Shown one piece after another: positions 1-64,000 of a stretch of DNA of 64,000 nt. This DNA comes from an uncultured delta proteobacterium (lineage in GTDB: Bacteria; Desulfobacterota; Binatia; UBA9968): contig CAWDPO010000045.1 of assembly GCA_963804165.1 (NCBI GenBank), forward strand, positions 224,001-288,000. The letters are read 5' to 3'. A program made the translations under genes and the position numbers. Position 1 is the stretch's first letter. Each line of letters opens with the position of its first letter. Below the pieces are notes generated by a model. It saw only the letters and a list, made by a program, of their open reading frames with translations. It ran no database searches and was not told where the DNA came from.

Positions 1-505
1 GTGCCGTCCTGATCTTTGACCAGGAAAGTTGGGACGCCGCGAGAGACGATGCATTTTCCAATTTGGTAAAGACACCTGCTCCAAATCCTTGGCTTGGACA
101 ATGAAGGCGAAATATTCTCCGACCGACGATCGCCGGATCTGGCGAAAACAATCGCCATCGATCACGGATCGTTTAACTGCGATGCTGAAGCGATTACAAT
201 CGCGCCATCGAGTCGGGTACAGGCAATTCGCTATCGCGTACGCACGAACCGGCAAGCCGAAGCTGATGCGGGCGCCTTACTACGGCTTGAGAGTCGTCCC
301 CGGCATCACGTTCACGATGGGTGGAATCTTAGTAAACGGCCGTGCTGAAGCCCTCGATGAATCTGAAAAACCAATTCAAGGTCTTTACGCCGCCGGCGAC
401 GCCATCGGCGGTCTCATGGGCGGCTACCGCGGCGGCTATACCGGTGGTCTCATGCAAGCCGTCGTGACGGGTATTCTCGCGGGAGAAAACGCGGCGCAGG
501 CGTAG
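1..505 (+). CDS. FAD-dependent oxidoreductase (FAD_binding_2, fumarate-reductase/TcuA-like), C-terminal part, frameshifted; runs off the window edge
   Basis: C-terminal motifs PYYGLRVVPGITFTMGG and IQGLYAAGDAIGG; upstream coding sequence switches frame. Confidence 0.75.
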
Positions 506-583
506 GCATAAGAGTCAATCGAAAAAACTGACTTGCCTCCCCCAGGGCATGTCTCTAGCGGAATGATCAAATCAAGACTTCGC

Positions 584-616
584 CTGGATTCCCGCTTAAA
601 GCATGTGGGAATGACG
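584..616. repeat. REP-like half element (ctggattcccgc...gggaatgac family)
   Basis: ctggattcccgcttaaagcatgtgggaatgacg; related copies near 39085-39115 and inside 63746-63848. Confidence 0.55.
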
Positions 617-662
617 GACTTCGGAAAAAACTAAAAGGGACCGCAACAGCGCGAGGTGATCG

Positions 663-1671
663 ATGCTTCGTAGATTGATTTTGCATTGCTTGTTCAGAAC
701 GCTCGCGGCCGCGAGTGTTATTGCGGGCGTATCGGCGGGCGTTACGCCCGCATTCGCCCAAGAGCCAAAAACCAAAATCCGGATCGCCAACTCGGCCATG
801 AGCGTTACCTCGCTGCCGTTGCTCGCGGCGCGTGAATGGAAACTATTTTAGCCGAGCGCGGACTCAAGTTGAAATTATTCTCATGTCGCCGGCGATCACC
901 GTGCCGGCGATGATTTCCGGCGAGATCGATTATTTCGCCGGCGTCGGTCCGGGCGTCGCGAGCGCGAGCTTAAGCGGATTGCCGCTTTCGCGCCGTTTGG
1001 GTTTCGTCCGATAAAGTGTCCTATTCATTGATGGCGAATCCGAAATTCAAAAACTTGCAAGATCTCAAAGGGAAAAAAATCGGCGTGACCGGAAGTTTGG
1101 GCGCTACCAACCACGTCTCGCTGGTCATCGCGCTGGAAAAACTCGGCATGTCGCCAAAGGATTTTAATATTCTGGCGCTACCGCCGCACCGAGATGCTGC
1201 GCTCTCTTGAAAGCGGCTTTCTCGACGCCGCGTCCCTCAACCCACCGACTTTATTCCTCGCGCAGAAGAAAGGGTTTCCCAACATTCTCGATATCGGCTC
1301 GCTCGTCGAGATGCCCGGCGGCGGCTTAACTGTTATGATCAAAGACATCAAAGCCAAGCCCGATGAAGTAAAGCGGGTGATTCGCGCAATGCAATCGGCT
1401 AAAGACGCCATGCGCAAATCCAAAGACAAGAGCGTCGAGCTGATGATCCGGGTGTTAAAAATGGACCAGGAAAGCGCCGCGGGAACCTACGAGGTATTTT
1501 TGAAAACTCTGAGTGTTGACGGCGTTCCCACGCGTGCCGGCATCGAAAATCTGATCGAAGTCGATTCAGGCGCAGGGCCGGTTCGTTGATAAGAAACCGT
1601 CATTCACGGACGTCGCCGACGATCGCTTGGCGAAAGAGGTCGCTAAGGAGTTAGGCTACAAAGTGCAGTAA
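663..1671 (+). CDS. ABC transporter substrate-binding protein (SsuA/THI5/NMT1-like), several frameshifts
   Basis: ORF pieces 663-851, 832-1014, 1016-1210 and 1194-1589 join into a signal peptide plus SBP (DLKGKKIGV...GATNH); ends ...ELGYKVQ-TAA at 1671. Confidence 0.8.
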
Positions 1672-1808
1672 CTGAATTTCCGCCTGACCGGTTAACGAAA
1701 ACTCTCTGGGCAGCTGCTCAAAAATAGTCATATGCGAGGCACGCGACGGTCGATGAGCGGAGGCGTACTCCGGTCGTACGTCCACGCGAAATCGGACGAG
1801 CGCAACGA

Positions 1809-3464
1809 CAGACTGTGTGAAAACTCTTTGAGCTTTCGGCGTATGCGTGGGCGACGATTGAGCGGCTCATTGAATTCGCCTGTCACCTTTAAAACCGCGA
1901 CTCCTCAGCTGAGGATCCCGTCTTCTTAGATAACGGCCTCCATCATTTTCCTTACTCCGAGAATATTCATCACTCGCCTGAGGTTGTATGCCAGTATTGT
2001 CAGACTCGTCTCGGTGCCGACCTTGCTTAATCCCCGCATCAGAAAGTAACCCTGGTTCATCGCCCGTTTGATGGTGCCAAAAGGATGCTCCACGAGACAC
2101 TTGCGTAACTCTGCCTTCTCGGGATGCTCCGTCATTCGCCGGGCCATCGCTTCCAAAATCGCTTCATCGACCCAGCGTGTGATCCGCCGCCTTCCCCTTT
2201 TGTTGATGCTACACTTGGACTTTAACTCACAGCTGTTACAGCCATAGATCTCGTAGGAGTGCACCGCCCGACCCTGCTCCACACTGTCAAAGCGGTAGCT
2301 CAGCTCTTTTCCCGCAGGACACCTGTAGCAGTCCTTTTGTGGCTCATAGATAAAGTCCTCTTTAGTAAACAGTCCGCGCTTAAGGTTCGATGAATTATTG
2401 GGCTTAGGGACGTAAACCGTCATCCCTGACTGCTGGCAGGCTTTCAGTTCTTCCCCGCTGTAGTAACCCCGGTCGGCCACTACCTCTAGACTCTGTACGC
2501 CGAGCGTCTCTTGGGCCTTCTTTGCCATCGTGGACAGTTGCCCTTGGTCGGTGACTTCATTGGTCACCTCGTGCTCCACCACCAACTTGTGCTTGTGATC
2601 CACCACGATCTGCACGTTGTAGCTGACCTCCACCCCGTGCCCTACACGCATCGAGCGGCTCTGCGGATCTGTCAATGATATTTGACTCTCTGCACTGCCT
2701 TCCAGATCAGTCTTTAACTGCTCATACTGCGCTCGGCGCTGCTTGTATTGTTCGATCTTCTCCGTGAGTTGTTCTGAACTCACACCCCGTTGCCCGGCTT
2801 CCTGCTTATCCTGTTGATCCAATTGCTTAAGATACTGATCGATCTTACCGTCGATCTCTTTTATCATCCGCCTAAGCTTTTTTTCTGTGAAGTTGCGCTT
2901 GGGACTATTAACCGCTCCAAATTTGCTGCCGTCGATGGCCACCAACTCGCTCCCAAACAGCTCTAGCCGCTTACACCACAGCGTGAACTCTCGACATACC
3001 TTCTTGATCCCTTGAGCATTATCCTTGCGAAAGTCCGCGATCGTCTTAAAGTCCGGCCTAAGCTTGCGCATCAGCCACATCACCTCCACGTTGCGCCCGG
3101 CTTCGGTTTCTAGCCGCCGACTCGAGCGCGTCCGATTCAGATACCCGTACACATACAGCCGTAAAAGATCTCCTGGATCATACGGCGGCCGTCCCGTATC
3201 CTTCGGGATCGCCTTTTGAAATCCCATCCCCGAAAGGTCCAGTCCTTCGATAAATACATCGATGAACCGAACCGGATTTTCCTCACTGATGTAGTCGTCC
3301 AGCACCTCTGGAAACAACACCGTCTGCTTACGATCTTCTCCCTCAATGTATCCCATCCAACATCTCCCTTGATCTCAACGTTGGATGATTCTACATTCGA
3401 ACGATCCATTTATGAACAATATTCTCTGTCACTATGGTTCTAAACGGAGTTTTCACACAGTCTG
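1809..3464 (-). mobile_element. IS1182-family insertion sequence
   Basis: Perfect 18-bp TIRs cagactgtgtgaaaactc (1809-1826) and gagttttcacacagtctg (3447-3464); 4-bp direct repeat acga on both sides (1805-1808, 3465-3468). Confidence 0.93.
1926..3356 (-). CDS. IS1182-family DDE transposase
   Basis: 476 aa; GRPPYDP..LL.LY.YGY...SSRRLE, PDFKTIADFR, VAIDGSK, VADRGY and VEHPFGTIK motifs. Confidence 0.95.
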   Translation of the reverse strand: MGYIEGEDRKQTVLFPEVLDDYISEENPVRFIDVFIEGLDLSGMGFQKAIPKDTGRPPYDPGDLLRLYVYGYLNRTRSSRRLETEAGRNVEVMWLMRKLRPDFKTIADFRKDNAQGIKKVCREFTLWCKRLELFGSELVAIDGSKFGAVNSPKRNFTEKKLRRMIKEIDGKIDQYLKQLDQQDKQEAGQRGVSSEQLTEKIEQYKQRRAQYEQLKTDLEGSAESQISLTDPQSRSMRVGHGVEVSYNVQIVVDHKHKLVVEHEVTNEVTDQGQLSTMAKKAQETLGVQSLEVVADRGYYSGEELKACQQSGMTVYVPKPNNSSNLKRGLFTKEDFIYEPQKDCYRCPAGKELSYRFDSVEQGRAVHSYEIYGCNSCELKSKCSINKRGRRRITRWVDEAILEAMARRMTEHPEKAELRKCLVEHPFGTIKRAMNQGYFLMRGLSKVGTETSLTILAYNLRRVMNILGVRKMMEAVI

Positions 3465-3495
3465 ACGAAGCAGATGGCCGTTTTTCAGCAGGCAG

Positions 3496-4488
3496 TTAGG
3501 CTTCCGCTTCTTCCCTGTACAGCCCCAGCGCCTCCGTCGACGGCCGGTCATTGATCGAAAACAGGATCGCGTCCTCGCCACTCGTGTTCTCGTGCGAATG
3601 CCACTGCCATGACGGCACCACGAAGATATCCCCCCTGTCCCAGTTGAATTCGTTAGCCGAGACCTTGGTCATCCCCTGCCCGCGGAAGGAGTAATAAACG
3701 GTTGTACTGGTGTGGCGGTGGGTTTTGGTTTTTTCGTGCGGCCGCAGCAGCTGGATCGAGCAGGAACAGGTCGGCAGCGTATGTCCGCCGTCCACGGGGT
3801 TGGTATATTCCAGGAGCACCCCGTCGTAGGGGTCGCCGGCGCTTTCTTTGAGCGCCTGCAAGCTCGCGTTGGTTTCTTCCCAGGGATAACGATAGGGCGG
3901 CGCTTGGAAACTATTCTTGATCCAGGTTGGGCGCGCGTGGCCGAAAACTTTCGATGCGAAGTTATCCGGTCTTTCGATCGGTTGTTGTTCCTTATTAAAA
4001 TTCTCCTGGATCATCGCGCCGAAATGCGTCACTAGACGAACGTCCAAGCCATCGAGCCACACGACCGGCTCGTCGGAACCGTTGAAATGGTCGTGCCAGG
4101 TCCAGTTCGGCGTCGTGATGAAATCGCCTTCGAACATCGGGAACCGTTCGCCCTCGACGATCGTGTAGGCATTGGGCGTGCCTTTGACGATAAAGCGGAT
4201 CGCCGCCGCGGTGTGGCGGTGCGCCGCTGCAACCTCACCCGGCTTCACGAGCTGCACGGAAATATGCACCGTATTGGTCATGCCCGCGGCGAGCCCGGGA
4301 TTTCTCATCTGGATCGTCCGCCGCCCCGCCTCGCCCGTGGTGATCAACTCGCCGGACCAGTTGAGCGCCTGCATGATCTCGTCACCCTTCCACAAAAAGG
4401 GCTTCACAGTCTGTGACCAATCCGAATGCTCCCAGTGGCCTTTTAAGTTCCTGTCCTTCATCCACTGACTGAGTTCTTGCAAATCCAT
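3496..4488 (-). CDS. Bicupin dioxygenase, gentisate 1,2-dioxygenase-like
   Basis: Two cupin motifs HRHTAAAIRF...PNWTWHDH and HRHTSTTVY...PSWQWHSH. Confidence 0.85.
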   Translation of the reverse strand: MDLQELSQWMKDRNLKGHWEHSDWSQTVKPFLWKGDEIMQALNWSGELITTGEAGRRTIQMRNPGLAAGMTNTVHISVQLVKPGEVAAAHRHTAAAIRFIVKGTPNAYTIVEGERFPMFEGDFITTPNWTWHDHFNGSDEPVVWLDGLDVRLVTHFGAMIQENFNKEQQPIERPDNFASKVFGHARPTWIKNSFQAPPYRYPWEETNASLQALKESAGDPYDGVLLEYTNPVDGGHTLPTCSCSIQLLRPHEKTKTHRHTSTTVYYSFRGQGMTKVSANEFNWDRGDIFVVPSWQWHSHENTSGEDAILFSINDRPSTEALGLYREEAEA

Positions 4489-4636
4489 AGATTCCTCCCG
4501 TGCATCAAAAGCGCCCGCCGAGACTTCTCAATACAAACGACGCAGAAGCCTGTCAAGCCAAACGCGGCGTTCGACTAATTTGAAGCTCCGGAAATTTGGC
4601 GGCGCTGGCGAACTGGGAGCGCGAGGAAAGGGGCAA

Positions 4637-5041
4637 TTACTGGCGCGATCTGAATCGGTTCAAGCGTCCGAATGTGGAGACCGATCGGCGTGCGATCCGC
4701 CAAATCTGAGAAAGATAGCGGCCGTGACGGGGCGGATGGATTGAGGGGGCTACATTGAGCTCTTCTACCGCCCGATCGATGATCGACTTGGCGGCGACCA
4801 AGGCCCAACTGTCGGCATCGACCTGGTTTGGAAAAGTAAGTTGCTCGGCGGCAAAACAATGGGCAAAGCTCTGCACCCATAACTTTCGGTGCCCCCGGTC
4901 AGTGCGGAGCCAAACACAAGCCTCAGGAAGCCAGGCCTGCTGGCAGACCTCGTACGAAGCTGCTCTTATGCCGCAGCCCCGATGTTCCAATGTCTGACTG
5001 ATTAGGTTCTCGTCAAAATCCAACAGACTGCTCCATGCCAA
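4637..5041 (-). CDS. Hypothetical protein
   Basis: 134-aa ATG ORF filling the gap between genes; no recognised motif. Confidence 0.35.
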   Translation of the reverse strand: MAWSSLLDFDENLISQTLEHRGCGIRAASYEVCQQAWLPEACVWLRTDRGHRKLWVQSFAHCFAAEQLTFPNQVDADSWALVAAKSIIDRAVEELNVAPSIHPPRHGRYLSQIWRIARRSVSTFGRLNRFRSRQ

Positions 5042-5233
5042 ATAAATGAAATTTCAGTGTCGGTAACACCTATTGCGCAAAGGATATACCAATGGCCGCT
5101 TTGGCAATTCCTAGGATTTGAGTGTAAGACTTCGCCAAACGACCAGCAAAATTGCACCCGACCGGGCGCCCACCGTGCAATTTTTATCAACCGTTGTACG
5201 GCTTGGTTTGACAGGGTTGCCCAATCGTGAAAA

Positions 5234-6493
5234 GTGAAGCGATCGATGAAACTTCTACCCGTCAGTTGTGACTTATGGTCGCGTCCGCTCTTTGTTGCGT
5301 TTCTCGGGGTTTTCTTACTGTCGGGCTGCCTAATCGACCCAATTGGTGGCGCTTTCTCGAAACAGCCCGAAGAACTCGAAGGTGGAGCATCGCAGGCGAC
5401 GCGCAAGCTCATCGATCAGGCCTTCGAAGGCATCGATCCCGCCCGGCTCGTCGACTTTCACACCCATATGCTCGCTATCGGCACGAGCGCCGCAGACGCC
5501 TTCGTCAATCCGAAGATGCGCGACGGGATAAATCTCCAACGATTGAAGTTTCTGATCTATGTCAGCGGCGCCGGCGTCAGGAATATCGAGAATGCCGATC
5601 AGGAATACGTCGAGCGCCTGCTGCGTTTAACCCGCGGCATCAAACGGCACGGCAAGTACCGCATCCTGGCCTTCGACCAACATTACAATGCCGACGGTAC
5701 GGTGGATCTCAAGAAGACCAACATGTACGTGCCCAACCGATATGTCGTCGAACTCGCGGGAAAAAACCCCGATGTTTTTACACCGATCGTTTCGGTCCAT
5801 CCCTACCGCCACGATGCGTTGGAGGAACTCGAAACTTGGGCGAAGGCCGGCGTCAAGCACGTCAAGTGGCTTCCCAATGCGATGGGTATGGACCCGTCAA
5901 ATAAATTGATCGAACCGTTCTATCGCAAGATGAAAGAGCACGACATGATCCTCCTGTCCCACGCCGGTGAGGAGCAGGCGGTGGAAGCCGAGGAGGATCA
6001 AAAGCTCGGCAACCCGCTGCTTTTACGCCAACCGTTGAATCTGGGCCTGCGCGTGATCATCGCCCACGCCGCTAGTCTGGGCAGTTGCGATGACCTCGAC
6101 AACCGCACGGCAACGAAAGTGGAATGCTTTGATCTCTTTTTACGGATGATGGACGAACCTAAACATGTCGGTCTGCTGTTCGGGGAAATCTCCGCGATGC
6201 TCCAGTTCAATCGCATGCCGGTTCCCTTCGCCACTCTTCTGAAGCGCCAGGATTTGCATTCTCGCCTCGTTAACGGCAGCGACTATCCGCTGCCAGCGAT
6301 CAATTCTTTGATCTGGACTCGATCACTAGCACGCAGCGGCTTCATCACCGCCGAAGAGCGCCAATCGCTCAACGAAATCTACGACTACAACCCGCTGCTC
6401 TTTGATTTTGTGGTGAAGCGCACGATGCGCCATACGGAGACAAAGCAGAAACTCGCCGCATCGGTGTTTATGGAGAACCCGGGGCTGGAATGA
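5234..6493 (+). CDS. Amidohydrolase-2 family protein, predicted lipoprotein
   Basis: DFHTH metal motif, HAG, IIAHAA, NGSDYP; lipobox LLSGC. Confidence 0.85.
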   Translation: MKRSMKLLPVSCDLWSRPLFVAFLGVFLLSGCLIDPIGGAFSKQPEELEGGASQATRKLIDQAFEGIDPARLVDFHTHMLAIGTSAADAFVNPKMRDGINLQRLKFLIYVSGAGVRNIENADQEYVERLLRLTRGIKRHGKYRILAFDQHYNADGTVDLKKTNMYVPNRYVVELAGKNPDVFTPIVSVHPYRHDALEELETWAKAGVKHVKWLPNAMGMDPSNKLIEPFYRKMKEHDMILLSHAGEEQAVEAEEDQKLGNPLLLRQPLNLGLRVIIAHAASLGSCDDLDNRTATKVECFDLFLRMMDEPKHVGLLFGEISAMLQFNRMPVPFATLLKRQDLHSRLVNGSDYPLPAINSLIWTRSLARSGFITAEERQSLNEIYDYNPLLFDFVVKRTMRHTETKQKLAASVFMENPGLE

Positions 6494-6504
6494 GATGTAA
6501 GAAT

Positions 6505-6564
6505 TGGAATGTTGGAGTAATGGAGTGGTGGAGTGATGGGCGATCGGAAAACCCAATACTCCAA
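6505..6564. repeat. 8-bp periodic intergenic repeat (tggagtNN)n with inverted arm, copy 1
   Basis: tggaatgt tggagtaa tggagtgg tggagtga tggg...cccaatactccaa. Confidence 0.75.
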
Positions 6565-6649
6565 TCTTGCCGCCTCATGCTCGGTCAATTCGTCGCATCC
6601 ACCCACAGTGACTCATTTTCAATATGAAGGCGGAATGATTGCGACACCG

Positions 6650-7006
6650 TCAGACTTTTGCGGGGAGCAGGCGCTGAATGGTTGCGGTTAAAATCTCTGG
6701 ATCTATGGGTTTCTGAATAAACTCGGCGGAACCCTCCAAAATAATTTTTGCCGCGCTGTCGGAGAGATAACCTGAGATTACTATTATCGGTATGTTAGGC
6801 GCTTTGGAGTGAATTAGGTCAACTAGATTGAGGCCGTGTAGCCTCGGGAGGACAAGATCTGCAATCACAAGATCGAAGGCTCCCTCGGCAAATAGCTCCA
6901 GTGCTTCGGCCCCGTCTTTGGCTTCGGCGACCTGGTAACCGATGGTGCGTAGTAGCTCGGAATATGCGCGGCGGCTCAGGGCGTCGTCTTCAACGAAAAG
7001 TATCAT
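6650..7006 (-). CDS. Single-domain response regulator (REC)
   Basis: ILFVEDD, DLVIADLVLPRLHG (phospho-acceptor Asp), IIVISG, FIQKP. Confidence 0.9.
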   Translation of the reverse strand: MILFVEDDALSRRAYSELLRTIGYQVAEAKDGAEALELFAEGAFDLVIADLVLPRLHGLNLVDLIHSKAPNIPIIVISGYLSDSAAKIILEGSAEFIQKPIDPEILTATIQRLLPAKV

Positions 7007-7099
7007 TTTCCGTCACACATCCATCTGCACGCTTTTCTCAATCTGAGTAGCTTGTTTCGCGTTCCGAGGCAAGACGGGACTGGAAAACTGAAAACAGAC

Positions 7100-7175
7100 T
7101 GGAGTATTGGAGTAATGCAGTGGTGGAGTGATGGGCGGTCGAAAAACCCAATACTTCCAGTACTCCATCATCCAA
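7100..7175. repeat. 8-bp periodic intergenic repeat (tggagtNN)n with inverted arm, copy 2
   Basis: tggagtat tggagtaa tgcagtgg tggagtga tggg...cccaatacttccagtactccatcatcca. Confidence 0.75.
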
Positions 7176-7184
7176 CCCTTCCCC

Positions 7185-7544
7185 TCATCCCTTCACGCAC
7201 ACCACCTGTCTCAGCGTGTGGACGATCTCGATTAAATCTTTCTGCGCGTTCATGACATCTTCGATGGGTTTGTAAGCCATCGGCGTCTCATCGATCACAT
7301 CCTTGTCCTTGCGGCACTCGACGCCGGCGGTGGCCTTGATGTGATCGTCGATGCTGAAGCGCCGCTTCGCTTCGTTGCGCGACATCGCCCTGCCCGCGCC
7401 GTGGCTACACCAGTGGAAACTCTCATCGTTCCCCAGCCCGCGCACGATATACGAGCGCGCGCCCATGCTACCGGGGATGATGCCCATGTCACCCTTGCCG
7501 GCGCGCACGGCGCCTTTGCGCGTGACAAAGACTTGGTGACCATA
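7185..7544 (-). pseudogene. rtcB: RNA ligase RtcB, C-terminal fragment only
   Basis: [15 protein letters not shown]...IIPGSMG...SHGAGR...DETPMAYK...VCVKG; the N-terminal two-thirds are absent. Confidence 0.88.
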
Positions 7545-7546
7545 GC

Positions 7547-8695
7547 ATCGGCGACGCTGATAGCCGCTCTAAAGACGTGCTCGGTCGTATCTATGAATAT
7601 TTTCTCTCGCAGTTCGCCAGCGCGGAGGGCAAGAAAGGCGGCGAGTTCTACACGCCGCGCAGCGTCGTCAAGTTATTGGTTGAGATGATCGAACCGTACA
7701 ACGGGCGCGTCTATGACCCTTGCTGCGGTTCATCCGGCATGTTCGTGCAGTCAATCGAGTTCATCCACGCTCACAAGAGCGGTAATGGAAATGGCGGGAA
7801 AGCTAAGAGCGACATCAGCATCTACGGCCAAGAAAGCAATTACACGACCTGGCGCCTCGCAAAAATGAATCTCGCTTTGCGCGGCATCGACGGCCAGATC
7901 GGCCACGGCGACTCGTTTCACAATGATCGTCATCCCGATCTCAAAGCCGACTTCATCCTCGCCAATCCGCCGTTCAATATCTCCGACTGGGGCGGCGACC
8001 GTCTACGCGACGACAAACGCTGGCAGTTCGGCAAACCACCCGTCGGCAATGCCAACTTCGCTTGGGTGCAGCACATCATCTACCATCTGGCTCCGACTGG
8101 CATCGCCGGCTTCGTTCTCGCCAACGGCTCCATGTCGTCGAACCAATCCGGCGAAGGCGAAATCCGCAAGAACATTATCGAAGCCGACCTTGTCGATTGT
8201 ATGATCGCTCTCCCCGGCCAGCTCTTTTACTCGACGCAAATCCCCGCGTGCTTGTGGTTCTTGGCCCGCGACAAGAAAAATTACAAATACCGCGACCGTC
8301 GCGGCCAGGTCCTATTTATCGATGCCCGGAAGCTCGGCCAACTCGTCGATCGTACGCATCGCGAACTCACCGACGCGGAGGTTTGTCGAATCGCCGGGAT
8401 GTATCACCTTTGGCGGGGAGAAAAATCCGTTCGTCCTGAGCACGTCGAAGGACGTACAGCTTATGAAGACATCGCCGGCTTCTGCAAATCTGCTACACTC
8501 GACGACGTCTGCAAACACGGGCATGTCCTCACACCCGGTCGGTACGTTGGCTCGGAGGCCGCCGAGGACGATGGCGAAGCATTTGAGGACAAGATGAAGC
8601 GGCTCACTACGACCCTGCGCGAGCAGCAGGCCGAGGCTGCGGAGTTGGACGTCGCCATTGCCGCCAACCTGAACGAGCTTGGGTATGACAAGTAA
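7547..8695 (+). pseudogene. hsdM: Type I restriction-modification methyltransferase, N-terminally truncated
   Basis: [45 protein letters not shown]; HsdM N-terminal domain and native start are missing. Confidence 0.9.
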
Positions 8696-9938
8696 CGACC
8701 ATCGAACAACGGTTGGTGATTACGTTACCCTCGTTCGTGGCACAACCTACAAAGGCTCACTCGTTGGCGAACCGGGCCCGGCGCTTCTTGGGCTTGGCTC
8801 GATTGAGCCGGGAGGTGGCTTCCGGATTGGGCACTACAAGACATACGGTGGCGACTGCCCGCGCGAGTTGATGCTGTTCCCAGGCGATATATATGCATCA
8901 CTCAAGGGCGCGACCAAAGACGGCAAGATGATCGGCTCTGTTGCTCGAGTTCCACCATCTGTGTCAATGGGTCGCCTTACGCAAGACACCGTGAAGCTCG
9001 TGTTTCGGAATCCTAATCCAAAGGACGCAAGCTATCTATACTGGATCCTGCGCACCCCTCAGTACAGAGAGTATTGCGCTGGGCATTCAATGGGCAGTGC
9101 AGTTGTCGCGCTTAGTCGGCGCGACTTCCTTGCGTATCCCGTCCCGCCGGTAACGACCGAGCGCAGGATGGCTGTCGTCCTGCTTGATGCGATTGAGGAA
9201 AGGATCGAAGTGAACCGGCGGATGAACGAGACGCTGGAGGCAACGGCGCGCGCGATCTTCAAGTCATGGTTCGTGGACTTCGACCCCGTCCGCGCCAAGG
9301 CCGAAGGCCGCGACCTTGGCCTACCCAAACACATCGCCGATCTCTTTCCGGACAGTTTGGAGGACTCGGAGCTTGCTGAGATTCCCGCAGGGTGGGAAGT
9401 GAGGTCACTCGGGGATTTACTCGAACTCCATTACGGCAAGGCACTGAAGGAAGAAAACCGGGTAGCTGGAAGGATTCCGGTATTTGGCTCGAACGGTCAA
9501 GTCGGCTGGCATGACGAGAAGATGGCTCATGGGCCAGGCATCATCGTTGGACGTAAAGGAAACCCAGGAATCATTACATGGGCCCCTACAGAATTCTTTG
9601 CTATCGACACAACCTTTTATGTAGTGACGAAGCCGGGCTGTAAAAGTGTTTACTTCCTCTTCTACGCCCTCAAGACACACGACCTCGCGGCATTAGGAGC
9701 CGACTCAGCGGTGCCTGGACTGAATCGCAATATGGTTTATATGAGCAAGCAGGTTGCGCCGCCCGAAGCGCTTCTCACGAAGTTTGATTCGTTCATTCAA
9801 CCGCTCTTCCAACGGATTGACAAAGCGAGCAACGAATCACGCACTCTCGTTGCGATACGGGATATAGTGCTGCCCAAGCTCATCTCTGGCGAGCTGCGGT
9901 TGAAAGACGCTGAGCGATTCATCGAAAAGGTCAACTGA
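8685..9938 (+). CDS. hsdS: Type I restriction-modification specificity subunit
   Basis: Two TRD-like regions joined by [21 protein letters not shown]; C-terminal [12 protein letters not shown]; overlaps the hsdM stop. Confidence 0.92.
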
Positions 9939-10609
9939 TGGCGGAGGCGATCATTGCTTCCTTCGTGATGCACGGTGCTCGCGACGCCATCGCGGCCGGA
10001 CTCATGCACATTGAGGAGCAGGTAAAGGCGATCGAGCGTGCTGTGGTCGAGAATCCGGCACTTGCGTTTGATCTCGCCAGAACACTGGTCGAGAGTGTAT
10101 GCCGGACGGTGCTCAGTGAACGCGCGATTGCTTACACCGAAGACGATGACTTACCGAAGTTGTTCAGAATGATCTCCCGATCCGTGCCTTTTCTTCCCGC
10201 GACGGCCAGCAGGGAAGCGGGGACTCGGGAGAGTCTTGCTCGAACACTTGGTGGCCTGAGTGCCGCGATTCAGGGGGTCTGCGAACTGCGTAATCAATGT
10301 GGATTCGCATCGCTTGGGTCGGACAATCCGCGTCCGGCAATGGAATCGGTACAGGCGCTATTGGCGGCCGAGACGGCTGACACTATTGTCGGTTTCATCC
10401 ACCGTGTGCATCGACAGGACCGGAAGCCCCCGCCGTCGCGGAGTGCGACGTACGAGGACAACGCCGCCTTCAATGAATCGGTTGATGAGTCCCACGGCAT
10501 AATCCGCATCTTCGACTCTGAATTTCGCCCGAGCGAAGTGTTGTTCCAGATGGAGCCAGAGAGCTATCGCGTGTATCTCGCCGAGTTCGATGACGAGAGC
10601 TCGGAATGA
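9938..10609 (+). CDS. Abortive infection family protein (Abi_C-like, HEPN-type)
   Basis: NPALAFDLARTLVESVCRTVL, DDLPKLF, ELRNQCGFASLG; translationally coupled to hsdS (TGATG). Confidence 0.75.
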   Translation: MAEAIIASFVMHGARDAIAAGLMHIEEQVKAIERAVVENPALAFDLARTLVESVCRTVLSERAIAYTEDDDLPKLFRMISRSVPFLPATASREAGTRESLARTLGGLSAAIQGVCELRNQCGFASLGSDNPRPAMESVQALLAAETADTIVGFIHRVHRQDRKPPPSRSATYEDNAAFNESVDESHGIIRIFDSEFRPSEVLFQMEPESYRVYLAEFDDESSE

Positions 10610-10742
10610 GGAACAGCGACCGAGGGAGACTGACGCGAATAAATTGCGAAACGGCGCGGTAGCTACTGAAGAATCATCGGTGGTTCGAGACGAAACAGGC
10701 TCGACGATAAAGGCACGAGTAAAGACCAAGCAAGATCGTGAT

Positions 10743-12153
10743 ATGGCGACGACACCTGAACAGATCGACCTATGGAGGCAATCTCCTTCCGAGCATCAGC
10801 GCCTCGAATTTAAAGAAGCGAAGACGCAATTCGACAATCGCAACCTTTATGAATACTGCGTAGCTATCGCGAACGAAGGGGGAGGCTTTCTGCTACTTGG
10901 TATCGCCGCCAAGCTCCCGCGTCCGGTTGTGGGTACGAAAGCATTTAGGAACCCCGTAGCCATGGCTGAGAAGCTTTTCCAGGCGGTGGGATTTCGCGTC
11001 GACATTGAGGAAGTGACACATCCCGACGGGCGCATAGTGGTGTTTCATATCCCCTCGCGACCACGAGGTACTGCTTACCACTTCGATGGAAAGTACTTGA
11101 TGCGAGCTGGCGAGGCGTTGGTGCCAATGAGCGAAGACCAGCTCCGGCGGATTTTTGCCGAGGGTCAACCGGACTGGTTAGAGGAACATTCGAAAACCGA
11201 TTTAGACCCCGAGCAAATCGTAGAACTTCTCGATACGCAAACGTTTTTCGAGCTACTCAAGCGTCCATACCCCACAGAACAGTCCGGCGTCATTGACCGG
11301 CTGCTGCAGGATCGCCTGATTGATGAGGTTGAGGGGGGATACGGTATCCGTAGGCTCGGCGCCGTTCTGTTGGCGAAGCGGTTGGCTGATTTCTCTGATC
11401 TGGCGCGTAAGGTTCCGCGCGTGATTGTATATAGCGGCGCGTCGAAATTGGAGACCCGTCTCGATCAGACCGGAGCCCGAGGCTATGCGGTCGGTTTTCA
11501 GTGGCTGGTGCGGTTTGTCATGAACCAGTTACCCCAAAACGAGGTCATTGAGAACGCGCTGCGAAAAGAGGTGAAGCTGGTTCCGGAGATCGTGATCCGT
11601 GAATTGGTTGCCAATGCCTTGATCCACCAGGATTTCGCGATAGGCGGTTCTTCTGTGATGGTTGAGATTTATAGCAACCGTGTCGAGATTTCGAATCCTG
11701 GTGAGCCAGTCGTGCCAGTTGAACGATTTATAGACGGTTATCAGTCCCGTAACGAGCGGCTTGCGGATTTAATGCGCCGGCTACACATATGCGAGGAGAA
11801 AAGCAGCGGGATCGACAAAGTCATTTATACGGTGGAAGCTTATCAACTTCCCGCACCGGATTTTCGTGCGGGCGCATCGTCGCACCCTTGTGATTATTTA
11901 TGGACCGAAAGATTTCGAGGATATGGATCGAGATGACCGAATTCGGGCTTGTTACCAGCATGGTGCGCTCAAGTGGGTCATGTCCGAAAGAATGACCAAT
12001 CAGTCGTTGAGAGAGCGGTTCCGGTTGCCAGAGGCGAAGAGTGCTATTGCCTCACAGATAATTGCCGCGACTATGGAGGCTGGTCTTATAAAGCCGGATG
12101 AAAAGGTCGGGACGTCTCGCAAATTCGCCCGTTATCTTCCGTTTTGGGCGTGA
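10743..12153 (+). CDS. AlbA_2 (Schlafen-like) plus HATPase_c_4 plus wHTH protein, frameshift near 11870
   Basis: SEHQRLEFKEAK, AIANEGGG.LLLGI, IRELVANALIHQD, EISNPG, SRNERLA; C-terminus continues in ORF 11866-12153. Confidence 0.85.
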
Positions 12154-12277
12154 TCTTATTTAAGGCTAATCATAACCGCGACGGCCATTCAGGTATTAAG
12201 TGCCCAAAAAGTAACGGCTTTTTTATTTAAGCGTTTGCCTTAGGACCTGTCGGCGCTGAGAAGCAGATCGATAAAAT

Positions 12278-15433
<3,156 letters not shown>

Positions 15434-15539
15434 TCTTTCAGTCGGACTCGATTCAACCCGCTGTCAAATCTCCTTGACGCCCCTCTCTCTCATCCGCCCT
15501 ATCTTAGCGCAGCTTACGAACAACCGACTGTGACCGTTC

Positions 15540-15710
15540 ATGGCGATTCTAACCTTGCACAACGTCAGCAAATTCTTCGGCGACGCCGATAACGGGTCGG
15601 AACAGGTCGTGGCGATCAATGATGTTTCGTTTGATGTCAGCGCGGGGGAATTTTTTTCGATCATCGGGCCTTCGGGTTGCGGCAAATCGACGCTGCTGCG
15701 AATCACCTGA
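15540..15710 (+). pseudogene. Duplicated 5' fragment (56 codons) of the ABC ATPase gene, with its promoter region
   Basis: [56 protein letters not shown]; 52 of 56 aa identical to the start of the 15958 gene. Confidence 0.9.
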
Positions 15711-15760
15711 CGCATTGTGCTGGAAATTCTCGGATGCCCTTCAACGCGATCAACGGCAAT

Positions 15761-15836
15761 AAATGTCGGCACTTAGCTGTAACTGCCGACATTTGGTGCA
15801 TTCGCGATGTCGGGAGTTGTGCACAATCCCGGACAT
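15761..15836. promoter_or_regulatory. Two adjacent related inverted repeats (operator- or recombination-site-like)
   Basis: aaatgtcggca-N12-tgccgacattt (15761-15794) and atgtcggga-gttgtgcacaa-tcccggacat (15807-15836). Confidence 0.5.
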
Positions 15837-15957
15837 TTTGTATCTTTTAGACGCGGGCGGGTTCACCGAAACCACATGCTATCATTCTCCCTTGACGCCC
15901 CTTGTGATTGCGCCTATTTGTAGAGCGCGATTTATCGCGCCCTGGTGAGACGAATCA

Positions 15958-16758
15958 ATGGCGATCTTGACCCTGCGCAACGTCAGCAAATTCTTCGGCG
16001 ACGCCGACAACGGCTCGGAGCAAGTTGTGGCGATCACTGATGTCTCACTCGACGTGAGCGCAGGGGAATTTTTTTCGATCATCGGCCCTTCGGGTTGCGG
16101 CAAATCGACGCTGCTGAGAATCATCGGCGGCTTGCTTGCCGCATCGAGCGGGGAATTGACCGTCGGCTCCGAGAAGGTCAATGGCCCGCATCCGTGGCTC
16201 GGCATGGTCTTTCAGGAGGAATCCACTTTCCCCTGGCGCACGACGCTGGGAAACGTCGAGTTCGGGCTCGAGATGCGCGGCATGTCGCAAGAGGAGCGCA
16301 GGCAAAAATCCCGCGAGATGATTCGTCTGGTCGGTTTATCAGGGTTCGAGGAGCGCTATCCGTCGGAGCTTTCCGGCGGCATGAAGCAGCGCGTCGCCAT
16401 CGCCCGCGCGCTGGTGCTCGAACCGAAGATTTTGTTGATGGACGAACCCTTCGGCGCTTTGGACGAGCAGACCCGGATCATTCTCGGTGAAGAGTTGTTG
16501 CGCATTCGCGATCAGCTCAAGCAGACGATCATTTTGGTCACGCATAATATCAATGAATCGGTGCAACTCTCCGACCGCGTGATGATCATGACTGCGCGGC
16601 CGGGCCGGGTGAAGGAAGTCGTGCCGATTGACTTGCCCCATCCGCGCGACTCGACGATCATCGCCTCGGACCGATTCGGCAAGCTCGTCGGCCAGGTATG
16701 GGGCGCGCTCAGAGAAGAATCGATCAAAAGCTTCAAACAATCGGAACAGAGAACTTAA
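15958..16758 (+). CDS. NitT/TauT-family ABC transporter ATP-binding protein
   Basis: Walker [10 protein letters not shown], signature LSGGMKQR, Walker B LLMDEPFGALD, VTH switch. Confidence 0.95.
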   Translation: MAILTLRNVSKFFGDADNGSEQVVAITDVSLDVSAGEFFSIIGPSGCGKSTLLRIIGGLLAASSGELTVGSEKVNGPHPWLGMVFQEESTFPWRTTLGNVEFGLEMRGMSQEERRQKSREMIRLVGLSGFEERYPSELSGGMKQRVAIARALVLEPKILLMDEPFGALDEQTRIILGEELLRIRDQLKQTIILVTHNINESVQLSDRVMIMTARPGRVKEVVPIDLPHPRDSTIIASDRFGKLVGQVWGALREESIKSFKQSEQRT

Positions 16759-16770
16759 GGAGGGCCGTCA

Positions 16771-17778
16771 ATGAAAACCCCAACCGGGAATCTGCGACAA
16801 AAAGTTTTATTGGGCCTATTTGTCATATTGGGCCTATTCGCCTTCGCTTCGTCCACTTGGGCCGCCGCCGCGCGCACGAAGATCATCGTCGTTGTGCCGC
16901 ACCGTATTTTGTTTACCGTCGCCTTGCCGGTGTACGTCGCCCACGAAAAGGGGTTTTATCGAGAGAATAATATCGACGTCGACGCCGTCTTCACCCGCGG
17001 CGGCGGCGAGAACGTGCAAGCGGTGGTTTCCGGCGATGCACAGATCGGCCTGGGCACCGGCACGCTGGCAGTGATCAGCGCGTTCGTGAAAAAAGCGCCG
17101 ATCAAAATCGCCGCCGCCGAGATCACCGGCATGGACGCGTTTTGGTACGTGCAGAGCAATACGCCGATACGTAAGATCGAAGACCTCGCCGGCAAGAAAG
17201 TCGCCTACAGCCGGCCGGGTTCTTCGAGCCACATGGCAGTAATGGCCATCGCCGATCAGATCAAGGCCAAGGGATTGAAACCCGCCGAGCCGGTTTCACT
17301 AGGCGGCATCCCCGAGGTATACACTGCGGTTCGCGTCGGGCAGGCCGACTCGGGATGGTCGGTGGCGCCGTTTCAGCTAGATCGCGTGGAAAAAGGTGAA
17401 TTGCGCGTGGTCGTGAAAGGCGACGAGATTGCGGCGATGAAAGAGATCACTCCGCGGGTGCATTTCATCAACAACGACTTCGCCGCCAAGAATCCCGACG
17501 CCGTGCGCGGCTTTTTCCGCGCGCAACAGCGCGCTCTCGACTACATGTTCGAGCACAAAGAGGAGACCGCAAAAATATGGATTCGCCGGGCTGAAATGAA
17601 ATACCCGGAGGCCGCCGTGCTCAAGACCTGGGACTACTACAATAGAGCGGCGATGACTCTCAAACCGATCCGCGGCCTGCAGGCAACCATCGAAGACGGC
17701 ATCAGGAACAAGTTTTTGACCCAGCCGCTCACTCAAGCGGAGATCAATAGCTTGATCGATCTGAGCTTTTTGCCCTGA
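16771..17778 (+). CDS. NitT/TauT-family ABC substrate-binding protein
   Basis: Signal peptide; KGFY...IDV, DLAGKKVAYSRPGSSSH; in operon with the ATPase and permeases. Confidence 0.92.
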   Translation: MKTPTGNLRQKVLLGLFVILGLFAFASSTWAAAARTKIIVVVPHRILFTVALPVYVAHEKGFYRENNIDVDAVFTRGGGENVQAVVSGDAQIGLGTGTLAVISAFVKKAPIKIAAAEITGMDAFWYVQSNTPIRKIEDLAGKKVAYSRPGSSSHMAVMAIADQIKAKGLKPAEPVSLGGIPEVYTAVRVGQADSGWSVAPFQLDRVEKGELRVVVKGDEIAAMKEITPRVHFINNDFAAKNPDAVRGFFRAQQRALDYMFEHKEETAKIWIRRAEMKYPEAAVLKTWDYYNRAAMTLKPIRGLQATIEDGIRNKFLTQPLTQAEINSLIDLSFLP

Positions 17779-17792
17779 TTGAAATCCACGGT

Positions 17793-17828
17793 TTGAGCGA
17801 CTTGAACGTTTTGAACAGCTTGAACGGA
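17793..17828. repeat. 9-bp tandem repeat (ttgaacgNN)x4
   Basis: ttgagcgac ttgaacgtt ttgaacagc ttgaacgga; same family at 42265 and 62090. Confidence 0.75.
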
Positions 17829-18582
17829 GTTTCTTACGTCTGAAGCTAAGCGACTCACCGCCTGGCGCCTAGGCATTATTGTTGGCGTCCTCGCGATCGT
17901 CGAAACCTCGGTGCGCGTGGGTTGGATCAGCACTTTCTTTCTCGCCGCACCGACGCGGGCCGCGGTTGTGCTGTTTGAGCAAATCATCCACGGCAACGCG
18001 CTTCTGTTAACCGGAATCACCCTGTTCGAAATCGCCGCCTGTCTGGTCATCGCCACCGTTTTCGGCGTGCTTGCCGGGTTTCTCCTCTGGCGCTACAAGC
18101 TGATCGGCCACAGCTACGAGATGTTTTTGGCGGCGTTATTTTCTTCGCCGGTGATTCTTGCCTATCCGATCTTTCTCGTCACGTTCGGCCGCAGCAGCGC
18201 CGCGGTGATCGCGCTCTCGTCGATTTTTGGCTTGATCCCGATCATCATGAACACCAAGGGCGCGTTTCAAAACGTCAACCCGATTTTGCTCCAGGTCGGC
18301 GCCAGCATGAAGCTGACCCGCAAGCAGATGTTCCGGCATATTCTTATTCCCGCCGTGGCGCCGACGATCTTCAGCGGCTTTCGTCTCGCGTTAACGTACA
18401 TCTTAAAATCCGTCCTCGGGCTGGAATACGTCGCCCAGGTCGGCGGCGTCGGCATGTGGTTGTCCGACGCGGCGTTCAAGTTCGAAGTGGAAGAAGTTTA
18501 TGCCGGCTTGTTCGGCACGATTCTGTTGTCGATTCTGTTTCTTTACCTGATCAACCGGAGCGAAATCTTCGTGCGCAAATAG
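17824..18582 (+). CDS. NitT/TauT-family ABC permease (start uncertain)
   Basis: Hydrophobic helices; EAA-like loop LLQVGASMKLTRKQMFRHILIP; frame is open from 17824 and the first GTG is at 17911. Confidence 0.85.
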   Translation, partial: TEFLTSEAKRLTAWRLGIIVGVLAIVETSVRVGWISTFFLAAPTRAAVVLFEQIIHGNALLLTGITLFEIAACLVIATVFGVLAGFLLWRYKLIGHSYEMFLAALFSSPVILAYPIFLVTFGRSSAAVIALSSIFGLIPIIMNTKGAFQNVNPILLQVGASMKLTRKQMFRHILIPAVAPTIFSGFRLALTYILKSVLGLEYVAQVGGVGMWLSDAAFKFEVEEVYAGLFGTILLSILFLYLINRSEIFVRK

Positions 18583-18584
18583 CC

Positions 18585-19400
18585 ATGGAACGAACCGAGC
18601 GAAAGTCCGCCGCGTTCGCGGCGCATATTCAGACGCCGTTGGGCGTGCAAGCTCTGACTCTTCTTGTGGTCGTCCTGGTGTGGGAATTTATCGGCCGGAC
18701 GGGCGTGTTGTTTCCCGAGCTCTTTCCATCCGTCCTGGAGATCTTGCAATCGCTTTGGACCTACGTCACCACGCCTTTGATGATTCCGCACATCAAAGCG
18801 AGCCTTTACGAAGTCGGCGGCGCCATTGGCATCGCAATTATCTGCGGCGTGCCCCTGGGGATTCTTTGGGGCAGCCGACAGAGCTGGCTGGAGATCGTTG
18901 AGCCGCTCATTCTTTATGCAGCCGTGGTGCCCAAGATCGTCATCTTTCCGATATTTATTTTATTCCTGGGTATCGACGTCCATTCCAAGCTCGCGGTCGG
19001 CGCCATCGCGGCGTTTTTCCCGATCTCGCTGTTGACCATAGCCGGCATGAGAGAAGTGAAAAGAGTATACGTCGACGTCGCCCGCACGGTCGGCGCCACT
19101 CCGTTGCAAATCGCCACCCGCGTCTACCTGCCGGCGATCGCCGGCCAGGTGTTCACCGGCATCAGAATCGGCATGGGCGCGGCGGTGACCGGCGCACTGC
19201 TCGCGGAAACAAAGATCGCCAAGGCCGGCTTGGGTTTCATGATCGTCGAATATTACGGCCAGTTTCGCATCGCCGACATGTATTCGCTGTTGCTGTTCAT
19301 TTTTATATTGGCCGCCCTGACCAATTGGGCGATGAAATTATTATTTTCCCGCCTGTCGCCGCTCGGCCGCGCCAATCAAGACGCCGGCATGTATATTTGA
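18585..19400 (+). CDS. NitT/TauT-family ABC permease
   Basis: VPKIVIFPIF, DVARTVGATPLQIATRVYLP, AGLGFMI. Confidence 0.92.
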   Translation: MERTERKSAAFAAHIQTPLGVQALTLLVVVLVWEFIGRTGVLFPELFPSVLEILQSLWTYVTTPLMIPHIKASLYEVGGAIGIAIICGVPLGILWGSRQSWLEIVEPLILYAAVVPKIVIFPIFILFLGIDVHSKLAVGAIAAFFPISLLTIAGMREVKRVYVDVARTVGATPLQIATRVYLPAIAGQVFTGIRIGMGAAVTGALLAETKIAKAGLGFMIVEYYGQFRIADMYSLLLFIFILAALTNWAMKLLFSRLSPLGRANQDAGMYI

Positions 19401-19415
19401 GGGTACGAAATCTCC

Positions 19416-20186
19416 ATGAAAAAACTTCTGATTTTAATCCGACAAAGACTCGGCGCCGCACAGATAGTGCGGCGCGTATACCGCTATCTGCCTTCCGGCA
19501 AGCGTTGCAAAGAATGCCTCGTGCCGTTTTTGGGAATCTGCTCGCTGCCCTTCCGTCTGCTGCAGATCCGGCCGTCAAGAAAGAATCCCAATCTCTGCAC
19601 GCTGTGATACGAGCTCGCTCCTCCGGGCGGGGAGACGCTTGTCATTTCGGTTTTATTCGTCGACGTCCGCGGTTTTACCTCGCTCGCCGAACAGCTTCAG
19701 CCCGGAGATGTGGCCACTCAGCTGAACCGCTTCTACGATGTCGCCTCGAAGGCGATCTTTTTGCACGACGGCACCTTGGACAAGCTCGTCGGCGATCAGG
19801 TCATGGCGTTTTTCGGCGCGCCGGTGCAGCGCGCGGATCATCCCCGGCGCGCGCTTCAAGCAGCTTGGGAAATTTTAAATAGCGTGATGTCAACGAAAGG
19901 CGATGGTCTGCGCGTGGGCGCCGGCATCAGCACCGGCGAAGCGTTCGTCGGCAATGTCGGCAGCGGAGCGATGACCGATTACACCGTTCTCGGCGACACC
20001 GTCAACGTCGCCGCGCGCCTCCAGGGCGAGGCAGCTCCGGGAGAGATTCTTGTTTCTCAAGAAACCTATAGCCATGTGGCCTCGGATTATCCCAATGCGA
20101 TCCGCCGGGAATTGTTACTTAAGGGCAAGAGCGAACCGGTCGTCGCCTGGCAAATAGATATAAAAACTTCGACGACGCGTCGCTGA
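19416..20186 (+). CDS. Class III adenylate cyclase with N-terminal CxxC...CxxU domain; in-frame TGA at 19605-19607 (putative selenocysteine)
   Basis: ORFs 19416-19607 and 19710-20186 share one frame. Readthrough gives RCKEC...NPNLCTL(U)YELAPPGGE..LFVDVRGFT..DKLVGDQVMAFFG..DYTVLGDTVNVAARLQ, 256 aa. Confidence 0.85.
19618..19634 (+). other. Candidate bacterial SECIS upper stem-loop
   Basis: ctcc-t-cc-[gggc]-gg-ggag, 17 nt, after a 10-nt spacer following the TGA; lower pairing acgagc/gcttgt. Confidence 0.5.
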
Positions 20187-20303
20187 TCAGGCTTCCCAAG
20201 AAATGTGCGCAGCGACTGGTTGAAACAAAGTTTCGAAAATCTCTCCGGCGTGCATACATTTTCAGAAATCGCAAAATTCACGGGCGGGGCCCCGTGATTG
20301 ATC

Positions 20304-20328
20304 GTAATTGCAAATACATTGCAACTAC
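20304..20328. promoter_or_regulatory. Candidate operator palindrome upstream of the amidohydrolase-LLM pair
   Basis: gtaattgcaa-ataca-ttgcaactac, 9 of 10 positions inverted match in an AT-rich intergenic patch. Confidence 0.4.
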
Positions 20329-20462
20329 AAAACTAATGTCAATAGTGGCTCCTGGGCCCTTTGCTGCGTTGCTATCGCCGGCTCTCGCCGCCGCTCGATT
20401 GACAGCGGCGCACCAACTCCACTAGTGTGAGGTTAATTTTTCATGACGAGGGAGATAATTTT

Positions 20463-21566
20463 ATGGAAACGCCGATCGCCGCCCGGATCATCGACGCCGA
20501 TGCCCATGTCGTCGAGTGCGCCCATACTTGGGATTTCATGGATCCTTCGGAACGGCAGTATCGGCCGATTCCGCTGGAGACCCGTGAAGAAGCGGGAGTC
20601 AAACTTCAGTTCTGGCTGATCGACGGCAAAGTCAGGGGATTTCGCTTTCCCGCGTTTTCCGCCGAAGAGTTAGCCAAGCTGGCGCAAAAAGTTGGCCGCA
20701 AGTTCGCCGACGCGCAGGAAGCCCGCGAGCTCGGCAACGTTGAGCTCCGTTTGCGCCACATGGATGAAACCGGCGTCGACGTCCAGGTGCTGCACAACAC
20801 CGTGTTCATCGAGTCGGCAACCGATCGCGCCGGCGTTGAGGTCGCTTTATACAAAAGCTGGAACCGCTGGTTGGCCGACATTTGGCAACAGAGCGACGGA
20901 CGGTTGCGCTGGTCGTGCATGGCACCGACGCTCAGTATGCCCGATGCTCTCGATCAGATTCGCTGGTCGAACGAGCATGGCGCGTGCGCGGTCATGCTGC
21001 GTCCCATCGAAGGACAGCGGTTGCTCGCCGACCCGTATTTTTATCCGATTTACGACGAAGCGCAGAAGCTCGATCTGCCGATTGCGATTCACATCGCCAA
21101 CGGCAACGCCTGGCTTACCGACTTGTATAGCCACCCGGTGCGCATCGCGTCGACCTTTCACCGCTTTAGAATTCCCACGGTGGGATCATTCAACGATATC
21201 ATTATGAGTGAGATTCACGAGGTGTTTCCGAGGCTGCGTTTCGGTTTTATCGAGGCCAGCGCCCAATGGCTGCCTTGGGTAATGCACGAAGCGCGCAATC
21301 GCTTTAGAACCCTTGGCAGAAAATGGCCTGAGAACGGTGTGCGTGAGTTGGGCATGTACGTCACCTGTGAAAATTCCGACGACATTCCCTACATCGTCCG
21401 CGAAGCCGGTGAAGACTGCCTCGTAATCGGCACCGATTACGGTCACACCGACACTTCAAGCGACGTCGACGCGATCAAAGTGTTCAGAAATCGCAGCGAT
21501 CTTTCGCCCGGCGTCAAGCAAAAGATTTTGAGCGACAACGCGCGTGCGCTTTACGCTCTGTCATAA
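20463..21566 (+). CDS. Amidohydrolase-2 family protein
   Basis: IIDADAHVVE, LPIAIH, GFIEASAQWLP, GTDYGHTD, ILSDNARALY. Confidence 0.9.
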   Translation: METPIAARIIDADAHVVECAHTWDFMDPSERQYRPIPLETREEAGVKLQFWLIDGKVRGFRFPAFSAEELAKLAQKVGRKFADAQEARELGNVELRLRHMDETGVDVQVLHNTVFIESATDRAGVEVALYKSWNRWLADIWQQSDGRLRWSCMAPTLSMPDALDQIRWSNEHGACAVMLRPIEGQRLLADPYFYPIYDEAQKLDLPIAIHIANGNAWLTDLYSHPVRIASTFHRFRIPTVGSFNDIIMSEIHEVFPRLRFGFIEASAQWLPWVMHEARNRFRTLGRKWPENGVRELGMYVTCENSDDIPYIVREAGEDCLVIGTDYGHTDTSSDVDAIKVFRNRSDLSPGVKQKILSDNARALYALS

Positions 21567-21645
21567 GTTCAAGGTTCCGGGTTCAACGTAGAGAATTGGA
21601 ATTCGGCGTTGAACTTTGAAATTTAACGTTGAACTGTCCAATCGC

Positions 21646-22659
21646 ATGCGATTTTACATCAACATCCTGGCGACCTACTTTCCGGATATCGATCCACCCT
21701 ACAACGTCTACTACGAGCAAATTCTTGAACAGGTGGCGCTTGCTGAAGAGCTGGGCTGGGAATGCTTCATGTTCAACGAGCACCATTTTCTCGGCTACGG
21801 CGGGCCGATAGCTAACCCTGCGGTGCTGCTTGCCGCGGCCGCGGCGCGGACGTCGAAAATTCATCTCGGCCCGTGTATCGCAATCCTGCCGCTACGCCAT
21901 CCGCTTCATAGCGCCGAGGACTACGCCATGGTCGACGCCATCTCCGGTGGACGGTTAGAGTTTGGCATTGGCTCGGGCAACACTGAGATGGACTACAAGG
22001 TGTTCGGCGTCACGAGGGAAGATGACCGCCACCGTCTTCGGGAGGCGATCGATGTCATCCTCAAGACTTGGGGCAACGCGCGGGTCGGCCACAAAGGCGA
22101 GTTCTGGCAATTCGATGAACTGTCACTCTACCCGCGGCCCGTGCAGCAGCCCCATCCGCCGATCTGGGTGGCCGGCACGTCTGCCGAAGGTCTAGGATGG
22201 GCGGGACGCCAAGGCTATCACATCATGACCGTCGGCCATCCGCACCCGCCTGAAAAAGTTCGACCGGGGGTCGAAGCTTGGCGGCAAGGTTTGATCCAAG
22301 CGGGCTACAAGCCCGAAGAAAAACATTGTCAATTTCACGCCCGCACCTACGTCAACACCAACGCCGAGCGCGCTCGTGAGACCGCGTGCGCCGCCATCAC
22401 TCGATATGACGAGATCTCACGGATCGGACGGCGATCCCTTACGGCGCCACCGGCGGAATATAACTGGGACATGATGCTCGCCACCGGCCGCAACAATTAC
22501 GGCACTCCTGACCAGTGCATCAAGAACATTCGTAACGCCATGAACAATTACTACTTCGACACGCTGACGACGACGTTTAATTTCGGCGGCATCCCCCATG
22601 CCGAGATTCTGCAATCCATGCGTCTTTTCGCCAAAGAAGTCATGCCGGCGTTCCGCTAG
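21646..22659 (+). CDS. LLM-class (luciferase-like) flavin-dependent oxidoreductase
   Basis: NEHHF, AARTSKIHLG, DAISGGRLEFGIG, PRPVQQPHPPIWVAG, RLFAKEVMP. Confidence 0.92.
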   Translation: MRFYINILATYFPDIDPPYNVYYEQILEQVALAEELGWECFMFNEHHFLGYGGPIANPAVLLAAAAARTSKIHLGPCIAILPLRHPLHSAEDYAMVDAISGGRLEFGIGSGNTEMDYKVFGVTREDDRHRLREAIDVILKTWGNARVGHKGEFWQFDELSLYPRPVQQPHPPIWVAGTSAEGLGWAGRQGYHIMTVGHPHPPEKVRPGVEAWRQGLIQAGYKPEEKHCQFHARTYVNTNAERARETACAAITRYDEISRIGRRSLTAPPAEYNWDMMLATGRNNYGTPDQCIKNIRNAMNNYYFDTLTTTFNFGGIPHAEILQSMRLFAKEVMPAFR

Positions 22660-22749
22660 ACGTTTATTCGCTCGGTTCGAAAAATCCCTTGTCGCCTTCA
22701 AGGTAGCTGCGTATGCCGCTGTCTCGCTAGCTCATTCCCTTCGACCCGG

Positions 22750-23292
22750 TTAAAACGGCAGCCCTCCAAGATTGAATGTCTTTGGCGCGAATTGCATTTC
22801 GGGTTTAGGCAACAACATGGCGCATTCTGGCCAAACTACTTTTCCGGTCGGCTGGTCAATCTCAACTGGACATTCGATGACTTGCCATCGGCGCTTGGTG
22901 TAGAAGCGCACCAATTCAGGTAGGCAAAGTAGAAACCCAATTTGCGCATTCATCTCGTCGACTATGAGTCGTTCGGCTTCGCGCAACGCCATGCTCGAAA
23001 ACCCTTTCCGGTGGTGCTCTGGCGCCGTCATGACTGCACCTAGCCCACCTGCGAGAACGTCCTTGTCGTCAATGCTCACGATGCGTTCGATAATACGCAA
23101 ATGACTCACCAGCTCTTCGCCGCTGTAAACTAGAACACGAAACCGTACGCCTTCCTGGGCCACCCACGTGAACCGAGTTGTTAGCGGATGTAAACCGAAA
23201 AACTGACGAGACCAAGAACGGATTAAGTCACGCTCGCGTTGAGTTAATATTTCCGGCGCTGGAGAAACAACTTTTAGCGAAACATCTTCCAT
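22750..23292 (-). CDS. GNAT N-acetyltransferase
   Basis: LGAVMTAPEHHRKGFSS acetyl-CoA motif; RFYTKRRW. Confidence 0.8.
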   Translation of the reverse strand: MEDVSLKVVSPAPEILTQRERDLIRSWSRQFFGLHPLTTRFTWVAQEGVRFRVLVYSGEELVSHLRIIERIVSIDDKDVLAGGLGAVMTAPEHHRKGFSSMALREAERLIVDEMNAQIGFLLCLPELVRFYTKRRWQVIECPVEIDQPTGKVVWPECAMLLPKPEMQFAPKTFNLGGLPF

Positions 23293-23469
23293 AACTCGTC
23301 CCCCGCTGGCTTAGGATTCTTTCACGTGGACTGCATCGCGTATCGATATCGTGCGCCGTAATATGGCTCGACTTGCTGGTCGCTGTGATGCTTAAATCCG
23401 AACTCTTCGTACAAGGCTCTTACGGTCACGTGGCTCGCCGGGTCGAATTGTAAGAGCCACAAACGATTC

Positions 23470-24222
23470 CTACGGAATGGCGCGCAAACGTACTGTGACG
23501 CTCGTTGCGTAGCGCGCAAAGCCCAATTTCGCGGCAATTTTCAAGGAAGGACCGTTGCTTTCGAGCGTTCGGTATTGCGGGACGAGATTTCGATCAAGCA
23601 AAACCTCGGTCAACTTGCTGACCGCAGCGCGGCCGTAGCCGCGTTGCCGGTATTGGGGATGGGTCACAATGGAGATGTGCGCAATTCTCTGACCCCATAG
23701 ATCGTAACCGGCGAGCGTAACGAGCTCTTCTCCGGCGAATATACCGATGCTTGGGTTTCCACCGAGATCGCGTCCTCCATGTTCCCATTCCGCGGGCTCG
23801 CAAGCTGCGCGCAGCAACGACACCGCCGCAGCGTGAGCCTTGTTCAACAAGGTCGTCGTAGGCGCTTCAATCGCGCGAAACATTACACGTTCGGTGTAGC
23901 CGATGAATGCCGGCCCGATGATTCTATCAACTCGGTCTCCGATCAAAGAGCGAAGGCGCGCGCCATCAACAACGTCTGAAGCCGGCCATGTTTGCGCTTC
24001 CAGTGCGAGAAAAGAATATAACTCACGCGGCAGCGAGATGATTGGGGCGGTTCCGACCAATAGAATAAAGATTCCCATGAAGTCGGCGTACTGATCGGGA
24101 TGCGCAACGACGACGGTGCGCTCAGCGCGCAACTGTTCGCGGGAGCAGCCCACGTCGTGGGACCAGAACTCATCTACGGTTCGAAGCGTAGCTTCCCTCA
24201 GGTTGGGGATTTCATGCGTCAT
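23470..24222 (-). CDS. GNAT N-acetyltransferase
   Basis: ISIVTHPQYRQRGYG, N.PSLKIAAKLGF. Confidence 0.85.
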   Translation of the reverse strand: MTHEIPNLREATLRTVDEFWSHDVGCSREQLRAERTVVVAHPDQYADFMGIFILLVGTAPIISLPRELYSFLALEAQTWPASDVVDGARLRSLIGDRVDRIIGPAFIGYTERVMFRAIEAPTTTLLNKAHAAAVSLLRAACEPAEWEHGGRDLGGNPSIGIFAGEELVTLAGYDLWGQRIAHISIVTHPQYRQRGYGRAAVSKLTEVLLDRNLVPQYRTLESNGPSLKIAAKLGFARYATSVTVRLRAIP

Positions 24223-24272
24223 AGACGCTCGGGAACGACAGCTTATAATCACTGAGCGGCACGGCCAGGTTC

Positions 24273-25304
24273 CTACTTCAGGATCTCTTTCATCTTGCTC
24301 ACCAACGTCGGCTCAAGCTTGAACAACTCTCTGACCTGTTTCTCGATCTCAACGCCGTCGATGGGATCGAGATCGAGCTTTGCCTTTTGCGTGTCGGCCA
24401 AAAACTCCGGGTCTTTCATCGTGTCCATAAAGGCTTTGCGCAGAAGGCGCACGCGGTCTTTGGGAGTTCCCGGCGGCAACACGTAAAAGCGATTGAGTAC
24501 GCCGTTGACGCGCGCCGACGTTAGAATCAATTTCTTGGCGTCCTCACTTTTCGCCAAATCGACCGCCCAAGGAACATGGGGCACTTCGGGATGCGGTTTA
24601 AGATTCCCTTGCACCAAGAGTACGACTTCGCCTTTGTCCATCTCAGCGCGCCAAGTCGACTTGAACGACTCCCATGAATTACACGCGCCTTGAACTTCGC
24701 CGGCGTTGAATGCCAGGCGCACCGGAGCCGTGCCTTTGTAGCCGGAAACCAGTTGAAGCGGCAATCCCAGGGTAGCTCTCAACACTTTCGGAATGTCGTC
24801 GGTGCCACCGCCAGGCGCCACGCCGCCGATCTTGATTACCGTGCCGGAGGCCTTCCACTGTTCGATGCTGGTGATGCCTGTGGATTTCGCCACGCCGATC
24901 ATGAAGTTGTCCTGCGCCGGCACGCCGAGAAATTCGAACTTCGGCGCGTCGAATTCGATTCCGGGAAGACCGAGCAACTGCTGAAAAGAAAGTCCGCCGA
25001 TAAAGTTGCCGATCGTGAGGCCGTCCGGCTTGGCGACCTTGTAGACGTAGTTGGCCGCGAGCAAGCTCGCTGCGCCGGGCATGTTGTCGACGACCGTCGT
25101 CGGATTGCCGGGAATATGTTTGCCGATGTGGCGGGCAATCACGCGCGAGTAGGTATCGAACCCGCCCCCCGGCGCCAGCCCGACAATGAGCCTGATGGTT
25201 TTTCCCTTGTAGAAATTTTCCTGCGCAAAAACGGACGCCGACTGGGCGGCGATAATCAAAACGAGGCTGAACGCCAACAACAAGCAACGTGCGCTCCGAG
25301 ACAT
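24273..25304 (-). CDS. Bug/TctC tripartite tricarboxylate transporter substrate-binding protein
   Basis: FYKGKTIRLIVGLAPGGGFD, NMPGA, KPDGLT, GYKGT, PPGTP. Confidence 0.92.
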   Translation of the reverse strand: MSRSARCLLLAFSLVLIIAAQSASVFAQENFYKGKTIRLIVGLAPGGGFDTYSRVIARHIGKHIPGNPTTVVDNMPGAASLLAANYVYKVAKPDGLTIGNFIGGLSFQQLLGLPGIEFDAPKFEFLGVPAQDNFMIGVAKSTGITSIEQWKASGTVIKIGGVAPGGGTDDIPKVLRATLGLPLQLVSGYKGTAPVRLAFNAGEVQGACNSWESFKSTWRAEMDKGEVVLLVQGNLKPHPEVPHVPWAVDLAKSEDAKKLILTSARVNGVLNRFYVLPPGTPKDRVRLLRKAFMDTMKDPEFLADTQKAKLDLDPIDGVEIEKQVRELFKLEPTLVSKMKEILK

Positions 25305-25577
25305 GGAGACCTCCTTGGTGGAAAAATGACCGCCCTCTGAGTAGCATCGGACATCGGATGCCCGTGATCTTCCCGACGTGGTCGCGATTAGAGCAATTTT
25401 CATGTGAGCAAACAACTGAAAAGTTTGACCCTCTGACGGTCACCGCAGCAAGTTACCGAGCTGCGACAGAATAGCCTTCGACTGAAACTGCGGCGAAACT
25501 CGATCATCCCGGCCGATGATGAGAATAGAAAAATTCTATTTGACTGAAACGCGGAGGTTGCCTAATATGCCGCGCTT

Positions 25578-26468
25578 ATGGATACCCGGATTGGCGGTTT
25601 CGCCACGATTCGAAAACTTTCGAGATTTATCGAGCGACGATCCCCAAAAACACTGGTTGCCTGCGCGATCTTAACGACGGTTCTTTTGGGTATCTTCGAC
25701 TTGCAGACAGGAGCCGAAGTCCATTTCTTACTCCTTTACCTGGTTCCCATTTTCATCGGCAGTTGGTTTGTTTCCCGGGAAGTCGGAGTTTATCTGGCGT
25801 TTTTTGGTTCATTGACTTGGTTCGCTGCGGATTCGCTGAGCGGCCGCTCCTACTCTTCCGTCTGGATCGCGTACTGGAATCTGCTGATGCGCACGAGCGT
25901 GTTCGTCCTGTTCGCGGTCACGCAGGCGCACCTGCGCGCAAAACTGAATGAGCTTTCGAAGCTGGCCAGCCGCGACTTTCTCACCGGACTGCCGAACGGT
26001 CATGCCTTTTACCGCCTGGCGGCCAAAGAAATGGACCGGGCGTTTGGCCTGGAGCCGATGACTTTGGCTTGTATCGATGTCACTGGATTCCATTGGGTCA
26101 ACCATCGTTTTGGCTACCCGATAGGAGATCAGATGGTTTGCAGGATTGCCCATACTATCAAACAGTACGTGCCGCGTCCCGATTTGGTCGGTCGGATGGG
26201 CGGCACCTCGTTCGCCGTATTGTTGCCTAACGTAGCTTCAGATACCGCGAATTTTATTCTCAAAGGGGTTCACCACGCGTTGAATGAAGAGCGGCGGAAG
26301 TTTTCTCACCCGCTAACGTTCTTTATCAGCGCGATTGCCTGTACCAAGGCGCCGCGCACGGTCGCGGAGCTATTGCACGAGGCCGATGCCCAAATGACTC
26401 GCATGAAGGGCGGCAAAAGGGATTCGCTGCAAGTAGCCAAAGTCGATGATCTGCCGATGTTAAACTGA
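25578..26468 (+). CDS. Membrane-anchored GGDEF-domain protein with degenerate active site (GGTSF)
   Basis: Four TM helices, then DFLTGLPN, VNHRFGYPIGD, GRMGGTSFAVLL. Confidence 0.85.
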   Translation: MDTRIGGFATIRKLSRFIERRSPKTLVACAILTTVLLGIFDLQTGAEVHFLLLYLVPIFIGSWFVSREVGVYLAFFGSLTWFAADSLSGRSYSSVWIAYWNLLMRTSVFVLFAVTQAHLRAKLNELSKLASRDFLTGLPNGHAFYRLAAKEMDRAFGLEPMTLACIDVTGFHWVNHRFGYPIGDQMVCRIAHTIKQYVPRPDLVGRMGGTSFAVLLPNVASDTANFILKGVHHALNEERRKFSHPLTFFISAIACTKAPRTVAELLHEADAQMTRMKGGKRDSLQVAKVDDLPMLN

Positions 26469-26907
26469 CCGTAGCGGCATTCAATCGGAGAGAAAGTGGC
26501 AGTCGGCGGTCTTGTTCGAAAGAATCATCCTGGACTCGGCAAAGGCGCGAGGCTTTTTCCCTCGTAGCACGACCGCTTGCGAATTATTACCACTCGCTGC
26601 AGCAACGCCATCCTCCGCTAGCCGCAAGATTCTCCAATCGTTTTGATGAGCGCGGTGCCTCGCAGTCTCCCTGCTCGGGCGCGATATGATTCCCTGCGAG
26701 TAACTGAAGCTGCGCCGACCTTCGTTTCTGCATTGCCGTCGGCCAATTCAGGGCTCATGCGTTGAATGCGGCCACCGCGACTTGATCGTAGCCGACGACT
26801 TCTTAGCTGTCGTTGCCCGCCCGCTCTTCGTTTTTGACCATGCGCATGGGATAATTCGCCTATCCGTAAAACGCGCCGTTACGCCGCCGCCGCGCCAAAT
26901 TATCACG

Positions 26908-28219
26908 ATGCAATTTTCATTTTTTGTCGAATCGCCGCTCTGGCGTTCGTTGCACCATCGCAATTATCGGCTTTACCTTATCGGGCAACTGATTTCCGTA
27001 TGCGGTACCTGGATGCAGCAGGTCGCCCAAAGCTGGCTCGTGTATCGCCTCACCGGCTCGGCCACGTTGCTCGGGCTGGTTGGCTTCGCCACGCAGATTC
27101 CCGTGTTCGCACTCGGCGCACTCGGCGGCGTCATCAGTGACCGCTACTCATCGCACCGGGTCGCCGTCTGGACCCAGAGCGCGGCGCTGCTGCAAGCGAT
27201 CGTTCTCTCGGCGCTCACGCTGACGGGTTGGATTCAGCCGCTTCACATCATTCTCCTGGGTGTCATCCTGGGCGTCGTCAACGCCTTCGATATGCCCGCG
27301 CGCCAGGCGCTGGTGCACAAGCTGGTTGCCATTGATGATTTGCCGAATGCCGTGGCGCTTAATTCTTCGATGATCAACGCGGCGAATCATCGGGCCGGGC
27401 CTAGCCGGCATCGTGGTCGCCAAGCTCGGCGAAGGCGCATGCTTCCTGATCAACGCTCTCAGTTATCTGGCGGTCATCGTCGCGCTGTTAGCCATGAAAC
27501 TGCCTCGTCAAACCGCCCAGCCGACCGAACATTTGTCCCTGGCGCATTCGCTGGCCGAAGGGATTCGATACACGTTTGCCACCGCGCCGATACGCGACGT
27601 TCTGCTGCTACTGGGCGTCGTCGGTGTCATGGGAATGCCTTACATCACGCTGATGCCGGTTTTCGCGGCGGACGTGCACAAAAGCGGCGCTGACGCGCTG
27701 GGAGTGATGATGGGCGCGGTCGGCTTGGGCGCGCTGATCGGAGCGCTTTCTCTAGCCCGGCGAAAATCTGTGATCGGCCTCGGCCGTGTCATTGCGATGG
27801 CGACTTTAGGTTTTGGCGTGGCGTTGATTGCCTTTACCTTGTCGAATCTTTTTTGGCTCACGTTGTTGCTACTTACCGCTGTCGGGATGGGTTGGATGGT
27901 GTTGATCGCCGCCAGCAACACGGCGCTGCAAACCCTCGCCGACGACGCCATGCGCGGCCGGGTAATGAGTCTGTTTTCGATGATGCTGGTCGGGATGGCG
28001 CCATTTGGCAGCCTGTTGGCAGGTTGGTTTGCCGATCAGGTCGGCGCGCCGTTGGTCGTCGCCGTGGGTGGCGTGGGTTGTGCGCTGGCGGGTCTCTTTT
28101 TTGCGCGCCAACTGCCGCGTCTACGCGAAGCCGCGCGCTCGATATTGGTGGCGCGCGGCATCATCATCGAACCGACGACCGCGGGCGAAACCGTCGGCGT
28201 TGATCCCGCTTCAAATTAG
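26908..28219 (+). CDS. MFS transporter (MFS_3-like), frameshift near 27385
   Basis: RNYRLY..GQLISVCGTWMQQVAQSWLV, AFDMPARQ, NAVALNS, MRGRVMS. Confidence 0.88.
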
Positions 28220-28305
28220 CTTCGTCTTAATACCGTGCAACCCAATCCTCGCTGCAACCTTCGCGCACGAGCGCGCCGTTGGCGCATTCGTCGCACTCGA
28301 TTCGC

Positions 28306-29301
28306 CTAGCGGTAAAGCGCATCGATGAACCCAGTTTTATCGAGTTCCCGCAAAATGCCGTCGTCGTAAAATCTCTTGGGGTCCTGGCCCTTTGCTTTCG
28401 GATTGACCTGCGCTAGCTCGTTCATCACCGAGCGAAATGCTTCCGCGCTTGGGTAGGGACGTGACTTTAAATATTTGGTCACGGCGAATTCATAAGTTTC
28501 GTCGAGCAACTCGCGATCTTTTGTGCGCAGATATTTTCCCATCACTTCCATCGCGAACGCTTTGTCCTTTTTCACCCGCGCAATCGCTTCCAGATAAGCC
28601 CGCAAAAAGTTCATCGCGATTTCACGGCGCTGTTGCATGAAACTTCGTCGCAACGTGATCCCGTTGGCGGCATAGGGCGTGCCGAGCGATGCGATGTCCA
28701 AGATTTCGCGAAAGCCTTCGCGGCGCGCCTGGACGATCGTCGGATAGGAAAGAATCGCCGCGTGAATGCGACCGCCGCGCAGCGCCGCAACAGCCGAGGA
28801 TACCGCGCCGACCTGCACTAGCGAGACATCTTTGATCGGTTCCAGGCCGTAATGTTGAATCGCGATGCGCGCCGCCGTGTCGATGGAGGTGCCGAAGCGG
28901 CTTATGCCGATCGACTTGCCCTTTAGATCTTCCGGTTTTTGAATGGCGGGGCCGACCACCAGACTCGTCAAAAGGCGGTCATTGATCAGCGCCATGCTGA
29001 GCACGTCGGCGCCGCCAATGGCCGCGCTCGCTGTCGTGCTGCCGGCGATGGCGAGAAACTCGATTTCGCCCGCGATCATCGCAGCCATCCCCTCGGTGCC
29101 GCTCGGAAAAGCAATGAGATCGATATCGAGTCCATACTTTTTGAATAAACCGGAATCGCGTGCCGCCCATAGCGGCGTAATGTTACCCGACAACGACGCG
29201 TATCCGGCTCTGAGCTTGCGGCCCTCCTGCGCCAATGCGTCTGCAGGTCGTAAAACAATCAGACCGAGAAAAAACAGCGCCAACCATCTAGGTGTCGTCA
29301 T
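28306..29301 (-). CDS. ABC substrate-binding protein (SsuA/THI5/NMT1-like)
   Basis: GLFKKYGLD, DLKGKSIGISRFGTSID; tandem paralog of the 29312 gene. Confidence 0.9.
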   Translation of the reverse strand: MTTPRWLALFFLGLIVLRPADALAQEGRKLRAGYASLSGNITPLWAARDSGLFKKYGLDIDLIAFPSGTEGMAAMIAGEIEFLAIAGSTTASAAIGGADVLSMALINDRLLTSLVVGPAIQKPEDLKGKSIGISRFGTSIDTAARIAIQHYGLEPIKDVSLVQVGAVSSAVAALRGGRIHAAILSYPTIVQARREGFREILDIASLGTPYAANGITLRRSFMQQRREIAMNFLRAYLEAIARVKKDKAFAMEVMGKYLRTKDRELLDETYEFAVTKYLKSRPYPSAEAFRSVMNELAQVNPKAKGQDPKRFYDDGILRELDKTGFIDALYR

Positions 29302-29311
29302 CACGGAATCC

Positions 29312-30322
29312 TTAGCGATAGAGCGCATCGATGAATCCGCTGCTTTGCAAATCGCGCACGAAGCGGTCGTCAAAAAATCTCTTCGGGTCCTCAGCTTTCG
29401 CTTTGGGATTTCGTGTGGCTAGCTCGTCGAGCACCGGCCTGATGGCTTCAACAGTCGGCATCGGCACTTTCAGCAAATATTTGTTGGCATAGATATCGTA
29501 GGCTTCCGAAAGTTGCTCAGTATCGTTGGTGCGCAAAAATTTGCCCATGACGCTCACGGTAAACGACCGATCTTGCTTCATCCGCGCGATCGCCTCAACT
29601 TGCGCGGTCATGTATTTGCGCACCAACTCCGGTTCCTTGCGAATCACCTCGCCGCGCGTCGCAATCCCGGTGGACGCATAAGGCAGGTTCAAGGCGGCGA
29701 TATCGAGCAGCTCGCGAAAGCCGAGTTTTTTAGCCCGGCCAATCGCCGGATAGGAAAGGATGCCACCCTGCACACGACCCCCGGCCATCGCCGGCACGAT
29801 GGATTCCATGCCGCCGATCTGAATGATCGATACGTCTTTTTCCGGCACCAGGCCGAAGTGGCGCAGCGCGATACGCGCGCCGGTGTCGATCGTGGTGCCG
29901 AAGCGACTTATGCCGATCGACTTGCCGCGTAGTTGTTCAGCTTTTTCAATCTCCGGACGAACCATTAAATTCAATACCAACGTGCCGATCGTCGTGCCGA
30001 TAACGATCACATCGGCGCCACCCACGGCAGCGCTAACGGTGGTCGCGCCGGCGATTTGCAAGAACGTGATTTCACCGGCGATGAGCGCGTTCATGCCTTC
30101 CACGCCGCTTGGCGTAGCGATGACTTCAACTTCCAAGCCGTGTTTCTTAAAGATCCCGGCTTCCCGCGCCAGCCACGGCACCGCCATCGAGCCCGACAGC
30201 GACGTGATCGCAACACGTAGCTTGCGCGGCGGCGACTCCGCGGCGTTGGAGGCCCGCGCCGCGAAAGACAGGAAAACTAGACACCCAATTAGAAATAATA
30301 ATTGCTCAGTGACTCGTTTCAT
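29312..30322 (-). CDS. ABC substrate-binding protein (SsuA/THI5/NMT1-like)
   Basis: GIFKKHGLE, LRGKSIGISRFGTTID; shares C-terminal GFIDALYR with the 28306 gene. Confidence 0.9.
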   Translation of the reverse strand: MKRVTEQLLFLIGCLVFLSFAARASNAAESPPRKLRVAITSLSGSMAVPWLAREAGIFKKHGLEVEVIATPSGVEGMNALIAGEITFLQIAGATTVSAAVGGADVIVIGTTIGTLVLNLMVRPEIEKAEQLRGKSIGISRFGTTIDTGARIALRHFGLVPEKDVSIIQIGGMESIVPAMAGGRVQGGILSYPAIGRAKKLGFRELLDIAALNLPYASTGIATRGEVIRKEPELVRKYMTAQVEAIARMKQDRSFTVSVMGKFLRTNDTEQLSEAYDIYANKYLLKVPMPTVEAIRPVLDELATRNPKAKAEDPKRFFDDRFVRDLQSSGFIDALYR

Positions 30323-30431
30323 CGTTTATCCTTGGCTCCATTCGACGAGCCTCGGCCAAACACACCGGGGGCGCGTTCATGACTTCAACATTGCGGGGCA
30401 AAGATTTTCAAATCCGCGAAAGGAGCTTTCT

Positions 30432-31421
30432 TTATCGTGCCGGATTCAATCCCAGCTCCTGCTGGGCGCGCCGCAGATAACTCATGTCGAGATATTTTTC
30501 CGGCGCCGGATAGGGACGGCTTTTGAACAATCTCTCGCCCATCAAATCGATCAAGCGCTGAAAGCCCTCGCGATTCACCGACCCGTCGCGGCTGATGATG
30601 CCCTGAGAAAGATATTCCTCGACGGTGGCCCGCGTGTATTTAAGCGGTATGCCGGTGCGCTTGCTGACCAGCTCGGCCGCTTGATCCCGGTTAGCGTGTG
30701 CCCACTGCATCGCCCGCACCATCGCTTTGAGGTAACGCACCGTCAGTTGACTGTTCGCTTCGGCCCAGCGGCTGTCGACAATCAAGCTATGAAACTGCAA
30801 GTTCGGGATATAGTCGGACAGTCGCGCGACTTCCAAAAAGCCTAGCTCGCGCGAACGCGGCAGGTCGCCGCCAAGCAGCATCGTCGCGGACGTGCTGCAA
30901 GTCTTCAGGCTGGCAAGGCGTTGTCCGGTAGGTCCGTTTTGAATGATAGTGTAGTCGCGATTGAGTTCTAGGCCTTCGGCTTTGAGCATCTCGCGCAGGA
31001 AAATCGTGCTGCCGGAAACCAGACTGACGACGCCGACCATCGTGCCCTTGAGTTCTTTGATCGATTTGTATTTGGCACAAGTCACCAGCGTGTAGGCCGC
31101 AATCGGCACCGTGCCGCCGATGATTTTGAGCGCCGCGCCCCGCTCCACCGCGTTGATTGCCGCAGACGGATCGACGATCGCCACGTTCACCTGACCGGCG
31201 ATGAGCGCTTGAATCAGCGTATCGGTCGAGCCGATCAGCACGACGTCGCCGTGAATTCCCTCTTGCGTGAAGAACCCTTTGTCCGTGGCTGCATAGTTGG
31301 GCAATTGTTCTACGGTGCGGGACACGTTGCCGATAATCACGCGATCCGCGCCGTAACCGAATGATACAAATAAACCAACCAGCAGAAAAGCCGCGCAGCA
31401 CGTCGACGATTTTGTCTGCAT
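30432..31421 (-). CDS. ABC substrate-binding protein (SsuA/THI5/NMT1-like)
   Basis: Signal peptide; KGFFTQEGI, ELKGTMVGV..SGST. Confidence 0.9.
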   Translation of the reverse strand: MQTKSSTCCAAFLLVGLFVSFGYGADRVIIGNVSRTVEQLPNYAATDKGFFTQEGIHGDVVLIGSTDTLIQALIAGQVNVAIVDPSAAINAVERGAALKIIGGTVPIAAYTLVTCAKYKSIKELKGTMVGVVSLVSGSTIFLREMLKAEGLELNRDYTIIQNGPTGQRLASLKTCSTSATMLLGGDLPRSRELGFLEVARLSDYIPNLQFHSLIVDSRWAEANSQLTVRYLKAMVRAMQWAHANRDQAAELVSKRTGIPLKYTRATVEEYLSQGIISRDGSVNREGFQRLIDLMGERLFKSRPYPAPEKYLDMSYLRRAQQELGLNPAR

Positions 31422-31436
31422 GTCCGTCCTTTCCCC

Positions 31437-32306
31437 TCACGCTTTCTGATAGTAGTTAGCATAATAGTAGTCCGCAATCTCAGCTCCCGTCGCTTTCCAT
31501 ACCCCATCGTGCGCGCAAATATATTCAAGCGCTTTGTCGAGGTATTTGATGCGGAACGCCAAGCCGATCACAAACGGATGCAGCGGTATCGTCATGACTC
31601 GACCCTGGGCGGCGCCCTCGGCATACAGCGTATCGAATTGGTCGCATACCATCTGGAGCCAATCCTTGGGCGTGTGGCCGCCCTGGAAAATTACCCGGAT
31701 GTCGTTGAGGCCTTGCTGGTACGGAATCGCGACCATGCGACCTGATTTTACGCGCATCGCACAAGGTTGATCGTCGAAGCCCCAATCACAAACGTAATCG
31801 AAACCCTCCGCCGCCAGATGGTCCAACGTGTGCGGACTCTCGTCGCCGCCGCCGGGGCCGAGCCAACCACGCGGCGCTTTGCCGGTCGCCGCCGCGATGG
31901 TTTCGCGTATTTGCCGAACGACCGAACGCTCCTCCTCGGCCGGATATTGAGTCATCCGGATATTATTGGTCACGCCGTGGCCGAGCCACTCCCATTTTCG
32001 TTTATTGCCTTCCTCGATGATCGCCGGATGATGCGCGCACACATCGGCATTCAATAAAACCGTGGCCCGGATACCATGCTTTTCCAATACATCCATCATG
32101 CGAAACACGCCGATGCGCGAGCCGTAGTCACGCAGCGCATAGCCGGTCACGTCCGGCAACAGCGCATGGGCCGCGCCGGGAATGACTTTGTCAATGTGAA
32201 AGAACTCGATATTTGGGGCAACCATCAGGGCAACGCGCGCGCCGCCGTGCCATTTGAACGGTTTTCGTCTAGTGATCGGGGAATATTCGTAACGGTCGGT
32301 TTCCAT
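31437..32306 (-). CDS. Polysaccharide deacetylase family protein (PuuE/allantoinase-like CE4)
   Basis: RDYGSRIGVFR, EWLGHG, PRGWLGPG, DDQP, LHPF.IG..FRI. Confidence 0.88.
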   Translation of the reverse strand: METDRYEYSPITRRKPFKWHGGARVALMVAPNIEFFHIDKVIPGAAHALLPDVTGYALRDYGSRIGVFRMMDVLEKHGIRATVLLNADVCAHHPAIIEEGNKRKWEWLGHGVTNNIRMTQYPAEEERSVVRQIRETIAAATGKAPRGWLGPGGGDESPHTLDHLAAEGFDYVCDWGFDDQPCAMRVKSGRMVAIPYQQGLNDIRVIFQGGHTPKDWLQMVCDQFDTLYAEGAAQGRVMTIPLHPFVIGLAFRIKYLDKALEYICAHDGVWKATGAEIADYYYANYYQKA

Positions 32307-32873
32307 AGAGTGAACTCCTGGTCTCGATAGGAATCATCTAGAAAAGAAGGCTATGACAAGAAAGGTCGAAGCGTCAAGAAGATCATCGCCGGGGGATTTT
32401 AGCGCAAGGCTCGAGGTGGTCACTTGGCAACATTGATTGTGAATTCGCGGCACGGCAGCGCCATTAAGCGTCCCCCGGTTAACCCCTGGCGAGAAGCCTC
32501 ATGCGGAGCGCGCCGTGATTTTTCTCCCAAACCCGGAAGTGTGATCCGGAGACGCTGGTGAGAAAACCCTTTCGCTCACAGCCGAGGTACTCGTAAAACC
32601 CTTTATTCGAGCCGCTAAGCTCGGTGACCTCGCTGCGCATGATCCCCGTCGGCTTTATGTCCCCGTGCACGATCTTTGCTACTCTTCAGGATACAGCTTG
32701 TTATCCCGGTGCTTTAAGGAGTGATTTGGAATTACTGACAACATTGCTTTCGCTTCGTCGCACGCCTGAACGGAAATTTTACAATGAGTGACAATTTGAC
32801 AGACGATTTTGTCTAACCAGGAAAGATATGCGCGCAATCGAACTGCTCTGACCTAAACTCACCACGAAACCAT

Positions 32874-35015
32874 ATGATTTCTATGAACTCACAGTCGTCC
32901 GCTGCCGAAAAAATCGGTGAATTGTTGGCCCGTGAAGGTTTGCTGAGCCGCGATCAGTTGGAACGCAGCATCGAGGCTCAGAAAGAAGATTATCCGTCCG
33001 TGCCCTTGGGTAAAGTTTGTGTGACCCTCGGCTTCGTGTCTTCAGCTGAACTGGCAGGCGTTCTCGTCAAGCATCGCCGCCACATTCACATCGGCGAACT
33101 TTTGGTGCACCTTGGACTGCTTCCCACGGAACAGCTGCAGGAAATACTTGAATGTCAGATCAGACTTCACCCAAAAAAGAAACTCGGCGAGCTGCTCATC
33201 GAAAGAGGCTTGATTGACGAGGCGACTCTCATTCGCGCGTTGTACAAGCAATCGCAGCAGACCAATCCGCCCGGTAAACGCACGGGAGGCAAGTTTGCGC
33301 CGTTGATCATCTCCGGTCGTCTGCAGCCGCAAGAACTTGATGCCATGGTCAGGATCGCCGAGAGCAAGCATGTCCCTGTGGAAACAGTCCTGATGCAACA
33401 AAAACAGGTAACGAAGCAAGAACTGGGAGCAGCTTTGAGCGCGTATTATCAGTGCCCGTTCAAAGAATACGACGAGAAGGTTCTACTTGCTCCGGAATGC
33501 GTGAGCGGCATCAATCCCAGTTATCTCAAGACGAATTATTGGATCCCGCTGCGCGTCACCGACAAAACCGTCGACGTGCTGATCGATGATCCCCACGCCC
33601 ACGACCGGATCCAGGATATAAAGCGCCTGTATCCCGGGAAAAAAATAAAATGTCTGGTCGGATTGCGCGACGATATTCTTCAATACGTGAATGCAGTGAG
33701 CACCGGGCAATTTGGCGCTCACCCCCGCGAGTCTGTGTCGACGATTCTTGGCCAACTGGACGGCCAGGATGAAGACCCGTCGGAAACGAACATCGAGCTG
33801 CTCATTAATGAAAACGACAGCGCCATTGTGCGTCTGGTCAATCAAGTGATCGTTGACGCCTGGAACCAACGGGTTTCGGATATTCACATTGAGCCGCAAG
33901 GTAGCCAGCGTGAAACTCGAATAAGATTTCGTGTCGATGGGCGGTGCTTTGAATACTTGCAAGTCCCCGCCGTCTATCGACGCGCGGTGGTGTCCAGACT
34001 CAAAATTATGGCCGGACTGGACATCGCAGAACGGCGCAAACCGCAGGACGGGAAAATTAAATTCCAACTCGGTGATCGGTTCATCGAATTACGAGTGGCA
34101 ACGATCCCGACCTCCGGCGCCGGCAATGAAGATATCGTGATGCGGATTCTCGCCGCCGAGGAGCCGATTCCGCTGGACCGTTTGAAGATGACACCGCGCA
34201 ACTTGCGCGAATTCCGCAGCCTGCTCGATAAACCCTACGGTTTGATCCTTTGCGTCGGGCCGACGGGCTCAGGAAAAACCACAACGCTCCATTCAGCTCT
34301 CGGCGCGATCAATACCACTGACCGAAAGATTTGGACTGCCGAGGATCCCGTGGAAATCACGCAGCCCGGCCTACGCCAAGTTCAAGTGAATGCCAAAATC
34401 GGCTTCAATTTCGCCGCCGCGATGCGCGCGTTTCTGCGCGCCGATCCGGACATCATCATGGTCGGCGAAATTCGCGATCATGAAACCGCCGAAGTGGCGA
34501 TCGAGGCTTCGCTGACCGGCCATCTGGTTTTGAGCACGCTCCATACCAACAGCGCAGTCGAAACGGTCACCCGGTTGCTTGAAATGGACATCGATCCGTT
34601 CAACTTCGCAGACTCGCTACTCGGCGTGCTGGCGCAGCGCCTGGCGCGAACTCTATGCCATGAATGTCGAGAGCCGTACCATCCGCCCAAGGAGGAATAC
34701 GACGCACTGGCCTACGGCTTCGGCGAAGATTCATTCGCGCAATTAGGAATCGCCTACGATGACAAGTTTAAGCTTTACCGCGGCAAAGGTTGCCCGTCCT
34801 GTCGCGATACCGGCTACAAGGGCCGAATTGGTTTGCACGAGCTGCTGCTCGTCACCGACGAAATCAAGAAACTTATACATACGCGGGCAACTGTGACAGA
34901 CCTGTTTAAGATCGCGCAGGCTCAGGAAATGACCACACTGGTCCAAGACGGCGTGTTAAAAGTCCTGCAAGGCTGGACTGACTACGCCCAAATCAAAGCC
35001 GCCGCGACAAGATAA
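32874..35015 (+). CDS. GspE/PilB-family secretion or pilus assembly ATPase with N-terminal MshEN-like repeats
   Basis: SDIHIEP, GPTGSGKTTT, RADPDIIMVGEIRD, TGHLVLSTLHTN, CxxC...CxxC; four (L/I)G..L...G motifs. Confidence 0.93.
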   Translation: MISMNSQSSAAEKIGELLAREGLLSRDQLERSIEAQKEDYPSVPLGKVCVTLGFVSSAELAGVLVKHRRHIHIGELLVHLGLLPTEQLQEILECQIRLHPKKKLGELLIERGLIDEATLIRALYKQSQQTNPPGKRTGGKFAPLIISGRLQPQELDAMVRIAESKHVPVETVLMQQKQVTKQELGAALSAYYQCPFKEYDEKVLLAPECVSGINPSYLKTNYWIPLRVTDKTVDVLIDDPHAHDRIQDIKRLYPGKKIKCLVGLRDDILQYVNAVSTGQFGAHPRESVSTILGQLDGQDEDPSETNIELLINENDSAIVRLVNQVIVDAWNQRVSDIHIEPQGSQRETRIRFRVDGRCFEYLQVPAVYRRAVVSRLKIMAGLDIAERRKPQDGKIKFQLGDRFIELRVATIPTSGAGNEDIVMRILAAEEPIPLDRLKMTPRNLREFRSLLDKPYGLILCVGPTGSGKTTTLHSALGAINTTDRKIWTAEDPVEITQPGLRQVQVNAKIGFNFAAAMRAFLRADPDIIMVGEIRDHETAEVAIEASLTGHLVLSTLHTNSAVETVTRLLEMDIDPFNFADSLLGVLAQRLARTLCHECREPYHPPKEEYDALAYGFGEDSFAQLGIAYDDKFKLYRGKGCPSCRDTGYKGRIGLHELLLVTDEIKKLIHTRATVTDLFKIAQAQEMTTLVQDGVLKVLQGWTDYAQIKAAATR

Positions 35016-35312
35016 CGCTCGAGGGATAACACCTGGCAAGCCTGAGCGATCGTCGCCACACTGAAAGTGAATATCAATCGCGCCGACGCCGAGGGACCCC
35101 AATTACTTTCGTAGTTTTTCAATGAAGCCGCTCTTCTTGAGATCGTCGAGGAGGCCCGGTTCGAACACTCGGAGGGTCTCCGGTGTTTGACCCTTGGCTT
35201 TTGGATTCGGCTTGGTGATCAAGAAATATATTCGCGCCGCGATTGGCGTCCAGGTAGCTGAGCTTGATCATGAGACAGTCTGCCCCGACACGAACACAAA
35301 TCACGAACGCGG

Positions 35313-35753
35313 TCACGATTTCACGATTTCCTCATACGTCGGCGTCGGCATCCCGGCCTTCCAGCTCGCGTCGCGCAGCTCGATGCGATTCCCGCTGGGA
35401 TCGAGCACAAAGAGTTGTCTGCCGGTGAAAAATCCACCTGGACGGTAATCGACGGGCTCTTGAATCTTGATGCCAAGCCGATGAAAGAGTTTACAGGCTT
35501 GATTGAACATCTCCGGGCTGACATCGAAGGCGTGATGCAAACGACCGTCCTGCTCTACCGTGCGCAGAAGCGGCTCTTTCCGTTGGCACAGAAGAATATT
35601 GTGAGGACCGAGCTTGAAGCACGACATCGGCGAATTGGCGAGTCTACCGACGTGTTCCAGGCCAAGAACCTCGCCATAGAATATCTCCGCTTCCTCCAAA
35701 TTATTCACCGGAATCGACCAGTGAACCACCGCGTCAAGTTTGAGCATGCCCAT
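35313..35753 (-). CDS. VOC (glyoxalase/bleomycin-resistance) family protein
   Basis: HWSIPVNNLEEAEIFYGEVLG, HHAF, DPSGNRIEL. Confidence 0.88.
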   Translation of the reverse strand: MGMLKLDAVVHWSIPVNNLEEAEIFYGEVLGLEHVGRLANSPMSCFKLGPHNILLCQRKEPLLRTVEQDGRLHHAFDVSPEMFNQACKLFHRLGIKIQEPVDYRPGGFFTGRQLFVLDPSGNRIELRDASWKAGMPTPTYEEIVKS

Positions 35754-35922
35754 GAGTATTCCCCTTTCGAGCTTCACTTAGCGCATTCGCCGATACCTGT
35801 CTAGACAATACCGATCACGTATCCAAGCGTCCTATTCCGTTCCTTCAGCCTTCATCGTCGTTGACTTCTTGTCCCCCTTGCACCTAAATTCGAGGCGCTC
35901 GATCGCATGAGCAACGGAGGGA

Positions 35923-36897
35923 ATGATGGCAAATCGAACAATAACGATTGGCTGCCGCGATTACGATCACACCCGCGCGCTGGCCGACGGCAGAGTCAAA
36001 GTGGACGGCGTCGACCTGAAATTCGTCAACATCTCACCGCCCTCGCAAATCTTTTTGCGCATGCTCCACGATGAAGAGTTCGACGCCTCGGAGATGTCGT
36101 TGTCCAATTACATGATTGCGCTCGGCAAGAACGATCGCCGATTCGTGGCGATCCCGGTTTTTCCGTCCCGGGTTTTCCGCCATTCCTATATCTGGATCAA
36201 TACCCGGGCCGGGATCACCAAGCCGGAGGATTTGAAAGGCAGAAGGGTCGGCATCGCTGACTATTCGATGACCGCTCTACTGTTCGTGCGCGGATTATTG
36301 CAGCATCAGTACGGCGTCGCGCCGCAAGATATTCATTGGTTTCGCCGACGTTCCGAACATTTATCCATCGAAATTCCACCGGGGATCCGGATCGACAGCA
36401 TCGCCAAGGATCAGACTCTTGATGCTCTGCTTGAAGCGGCTGAACTCGACGCCCTTGCCGTCACCCAGCCGCCGCGCGCGTTTCTTGCGGGCTCATCTGT
36501 CGTCAAGCGTCTGTTCGCCGATGTCCGCTCCGTCGAAGCCGAATATTATCGCCAGACGCAAATTTTTCCGATCATGCATATGGTGGTGATTCGCCGCGCG
36601 ATCTACGAGCAAGATCCGAACCTCGCGCTCCGTCTGACGCAAGGTTTCGAAGCGGCAAAACATATCGCCTTCGAAGGTTATGAAGAAGGCTTGTCGTCGC
36701 TGCCCTGGGTGAATTTGGATTTAGAATACGCCCGGCAAGTCTTAGGTAAGGATGTTTATCCGTACGGCGTGAAAACGAATCTGCCAACCCTGAACGCGGC
36801 GACACAATATTCCCACGAACAAGGATTGACCCCGAGACAATTTGCCGTGAACGAATTATTCGCGCCGGAAACTTTAGAGCTATTTGCCGCGGATTGA
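35923..36897 (+). CDS. 4,5-dihydroxyphthalate decarboxylase-like protein (SBP fold)
   Basis: YDHTRAL.DG, EFDASEMS, AIPVFPSRVFRHS, FPIMH, YPYG...N, YSHEQGL. Confidence 0.85.
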   Translation: MMANRTITIGCRDYDHTRALADGRVKVDGVDLKFVNISPPSQIFLRMLHDEEFDASEMSLSNYMIALGKNDRRFVAIPVFPSRVFRHSYIWINTRAGITKPEDLKGRRVGIADYSMTALLFVRGLLQHQYGVAPQDIHWFRRRSEHLSIEIPPGIRIDSIAKDQTLDALLEAAELDALAVTQPPRAFLAGSSVVKRLFADVRSVEAEYYRQTQIFPIMHMVVIRRAIYEQDPNLALRLTQGFEAAKHIAFEGYEEGLSSLPWVNLDLEYARQVLGKDVYPYGVKTNLPTLNAATQYSHEQGLTPRQFAVNELFAPETLELFAAD

Positions 36898-36914
36898 CCG
36901 GGGTCTTCGCTTAT

Positions 36915-37934
36915 TTACTGTCTCGCTCTTCGCCGCAGCTCTGCCAAGAAGCCGCCGGATTCAAGATTGCCGACGAATTTTGCGTCGATGATCTGATCGA
37001 GATCGACTTGATTGATCTTCGGATTTAGACGCCCGACGATGCGCTGCACCGATTTATAGGCGGCCGGATTGGGTGCTAAATCTAAAGTGGTCATCAGCCG
37101 CAGCACCTTATACGAAGCTTCCGCCTCGTCGATTTTGGATAGCCGGAGATTTTTTTGTAGGACCTTGAGAACTTCGCTTTTGTTGCCGTTTTCAAGAATG
37201 AATGCGCTGGATTCGGCCAACCCTTTGGCGAAACGGAGAAAAAAATCAGCACGGTTTGTAATCACATCCTTGAGCGCACATAGACTCGGCCCTTGATACG
37301 GCGCCTTGAGCTCGGCGGCGTCGGCCAATGAGCGAAATCCCGCTTTGAGTGGCGCTTCGCTCAAACCATACGTCATCGCCGCGACGTCGATATTCCCCGC
37401 CATCAGCGCCTGGGCGATCACCTGCCCGTCACCAATGACGCGAATCTTTAGGTCGAACTTATCGGGATCGACGCCGAGGTGATCGAGGATGATCATCGTC
37501 TGCAACCAAAAGCCGCCGCCGATACTCTGCACGCCGACGCTTCGCCCGCGTAAATCTTCGACGCTTTTGATTTCTTTACGGACAATCAAACTACGGGGAA
37601 TCTTGTTGATCGCGCTGGCGATGCAACTAAGTTTGACGCCGCCGGAGACCGTGCTCAGGATCGTCGATTGCGCCGGATAGACGGCCTCGACTTCTTTCGC
37701 CACCAGGGTGGCTACGCTGAGTGCGCCAGTGCGCACTTGGATCATGGAAGCTTCAATGCCGTATTTTTTGAAAAATCCCTTTTCAATACCGACCCACATC
37801 GGTGCCGCGGTCTCGTTGTAACCGCCGTAGGAGACGCGGAAGGTTTCTTGAGCATAGCAAATGGTGTGAGAGAACCACGTCAGGCCGATAAGCCCAAGGC
37901 CGGCGAGTATATTAATACCGCGCGTTAGAAACAT
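36915..37934 (-). CDS. ABC substrate-binding protein (SsuA/THI5/NMT1-like)
   Basis: KGFFKKYGI, EDLRGRSVGVQSIGGG. Confidence 0.9.
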   Translation of the reverse strand: MFLTRGINILAGLGLIGLTWFSHTICYAQETFRVSYGGYNETAAPMWVGIEKGFFKKYGIEASMIQVRTGALSVATLVAKEVEAVYPAQSTILSTVSGGVKLSCIASAINKIPRSLIVRKEIKSVEDLRGRSVGVQSIGGGFWLQTMIILDHLGVDPDKFDLKIRVIGDGQVIAQALMAGNIDVAAMTYGLSEAPLKAGFRSLADAAELKAPYQGPSLCALKDVITNRADFFLRFAKGLAESSAFILENGNKSEVLKVLQKNLRLSKIDEAEASYKVLRLMTTLDLAPNPAAYKSVQRIVGRLNPKINQVDLDQIIDAKFVGNLESGGFLAELRRRARQ

Positions 37935-38000
37935 ACTCAACCCTCCTCGGAGCAAACCGCAATTTTAGTTCGCCGGACACCGTTGCCCACAAGTTTCTCA

Positions 38001-38762
38001 CTACCCGCCAGCGATCTGACGCGCACCGTTAGCGCGTAAACTCTCCATTAATCGACCAAAACCTGAGCGGCAATCATTAATTTTCAGCGCCTTGAGCGCG
38101 CCCCAGACCATGGCCGCCGGCGCGGCTACGACTGTCTTTCCCGTGTCGGCTTCCAGTGCCGCGATGATGTCGACGGACGGCCAGCGCGGGCACGCGATAT
38201 AAATCGCATCTGTGTCCGGGTGCTCGCGCGCTAATCCGCGAGCGAGATTGAAAGCGGCTTCGGGCGATTGACTGGCGAAGTCGATGTTTTTTACCAGTCC
38301 AAGGCCCGCGGTCGCCGGGACTTTAAAACCGCTGGCTTTGAGAAACGAGCGAATCTCTTGATTGCGCGCTTCGATAAAGGGACTGATGGCAATCACTGAC
38401 CGCGCGCCCAACGAACGAAGCGCTTCCACGACCGCGCCATTAGCCATCACGACGGGTAATTGGGTTTCGCGCCGGAGCAACTCCGACAATTCGGCGTCAC
38501 CCGCCGGGCCTTTCGACAATGCCACGGGAGCGCCGCCGCAGATGAGCACGTCGACTTTCTCCGCGGCCAGTCTTTTACCGGCGTCCACCATCTGCACGAA
38601 AGCCGATGCCGCCTGTTCCGCGCCCAAGGTCTGGATCGGTTCGCTGATCGTGAGACCAACGTGAAGTACGCCTTCGGGCAATAGTTTGCGCATTTCTTCA
38701 CCCGAGGTGTCAAGAATCGCCGGAGCGATGTGTCCAACTCGAGCACGCCATCCGTAACGCAT
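38001..38762 (-). CDS. Maleate isomerase / arylmalonate decarboxylase / Asp-Glu racemase superfamily protein
   Basis: YGWRARVG, ISPF...N, DAIYIACPRW, LEADTGKTVV, GFGRL. Confidence 0.85.
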   Translation of the reverse strand: MRYGWRARVGHIAPAILDTSGEEMRKLLPEGVLHVGLTISEPIQTLGAEQAASAFVQMVDAGKRLAAEKVDVLICGGAPVALSKGPAGDAELSELLRRETQLPVVMANGAVVEALRSLGARSVIAISPFIEARNQEIRSFLKASGFKVPATAGLGLVKNIDFASQSPEAAFNLARGLAREHPDTDAIYIACPRWPSVDIIAALEADTGKTVVAAPAAMVWGALKALKINDCRSGFGRLMESLRANGARQIAGG

Positions 38763-39206
38763 ATCTTTTAACCTTTCGCTGTTTTTCCGTTTACACGTTG
38801 ATCTGCCGAGCGTCGCGCGATTTCACACTATGCGTGCTCGCAACTCGCCGCATGTCAGCGCCCTCGCATTCTGAGCGATGCCGCTGCGACCCTAACAAAG
38901 CCGTTTCGCCAGTGTCAATCGATCACCTGCAAAATTGCCCCGGCGCTTCTATATCCAAAAAATTCACGCGAGCGCGAAGCCAAAATAGATTACTCCGCAG
39001 GGACTGACGGGGTATCAGAAAACATAACGATGAGAATCCATCCCAACGTCACCCACGTGAATCGGGAGGCCAATTGGACCTCGCTTGGATTCCCGCTAGA
39101 AACATTCGAAAATGACAAACTCTAAGTAGGCTGGAACAGCTCCTTGCGGCAAGGTGTGGGGGGAGAATCAAACCGGCAATCATTGAATGTAGCTATTTTC
39201 TCACAC

Positions 39207-39242
39207 AAAAAAGGGCCCATGCCGAAACGACATGGGCCCTTT
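39207..39242 (-). terminator. Intrinsic terminator downstream of pal
   Basis: Hairpin aaagggcccatg/catgggcccttt with a U-tract on the minus strand. Confidence 0.75.
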
Positions 39243-39271
39243 GGAAAAAGCGATCGTAGCTGGTGAGCTTG

Positions 39272-39847
39272 TCAGGACACCGGTTTATCTCCCGAGACAG
39301 CAAACCTTGCACGGCGGTTTTTCACCCAGCACTCTTCGTTATGCTCTTTACACACCGGGATCTCTTCGCCGTAGCTAATCGTCGATACGCGATTCGCGAC
39401 AATTCCTAAAGTTACGAGATAATCCATTGCGGCTTGCGCGCGCTTCGCACCGAGCGCCATGTTGTAGTCGGCTGCGCCACGTTCATCGCAATGGCCTTCG
39501 ATCTGCACCCGCGCTGACGGATTGCTTTTGAGCCATTCGGCATTCGCTTTTAACGTCGCGCGCGCCGTTTCGGATAAATCAGCGCTGTCAAAATTAAACC
39601 CGATGTCCTTCAACGGCCCGGCAGCGGCACTCTCGCCTTTGCGCAAAGCGTCTAAACTGGAAGCCGTACTCGCCTCGGGCTTAGGTGCCGGTTTCGCGGC
39701 CGCGCTCGGCGCACCCGACGAAGCAGTGGGATTTTCCGCCGTCCATTTTGGCGTCGGTGGATTGGCAGGACTCCCACAAGCAAACAGCAAGGAAACGGTC
39801 AATAAACTCACACCATAGCTCAATAACGGCATTCTTTCCCTCATCAT
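39272..39847 (-). CDS. pal: Peptidoglycan-associated lipoprotein
   Basis: Lipobox LFAC; FNFDS, IEGHCDERG..DYN.ALG.KRA, ISYGEE, KNRRA. Confidence 0.92.
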   Translation of the reverse strand: MMRERMPLLSYGVSLLTVSLLFACGSPANPPTPKWTAENPTASSGAPSAAAKPAPKPEASTASSLDALRKGESAAAGPLKDIGFNFDSADLSETARATLKANAEWLKSNPSARVQIEGHCDERGAADYNMALGAKRAQAAMDYLVTLGIVANRVSTISYGEEIPVCKEHNEECWVKNRRARFAVSGDKPVS

Positions 39848-40014
39848 ATTCCGCCTTTCCCGTCCGTATTGGACTGATTTGACTGCTTAATTCTGAAGCA
39901 TTGTATTCAAGGTGTCAACCATTGCAGGCATCAAAACGAAATTATATTGATAAAACTCGCCGTGCCTGGTTTTCATAAAATCGAAGATAATTCGGCCAAT
40001 TACGACAATATGAC

Positions 40015-41184
40015 CTAGCCAGGCGTCACTAGACGGACCCCATACAACTTTGCCTCGTCAACTTGCAGCTGACGCCAGTGATCACCGCCGTCGCGCGTTG
40101 CACAGATTGTCCCATCTGTATACGCGACGCAAAGCGAATCACCGTCCTGCGGATTTATGGCAAATCCGCACGTCATGTGCCCAGAAGCGGCTGGTAATCC
40201 GTCTGTAAGAAAGCGCCAAGACTTGCCAGCGTCGTCGCTTCGTAAAATCTGCGTCCGAGCCCCGCCGGTCTCGACGGACGTGTCGCGGCTGAAGCGGACC
40301 GTGTTATAGGGCCCGGCGCGAACCGTGCGGTGGCCTTTCCATGAAGTCGGCCCATTTTCCGCCGCGCCGAGATAAATTCGATCCGGGGCCGCAGGATGAT
40401 TGGTCATTGGAATCGCATAGGCCCGGCCCATGCCGTATTCCAGCTTCTCCCAGAACCTCCCGCCGTCATCGGTTCGGTATGTGCCGATCCCCGTGCTGAC
40501 GTAGATCGTTTGCAAACGCGTCGGATGGCGCATCACCCAATGCACGTCGCGATACACGCGGCCGTCTTCATGCTTACCCATTTGATAGGGTAAAATTCCC
40601 GCGGGATCATTGTATTCCGGAAATGCCATCGCGCTCGAAGGTCCGCTGATGTCCTCCCAAGTCTCGCCGCGATCACGGCTGCGCACAACTCCACCTTCTT
40701 CGATGCCGACTAAGATTTCGTCCGGCACCCGCGCATCGAGGGTGATGCAGCGCACATGGGGAGTATGCGGCGGCGGCGGGAATGTCCATTTGCTATATTC
40801 GGGCAGATTACGGAAAACCGAGAGCTCGCGAAAAGAGCGACCGCCATTTTCGCTCACGTAGATTGCCGCCGGTAGCGTACCGACATAAATTTCGTTCGGA
40901 CGCGTCGGATGAACCGCCATCGCCCAGATGTCCCGATAATCGAGGCCGCCCGACGGCAACCATTTCCAAGTCTCGCCACCGTCCTCGCTTACGTGAATCT
41001 CGGTCAACGTCGCGGCATACAAACGCTTAGGATCAAATGGATCCCGTGCAAGCTCGCGCAGCGTTTCACCCTCCAGCGCGCTGCTGAGTTTCTCAACGCG
41101 CTCAGATTCACCGTCCCAGCGACAGCGCACTAGCCCGTCGGCTTTCAGTAGAAATAAGCTCAATGGTCCATTGGTCGACGCCAT
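40015..41184 (-). CDS. BNR/Asp-box repeat beta-propeller protein
   Basis: Repeated S.DGG.(T/S)W motifs: SEDGGETW, SRDRGETW, TDDGGRFW, SDDAGKSW, TRDGGDHW. Confidence 0.85.
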   Translation of the reverse strand: MASTNGPLSLFLLKADGLVRCRWDGESERVEKLSSALEGETLRELARDPFDPKRLYAATLTEIHVSEDGGETWKWLPSGGLDYRDIWAMAVHPTRPNEIYVGTLPAAIYVSENGGRSFRELSVFRNLPEYSKWTFPPPPHTPHVRCITLDARVPDEILVGIEEGGVVRSRDRGETWEDISGPSSAMAFPEYNDPAGILPYQMGKHEDGRVYRDVHWVMRHPTRLQTIYVSTGIGTYRTDDGGRFWEKLEYGMGRAYAIPMTNHPAAPDRIYLGAAENGPTSWKGHRTVRAGPYNTVRFSRDTSVETGGARTQILRSDDAGKSWRFLTDGLPAASGHMTCGFAINPQDGDSLCVAYTDGTICATRDGGDHWRQLQVDEAKLYGVRLVTPG

Positions 41185-41352
41185 AAGAATTTCCTCCTTT
41201 AGCGTACATTCTCCCGTGGTGAGCGTCCCTGCAAACAATAGAGCAAACTGGAAACCATGGTCAAGGTGTCAGTGCCTTTTCGCGGAGTGGCAAATCGCAT
41301 ATTGACCACTGGATATTTCACCGCTTCTTGCATTAGATTAGGCGCTCTGAAC

Positions 41353-42225
41353 ATGCGCTCCGTCGAACCACCCAATCCGCACACGAGAACGCCCAAGCTC
41401 ATCGCCCCGCCCGGCGCTTGCGATACGCATCTTCACGTTTACGGTCCGAGGGACAATTACCCGCTGAACGCGGAAAGAAATTACGATCCCGATCCGCACT
41501 CGACGCTCGATGATTACTTGAAAATCCACCGCGCGCTCGGTCTGGAACGCGCCGTCATCGTCACTGGCAGCGCCAACGGCACCAACAACCGGATCACGCT
41601 CGACGCATTGCAACGCATGAAAGGAAATTTCAAAGGTCTCGCCCTGCTCGATCCGGCGATCATCGACACAGAGTTGCTGAAGCTGAAAGAAGTCGGCTTT
41701 ACCGGTTTTCGCGTCAAAGCCAACGGTAAAGGCGGCTTGTCCTTCGAAGATACCAAGCGAATGATCGCGCGCAGCGTCGGTTTCAGCTGGCATATCGAGT
41801 TCATGTCTCAATCGATGGCGGAAGTGATCGACGCCGTGCCGTTCTTGAATTCACTCAAAGTACCCTACGTTTTCGATCACGTGGCGCACGCTGAGCCGCA
41901 TCAACATGAGAGTGATCGCGAATTTGCCGAGCTGCTCGCCGTTCTGAGAAACGAAGAACATTCGTGGATCAACCTTTACAGCTTCTATCAATCGTCTGTA
42001 GCCGGACCGCCGGATTACGCCGACATGATCGGCGTCGTTCGTGAAATTATTGACGCGGCGCCGGATCGCGTCATTTGGGGCAGCAACTGGCCGCACGCGG
42101 GCATAGCCGTGCCGATGCCCAACGACGGCGATCTGCTCGACTTTTTACTAGCGGCAGCGCCGGATGAAAATGTTCGCAACCAAATCCTCGCCGACAACCC
42201 GGCGGCGCTTTATGGCTGGAAGTAA
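41353..42225 (+). CDS. Amidohydrolase (2-pyrone-4,6-dicarboxylate lactonase LigI-like)
   Basis: PPGACDTHLHVYGP, VFDH, RVIWGSNWPH, ILADNPAALYG. Confidence 0.88.
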   Translation: MRSVEPPNPHTRTPKLIAPPGACDTHLHVYGPRDNYPLNAERNYDPDPHSTLDDYLKIHRALGLERAVIVTGSANGTNNRITLDALQRMKGNFKGLALLDPAIIDTELLKLKEVGFTGFRVKANGKGGLSFEDTKRMIARSVGFSWHIEFMSQSMAEVIDAVPFLNSLKVPYVFDHVAHAEPHQHESDREFAELLAVLRNEEHSWINLYSFYQSSVAGPPDYADMIGVVREIIDAAPDRVIWGSNWPHAGIAVPMPNDGDLLDFLLAAAPDENVRNQILADNPAALYGWK

Positions 42226-42264
42226 ACCGAGTGACAGTAAATCTTGAAGATCGAATTATTCCCA

Positions 42265-42309
42265 TGGAACTATTTGAACGTTTTGAACGGCTTGAACGAT
42301 TTGAACTTC
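42265..42309. repeat. 9-bp tandem repeat (ttgaacgNN)x5
   Basis: tggaactat ttgaacgtt ttgaacggc ttgaacgat ttgaacttc. Confidence 0.78.
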
Positions 42310-42380
42310 ATCGCCACGCGAACAACACCGCGGACCGCACGATGTCGACGATATAATAAAATTACTAGGAGGGTTAAGAG

Positions 42381-43106
42381 ATGTACGGTTGGCGCGCTCG
42401 CATCGGTCATGTCGCTCCCTCGCGGGGCGATACTTTAGTGTACGAGTTTTACAGAATGTTTCCCGAAGGATTTATGATCCTCAATACCACCGGCACCGTG
42501 CGCCAGCTGGTCGACGATGACTTCGAGAAGCAACTCGGCCGCATCGAGGAGGCCGTGCAAGATCTGGTGGAAAACAACTGCGACTCGATAATTTTCAGCG
42601 GTTCGCCGCTTTTCACCCGTCTACCCTTCGGTAGCGACCGTGAGCTCGGCAGAAAGCTCACGGAAAAATTCGGGGTGCCCGTGGCCGCGGGCCTGACAGC
42701 TGAAGTCGAAGCGTTAAAAGCGATCAATTGCCACAAGCTCGTCGTCGGCACGCCATATCAGGAAGAGCTCAACCAGCGGCTCAAACGCCACCTCGAAGCC
42801 TCCGGTTTTGAGGTGTTGCAGATCGCCGGCTACGGCGTGCAAAAAAATGCCCAGCTCACCGATTTACCGGTTCACGCCTCGTACAAAATCGCCAAGCGTC
42901 TCTACGCCAAATCCCGCGGCGCCGACGGTATTTTTATTGCCTGCCCGCGCTGGCCGACAATTACCGACGTGGCCGTCTTGGAAGAAGAAATCGGCAAGCC
43001 GGTGATCACCAGCAGCTTGGCTTGCATCTGGTACGCCATGAAATTGATTGACGTTAAGGAAAATGTGAAAGGATTTGGCCGCTTGATGGCAAGTCTGGGA
43101 ACTTAG
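42381..43106 (+). CDS. Maleate isomerase / arylmalonate decarboxylase superfamily protein
   Basis: MYGWRARIG, GTPY...N, DGIFIACPRW, LEEEIGKPVITS, GFGRL. Confidence 0.87.
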   Translation: MYGWRARIGHVAPSRGDTLVYEFYRMFPEGFMILNTTGTVRQLVDDDFEKQLGRIEEAVQDLVENNCDSIIFSGSPLFTRLPFGSDRELGRKLTEKFGVPVAAGLTAEVEALKAINCHKLVVGTPYQEELNQRLKRHLEASGFEVLQIAGYGVQKNAQLTDLPVHASYKIAKRLYAKSRGADGIFIACPRWPTITDVAVLEEEIGKPVITSSLACIWYAMKLIDVKENVKGFGRLMASLGT

Positions 43107-43200
43107 TGGAGAAACGTCGCTCGGACTTTGCGTTGCCGGCTTGTAGCGACCGGTAACTTCGAACGTCTAATCGACAGGTACTCGCAAAGGAGGCAATTAT

Positions 43201-43686
43201 ATGTTCTGGAGTAAAACAGTTTTCTTGACCGGGCTTCTTGGGAACGGCATTGCTCATATTTTTCAGCCGGAGGCGAACGCCGCGGACTCCGGCCGGGGCG
43301 GGAGCTGTCGTCGCGGTGACACGCTTAAATATTCAAGATCTCGACATGTCGCCCGGATCCATTGTTTGAAGGGCAGCGCGTCCGCGCCTGGAAAGTGCGC
43401 ATTCGCTTTGACGGACGGCGCGAGTGTGACACCGAAATCGTCGTCCGCGAAGGTAACACAACGTGCCGGCAGATTCGCGATTTCAAGCTTCGTCCTGGCG
43501 TGAATGAAATCGAAATTCCCGTCGCCGAAGGCTTCCGCCTGCGTGGCCGTGAACATTGCTTCAATGTTCAGGTCGACCTGGACGGCTCTCGGCAGACAAA
43601 TCGACGCCGACCGGCGCTTCTGCGCGAGCCAAAGATCGGCTTGGTCGATGCGCGAGCCCGACGACCAGCGGCGCACTGATAGATAA
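43201..43686 (+). CDS. Hypothetical secreted protein, frameshifted
   Basis: RBS ggagg, signal-like N-terminus; pieces join as ..LKIQDLDMSPDPLFEGQRVRAWKVRIRFDG..CFNVQVDLDG..FCASQRSAWSMRE. Confidence 0.55.
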
Positions 43687-43754
43687 AATCATGTCGCCTT
43701 CGCGGTTCAACGAGATTTGCGGGTAATCGGCTCGGACCTGAAATGTCGAGCCGA

Positions 43755-44922
43755 TTACCGCAATCTCACCTGACCCCAAACTCTTCTCGCCGTTTCGAGC
43801 ATTACGTCCAATTTTCGGAACTGCTCATCTTCCGTGAGCAGATTGCCGCGCAGGCTCGACGCAAAACCGCACTGCGGGCTGATCGCCAATTGTTCGAGCG
43901 CTAGATAGCGCGCGGCCTCGTCGATGCGTCGCCGCAATTCATCGACGGTCTCGACTCTTCCGACTTTCGTCGTGATCAAACCCAGCACGGCAATCTTGCC
44001 TTTCGGTACGAAACGCAAAGGTGCGAAACTCGCCGGCGCGCTCGGTATCGTATTCCAGCGAGCAGCCGCTGATGATTCAGACCCGGTAAAGAGTTTTTCG
44101 GCGATCGCGTCATAGTGCCCTTCGCGATGCCACATGCTCTGCCGGTTGCCGCGGCAGATATGCAGGCCGAATGTGACGCCAGGGAAATTTGCGATCAGAT
44201 CATTGTCGGCTCTAATCGAGCGGTCCATTGTCGCCATCGGCTCTTCGCCACGCGACTGCATCGCCGCCAGCGAATCGGGATCGATATACGCCGTATAGCC
44301 GGGCCCGTCGATGCCAATGTAACGGCACCCCGCTTGGCCAGTCGTTCGATCATCTGCCGTTCGACCGCCACCACGTCACGCAAAAACTCATTTGTACTCG
44401 GATACACCGCGCGCGATGCCACGCTGTCATAGCATTGTTGAATCCGATCCGGCGCCGATCAATGTCACTTTGACCGGCCGATCGGTCAGACTTTGAGCAA
44501 AGCGAAAATCGTCCAGCAGCGAGTTGCGCAGCAGCGCGAGCCGCTGCGGTGACGTGCTTGCGATTGAGCAGGATCGGATCCTGCCCTTTATGAGTAACCG
44601 TCTCATTGTCATCACCGCGCTTGAGGAGTTCATGATAAGTCTTCACGCCCGCCTGCCACTCCTCGACGCCGGCGACCACAGCGAAACTTTCCATGAAACT
44701 TGTCCGGCGAAACTCGCCATCGACGATAATCGGCAAATTGTGCGCGACTTGTTTGGCAACGACGTCGCGAATCGCATCATCCTGCGCCTGCTTCAGATCC
44801 GCTTCGCCTGCCGTTCCTTCGCCGTATCTGGCAAACGCATCTTTCACCGACTGCGGTCTTAGTAAACTGCCGACCAGGTCGACACGCATCGATTGGAGAT
44901 TGACCGTTGATGTGACGTCCAT
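43755..44922 (-). CDS. Cobalamin-independent methionine synthase II family (short MetE/YxjH-like), frameshifted
   Basis: VGSLLRP, DGEFRR, HICRGN, LGLITTK, ISPQCGFAS. Confidence 0.85.
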
Positions 44923-44981
44923 CAGTTATTTTCCATCCTTTGAATTTTATTACGCATCGATGCGTATCGATTCAGACCTGT

Positions 44982-45968
44982 TTACCTGCCCTTTTGCTCG
45001 ATCTCTTTCTTGACTTCGGCCGCCCATCTGAGATCCAAGAACTTCTCCGCCGCAACCGGCTTATCCATTTTCATAGGCAGCCTGATTTCGTATTCGAGAA
45101 TGTTTTTGATTCCTTCCGTCGACGGCACTCCTGGAACCCCTTGCGGTAGAGCCCGGGAATAACCTTTGATCGCCTCTATCAGCATGGCTTTAGTGATGTT
45201 TCTAAGTTGGAGTTTTGGGGTCGCGACTTCGGCGGCTTCGTCGGGACGCTCGCGCAAGAACATCAGGCCGCGAATCACTGCTCTTACCCACCGTTTGAGC
45301 TGCGTCGAGTTTTCCGCAATTTTTTTGTCCGTCGTGACATAGCCTTGAAACGGTAACGGAAAGATATCGCCGAGGTATGCCAGATTCCGCAAACCCTCTC
45401 TCTCCGCCGCGACCGCGCCGGCGGGATCGAGTACCACCGCCGCCACCGCCCCACTCTTAATGCCGAGAATCTTGTCAGTTGGGCTCGTCCCTAGAGTTAT
45501 TTTTGTCACATCCTTTGCCGACAGGCCGCCGCGCTCGACGAACAGAGTGGTAAATCGGTCCTCGCTGTCGCCGAGCAAAGCAACGCCGATCTTTTTTCCT
45601 CTAAGATCTGCCACCTGCGAGATTGATGGATGAACGATTAAATACCAGGTGGGCCGTTCGGTTTGGTACATGATCGCTTTGAGCGGCGCGCCCTTGACCG
45701 CCGCTCTCAGTCCGCTTCCACCCGCGCCGCTGTAGTCGACATCGCCGCTAATCAACGCCGCGATCCCCGCCGGTCCGCCGATGACGATCGTCTCGTTTTC
45801 CAATCCCTCGTCTTTGAAGAATCCTCTGGCATCCGCCGAAAATATCGACAAGTAATTCAAATTCAACCCAGGCACGGACGTGCGAATTTTTTCGGCTGCG
45901 GCCTTGCCTTCGAAATGAAATGCCAGCAGCGTCGCCAGGAGCAAGCAACGACCAAACATGATCGACAT
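44982..45968 (-). CDS. ABC substrate-binding protein (SsuA/THI5/NMT1-like)
   Basis: RGFFKDEGLE, ALISGDVDY, DLRGKKIGV. Confidence 0.9.
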   Translation of the reverse strand: MSIMFGRCLLLATLLAFHFEGKAAAEKIRTSVPGLNLNYLSIFSADARGFFKDEGLENETIVIGGPAGIAALISGDVDYSGAGGSGLRAAVKGAPLKAIMYQTERPTWYLIVHPSISQVADLRGKKIGVALLGDSEDRFTTLFVERGGLSAKDVTKITLGTSPTDKILGIKSGAVAAVVLDPAGAVAAEREGLRNLAYLGDIFPLPFQGYVTTDKKIAENSTQLKRWVRAVIRGLMFLRERPDEAAEVATPKLQLRNITKAMLIEAIKGYSRALPQGVPGVPSTEGIKNILEYEIRLPMKMDKPVAAEKFLDLRWAAEVKKEIEQKGR

Positions 45969-45989
45969 GCTTTTTTTCTCCTTCTTGCG

Positions 45990-46952
45990 TTAGCGCTCGC
46001 CCAACTCGCGAACCGCCTGCTGCAAATAACTTTGATCGATATACTTTGACGGATCCGGCGGCGCTCCTTTGATCTGCTCCGCATAGACCTGCATCGTAAA
46101 CTTTAGACCTTCGAGATTAATCTCCGAGCTCGGATGCCAGATGCGGTTTGTCGTGTAGTACTCCCAGCCGCGCCGCGCCAGTTCCGGCTGAAGAGGAATC
46201 TCTTTGGCGAGAAAATCGATCGCTAGTTCTTTGTTCGCGTAGAGCCAGCGGTGCGCGCGGACCGCGCCTTTCAGGAAGCGCACCAGCAGGCCGCGGTTGC
46301 GTTCCGCCCAAGCGCGCTTCACCGCCAAGACGGAGAGCTGGTAGTTGGGAAAATAATCTCGGTAATGGCCAAGCACGTGAAAGCCCTGCTGCACTGCGGT
46401 GTGATCTAGGGGTACGACCAAATAGGTCGCGCCGATCTGTCCCGAACTCAGTGCGGCAAGATTGAAACTGCCGCCGCCGACCGCGAGAAGTTTGTAGTCT
46501 GCCGGATATTCAAGTCCATTTTGCTTGAGAATGCGCTTCAGCACATTGGTCGCGCCCGAAGTGAGCACCTGTACGCCGATGGTCGCGCCGCGCAGATCTT
46601 TAATAGTCTTGTAGCTCTTCGCCGCAACGATCGCCTGCGTCAGGCCATTGACTACGCCTCCCACGGCCACGAGGTCCGCGCCGGCCGCTGTCGCGCCGAT
46701 GGTGGCGTCCGCCGAACCGAGAGCCAGATACAACGATTCGCTCACCAGCGCTTGCATCGTGATGGCGGTCCCGCGCAGTAGAACCGGCTGGACGTCCAAT
46801 CCGAATTCATCGAAAAAACCCTTCTTCGTCGCCAGCCAAAACATGTTGGTGCCGACGGTTTTCGTGCCGACTCCGACAGGAAATTTTATTTTCTCCTGCG
46901 CGGAAACAGAACCGCATACAAATGTGAAGGCAGTGAAAACGAACGGAAACAA
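45990..46952 (-). CDS. ABC substrate-binding protein (SsuA/THI5/NMT1-like), start uncertain
   Basis: KGFFDEFGLDV, DLRGATIGV..TSG. Confidence 0.88.
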   Translation of the reverse strand: MFPFVFTAFTFVCGSVSAQEKIKFPVGVGTKTVGTNMFWLATKKGFFDEFGLDVQPVLLRGTAITMQALVSESLYLALGSADATIGATAAGADLVAVGGVVNGLTQAIVAAKSYKTIKDLRGATIGVQVLTSGATNVLKRILKQNGLEYPADYKLLAVGGGSFNLAALSSGQIGATYLVVPLDHTAVQQGFHVLGHYRDYFPNYQLSVLAVKRAWAERNRGLLVRFLKGAVRAHRWLYANKELAIDFLAKEIPLQPELARRGWEYYTTNRIWHPSSEINLEGLKFTMQVYAEQIKGAPPDPSKYIDQSYLQQAVRELGER

Positions 46953-47217
46953 TCTCGTGCCGCGATTCCTGTTCGTCCTGGCTCACTCAGTAACGCATCG
47001 CAGCAAGACCAGTCCTGCCATACACCATTCTTGAATAGAGCCCCGACTACGGCGGCGCATCGAGGCATCCCATCAATCTGTGGAGAAACTACTGCACGCG
47101 GCCAATCAGCGTCAACCATGATTTAGTTCGGGCTCACTGACGAGCTTTGACATAAAACTTGACACCAAAGCCGCGAACATGATTTACCGGAAACGCGTAG
47201 ATAGGTGTGGAGATTAA

Positions 47218-48216
47218 ATGATGAGGTTTCCCGGCCGGCTGCAAAGTCTATTTTCCCTCAGCCTGCTCGCATTCGTCTTTGTCAGTGCAAACTCGGCCGA
47301 CGCTCAAGCGCCAAAGCTGCGGGTCGCTTATACGGCCTTTGCCGGAACTTTTACAATTCTTTGGGTCGGCAAAGACGCCGGTCTGTACCAAAAGCACGGC
47401 GCCGACATGGAGCTGCTTTACATCGGCTCCAGCACTCGAGCGGTCCAAGCGCTGCTGGCCGGCGATCTCGACATCGTTTATTCGGCCGCCGGCGCGGTGG
47501 TCGATGCCAATCTCGCCGGAGCCGACCTGGTAATGGTCGGCTGTCAGTACGACACTGGACAATCATCGTTCTTCACAACTTCTGCCCTAGCCAGCATCGG
47601 TGATCTGAAAGGCAAAGCTGTCGGTGTCTCCCGCTTCGGCGCCTTCTCTGACTTCGTGGCGCGCCACGTGCTGAAGAAAAATCGTCTCCAGCCCATCAAG
47701 GATGTTGCGTTCATTCAACTCGGCGGCACCCAAGAGATCATCGCAGCCATGCAAAAAAATCTCGTCCAGGGCGGATCGATTTCGCTGCCACTCACTCTGC
47801 AGGCGAGGAAGTTGGGATTTAGAGAACTGCTCACCACTGAAACCATCGCGCTGCCATTTGATTATGGCTGCTTCATCGTGAAGAATTCATATCTCAAAGC
47901 CAAACGCGACGAGCTCAAGCGAGTCCTGCGCGCCACGATCGCCGCTTATGATCTGGCGATTCAGGACCCGGCATTCGCCAAACGGTCGGTCGGCAAATAC
48001 ACGCGAACAACAGACGGCGAAACGCTGGACGCAACTTACAAAGAGAATGTCAAAGATTACGCGCTGAGAATTCCTTATGTTTCGCTTGCGGGACTTACCT
48101 CCATCATCGACTTTCGCGCCGAAACGAGCGCCGAAGTGAAAAAACTGGCGCTGGAGAAAATGTACGACAACTCGTTGCTTCAAGAAATTCAAAAAGAGGC
48201 TCCTGCAGTAAAATAG
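47218..48216 (+). CDS. ABC substrate-binding protein (SsuA/THI5/NMT1-like)
   Basis: GLYQKHG, DLKGKAVGVSRFGAFSD. Confidence 0.9.
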   Translation: MMRFPGRLQSLFSLSLLAFVFVSANSADAQAPKLRVAYTAFAGTFTILWVGKDAGLYQKHGADMELLYIGSSTRAVQALLAGDLDIVYSAAGAVVDANLAGADLVMVGCQYDTGQSSFFTTSALASIGDLKGKAVGVSRFGAFSDFVARHVLKKNRLQPIKDVAFIQLGGTQEIIAAMQKNLVQGGSISLPLTLQARKLGFRELLTTETIALPFDYGCFIVKNSYLKAKRDELKRVLRATIAAYDLAIQDPAFAKRSVGKYTRTTDGETLDATYKENVKDYALRIPYVSLAGLTSIIDFRAETSAEVKKLALEKMYDNSLLQEIQKEAPAVK

Positions 48217-48227
48217 GGATTATCGCC

Positions 48228-49319
48228 ATGAAACTCGGACTGTTCGATCACATGCAAAAGCACGACAGCCCAGCTCGCTCCTACGTCGACCTGTACCGGA
48301 ATCACTTGGAAGTTCTGGAATTTGCCGATCAAGTCGGCATGGATTTTTATTTCGTCGCCGAACACCACTTCGACATGGGCTTTTCCGAGTGTCCAAGCCC
48401 CGGCGCTTTTCTCGGCGCCGCTTCGCAGAGAACGAAGAATATCCGCCTTGGCCCCTTGGTTTACGTCCTACCTTTGTGGAATCCCATTCGAGTCGCCGAA
48501 GAGATTGCGCTGCTTGACAACCTCACGGAAGGACGCTTGGAATGTGGTTTCGGCGCAGGCATCGGGCCGTTTAGCTTTGCCGCCTACAACATCCCCTGGG
48601 ACCAGAAGCGCGAAATGACACTGGAAGCGCTGCACATCATCAAAGGCATTTGGACGCATGAATCCTTCACTTTCGAAGGCCGTTACTTCAAATGTAAGGA
48701 CATTGACTCGTCGATTCCGCTCGTGCAAAAGCCCCATCCGCCGCTTTGGATGCCGACGCGGAGCAAGGATTCCATCGAGGAAGCCGCCTCCACGGGCGTC
48801 AGCACGATCCAATGGGTTCCAGCGGGAATGAAAGCGGCGCGCAAAGCTTTCGACGAATATCGCTCCGTCTATAAACGCACCCGGCCGTCGGGGCCGAAGC
48901 CGCACATCGGCTTGATGCGCGAAATTTTCGTGGCGGAAAGTGATCGGCAAGCGCGCGCCGACGGCGAGTTCCACTGGAAGAATTTTTGGGAACGCCGTGG
49001 CGGCGCGCGCACATACGGCGCCCACGGGTCGACTGGACTATCGACGATTCTCGATGGCAGCCGCCGGGGCGAACTGATGGATATGAACCACTCGATCGCC
49101 GAAGGCTCATTTATTTGCGGCGCACCGGAAACCGTCGTCGGACAGATCAAGAAAATCGCCATCGAAGCCGGCGCCGACACGTTTCTCGGCGAATTTACCT
49201 TCGGCGAGCTAACCCAGAAACAGTCCCTTAACTCGCTCCGACTCTTCACCGAACAAGTCATGCCGGAGCTAAGAAAGTTCGACATCGACGCGCTCAATTT
49301 TCCCAAGGCAGATACGTGA
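48228..49319 (+). CDS. LLM-class flavin-dependent oxidoreductase
   Basis: AEHHF, RTKNIRLG, LDNLTEGRLECG, QKPHPPLW, RLFTEQVMP. Confidence 0.92.
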   Translation: MKLGLFDHMQKHDSPARSYVDLYRNHLEVLEFADQVGMDFYFVAEHHFDMGFSECPSPGAFLGAASQRTKNIRLGPLVYVLPLWNPIRVAEEIALLDNLTEGRLECGFGAGIGPFSFAAYNIPWDQKREMTLEALHIIKGIWTHESFTFEGRYFKCKDIDSSIPLVQKPHPPLWMPTRSKDSIEEAASTGVSTIQWVPAGMKAARKAFDEYRSVYKRTRPSGPKPHIGLMREIFVAESDRQARADGEFHWKNFWERRGGARTYGAHGSTGLSTILDGSRRGELMDMNHSIAEGSFICGAPETVVGQIKKIAIEAGADTFLGEFTFGELTQKQSLNSLRLFTEQVMPELRKFDIDALNFPKADT

Positions 49320-49557
49320 TATTCCCTGTGGAAGGACCCGAATTCCGCGGCGCTACATCCGGGACACGCGAATGTTTCCTGAATTCGAAATAGAACTCGA
49401 AACTCAAGTCCGAATCGGGTTTGTTTGGAAGATTGGATTTTTGTCCTTTGACATTGTTTCGAGCTTCGGATCTTGTGCTGCGAATTTACTCGTTCATCCT
49501 TTGCGATCCTTGCGGCTAAATATCTTCTCTTGAACCCCTCAAAAATTCGGAGGCGTC

Positions 49558-50532
49558 ATGATTCACACGCGCATTTGCGATCTTCTCGGCATTCGACATC
49601 CAATTGTTCTCGGCGGCATGGGCACGGCTACCACTGCGCCGCTCGTCGCCGCGGTCTCCAACGCCGCCGGCTTCGGCACCCTCGGCACGTCGGCGTTCAA
49701 CGCCGCGACGCTTGAAACCGAAATCGCCTCGATCCGCGAGCGCACCGATAAACCATTCGGCGTCAATCATCTGTTGTTTCAGATCCAAGAAGATATGTTC
49801 GCGGTCACGCTGCGTGCCCGGCCAACGGTCGCCGCCTTCGCTTGGGCGCGCAAAGACCAAAATCTGCGCGACTATTTTCAGCGCGCACACGACGCCGGTT
49901 GCAAAGTCATGTACATGGCGGGGGAAGTTCCCGAAGCGATGCGTGCCGCGGAAGCCGGGACCGACGTCCTCGTCGCCCAGGGCACCGAAGCCGGCGGCCA
50001 TGTGGCGTGGATGTCGTCGCTCCCGCTGGTGCCGATGATGGTCAAAGCGGTAGCGCCGTTACCGGTCCTTTCCGCTGGCGGTATCGCCGACGGCCGCGGA
50101 CTCGCCGGGGCCCTTGCGTTGGGCGCCGAAGGAGTGTTGCTCGGCACACGCTTCATGGCCACGCCGGAAGCGCCGATCCATGCGAACTTCAAGCAAGCGA
50201 TTGTCAAAAGCGACGGTCACGATACGGTCCTGACCGAGATCCCCGATCTCGCCAGCCAACGGGTGTGGCCAGGCGCGATGTCACGAGCCCAGCGCAATCA
50301 ATTTATCGAACGATGGGCAGGCCGTGAATGGATGGTGCGGCAAAACGCAAAGGAGATCGGTCAGCAAGTAGCCGCAGCGCGCGCTGCCGGTGACATTCAC
50401 AACGCTTCGCTTTCGTTCGGCCAAGATGCCGGCTTGATCGATTCGATCAAAAGCGTCAGAGAAGTCGTTCAGGACATAGTGTCGGAGGCGGAGGAAATTA
50501 TAAAAACCCGTCTGTCCTCTCTGTTGCAATAA
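49558..50532 (+). CDS. Nitronate monooxygenase family protein
   Basis: HPIVLGGMG, AQGTEAGGH, AGGIADGRG, LGTRF. Confidence 0.92.
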   Translation: MIHTRICDLLGIRHPIVLGGMGTATTAPLVAAVSNAAGFGTLGTSAFNAATLETEIASIRERTDKPFGVNHLLFQIQEDMFAVTLRARPTVAAFAWARKDQNLRDYFQRAHDAGCKVMYMAGEVPEAMRAAEAGTDVLVAQGTEAGGHVAWMSSLPLVPMMVKAVAPLPVLSAGGIADGRGLAGALALGAEGVLLGTRFMATPEAPIHANFKQAIVKSDGHDTVLTEIPDLASQRVWPGAMSRAQRNQFIERWAGREWMVRQNAKEIGQQVAAARAAGDIHNASLSFGQDAGLIDSIKSVREVVQDIVSEAEEIIKTRLSSLLQ

Positions 50533-50609
50533 TCGCCACAGCCAAGACCGTGAGCCCTGGCGTATGAGATCGCGCCTTTTTTCGCGCAACGCCCTACTGC
50601 TATTTGCGA

Positions 50610-51939
50610 TCATGCTCCGGCAAGTTCAGCTACTGCGGGCATTTGCGGTTCTGTACGTTCAGTCCGGCGAATTGTTAGCGCAAGACAGGCAGCGACCAAG
50701 GCTAAACAATCGCCAGTCAAAAAAGCGTACTGATAATGACCGAACTCGACGCGTGCCCAGCCGCCAAGAATGGCAGCGGAGGCGGCGCCGAGTTGGTGCG
50801 AAACGAAAACTGTTCCGAAGATTGTGCCCACGCGCTCGGAGCCGAAGGCGCGTGCGATGATCGTCGTGGTTGCGGGGCCAGAAGCGTACCAATCGAGACC
50901 ATACAACTCGCGAACATAAATAGCGCCAAACGGCTCTGAGACGAAGGGCAACATGAGCAGCGCCGAGCCGCGCAGCCCGTAGACGACGGCAAGAACTTTG
51001 CGCGGATCGATGCGGTCCACCAGGTAACCGGAAAACGTCGTGCCGATAAAACTCGCCCCGCCCATGATTCCGACCGCTGCGGCGGCCGTCACCTGCGGAA
51101 TACCCCGTTCAATCGCATGCGGGATCAGATGCGTGCCGATGAGACCGTTGGCGGTGACATCGCAAATAAAAAAACAGCCGGCGAGAATCCAAAACGTCGA
51201 GGTTTTGACGACCTCCGACATTGCTGACATCGACATCGGGCGAATTTCCCCACGCGCGAAACGGGCGGGCCGTTTTTGCGAGCTATTTTCCTTGCCCGAT
51301 CGGTAGGGCTCGAGACCCACGTCGGCGGGATTATCGCGCATCCAGAACCAAATTGCCGGGATCAGCAATGTTGCCGTCATCGTAATCATCATCAACGCGC
51401 TGCGCCAACCCGTGGCGAGGATGACGGACATCAACGACGGCAGAAAAACAATTTGTCCGGCGGCGCCGGCATTGGTCATGATGCCCGACTGCCAAACCGC
51501 GCCGGTCGACGAACCAACGGGCGGCGATGCTCGCGCCGAGCGCCGGAGTGATTCCGGTCGCGATGCCCAGGACGACCCCACACACAAGAATCAGTTGCCA
51601 AAGTTGCTGAACCAAAATTACGCCATTCAACCCAACCGCAATGGTCGTAAGACTGCCGAGGATGACGCGGCGCGCTCCGAAACGATCGATCAACCAACCG
51701 CCCGCCGGAGCAAACAATCCCAAAAGCAAGAGATTCAGGCTTGCCGCCGAAGCGATTGCCGCCCGCGTCCAGCCGAACTCCGCCTCGAGCGGGTGAATAA
51801 GCACCGACGGCGCCGAGCGAATCCCGGCGGCGGTCAAGTTGGCGAGGAAACTCAGCGCAACGACAAACCAGCCATAATAGAACGGAACTGCGAGCGGCAG
51901 ACGCTGTTTCTCGTCCGCATCGCCGTTATCCATGTTCAT
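50610..51939 (-). CDS. MFS transporter (OFA-like), frameshift near 51490
   Basis: YYGWFVV, EFGWTRA, GWLIDRFGARR, RWFVDRRGLA, GLIGTHLIP, HQLGAA. Confidence 0.88.
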
Positions 51940-52040
51940 CGTCTAGTACAAAACAGCACACCGTCGAATGGAATTAGATCGTGAAAATCCCTGAATCGTG
52001 AGCCGACGAGTGCAACGACGGACTGGCATGCCATCGCAAT

Positions 52041-53005
52041 TCAGCGCAACTCGACGATGACGCCTTCACCGCCCCGCAGACGAAGTTCAGCGCCTAATTT
52101 GTCTTGTCCCCGATCGAGATGAGTCGAAACGAGCAACGAGCCTGGGCTTCGAGCTCGCTCAAATTAAATCTGCGTTCCTGGGACCGAGATTAAGCACGAT
52201 CAAAAATCTGCGCTCACCTGCTTTTCGCATATAGGCGACTAAATCGTCGCCGGCCGGCAACGGCGAATATTCTCCGACGGAAAGCGCCGGTTCCTTTCTG
52301 CGCAGTTCGATCAAGCGACGATAGAGCGCGAGTATCGAGCTTGGATCGTCGCTCTCAACGGACACGTTGAAGTTTTGGTAATCGGTTGCGATCGGCAACC
52401 ACGGCTCGCCGGTCGTGAAGCCGGCGCTTGTGCCACCACTCCATTGCATCGGCGTGCGCACGGGATCACGGCCGAGTCCCAGACCCGGCACATTCTTTTC
52501 GAAGGGATCTTGCACCCGCCCAACTGGGATCGGCACATCGCGCATGCCGAGCTCGTCGCCATAATACATCGTCGGGGTGCCGCGCAGGGTTAGAAGCAGC
52601 ATCGCTGCCACCCGTGCTTGCGCGAGCCCAGTGCGCGTGGCGATCCGTGGCTTGTCGTGATTGCCGAGCACCCAATTGGGCCATCCGTAGGACGGCAAAA
52701 GCGCTTCATAGCGCTCGACGGCGGCGGCAATCTCTTTAGCTTTCCATGGCAACCGGATCAGCTGAAAATTAAACGGCAGATGCGCGCCTTTTCCGCTCGC
52801 GCCGTAGTAGGCCATGAGCCGCTCCATGGGGAGATAGATCTCGCCGACCAACATGCGATCATCGAACTCCTCAACAACTCCGCGCGATGCTGTCACCGTT
52901 GCTGTCCATGAAGGAACGTGGGTAAAACTGATAAATAATACCGCGTTCCCACCAGCGAAAATTTTCCAACTCGGCGTTTTCGTGAACTGCAACTTCGTTG
53001 GTCAT
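52041..53005 (-). pseudogene. GH13 alpha-glucosidase/alpha-amylase family gene with a large internal deletion
   Basis: N-terminus WWERGIIYQFYPRSFMDSNGD is joined out of frame at about 52885 to RGVVEEFDDRMLVGEIYL...LGNHD...YYGDELG...RDPVRTPMQW. Confidence 0.88.
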
Positions 53006-53189
53006 TTCAATCCCTCGCCTTCCCCTTCGGCGCCTTACACGCTAGAGGGCGCACGGTCACATATCGCGAGATAGTGAATAGCGCGCGTTATCGAATTATA
53101 AACTGTTTCGAGATTTTCGGGGAGTGTAGGATGGCGTGGTCCGTTAGAAGTTCAGGCGTGCAGGTCCCTAACCAGGGATTTTTGATTCG

Positions 53190-54773
53190 TTACTCGATGA
53201 CCTCGATCGCCAATCGATAGGCCGGCAATCGGTAGCCATGCGCCAACGCCGGAAAGTCGCGGGCAAAGGTTAAAACCGGCGTCTGGTAATTCCACGGCAC
53301 GCGGTCTTTGCCGCGGTAAATCGCCGGATATAAATCAATCAGGTGAGTGCCCGGATTTCCGCTGGCGACAAGGTTGATCGTGACGTCGCCGTTACTGTTA
53401 AAGCCGCAGGCGTAGCCGAGCACCGCGTTGTCGTAACTGACCGCCAAAGTGTTATCGAGCTCGGTCCAGCCCACTCCCTTGATCTGAATGGTGAAAGGCT
53501 CGCCGACTTTGACGCGCTTGGGTGTCACCGTCACGAGACTTTGCTCGACATAAAAAGGCGCTTCCGCCAATACGCGGTCACGTGTGACGATTTTCACCAC
53601 GTGCCAACCACCGAGGTCGTCGGGAATTTTGATGCTCGCCGCCAGGGAGCCATCCGATTTCGTCGTCGCGCTAGCCAGCGGCACGCTATCGAGGTTCCAG
53701 CCGCTCGGCGTCATACGGTTGCCTCGGGCCGTGACAAAATGCACGCCGACTTCGCTGTTCGGCGGCAGACCGCTGGCGCGCAGCGTCGTCTGCGAATTCA
53801 CTGGGCCTGACGACGGATTCAATGTCGTCGCGTTCGCCGTCGCCGGCTTCATCGTCATCGTCGTGCGCGGCGCATCCACCTTCAACTGCGCAATCCTTCC
53901 GCTCTCCGGCCACTGCAGCTTATCCGGCGGCGGACCGGCGTCTTTGGTAACGTTGAAGCTAAATCGAAACTCTTGCTGATTGTCGATGTGCGAATAGATG
54001 TAGGCTTGCGGCGATTGCTGTGTGTTGAGATAGGCGCCGGGCGCATAGGCGGTACTGTTGTTGAGTTGAATGATATGCTTTCCGGCTCCGCCCGCGGCGC
54101 GGATTTGTAAGACCGCCGTGCCCTTGGTCGTTACGGCGGAAATTTCGCCGCTGTATTTATTGTCGTAACGGAGTGCCATAAATTGCTCGAAGCCCTGCCA
54201 GCCCATTCCCTTCACCATTAAGGTGATCGGCGTCCCCAACGGACCTTCAGACGGCGTCATCGTTGCGCTGCGCAGAATGCGGAAGCCGCCGCGCGCCGCG
54301 TCTTGTCCATCCACGACCGCGAAGATGTCATGCACCTCGCCGAAGTCTTCCGGCGCGCTGAACGTCGCGCTTACTCGTCCCTTCGCATCGGTCGTTGCAC
54401 TGCCCAGTGAGACACGCTTCTCGTCATATTTGCGCTCGTGATATTCGACGTTGTCGGTCAACACTTTGGTGAGATACGCCGCATCGACGGTGCTCCAGAA
54501 AAACTCAACTTTCTTGCCCACGGGTAATCCGTCCGCTTGGATCGTGAAGTGATCCCCGACGTAACCTTTCACCGGTTCGATCTTGAGAAACTTGATTGCC
54601 GCGGGCGCACCATTCGATTTGACCGCTCCCCCCGCGTTGGTTGGACTTGTCGCCGCGATCGATGGAGCCGCGGAATCCGTTTCCCGCTCTGCAGCCGGCA
54701 CTTCGCTCGCAAAGACGAGCGTCAATCCGGCGACAGCCACGACGCTTCGGCCAAAATCCATCACGGTAATCAT
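53190..54773 (-). CDS. Secreted hypothetical protein with duplicated Ig-like modules
   Basis: Signal peptide; two homologous halves (GLP...AT...G......P.D.G..H; TP....G.P.T...KG.GW...YDN). Confidence 0.75.
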   Translation of the reverse strand: MITVMDFGRSVVAVAGLTLVFASEVPAAERETDSAAPSIAATSPTNAGGAVKSNGAPAAIKFLKIEPVKGYVGDHFTIQADGLPVGKKVEFFWSTVDAAYLTKVLTDNVEYHERKYDEKRVSLGSATTDAKGRVSATFSAPEDFGEVHDIFAVVDGQDAARGGFRILRSATMTPSEGPLGTPITLMVKGMGWQGFEQFMALRYDNKYSGEISAVTTKGTAVLQIRAAGGAGKHIIQLNNSTAYAPGAYLNTQQSPQAYIYSHIDNQQEFRFSFNVTKDAGPPPDKLQWPESGRIAQLKVDAPRTTMTMKPATANATTLNPSSGPVNSQTTLRASGLPPNSEVGVHFVTARGNRMTPSGWNLDSVPLASATTKSDGSLAASIKIPDDLGGWHVVKIVTRDRVLAEAPFYVEQSLVTVTPKRVKVGEPFTIQIKGVGWTELDNTLAVSYDNAVLGYACGFNSNGDVTINLVASGNPGTHLIDLYPAIYRGKDRVPWNYQTPVLTFARDFPALAHGYRLPAYRLAIEVIE

Positions 54774-54782
54774 TTGCGTACC

Positions 54783-55475
54783 TCAGTCGATGATTCTAAC
54801 CCGGCTATCAGCGGTCTTAGCCTTTTGTACCGGCGGGGTGAAAGTCGCCGTGCGGCCGTCCTTGGTCGCAACCGTGATCCGATAATCGAATGATCCTAAC
54901 GGATAATCCGGCGGAATATCCCAGGAACCGTCCCACATCCACGCGGAATCCGGCAGTGCTGCCACGCTGCCGCGGATTGCCCAGCGCGCCGCAACTTCTT
55001 CGCCATGCGGCAACACGACCTTGAGCGTCGCGCCGTCCCTATCCGTCACTCGCTTACCCGTGGACGTATCGAGGACCTCGAAGCGAAAGACGATTCTCAT
55101 GCCACGTTTAAACACGCCACTCTGAATACAGGGTTGCGTCGGTGTGAACCCATATCGACTCGGCCCCGTGCTCGTCAGGGTTTCCACGTAAAAGAAATAC
55201 GGACCCACAGGTTCATAATAGGAGGCTGGTGTCGGGTGCGGCGGCGGCTTCGGCGGCCCCCCCGAAGGCGGCGGTGGCGGTGGGCCCTTTTTCACGCCGA
55301 GAACGAGCATGGCATCCGCGCTCGCTTGGGTTGCCAGCGGCACCGCGGTTTGCGCTTTGGTCTTGGCCTCATCGGCCGGCGTTACCGCCGACGGCGCGCA
55401 CGCCGCGATGAACGACCCGATGACCGTCGACAGCGCGAGGAAGAAAGAGCTTCGAATTGATGTTGGGAGCCTCAT
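54783..55475 (-). CDS. Hypothetical lipoprotein with Pro-rich linker
   Basis: Lipobox FIAAC; GPPPPPPSGGPPKPPP; C-terminal beta-rich domain W.IP.DYP.G...Y. Confidence 0.7.
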   Translation of the reverse strand: MRLPTSIRSSFFLALSTVIGSFIAACAPSAVTPADEAKTKAQTAVPLATQASADAMLVLGVKKGPPPPPPSGGPPKPPPHPTPASYYEPVGPYFFYVETLTSTGPSRYGFTPTQPCIQSGVFKRGMRIVFRFEVLDTSTGKRVTDRDGATLKVVLPHGEEVAARWAIRGSVAALPDSAWMWDGSWDIPPDYPLGSFDYRITVATKDGRTATFTPPVQKAKTADSRVRIID

Positions 55476-55646
55476 ACCCTGCCCTCCTGTCACGTGCTCG
55501 TACAACCGCACGGTGAAGCTATCAAAGCATCTCTAGCCGGGCAGCAAACGTGCTGTAAAATAGGAGACCCGTCCATCAACTGTCAAGCCGAAACTAAGCG
55601 AACGAATCGAATGTATTCGCCTTTGAGCCTGCCTACTGCCAGCGGA

Positions 55647-57299
55647 TTAATTCTCTCCGCTGGCAAACACTGATTGCGCGATTTGTAACGCTTCGTCTTG
55701 AATTTTTTTCAGGTGCTCTTCCGAGAGCAGACTTTCGGCGTAGATCTTACACAAATCCTCGGTGCCCGACGGCCGCACCGCAAACCAGCCGCTGCGCGCC
55801 GCAACTTTGAGGCCGCCGATCTCCGCGCCGTTTCCCGGCGCGGTTGTCAGCTTGGCAATAATCGGTTCGCCGGCCAGCTCAGTGGCCCTAAGGGACTCGG
55901 GACGAAGTAATTTGAGAGCTTGTTTCTGCGCTTGGGTTGCCGGTAAATCCACGCGCGCGTAACTGGGCCGCCCAAGCTCCTTGGTCAACTCTTCGTACCA
56001 GGCTCCGGGATCGCGCCCGGTCGTCGCGATGATCTCGGCGGCGAGCAGAGAAAGAATGATGCCATCTTTGTCGGTTGTCCACACCGTTCCATTTCGGCAG
56101 AGAAAGCTCGCGCCCGCGCTTTCCTCGCCGCCGAAACAAATTGTCCCGTCGAAAAGACCTTGAGAAAACCATTTGAATCCGACCGGAACTTCAAAAAGTT
56201 TTCTGCCGAGCCGTTCGACCACTCTGTCGATAAGCGAGCTGCTAACCAACGTTTTGCCGACCGCTGCATCCTCGTTCCACTCGGGCCGATGCGTGAGCAA
56301 ATAATTGATCGCCACCGCGAGGTAATGATTTGGATTCATCAGACCGAGGGACGGCGTCACGATGCCGTGGCGGTCCGAGTCGGCGTCATTTCCCACGGCG
56401 ATTTGAAATCGATCTTTGAGGCTGACCAAACTCGCCATCGCGTATGGGCTTGAGCAGTCCATCCTGATCTTGCCGTCATGATCCAAGGTCATGAAGCGAA
56501 ATGTCGGATCGATCTTGTCATTGACCACCGTGAGATCGAGTCGATAGCGCTCGGCAATTCTCTGCCAATACGCGAGCGCCGCACCTCCCAGCGGATCGAC
56601 GCCGATCTTTACACGCGCCGAGCGAATCGCGTCCATATCGATCACCGCCGTCAGATCGTCGACGTAGGGACCGAGTAAATCATCTTCATGCGTGGTGGCA
56701 GATTTGAGCGCCGCGTCATAGGCAATTTTTCTCACCGAGAGATTATTTTCTCGCAACAGCTCGTTAGCGCGCCGCTGAATCCAGTCAGTCACGTCGGTGT
56801 CCGCCGGGCCGCCTTGCGGCGGATTGTATTTGAAACCGCCGTCCCCGGGCGGGTTGTGCGACGGCGTGACCACGATGCCGTCGGCCAGGTGATCCTTCCC
56901 ATCGCGGTTATGAACCAAGATCGCGCGTGAAATTGACGGCGTCGGCGTAAAGCCATCGTCTCGCTGGATGACCGTTTCAACCCCATTGGCGGCGAGCACT
57001 TCGAGCGCGCTCTTCTGTGCCGGGCCCGACACCGCATGCGTGTCCTTGCCCATGAACAGCGGTCCGGTGATTTTTTTGCTGGCGCGGTATTCGCAGATTG
57101 CTTGGGTGATGGCGAGAATGTGCGCCTCGTTGAGCGTGCCGTCGAGCGGGCTGCCGCGATGACCGCTAGTGCCGAAACTCACCAACTGGCGAGGATCATC
57201 GACATCGGGTCGTTTCTGGTAATAGGTTTTCTCGAGGCGATCAACGTCGATCAGAACATCGGCCGGGGCCGGTTTTCCTGCGAGCGGATGAATGGCCAT
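55647..57299 (-). CDS. pgm: Phosphoglucomutase (alpha-D-glucose-1,6-bisphosphate-dependent)
   Basis: [43 protein letters not shown]. Confidence 0.96.
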
Positions 57300-57414
57300 G
57301 TACAATCCCTTCGTAACGGCGCTGACTTTAAACGCAGGCCACAATGTTATCTTAATTTATACAACGAGGAGAATGTAGATCATAGCCGCGACGGAAATTG
57401 TTTGGACCGCGCTC

Positions 57415-58795
57415 TTAAAACACTTCCAACGCATAGAGTTTGGCGTTTTCGATGGCGACTTTGAGCACGACGTCGTCTTTGATGGAAGTTTGCACCGCGT
57501 GATCCAAAGCATCGCAGTCCGGCGATGGCGAAAGACTTCGTCTTGCCGTCGCGCGAAACAGCGTCGATCACAATTCTGCCGCCGCGGCAGTCGGCGTTGA
57601 TTTTGATTTGCCCTTTCCGACTTTCGAGCGGCACGGTCGTAAATCGGCCGCTGGACGATGTGGCGTAAACAAACCCGTCTTTTCGCAAGGTTGCAAGTCC
57701 GATGCAGAAGCGATGATGCTGTTCATCATACGGGCTGTCTTTCTCACCCGCGGCGTGGTCAAAATTGGCGCCGCCGTAGTACACGCGCACCTGGTCTTTC
57801 AAAAACAGTGGTTGTCCCGCAGTCGTGATCATGCCGCTGTCCCAAGCGTTCGCGCCAAGCGGGATTAGCGGCGTATCCGAAAATCTTTTCCAGCTCTTGC
57901 CGTCGGCGCTGCCGGCGAGAAAGACCTCGATCTTGCCCTGATGCGTGCCGTGTTCGAGTCTCATGGTCGACATAGAAAAGCCACAGCAAACCCAAATAAC
58001 CATCGCCGTAGTTGAATCCACAGAGCCCGTAATAATCGGCCCAGCACAGACCATTGTCTCGCGCCAGTCGGTCTTCGTCATCGCCGGGAATCCATATCGT
58101 CGTCGGGTCGCTCCAGTGGACGAAATCATCGCTCTCGGACAAGCCGACGCACCTTCTCGTCCGGCCTTCGCCATCGCTCTCATAGGTTTTCACGTGACTC
58201 ACGAACTTGCCCGTGCGCGTGTCTTTGAATGCCGGCGCGACGTCGCTGAACCAAGTTTTACGATTATTCTTGGCGGGAAACTTGAGCAGCGGGATCACCG
58301 GGTTTTCAACGGCGGGATAAAAATCAATGCCGTCTTTGGAAAACGCCGCGCAATAACCCCTGCCGATAAAACCGAAAAGTTTGAAGGGGCGAGCGCGATC
58401 GATCGGATCGTAAACCATGCTCGGCATGTGCAGGTCGAGGACTACGTTGGACTTGACCCGCAGCGGCCGAGCTGCGCTTGTGCATAATTCAGCGCCACCC
58501 GCCGATGCCACCGTCGGACCGACGCTCGGCTGTTCGACAGAAAACCTATTGACTAGCGGTTTTTCCCACTTGATGCCGTCGCGCGAGCGGGCGTAGGCAA
58601 CATAGATTCCGCCCGCCTGGTACCACATCCGGTAAATCGTCGTCTTGAGCACCGAACCATAGAGATAGGCCACACATTTTCCCACGGATACTCGGGCACG
58701 AGGACGGGATCGCCGTGCTTCACGGCGTCGCCTTGTTTGAAATCGATTCCCTCTAACCAGGCGATCTGACTCGAGTAAGGGAAAACTATTTTCAT
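57415..58795 (-). CDS. Beta-propeller glycoside-hydrolase-like hypothetical protein, frameshifted
   Basis: P.YPWE, YGSV, RMWY, ARSRDGIKWEKP, SDDFVHWS, WDSG, IGLATLRKDGF, ends AKLYALEVF*. Confidence 0.7.
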
Positions 58796-58914
58796 CCGGT
58801 GTTAAAGAGGCGAGCTTAGATGTGAATGATTCTAGCGCAATCGAACAAAGTTAGCTAAATGAATCAAAGTAATCAGACGACGATTAATCTCGTAGTCACT
58901 GAAAAAAGCAAAGA

Positions 58915-58995
58915 ATGCTTCGACGCGCTCAGCATGAACGGAAGTTTCTGCGCGATTTCTGTGTTAACTCCGTTCGTCCCGAGCTTGTCGAGGGA
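58915..58995. repeat. REP-like inverted doublet (cttcgacNNgctcag family)
   Basis: atgcttcgacgcgctcagcatgaacgga ... tccgttcgtcccgagcttgtcgaggga. Confidence 0.8.
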
Positions 58996-59052
58996 GTCCA
59001 AAAAGTTTTTCATTATCCGCTAAGGAGATACTAGTCTAATCTGGGGATAAAT

Positions 59053-60072
59053 CTATAAGTTTTTTAACGCGGGCATCACCCGCTCGGCGAACAGACGAAT
59101 ATTTTTCAGCGCCATTTCCTGCGGCATGCCACCGAAGTGAAACGTGCCGGAGAACGTCGTGATGCCGCCTTCTTCATGCCAACGCTGGATCGTGTCACTA
59201 CAGCGCTCAGGATCGCCGACGATGATAAAACCACGCGCCATATCGGAGCCGATGTCGCGTTCGGTCAATCGGCGGCTGGGATCGGCCGCGTGATGAAGAT
59301 CGCTGTAGTTTTTCATGAACGGCGCCGCTTCGCGCATGCCGCGCTCGAAACTATCCGAAACGTAGATGTGAAATTTGCCCAACACTTCGCGCCGGACGAA
59401 ATCATGCCCGCTTTTTGCCAACGCGCCGCGATAAATTTTTATCAGGTCGTGCAGTGCGTCTGTCGTCGGATGAACGAAAGGGACGGTCATCAAGTCGTAA
59501 TCCATTTCACCGGCCCAGCGAAACGTTTCCTCGCTGCGCGTCGCGCCGACCCAGATCGGCGGACGCGGCCGCTGCACGGGTTTGGGCAGAATATTGACGT
59601 TGTCGTAGTTATAGAATTGGCCGTGAAAGTTGATCGGCGCGTCCGACCACGCCTGGCGAATGATCTCCGCGCTCTCGCTGAACCGCGCGGTCGCCTCGTC
59701 TCGGCTCGCGCCGAATTTTCGGTACTCCACCGGCTCGCTACCCTTGCCGATACCAAAATCGATGCGGCCGTTGGAGATGACATCGGCCATGGCATAGGCT
59801 TCCGCCAACTCCAAAGGACTATGCAGCGGCAGCACGGCCACCGCCACGCCGAGACGGATCCTTGAGGTCATCTGCGCGACGGCGGATAAAAAAGTCGGCG
59901 GATGAGGCAGCGTGCCGCCATAGCCGCCGAAGTGATGCTCGGTGACCCAGGCCTGGTCAAAGCCAAGCTTCTCCACCTCGACGATCTGCTCGAACATGCA
60001 GCGATAGTAGTCCGCCAGCGTGCCGTCGACCTCCGGCATGTAGGTGGGAAGAATATGGGTGCCAAATTTCAT
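59053..60072 (-). CDS. LLM-class flavin-dependent oxidoreductase
   Basis: TEHHF, TSRIRLG, SNGRIDFGIG, PKPVQRPRPPIWVG, RLFAERVMP. Confidence 0.92.
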   Translation of the reverse strand: MKFGTHILPTYMPEVDGTLADYYRCMFEQIVEVEKLGFDQAWVTEHHFGGYGGTLPHPPTFLSAVAQMTSRIRLGVAVAVLPLHSPLELAEAYAMADVISNGRIDFGIGKGSEPVEYRKFGASRDEATARFSESAEIIRQAWSDAPINFHGQFYNYDNVNILPKPVQRPRPPIWVGATRSEETFRWAGEMDYDLMTVPFVHPTTDALHDLIKIYRGALAKSGHDFVRREVLGKFHIYVSDSFERGMREAAPFMKNYSDLHHAADPSRRLTERDIGSDMARGFIIVGDPERCSDTIQRWHEEGGITTFSGTFHFGGMPQEMALKNIRLFAERVMPALKNL

Positions 60073-60079
60073 GGCGCCA

Positions 60080-61105
60080 TTAAAACAAAATCGTTTTCAA
60101 CTTGGCCAACAGGCCGGCATCCAGCTTGAAAATGCCTTCCACCGTTTTTCTCATGTCCTCGGCGGTTACCGGCGCGAGGCCGATCTTCGCTTTGTCCGCC
60201 TCTCCGATAAAGTCGTTGTCTTTGACGGTCTCCTGCAAGGCCTTCTGTAGGATTTGCGCGCGTTCGATCGGTGTACCCGGCGGCAGCGCCAAGGTCTTGG
60301 TAATTTTGCTCGGATAGTGAATGCCGTATTCGATCAATTGTTTGGCTTCCGCCGTCTTGGCGAGATCGATGGCGAGCGGCACCTTGGGCAAGTCGGGAAA
60401 TGCTTTCGGCACTGTTTGCAACACGATCGTCACCGTGCCCGATTCAAGCGCCTTCTGCCAAGTACCGCGCATGGAGTCCCAACCCCAAGTCGTGCCGTCG
60501 ATCTCGCCGCTCTCCGCGGCGATGCGCATGTCCGCCGTGCCCTTATAGCCGGAAATGACCTGGATTGGCAGATTGAGCGCGGCTTTGACGACTTTAATGA
60601 CATTGTCGGTGCCGAACGCTCCGGGCCCGGTAGTGCCCAGCTTCAACGGCGTCTTTGCCGCGAACCACTTATCCATACTGTTGATGCCGCTCGCTTTGGT
60701 CAGCGCAATCGCGCTCTCATCGCGCGCCACGGCGCCGACGAAAACAAATTTCTGGACGTCAAATTCGATGCCCGGCTGCCCCATCACCTGGCTGTAAGCA
60801 AACCCGCCGCTGAAGTGGCCGAAGGTGAGACCATCAGGCTTGGCGACTTTGAAGATATGATTGGCCGCCAGCAAGCTCCCCGCGCCGGTCATGTTCTCGA
60901 CGAGAATGGTCGGGTGCCCAGGAATATACTTGGGCATATGGCGGGACAGCATGCGCGCCAGCGCATCGTAACCGCCGCCGGGTGAAAACCCCACGATGAT
61001 GCGAATGGTTTTGCCTTCGTAGAAGTTGCTTTGCGCCATGCCGGTATGGACGGCAAAAAGTGTCCAGGCAGTAAAAATCGTGAGCGGGACGACGAATTTT
61101 CTCAT
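60080..61105 (-). CDS. Bug/TctC substrate-binding protein
   Basis: FYEGKTIRIIVGFSPGGGYD, KPDGLT, GYKGT, PPGTP. Confidence 0.92.
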   Translation of the reverse strand: MRKFVVPLTIFTAWTLFAVHTGMAQSNFYEGKTIRIIVGFSPGGGYDALARMLSRHMPKYIPGHPTILVENMTGAGSLLAANHIFKVAKPDGLTFGHFSGGFAYSQVMGQPGIEFDVQKFVFVGAVARDESAIALTKASGINSMDKWFAAKTPLKLGTTGPGAFGTDNVIKVVKAALNLPIQVISGYKGTADMRIAAESGEIDGTTWGWDSMRGTWQKALESGTVTIVLQTVPKAFPDLPKVPLAIDLAKTAEAKQLIEYGIHYPSKITKTLALPPGTPIERAQILQKALQETVKDNDFIGEADKAKIGLAPVTAEDMRKTVEGIFKLDAGLLAKLKTILF

Positions 61106-61209
61106 CGGCAAACCTCCTCGAGAATCGGCCCAAAGCTAGTTGAACTGTCGCTTGGGCGTCAAGCGAAAACAACGGGGATGCGATCCACCGGACCCTTGCG
61201 CGGCTTCGC

Positions 61210-62064
61210 CTAATCTTCTTTCAGGTAATCCTGCCAAACGTGCTGAGGCTTGAAGCCGAGCATACGCCGCGCCTTGGCAGAATCGACGCAACTCCAGTGG
61301 GTACCGGCCATTTTTTTTATCTTGGCGCCTTTTGGCAGATATTTTTTGACCAGCTCCAGTGTCGGCTGGATCATGCAATTTTTCGGAGCCGACGCGATGA
61401 AGACTTCGTGGCCCTTGAATTTCGCCTCCAAGGCCAATCGGCAAGTGGTCGCGGCGTCGCGCGCATCGATGTAGGTCCAGAAACCGCTCGCCCGCGTCGG
61501 CGGATTGCGCCAGCGCTCTCTGAAGGTTTCGTAAGACAGATCGAAGTTGACGCCGGGAAAGCGCAAGCTGCTTATCGTCATATCGCCATTTACCGAAACG
61601 ATCGAATCGGCAATCTGCTCGCCAAGCACTTTGGACAGGCCGTAGGAGTCCTGCGGCTTGGACGGATGATTCTCGTCGAGCGGAAGATACTCCGGCGCCC
61701 ACAGTTTGGTGGCATAGATGAATCCAAACGCCGCCGTGCTCGACGCGATGACGACTTTCTTCACGCCCATATCTGCCGCAGCCCGTAGCACGTTGTAAGT
61801 CGCCGACACATTGTTGCTGAGCGTTTCCGCGTCCGGCGCGAGATTGGGCGCCTGATAGGCGCCGAGGTGAATAATGCCGTAAGCATCCTTCAGCGCCTCG
61901 AACAGATCTCCAGAGCGTCGCAGATCGGCAAGCCAGCTCGTGCAAAGTTTTTCCCGCGGCGGGACTCTGTCTATGCTGAGCACCTGGAAGCCGTGAGCCA
62001 GCAGATCGCGAATCACGAACTGCCCCAGTTTTCCGCTGCCGCCGGTCACCACGACTTTTTTCAT
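61210..62064 (-). CDS. NAD-dependent epimerase/dehydratase (extended SDR)
   Basis: VTGGSGKLG, ASST, YGLSK. Confidence 0.92.
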   Translation of the reverse strand: MKKVVVTGGSGKLGQFVIRDLLAHGFQVLSIDRVPPREKLCTSWLADLRRSGDLFEALKDAYGIIHLGAYQAPNLAPDAETLSNNVSATYNVLRAAADMGVKKVVIASSTAAFGFIYATKLWAPEYLPLDENHPSKPQDSYGLSKVLGEQIADSIVSVNGDMTISSLRFPGVNFDLSYETFRERWRNPPTRASGFWTYIDARDAATTCRLALEAKFKGHEVFIASAPKNCMIQPTLELVKKYLPKGAKIKKMAGTHWSCVDSAKARRMLGFKPQHVWQDYLKED

Positions 62065-62089
62065 TTCAATCGAAATCTCCTCCTACGCG

Positions 62090-62125
62090 TTGAACGGTTT
62101 GAACGGCTTGAACGATTTGAACTAA
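62090..62125. repeat. 9-bp tandem repeat (ttgaacgNN)x4
   Basis: ttgaacggt ttgaacggc ttgaacgat ttgaactaa. Confidence 0.78.
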
Positions 62126-62136
62126 CGTTTTCTCGT

Positions 62137-63171
62137 CTAGCGTTTCGGTATCAGCAGGTCCTTGAGTTTGGCAATCAGCGGTGGCGGCAGGTCATAAAGG
62201 CCCGCGAAAGTCTTCGCGGTGGTCGGTCCGTCGATCGGCGCGACCTCCAAGTCGGCCTTTTTTGCTTCCGCGGCAAGCTCGGGATCGCGCAGTGCTTTGA
62301 CGAACGCCTGTTGCAACACTTGCAGGCGGTCAGGCGGAGTCCCCGGCGCGACGGAATAAGGGAATTGATAGACGTGCACGTTATCCGCGACCCGCAACAG
62401 AGTTTTTGCGTCCTCAGTTTTGGCATAATTAATCGCCAGGGGAACTTTCTTTAAATCAGGATGCGACTTCAGCGTGGCCTGCAGCACGACGTGAATTTTT
62501 GCCGATTCCATCTGGCTGCGCCAAGTCACCTTGGTCGCTTGCCAAGAGGCGCAGAGGCCGTCGGCTTCGCCGCTTTCTACTGCGAGCCGGGCCTCGGCGC
62601 CGCCCTTGTAGCCTTCGATCATTTCCAGCGGCAGGTGTAGCGCTTCTTTGAGTAGCTTGGGAACATCGGACAGACTTGTCCCTGGTCCGATGGAAGCGAT
62701 TTTTAGCGGCCGTTTTGAATTGAACCAATCGTCGACGGTTTTAATCCCGCTCTCGCGGTTAAAGTGACACGCGGTATCGTAAGGACCAGGAATGCCGGCC
62801 CAGCCGACTTTGCGGGCGTCGAACTTCGTCGCTTCGTTTCCCATGATCTGCTGTAGGATCAGCGGCGAAGCCCAAGCCGCGATCGTAAGCCCATCCGGCT
62901 TCACGCGGTTGTAAAGATGATTGGCCGCAATAATTCCGCCCGCGCCAGGCATGTTTTCCACGATCCTCGTCGGATTCCCGGTGACGTGCTTGCCGATATG
63001 ACGCGCGATCAGGCGGGTGTACTGATCGTAGGTTCCGCCCGGCGAATAGCCGACGATGAAAGTTAGCGTCTTGTCTTTCAAGAAATCCTGCGCGCGGGCT
63101 TCAGCCGCGCAACTAATGACAACCGCAGCAGCAACTACGTTTACGATCCATCGATAACGTTTTCGGCTCAT
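62137..63171 (-). CDS. Bug/TctC substrate-binding protein
   Basis: IVGYSPGGTYD, ENMPGAGG, KPDGLT, GYKGG, APGTP. Confidence 0.92.
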   Translation of the reverse strand: MSRKRYRWIVNVVAAAVVISCAAEARAQDFLKDKTLTFIVGYSPGGTYDQYTRLIARHIGKHVTGNPTRIVENMPGAGGIIAANHLYNRVKPDGLTIAAWASPLILQQIMGNEATKFDARKVGWAGIPGPYDTACHFNRESGIKTVDDWFNSKRPLKIASIGPGTSLSDVPKLLKEALHLPLEMIEGYKGGAEARLAVESGEADGLCASWQATKVTWRSQMESAKIHVVLQATLKSHPDLKKVPLAINYAKTEDAKTLLRVADNVHVYQFPYSVAPGTPPDRLQVLQQAFVKALRDPELAAEAKKADLEVAPIDGPTTAKTFAGLYDLPPPLIAKLKDLLIPKR

Positions 63172-63373
63172 GACGTTCTCCTTAGATAGGCAAAGCATCT
63201 TGTACTATATATGCCGGCGCCGTGCCACGGCGAGCCCACGCGTCCATCGAATAATCTCGCAACGATCGTTTTCAACGAGCCGACAAAACCTTCACGCGAG
63301 GCGGTCTCGCTTTCAGCTATGTTTTCGGTCAAACTTTAAGTAAGGCGTGCTTTAGTAATTGCTCGAACGAACT

Positions 63374-63604
63374 ATGGACAACCAGCAAAGTGATTTTTGG
63401 CAGAGCGTTCGGAATCTAAAAAAATCCGCAAAGGACAAAAAAATCGCCGGAGTTTGCGGCGGGTTCGGAGAGCATACTCCGATGCCCGCGTGGTTATGGC
63501 GGGCTTTGTTTCTCGTCTTGGTCTTCGTCTGGGGCATCGGCCTCGTCGCCTACATCGTCCTTTGGATCTGTATGCCGGCGCCGGATGAACAACAAGAGAT
63601 CTAG
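63374..63604 (+). CDS. PspC domain protein
   Basis: DKKIAGVCGGFGE...WR......YIVLWICMP. Confidence 0.9.
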   Translation: MDNQQSDFWQSVRNLKKSAKDKKIAGVCGGFGEHTPMPAWLWRALFLVLVFVWGIGLVAYIVLWICMPAPDEQQEI

Positions 63605-63707
63605 CGCTTGGCAGTTTCGGGAACGGTTCCAGGGTCCTGCTTACAACGATCTATGCAGACGATTCGAGACCACTGCAGATTGTCCAGCGATCAATCGTGA
63701 TCATCCT

Positions 63708-63896
63708 CTAGTGTGGTGTCCCAGAAGGTCGCAACATAAGTGAAACGTCATTCCGGGCAACCCCGGATCACAGTCCGGGGTTGCGCGACCCGGAATCCAG
63801 GAACTTCAAAGACATATGGATACCCTACCGGCTTTCGCCGGTATGACGGCAAAGAACCAACGACCTGTTTAACAAACTTCCGGGTCAGGACACTAG
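63708..63896. mobile_element. Putative MITE with CTAG ends carrying an internal REP-like palindrome
   Basis: ctagtgtggtgtcccagaag vs reverse complement of cttccgggtcaggacactag (16/20); interior gtcattccgg...ccggaatccag...accggctttcgccggtatgac. Confidence 0.6.
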
Positions 63897-63967
63897 TTCC
63901 TTAACTCTGCTGATCGATCGCACTCAATTTGATCATTTCGCGCTCTCAGTAACCCGAGCTTAATCTG

Positions 63968-63988
63968 GTGTTAACGGACCGTTAACAC
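63968..63988. promoter_or_regulatory. Perfect palindrome, candidate operator
   Basis: gtgttaacgg-a-ccgttaacac. Confidence 0.5.
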
Positions 63989-64000
63989 GCCGGGGCTACT

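Follow-up and report, generated by a model that had tools for sequence, protein, structure and literature searches.

The question raised by this locus is whether a TGA codon lying inside an apparent adenylate cyclase gene marks a stop, an error or a codon for selenocysteine (Sec). The gene is located in a stretch of 64,000 nucleotides, hereafter the window (positions 224,001 to 288,000 of contig CAWDPO010000045.1, GenBank assembly GCA_963804165.1), which originates from a soil bacterium, an uncultured delta proteobacterium (GTDB lineage Desulfobacterota; Binatia; UBA9968). Coordinates given below refer to the window unless another contig or locus is named, and all features of the gene lie on the + strand.

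A single reading frame with one internal TGA

Positions 19416-20186 form one frame of 256 codons, running from ATG 19416 to the terminator TGA at 20184-20186, in which the sole internal stop is the TGA at 19605-19607 (codon 64). Read as a complete gene with Sec at codon 64, TGA would be used both as Sec codon (19605-19607) and as terminator (20184-20186). A Shine-Dalgarno-like motif, GAGGG (19400-19404), was read from sequence alone 11 nt before the ATG. The peptide around the internal codon is RKNPNLCTL[TGA]YELAPPGGETLVISVLFVDVRGFT, with YELAPPGGE as the residues immediately following the TGA; the motif CKEC occupies codons 31-34 (19506-19517), C61 is encoded at 19596-19598 and CTL-TGA constitutes codons 61-64. 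No in-frame ATG, GTG or TTG is present between the TGA and GTG 19710, and the first metal-binding aspartate, D83 (19662-19664, in FVDVRGFT), is encoded within this interval, hence the stretch carrying D83 can be obtained only via readthrough.

These results bear on three claims of the initial annotation of the window. Its descriptions of a 63-residue ORF and a cyclase ORF as a single frame split only by the TGA at codon 64, and of a first catalytic Asp placed between that TGA and GTG 19710 such that an active enzyme needs readthrough, both held, there being no intervening start. Its further proposal, that the TGA within NPNLCTL completes a CxxU motif pairing with the upstream CKEC, held with respect to the positions, whilst a four-ligand metal site remains an inference. 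As the gene itself terminates with TGA, this codon is not generally a sense codon in the organism, and TGA is also the stop of neighbouring genes in the window.

Conservation of the TGA and selection on both flanks

The readthrough protein was utilized as a query against 123 genomes of the same order, from which 26 orthologous loci were retrieved. Intact orthologues numbered 24 (65-74% identity, seven genera), and all 24 carried TGA at the identical column, in the context NP[NSH]LCTL[TGA]YE[LF]APPGGE. The codon was also present in the partial orthologue L127, and the syntenic orthologue L126 (genome G082) had three single-base indels, yet retained both the TGA and the hairpin described below intact. 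The window gene and the 24 intact orthologues are hereafter referred to as group A, in which TGA is thus found in 25/25 genes. Two of the 24 orthologues (L103 and L115) were from genomes flagged as unpublished, and the statistics were the same when these were left out. No orthologue was found at E<=1e-55 among the genomes searched in a sample of 400 others of the phylum.

The dN/dS ratio (Nei-Gojobori; saturated pairs excluded, 186-283 of 300 pairs kept) was 0.13 before the TGA (codons 1-63), with 0.08 over codons 24-63 alone, and 0.16 after it (codons 65-245). Purifying selection therefore acts on both sides of the TGA, which indicates that both halves are translated in this frame. In none of the 24 intact orthologues were the two parts out of frame with each other, and codon 67 was CTC or CTT, neither a start codon, in 12 of the 25 group A genes.

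Support for the codon from sequence data of other origin was limited. None of the sequencing runs contained more than 0.20 of the sampled words. Two DNA contigs from other studies, X1 (19590-19840) and X3 (19580-19802), showed the TGA unchanged, though each has fewer than 31 nt on the 5' side and this constitutes a weak check. A metatranscriptome contig, X11 (19409-19599, eight differences), ends just short of the TGA and hence proves neither transcription nor readthrough. The initial annotation had called for the TGA to be sought in independent related genomes, where it was found in all 24 intact orthologues, and to be confirmed in raw reads, for which only the short contigs X1 and X3, without change at the TGA, are available. 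It also carried the caveat that the contig contains other apparent errors, and the assembly does have indels elsewhere (selB, see below); the TGA itself is shared by the 24 orthologues.

Two ABC-transporter permease-like ORFs lie upstream of the gene (17911-19400), and an amidohydrolase-like ORF and a luciferase-like oxidoreductase ORF downstream (20427-22659), these names having been read from the translations. The order of the gene neighbourhood was kept only inside the genus (7/26 loci), and hence gives no clue to function.

Cysteine and TGA at the column in distant homologues and paralogues

Searches of species-representative genomes yielded 80 further loci, of which 49 align at the column and the other 31 match the catalytic domain only. 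Cys (TGC or TGT) was encoded at the column in 47/49, mostly in Actinomycetota (including Mycolicibacterium and Mycobacterium), with some in Chloroflexota and one in Binataceae. The remaining two encode TGA and are both from Chloroflexota, namely 'Ca. Lucifugimonas marina' JH545, represented by a complete genome (L044:1624), and a Chloroflexi MAG (L061:1609). Codons of the APPGG region vary freely in the Cys homologues.

The best 120 clusters of a large protein database were also inspected. Eleven were full-length proteins of 242-267 aa (52-60% identity) in which the column is Cys; these and the 47 distant loci bear out the expectation, stated at the outset, that Cys would occupy this column in distant taxa. 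Amongst the other 109 clusters, 28 begin exactly at x-APPGGE, three codons past the column, and 81 begin further on, one of the latter (P0020) being a Cys form that begins within the N-terminal domain; approximately 108 of the 120 therefore begin past the UGA. No cluster of more than 60% identity spanning the column was found among these 120. Truncated entries beginning past the column are the usual sign of gene callers having stopped at a Sec codon, and NCBI and JGI call the close relatives simply 'adenylate/guanylate cyclase', the products so named being truncated. In five metagenomic orthologues (P0078, P0083, P0085, P0094 and P0100) one of the surface loops in the catalytic domain, past residue ~160 in window protein numbering, contains an insert of 10-40 residues composed of FD[PS]AQDR-like repeats.

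A second paralogue clade, group B, was identified in 12 loci of the same bacterial family (L128, L131-L140 and L142, one of which is from an unpublished genome). Its members are approximately 40% identical and approximately 245 aa long, and have TGA at the same column in the context NPNLCNR[TGA]E.HWE.GRL. The first knuckle of group B is C-x-x-D, with Asp as the second ligand in 12/12 loci. The query used returned no group B member from the window's genome. That genome does harbour a Cys-form paralogue, L143 (C7:43831-44496; CNIC...CTRC), whose 382-aa frame is extended at the C-terminus by a long hydrophobic segment.

A maximum-likelihood tree of 63 rows, from which unpublished loci were left out, required four Cys/Sec changes, at least three of which were forced by branches with SH-aLRT >= 95. 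Exchange between Cys and Sec has thus occurred at least three to four times at position 64, and never at the other three ligands.

A conserved hairpin downstream of the UGA

Following a spacer of 10 nt (19608-19617), the 17-nt sequence CUCCUCCGGGCGGGGAG (19618-19634) forms a SECIS-like hairpin, CUCCUC(C)-(C)GGGC-GGGGAG, which coincides with codons 68-73 (APPGGE) and displays synonymous-site conservation. A hairpin was present at +10 nt in 25/25 group A genes, with only two variable positions, the loop base (C/T) and the base that had been proposed to be a bulged U. The spacer and hairpin held as described in the initial annotation; the bulged U as a SECIS feature did not, since this base is C in 13/25 group A genes and is paired by RNAfold, as either U.G or C-G. 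The conserved structure is more simply described as a stem of 6 bp capped by a CGGGY loop of 5 nt.

The case for this hairpin was made by conservation. The codon alignment of the 25 genes contains 89 conserved columns of degenerate amino acids, of which only four use a single codon throughout; these are GCT68, CCG70, GGG72 and GAG73, which are the arms of the hairpin. Four such columns fell within six codons in 1 of 20000 shuffles, and in 0 of 5000 when the unpublished genomes were excluded. Elsewhere in group A genes GCT and GGG are minor codons, accounting for 13% of Ala codons and 9% of Gly codons, respectively. The hairpin is therefore beyond chance by conservation, though not by energy. 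The folding energy of 70 nt around the site was -19.9 kcal/mol (z = 0.27), with 116/200 shuffles folding equally well or better, and some kind of hairpin was found at this place in many Cys homologues too, since the region is GC-rich and Pro-Pro-Gly-Gly codons are self-complementary. Folding energy was consequently rejected as evidence, as it is no better than that of shuffles and fails to separate Sec from Cys forms. An Rfam scan of 19400-19900 returned two chance-level matches only, with no family fitting the hairpin.

Hairpins also follow the UGA in the other TGA-containing lineages. In group B the structure GGGAGRCG-GGN-CGYCUCUC lies 10 nt past the UGA and is paired in 88/88 cells, including one compensatory A-U to G-C pair, though formal covariation is weak, with the observed score reached by 23/500 shuffles. 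The Chloroflexota locus L061 has GCCCCUG-GGU-CAGGGGC at +11, whilst in L044 a 10-bp stem was found, the best fold of which is without a G-rich loop.

The SECIS of Escherichia coli fdhF, a well-known element, and that of fdhA from the window's own genome share with the cyclase hairpin a GC-rich 6-bp stem positioned 10-12 nt past the UGA, inside the coding sequence, and a loop of 4-5 nt containing GG. The cyclase hairpin differs from these bacterial SECIS elements in that its loop is CGGGY rather than GGUC(U), and in that it lacks a conserved bulged U.

Selenocysteine machinery

The window's genome consists of 46 contigs and is 81% complete. It encodes selA (610 bits), selB (357 bits) and selD (385 bits), clustered on contig 16, and also contains a 95-nt tRNA-Sec with anticodon TCA, such that every component named in the initial annotation (selA, selB, selC and selD) was accounted for, with selB frameshifted as assembled. 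Two other genes of this genome contain one in-frame TGA each, namely selD itself (C16:139949-140875, L010) and fdhA (C35:23018-26293, L145/L146). The latter has the hairpin GUCCCC-GGUCU-GGGGAC 12 nt past its UGA, which resembles the cyclase hairpin in build.

As assembled, selB (contig 16, L001:700-2610, minus strand) is divided into three frames of 423, 177 and 92 aa, and has three single-base insertions relative to two congeners in which selB is one frame. Four relatives and Lucifugimonas encode selB as a single frame of 635-694 aa. These insertions are likely to be assembly errors, given the indels in L126 and the earlier remark on errors in the contig, though no read check supports this and gene decay is the alternative. 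Were the insertions real, this strain could not insert Sec.

Within the order, selA was detected in 110/123 genomes, including all 24 with an intact orthologue, and it is also encoded by both Chloroflexota genomes with TGA (514 bits for L044 and 490 bits for L061). At E<=1e-50, selA was not found in G104, the source of one group B Sec gene, or in G082, the source of L126; each of these two genomes is 92% complete.

A class III catalytic domain

Residues 77-241 (19644-20138) constitute a class III nucleotidyl cyclase catalytic domain, as evidenced by a match to PF00211 (E 2e-22, 80.1 bits against a cut-off of 21.9) and by matches to PDB entries in both sequence and fold. All 51 aligned homologues matched PF00211. 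The catalytic residues are D83 (19662-19664), K123 (19782-19784), D127 (19794-19796), T190 (19983-19985), N197 (20004-20006) and R201 (20016-20018), which align with their equivalents in Cya2 and CyaB. The first five are invariant in the 51 homologues and R201 is at least 90% conserved; the description of the class III residues (D, K, D, T, N-x3-R) as intact thus held in the window gene. An NCBIfam scan gave only weak partial cyclase matches, and no selenoprotein model at E<=0.1.

The closest matches to the catalytic domain, by sequence and by fold, were Cya2 and two soluble class IIIb adenylate cyclases, CyaC of Spirulina platensis (PDB 1WC1; Foldseek E 1.5e-20, TM-target 0.87, 36% identity) and CyaB of P. 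aeruginosa (3R5G). The residue set shared with these cyclases comprises two metal-binding Asp residues, Lys and Thr for adenine, and Asn and Arg for the transition state, and a Lys/Thr pair is characteristic of subclass IIIb adenylate cyclases. The domain is accordingly class IIIb-like, and none of its catalytic residues has been lost; synthesis of cAMP and dimer formation are inferred, in the absence of an assay. Class III cyclases, including those of class IIIb, work as homodimers.

Whereas CyaC and CyaB carry sensor domains, the window cyclase has in their place an unannotated N-terminal CxxC...CxxU domain. Residues 1-70 matched no solved cyclase, and within the scope of the searches none of these enzymes is a selenoprotein. 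The Cys-form relatives from Actinomycetota (including Mycolicibacterium chlorophenolicum, L025, and Mycobacterium asiaticum, L028), Chloroflexota and metagenomes (P0002-P0011) share the length and two-domain architecture of the window protein and keep the four ligand positions and the catalytic residues, with TGC or TGT where the window clade has TGA.

An N-terminal domain with two knuckles

The N-terminal domain (residues 1-76; 19416-19643; dN/dS 0.13) consists of two helices followed by two Cys knuckles, and was modelled by AlphaFold2 with a pLDDT of 75-95. The first knuckle, C31-K-E-C34 (19506-19517), has both Cys residues invariant in 51 sequences, whilst in the second, C61-T-L-U64 (19596-19607), codon 64 is TGA in 25/25 group A genes and Cys in 47/49 distant loci. 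Across the 51 homologues C31, C34, C61 and C/U64 are as invariant as the catalytic residues.

Residues 1-76 matched nothing in Pfam at E<=0.1, and no significant match covering residues 1-70 was found in Pfam, NCBIfam or the PDB; a faint match to the treble clef family zf_Tbcl_2 was seen in 3/51 members (E 0.04), which is not significant. Foldseek searches against the PDB matched the catalytic domain and nothing else. The full AlphaFold2 model, based on a 51-row alignment (pLDDT 93.5, pTM 0.89), has the N-terminal domain packed on the catalytic domain, with helices at residues 2-14, 16-22 and 41-48, short bridges at residues 30, 37, 53 and 61, and the catalytic strand at 71-84; Sec64 is located seven residues before this first catalytic beta-strand. 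It is inferred from the motif and the secondary structure that the four ligands converge on one zinc-ribbon or treble-clef-like site, in the absence of metal-binding data.

Interpretation and alternative explanations

Comparative evidence establishes that the UGA is a conserved codon under selection, that it is associated with a SECIS, that it falls where homologues have Cys, and that the genomes concerned are Sec-competent. That it is a genuine Sec codon at which Sec is incorporated is very probable, this being a judgement from comparative evidence without 75Se labelling or a peptide; the Sec reading of the initial annotation was supported by each computational check that was run. The explanation that we consider best, with strong confidence as a whole, is a Sec gene recoded with the aid of the hairpin, encoding a soluble class IIIb-type cyclase with Sec64 as fourth ligand, of which metal binding and switching are inferred. 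In this model, the hairpin (19618-19634) would direct SelB and tRNA-Sec to recode the UGA at 19605-19607 to Sec, to give a 256-residue soluble class IIIb-type adenylate cyclase in which Sec64 would serve as the fourth ligand of the invariant knuckle pair C31-x2-C34 ... C61-x2-U64. The resulting Cys3Sec site may bind a metal, most simply Zn, and C61/U64 could act as a highly reactive and reversible switch, forming a selenenylsulfide or losing the metal upon oxidation, or binding a thiophilic metal. Such a switch would be predicted to shift the adjacent strand with D83, or the dimer, and thereby raise or lower cAMP synthesis. Without selenium or the Sec machinery, no full-length enzyme would be produced.

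That a Sec-liganded metal or redox switch gates cAMP synthesis was proposed in the initial annotation, and it is still an inference. The site is read as chemically active, and not merely structural, because Cys/Sec exchange has occurred only at this ligand, at least three times, and because the neighbouring ligand is Asp in group B; nonetheless, we hold a role in sensing redox state or soft metals to be a tentative proposal that falls a little short of probable. The main competing possibility is that Sec is encoded but is a purely structural metal ligand, which stabilizes the N-terminal domain while regulation resides elsewhere. Favouring this are the four-ligand pattern, invariant in 51 homologues of which most have Cys, and the confident folding of the N-terminal domain onto the catalytic domain by AlphaFold2. 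Against it stand the at least three to four exchanges at one ligand, with none at the other three, and the Asp of group B (12/12), which implies that there is no rigid Cys4 scaffold. Moreover, Sec usually substitutes for chemically reactive rather than structural Cys. A structural role remains possible.

Explanations without Sec fared worse than the Sec reading. Decoding of the UGA as Trp or Cys, through near-cognate readthrough or a local change of code, is not ruled out by any protein data, and selB is frameshifted in the assembly; however, the code is standard, as the same gene and its neighbours stop at TGA, Cys occupies the column in homologues, the conserved hairpin is at SECIS distance, and the Sec machinery is complete here with full-length selB in relatives, hence we regard such decoding as very unlikely. 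Equally improbable is that translation ends at the UGA, the products being a Cys-rich peptide of 63 residues and a short cyclase with its own start. This agrees with the public annotation, in which gene callers have placed cyclases of 158-219 aa starting past the column, but without a start before GTG 19710 the second product would lose strand 1 and D83, codon 67 is not a start in 12/25 orthologues, the Cys homologues are single fused frames, and each of the 24 intact orthologues has the halves in one frame. The possibility that the TGA is an artefact of sequencing or assembly, or that this genome carries only a pseudogene, draws on the indels present elsewhere in the assembly (selB) and on the other contig errors seen by the earlier reader. 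It is all but excluded by the occurrence of the same TGA in 24 independent species-level genomes and many metagenomic clusters, by purifying selection on both halves, and by X1 and X3 being unchanged at the TGA, albeit with fewer than 31 nt on the 5' side of each.

Relation to known selenoproteins and wider significance

A 2026 inventory of prokaryotic selenoproteins (PMC13188914) lists 119 families and subfamilies, none with a cyclase domain and none another signalling enzyme, and the word 'cyclase' occurs 0 times in its text. No paper on a Sec-containing cyclase was found in full-text searches of the literature, though an entry hidden in supplementary lists cannot be excluded; the earlier statement that no selenoprotein nucleotide cyclase has been characterized agrees with both. 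The cyclases described here very probably represent a new, previously unlisted selenoprotein family, one in which Sec is part of a signalling enzyme's regulatory domain, Sec incorporation being inferred.

Sec likewise replaces a Cys ligand in a short metal-binding motif in the FmdB-family putative regulatory protein UxxU, the dual-CXXC small protein, the metal-binding MbdU and SaoC, for all of which a metal-ligand role has been proposed (PMC13188914). Unlike the window cyclase, these are small stand-alone or transport proteins and none is fused to a signalling enzyme; an NCBIfam scan of the window protein found no match to their models at E<=0.1. In zinc-thiolate redox switches, such as Hsp33 and the anti-sigma factor RsrA, oxidation of Zn-bound Cys leads to metal release and altered conformation and activity. 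The logic proposed for the cyclase site is the same, without any sequence relationship, except that the cyclase would rely on Sec as its reactive ligand and would have cAMP as its output.

A bolder reading, towards which we remain more doubtful than persuaded, is that this is the first selenoprotein in second-messenger signalling, with a class III cyclase gated directly by its Cys3Sec centre, which would sense redox state or soft metals reversibly and with ultrasensitivity. If so, selenium chemistry and supply would be coupled to cAMP levels, and the at least three independent Cys/Sec conversions would mark the ligand as the reactive sensing residue of a widespread, uncharacterized cyclase regulatory domain. 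Known prokaryotic selenoproteins are mostly oxidoreductases, metal-handling or transport proteins, and Sec within an adenylate cyclase's regulatory domain would carry selenium biology into signal transduction. As public annotations cut these genes short, the family is mis-annotated wherever it is present in soil metagenomes. The Sec forms of group A, group B and Chloroflexota and the Cys forms of Actinomycetota together provide a natural Cys/Sec series at one site, which could help to work out what the unannotated N-terminal domain senses. 'Ca. Lucifugimonas marina' is a cultured organism, hence Sec incorporation is testable there.
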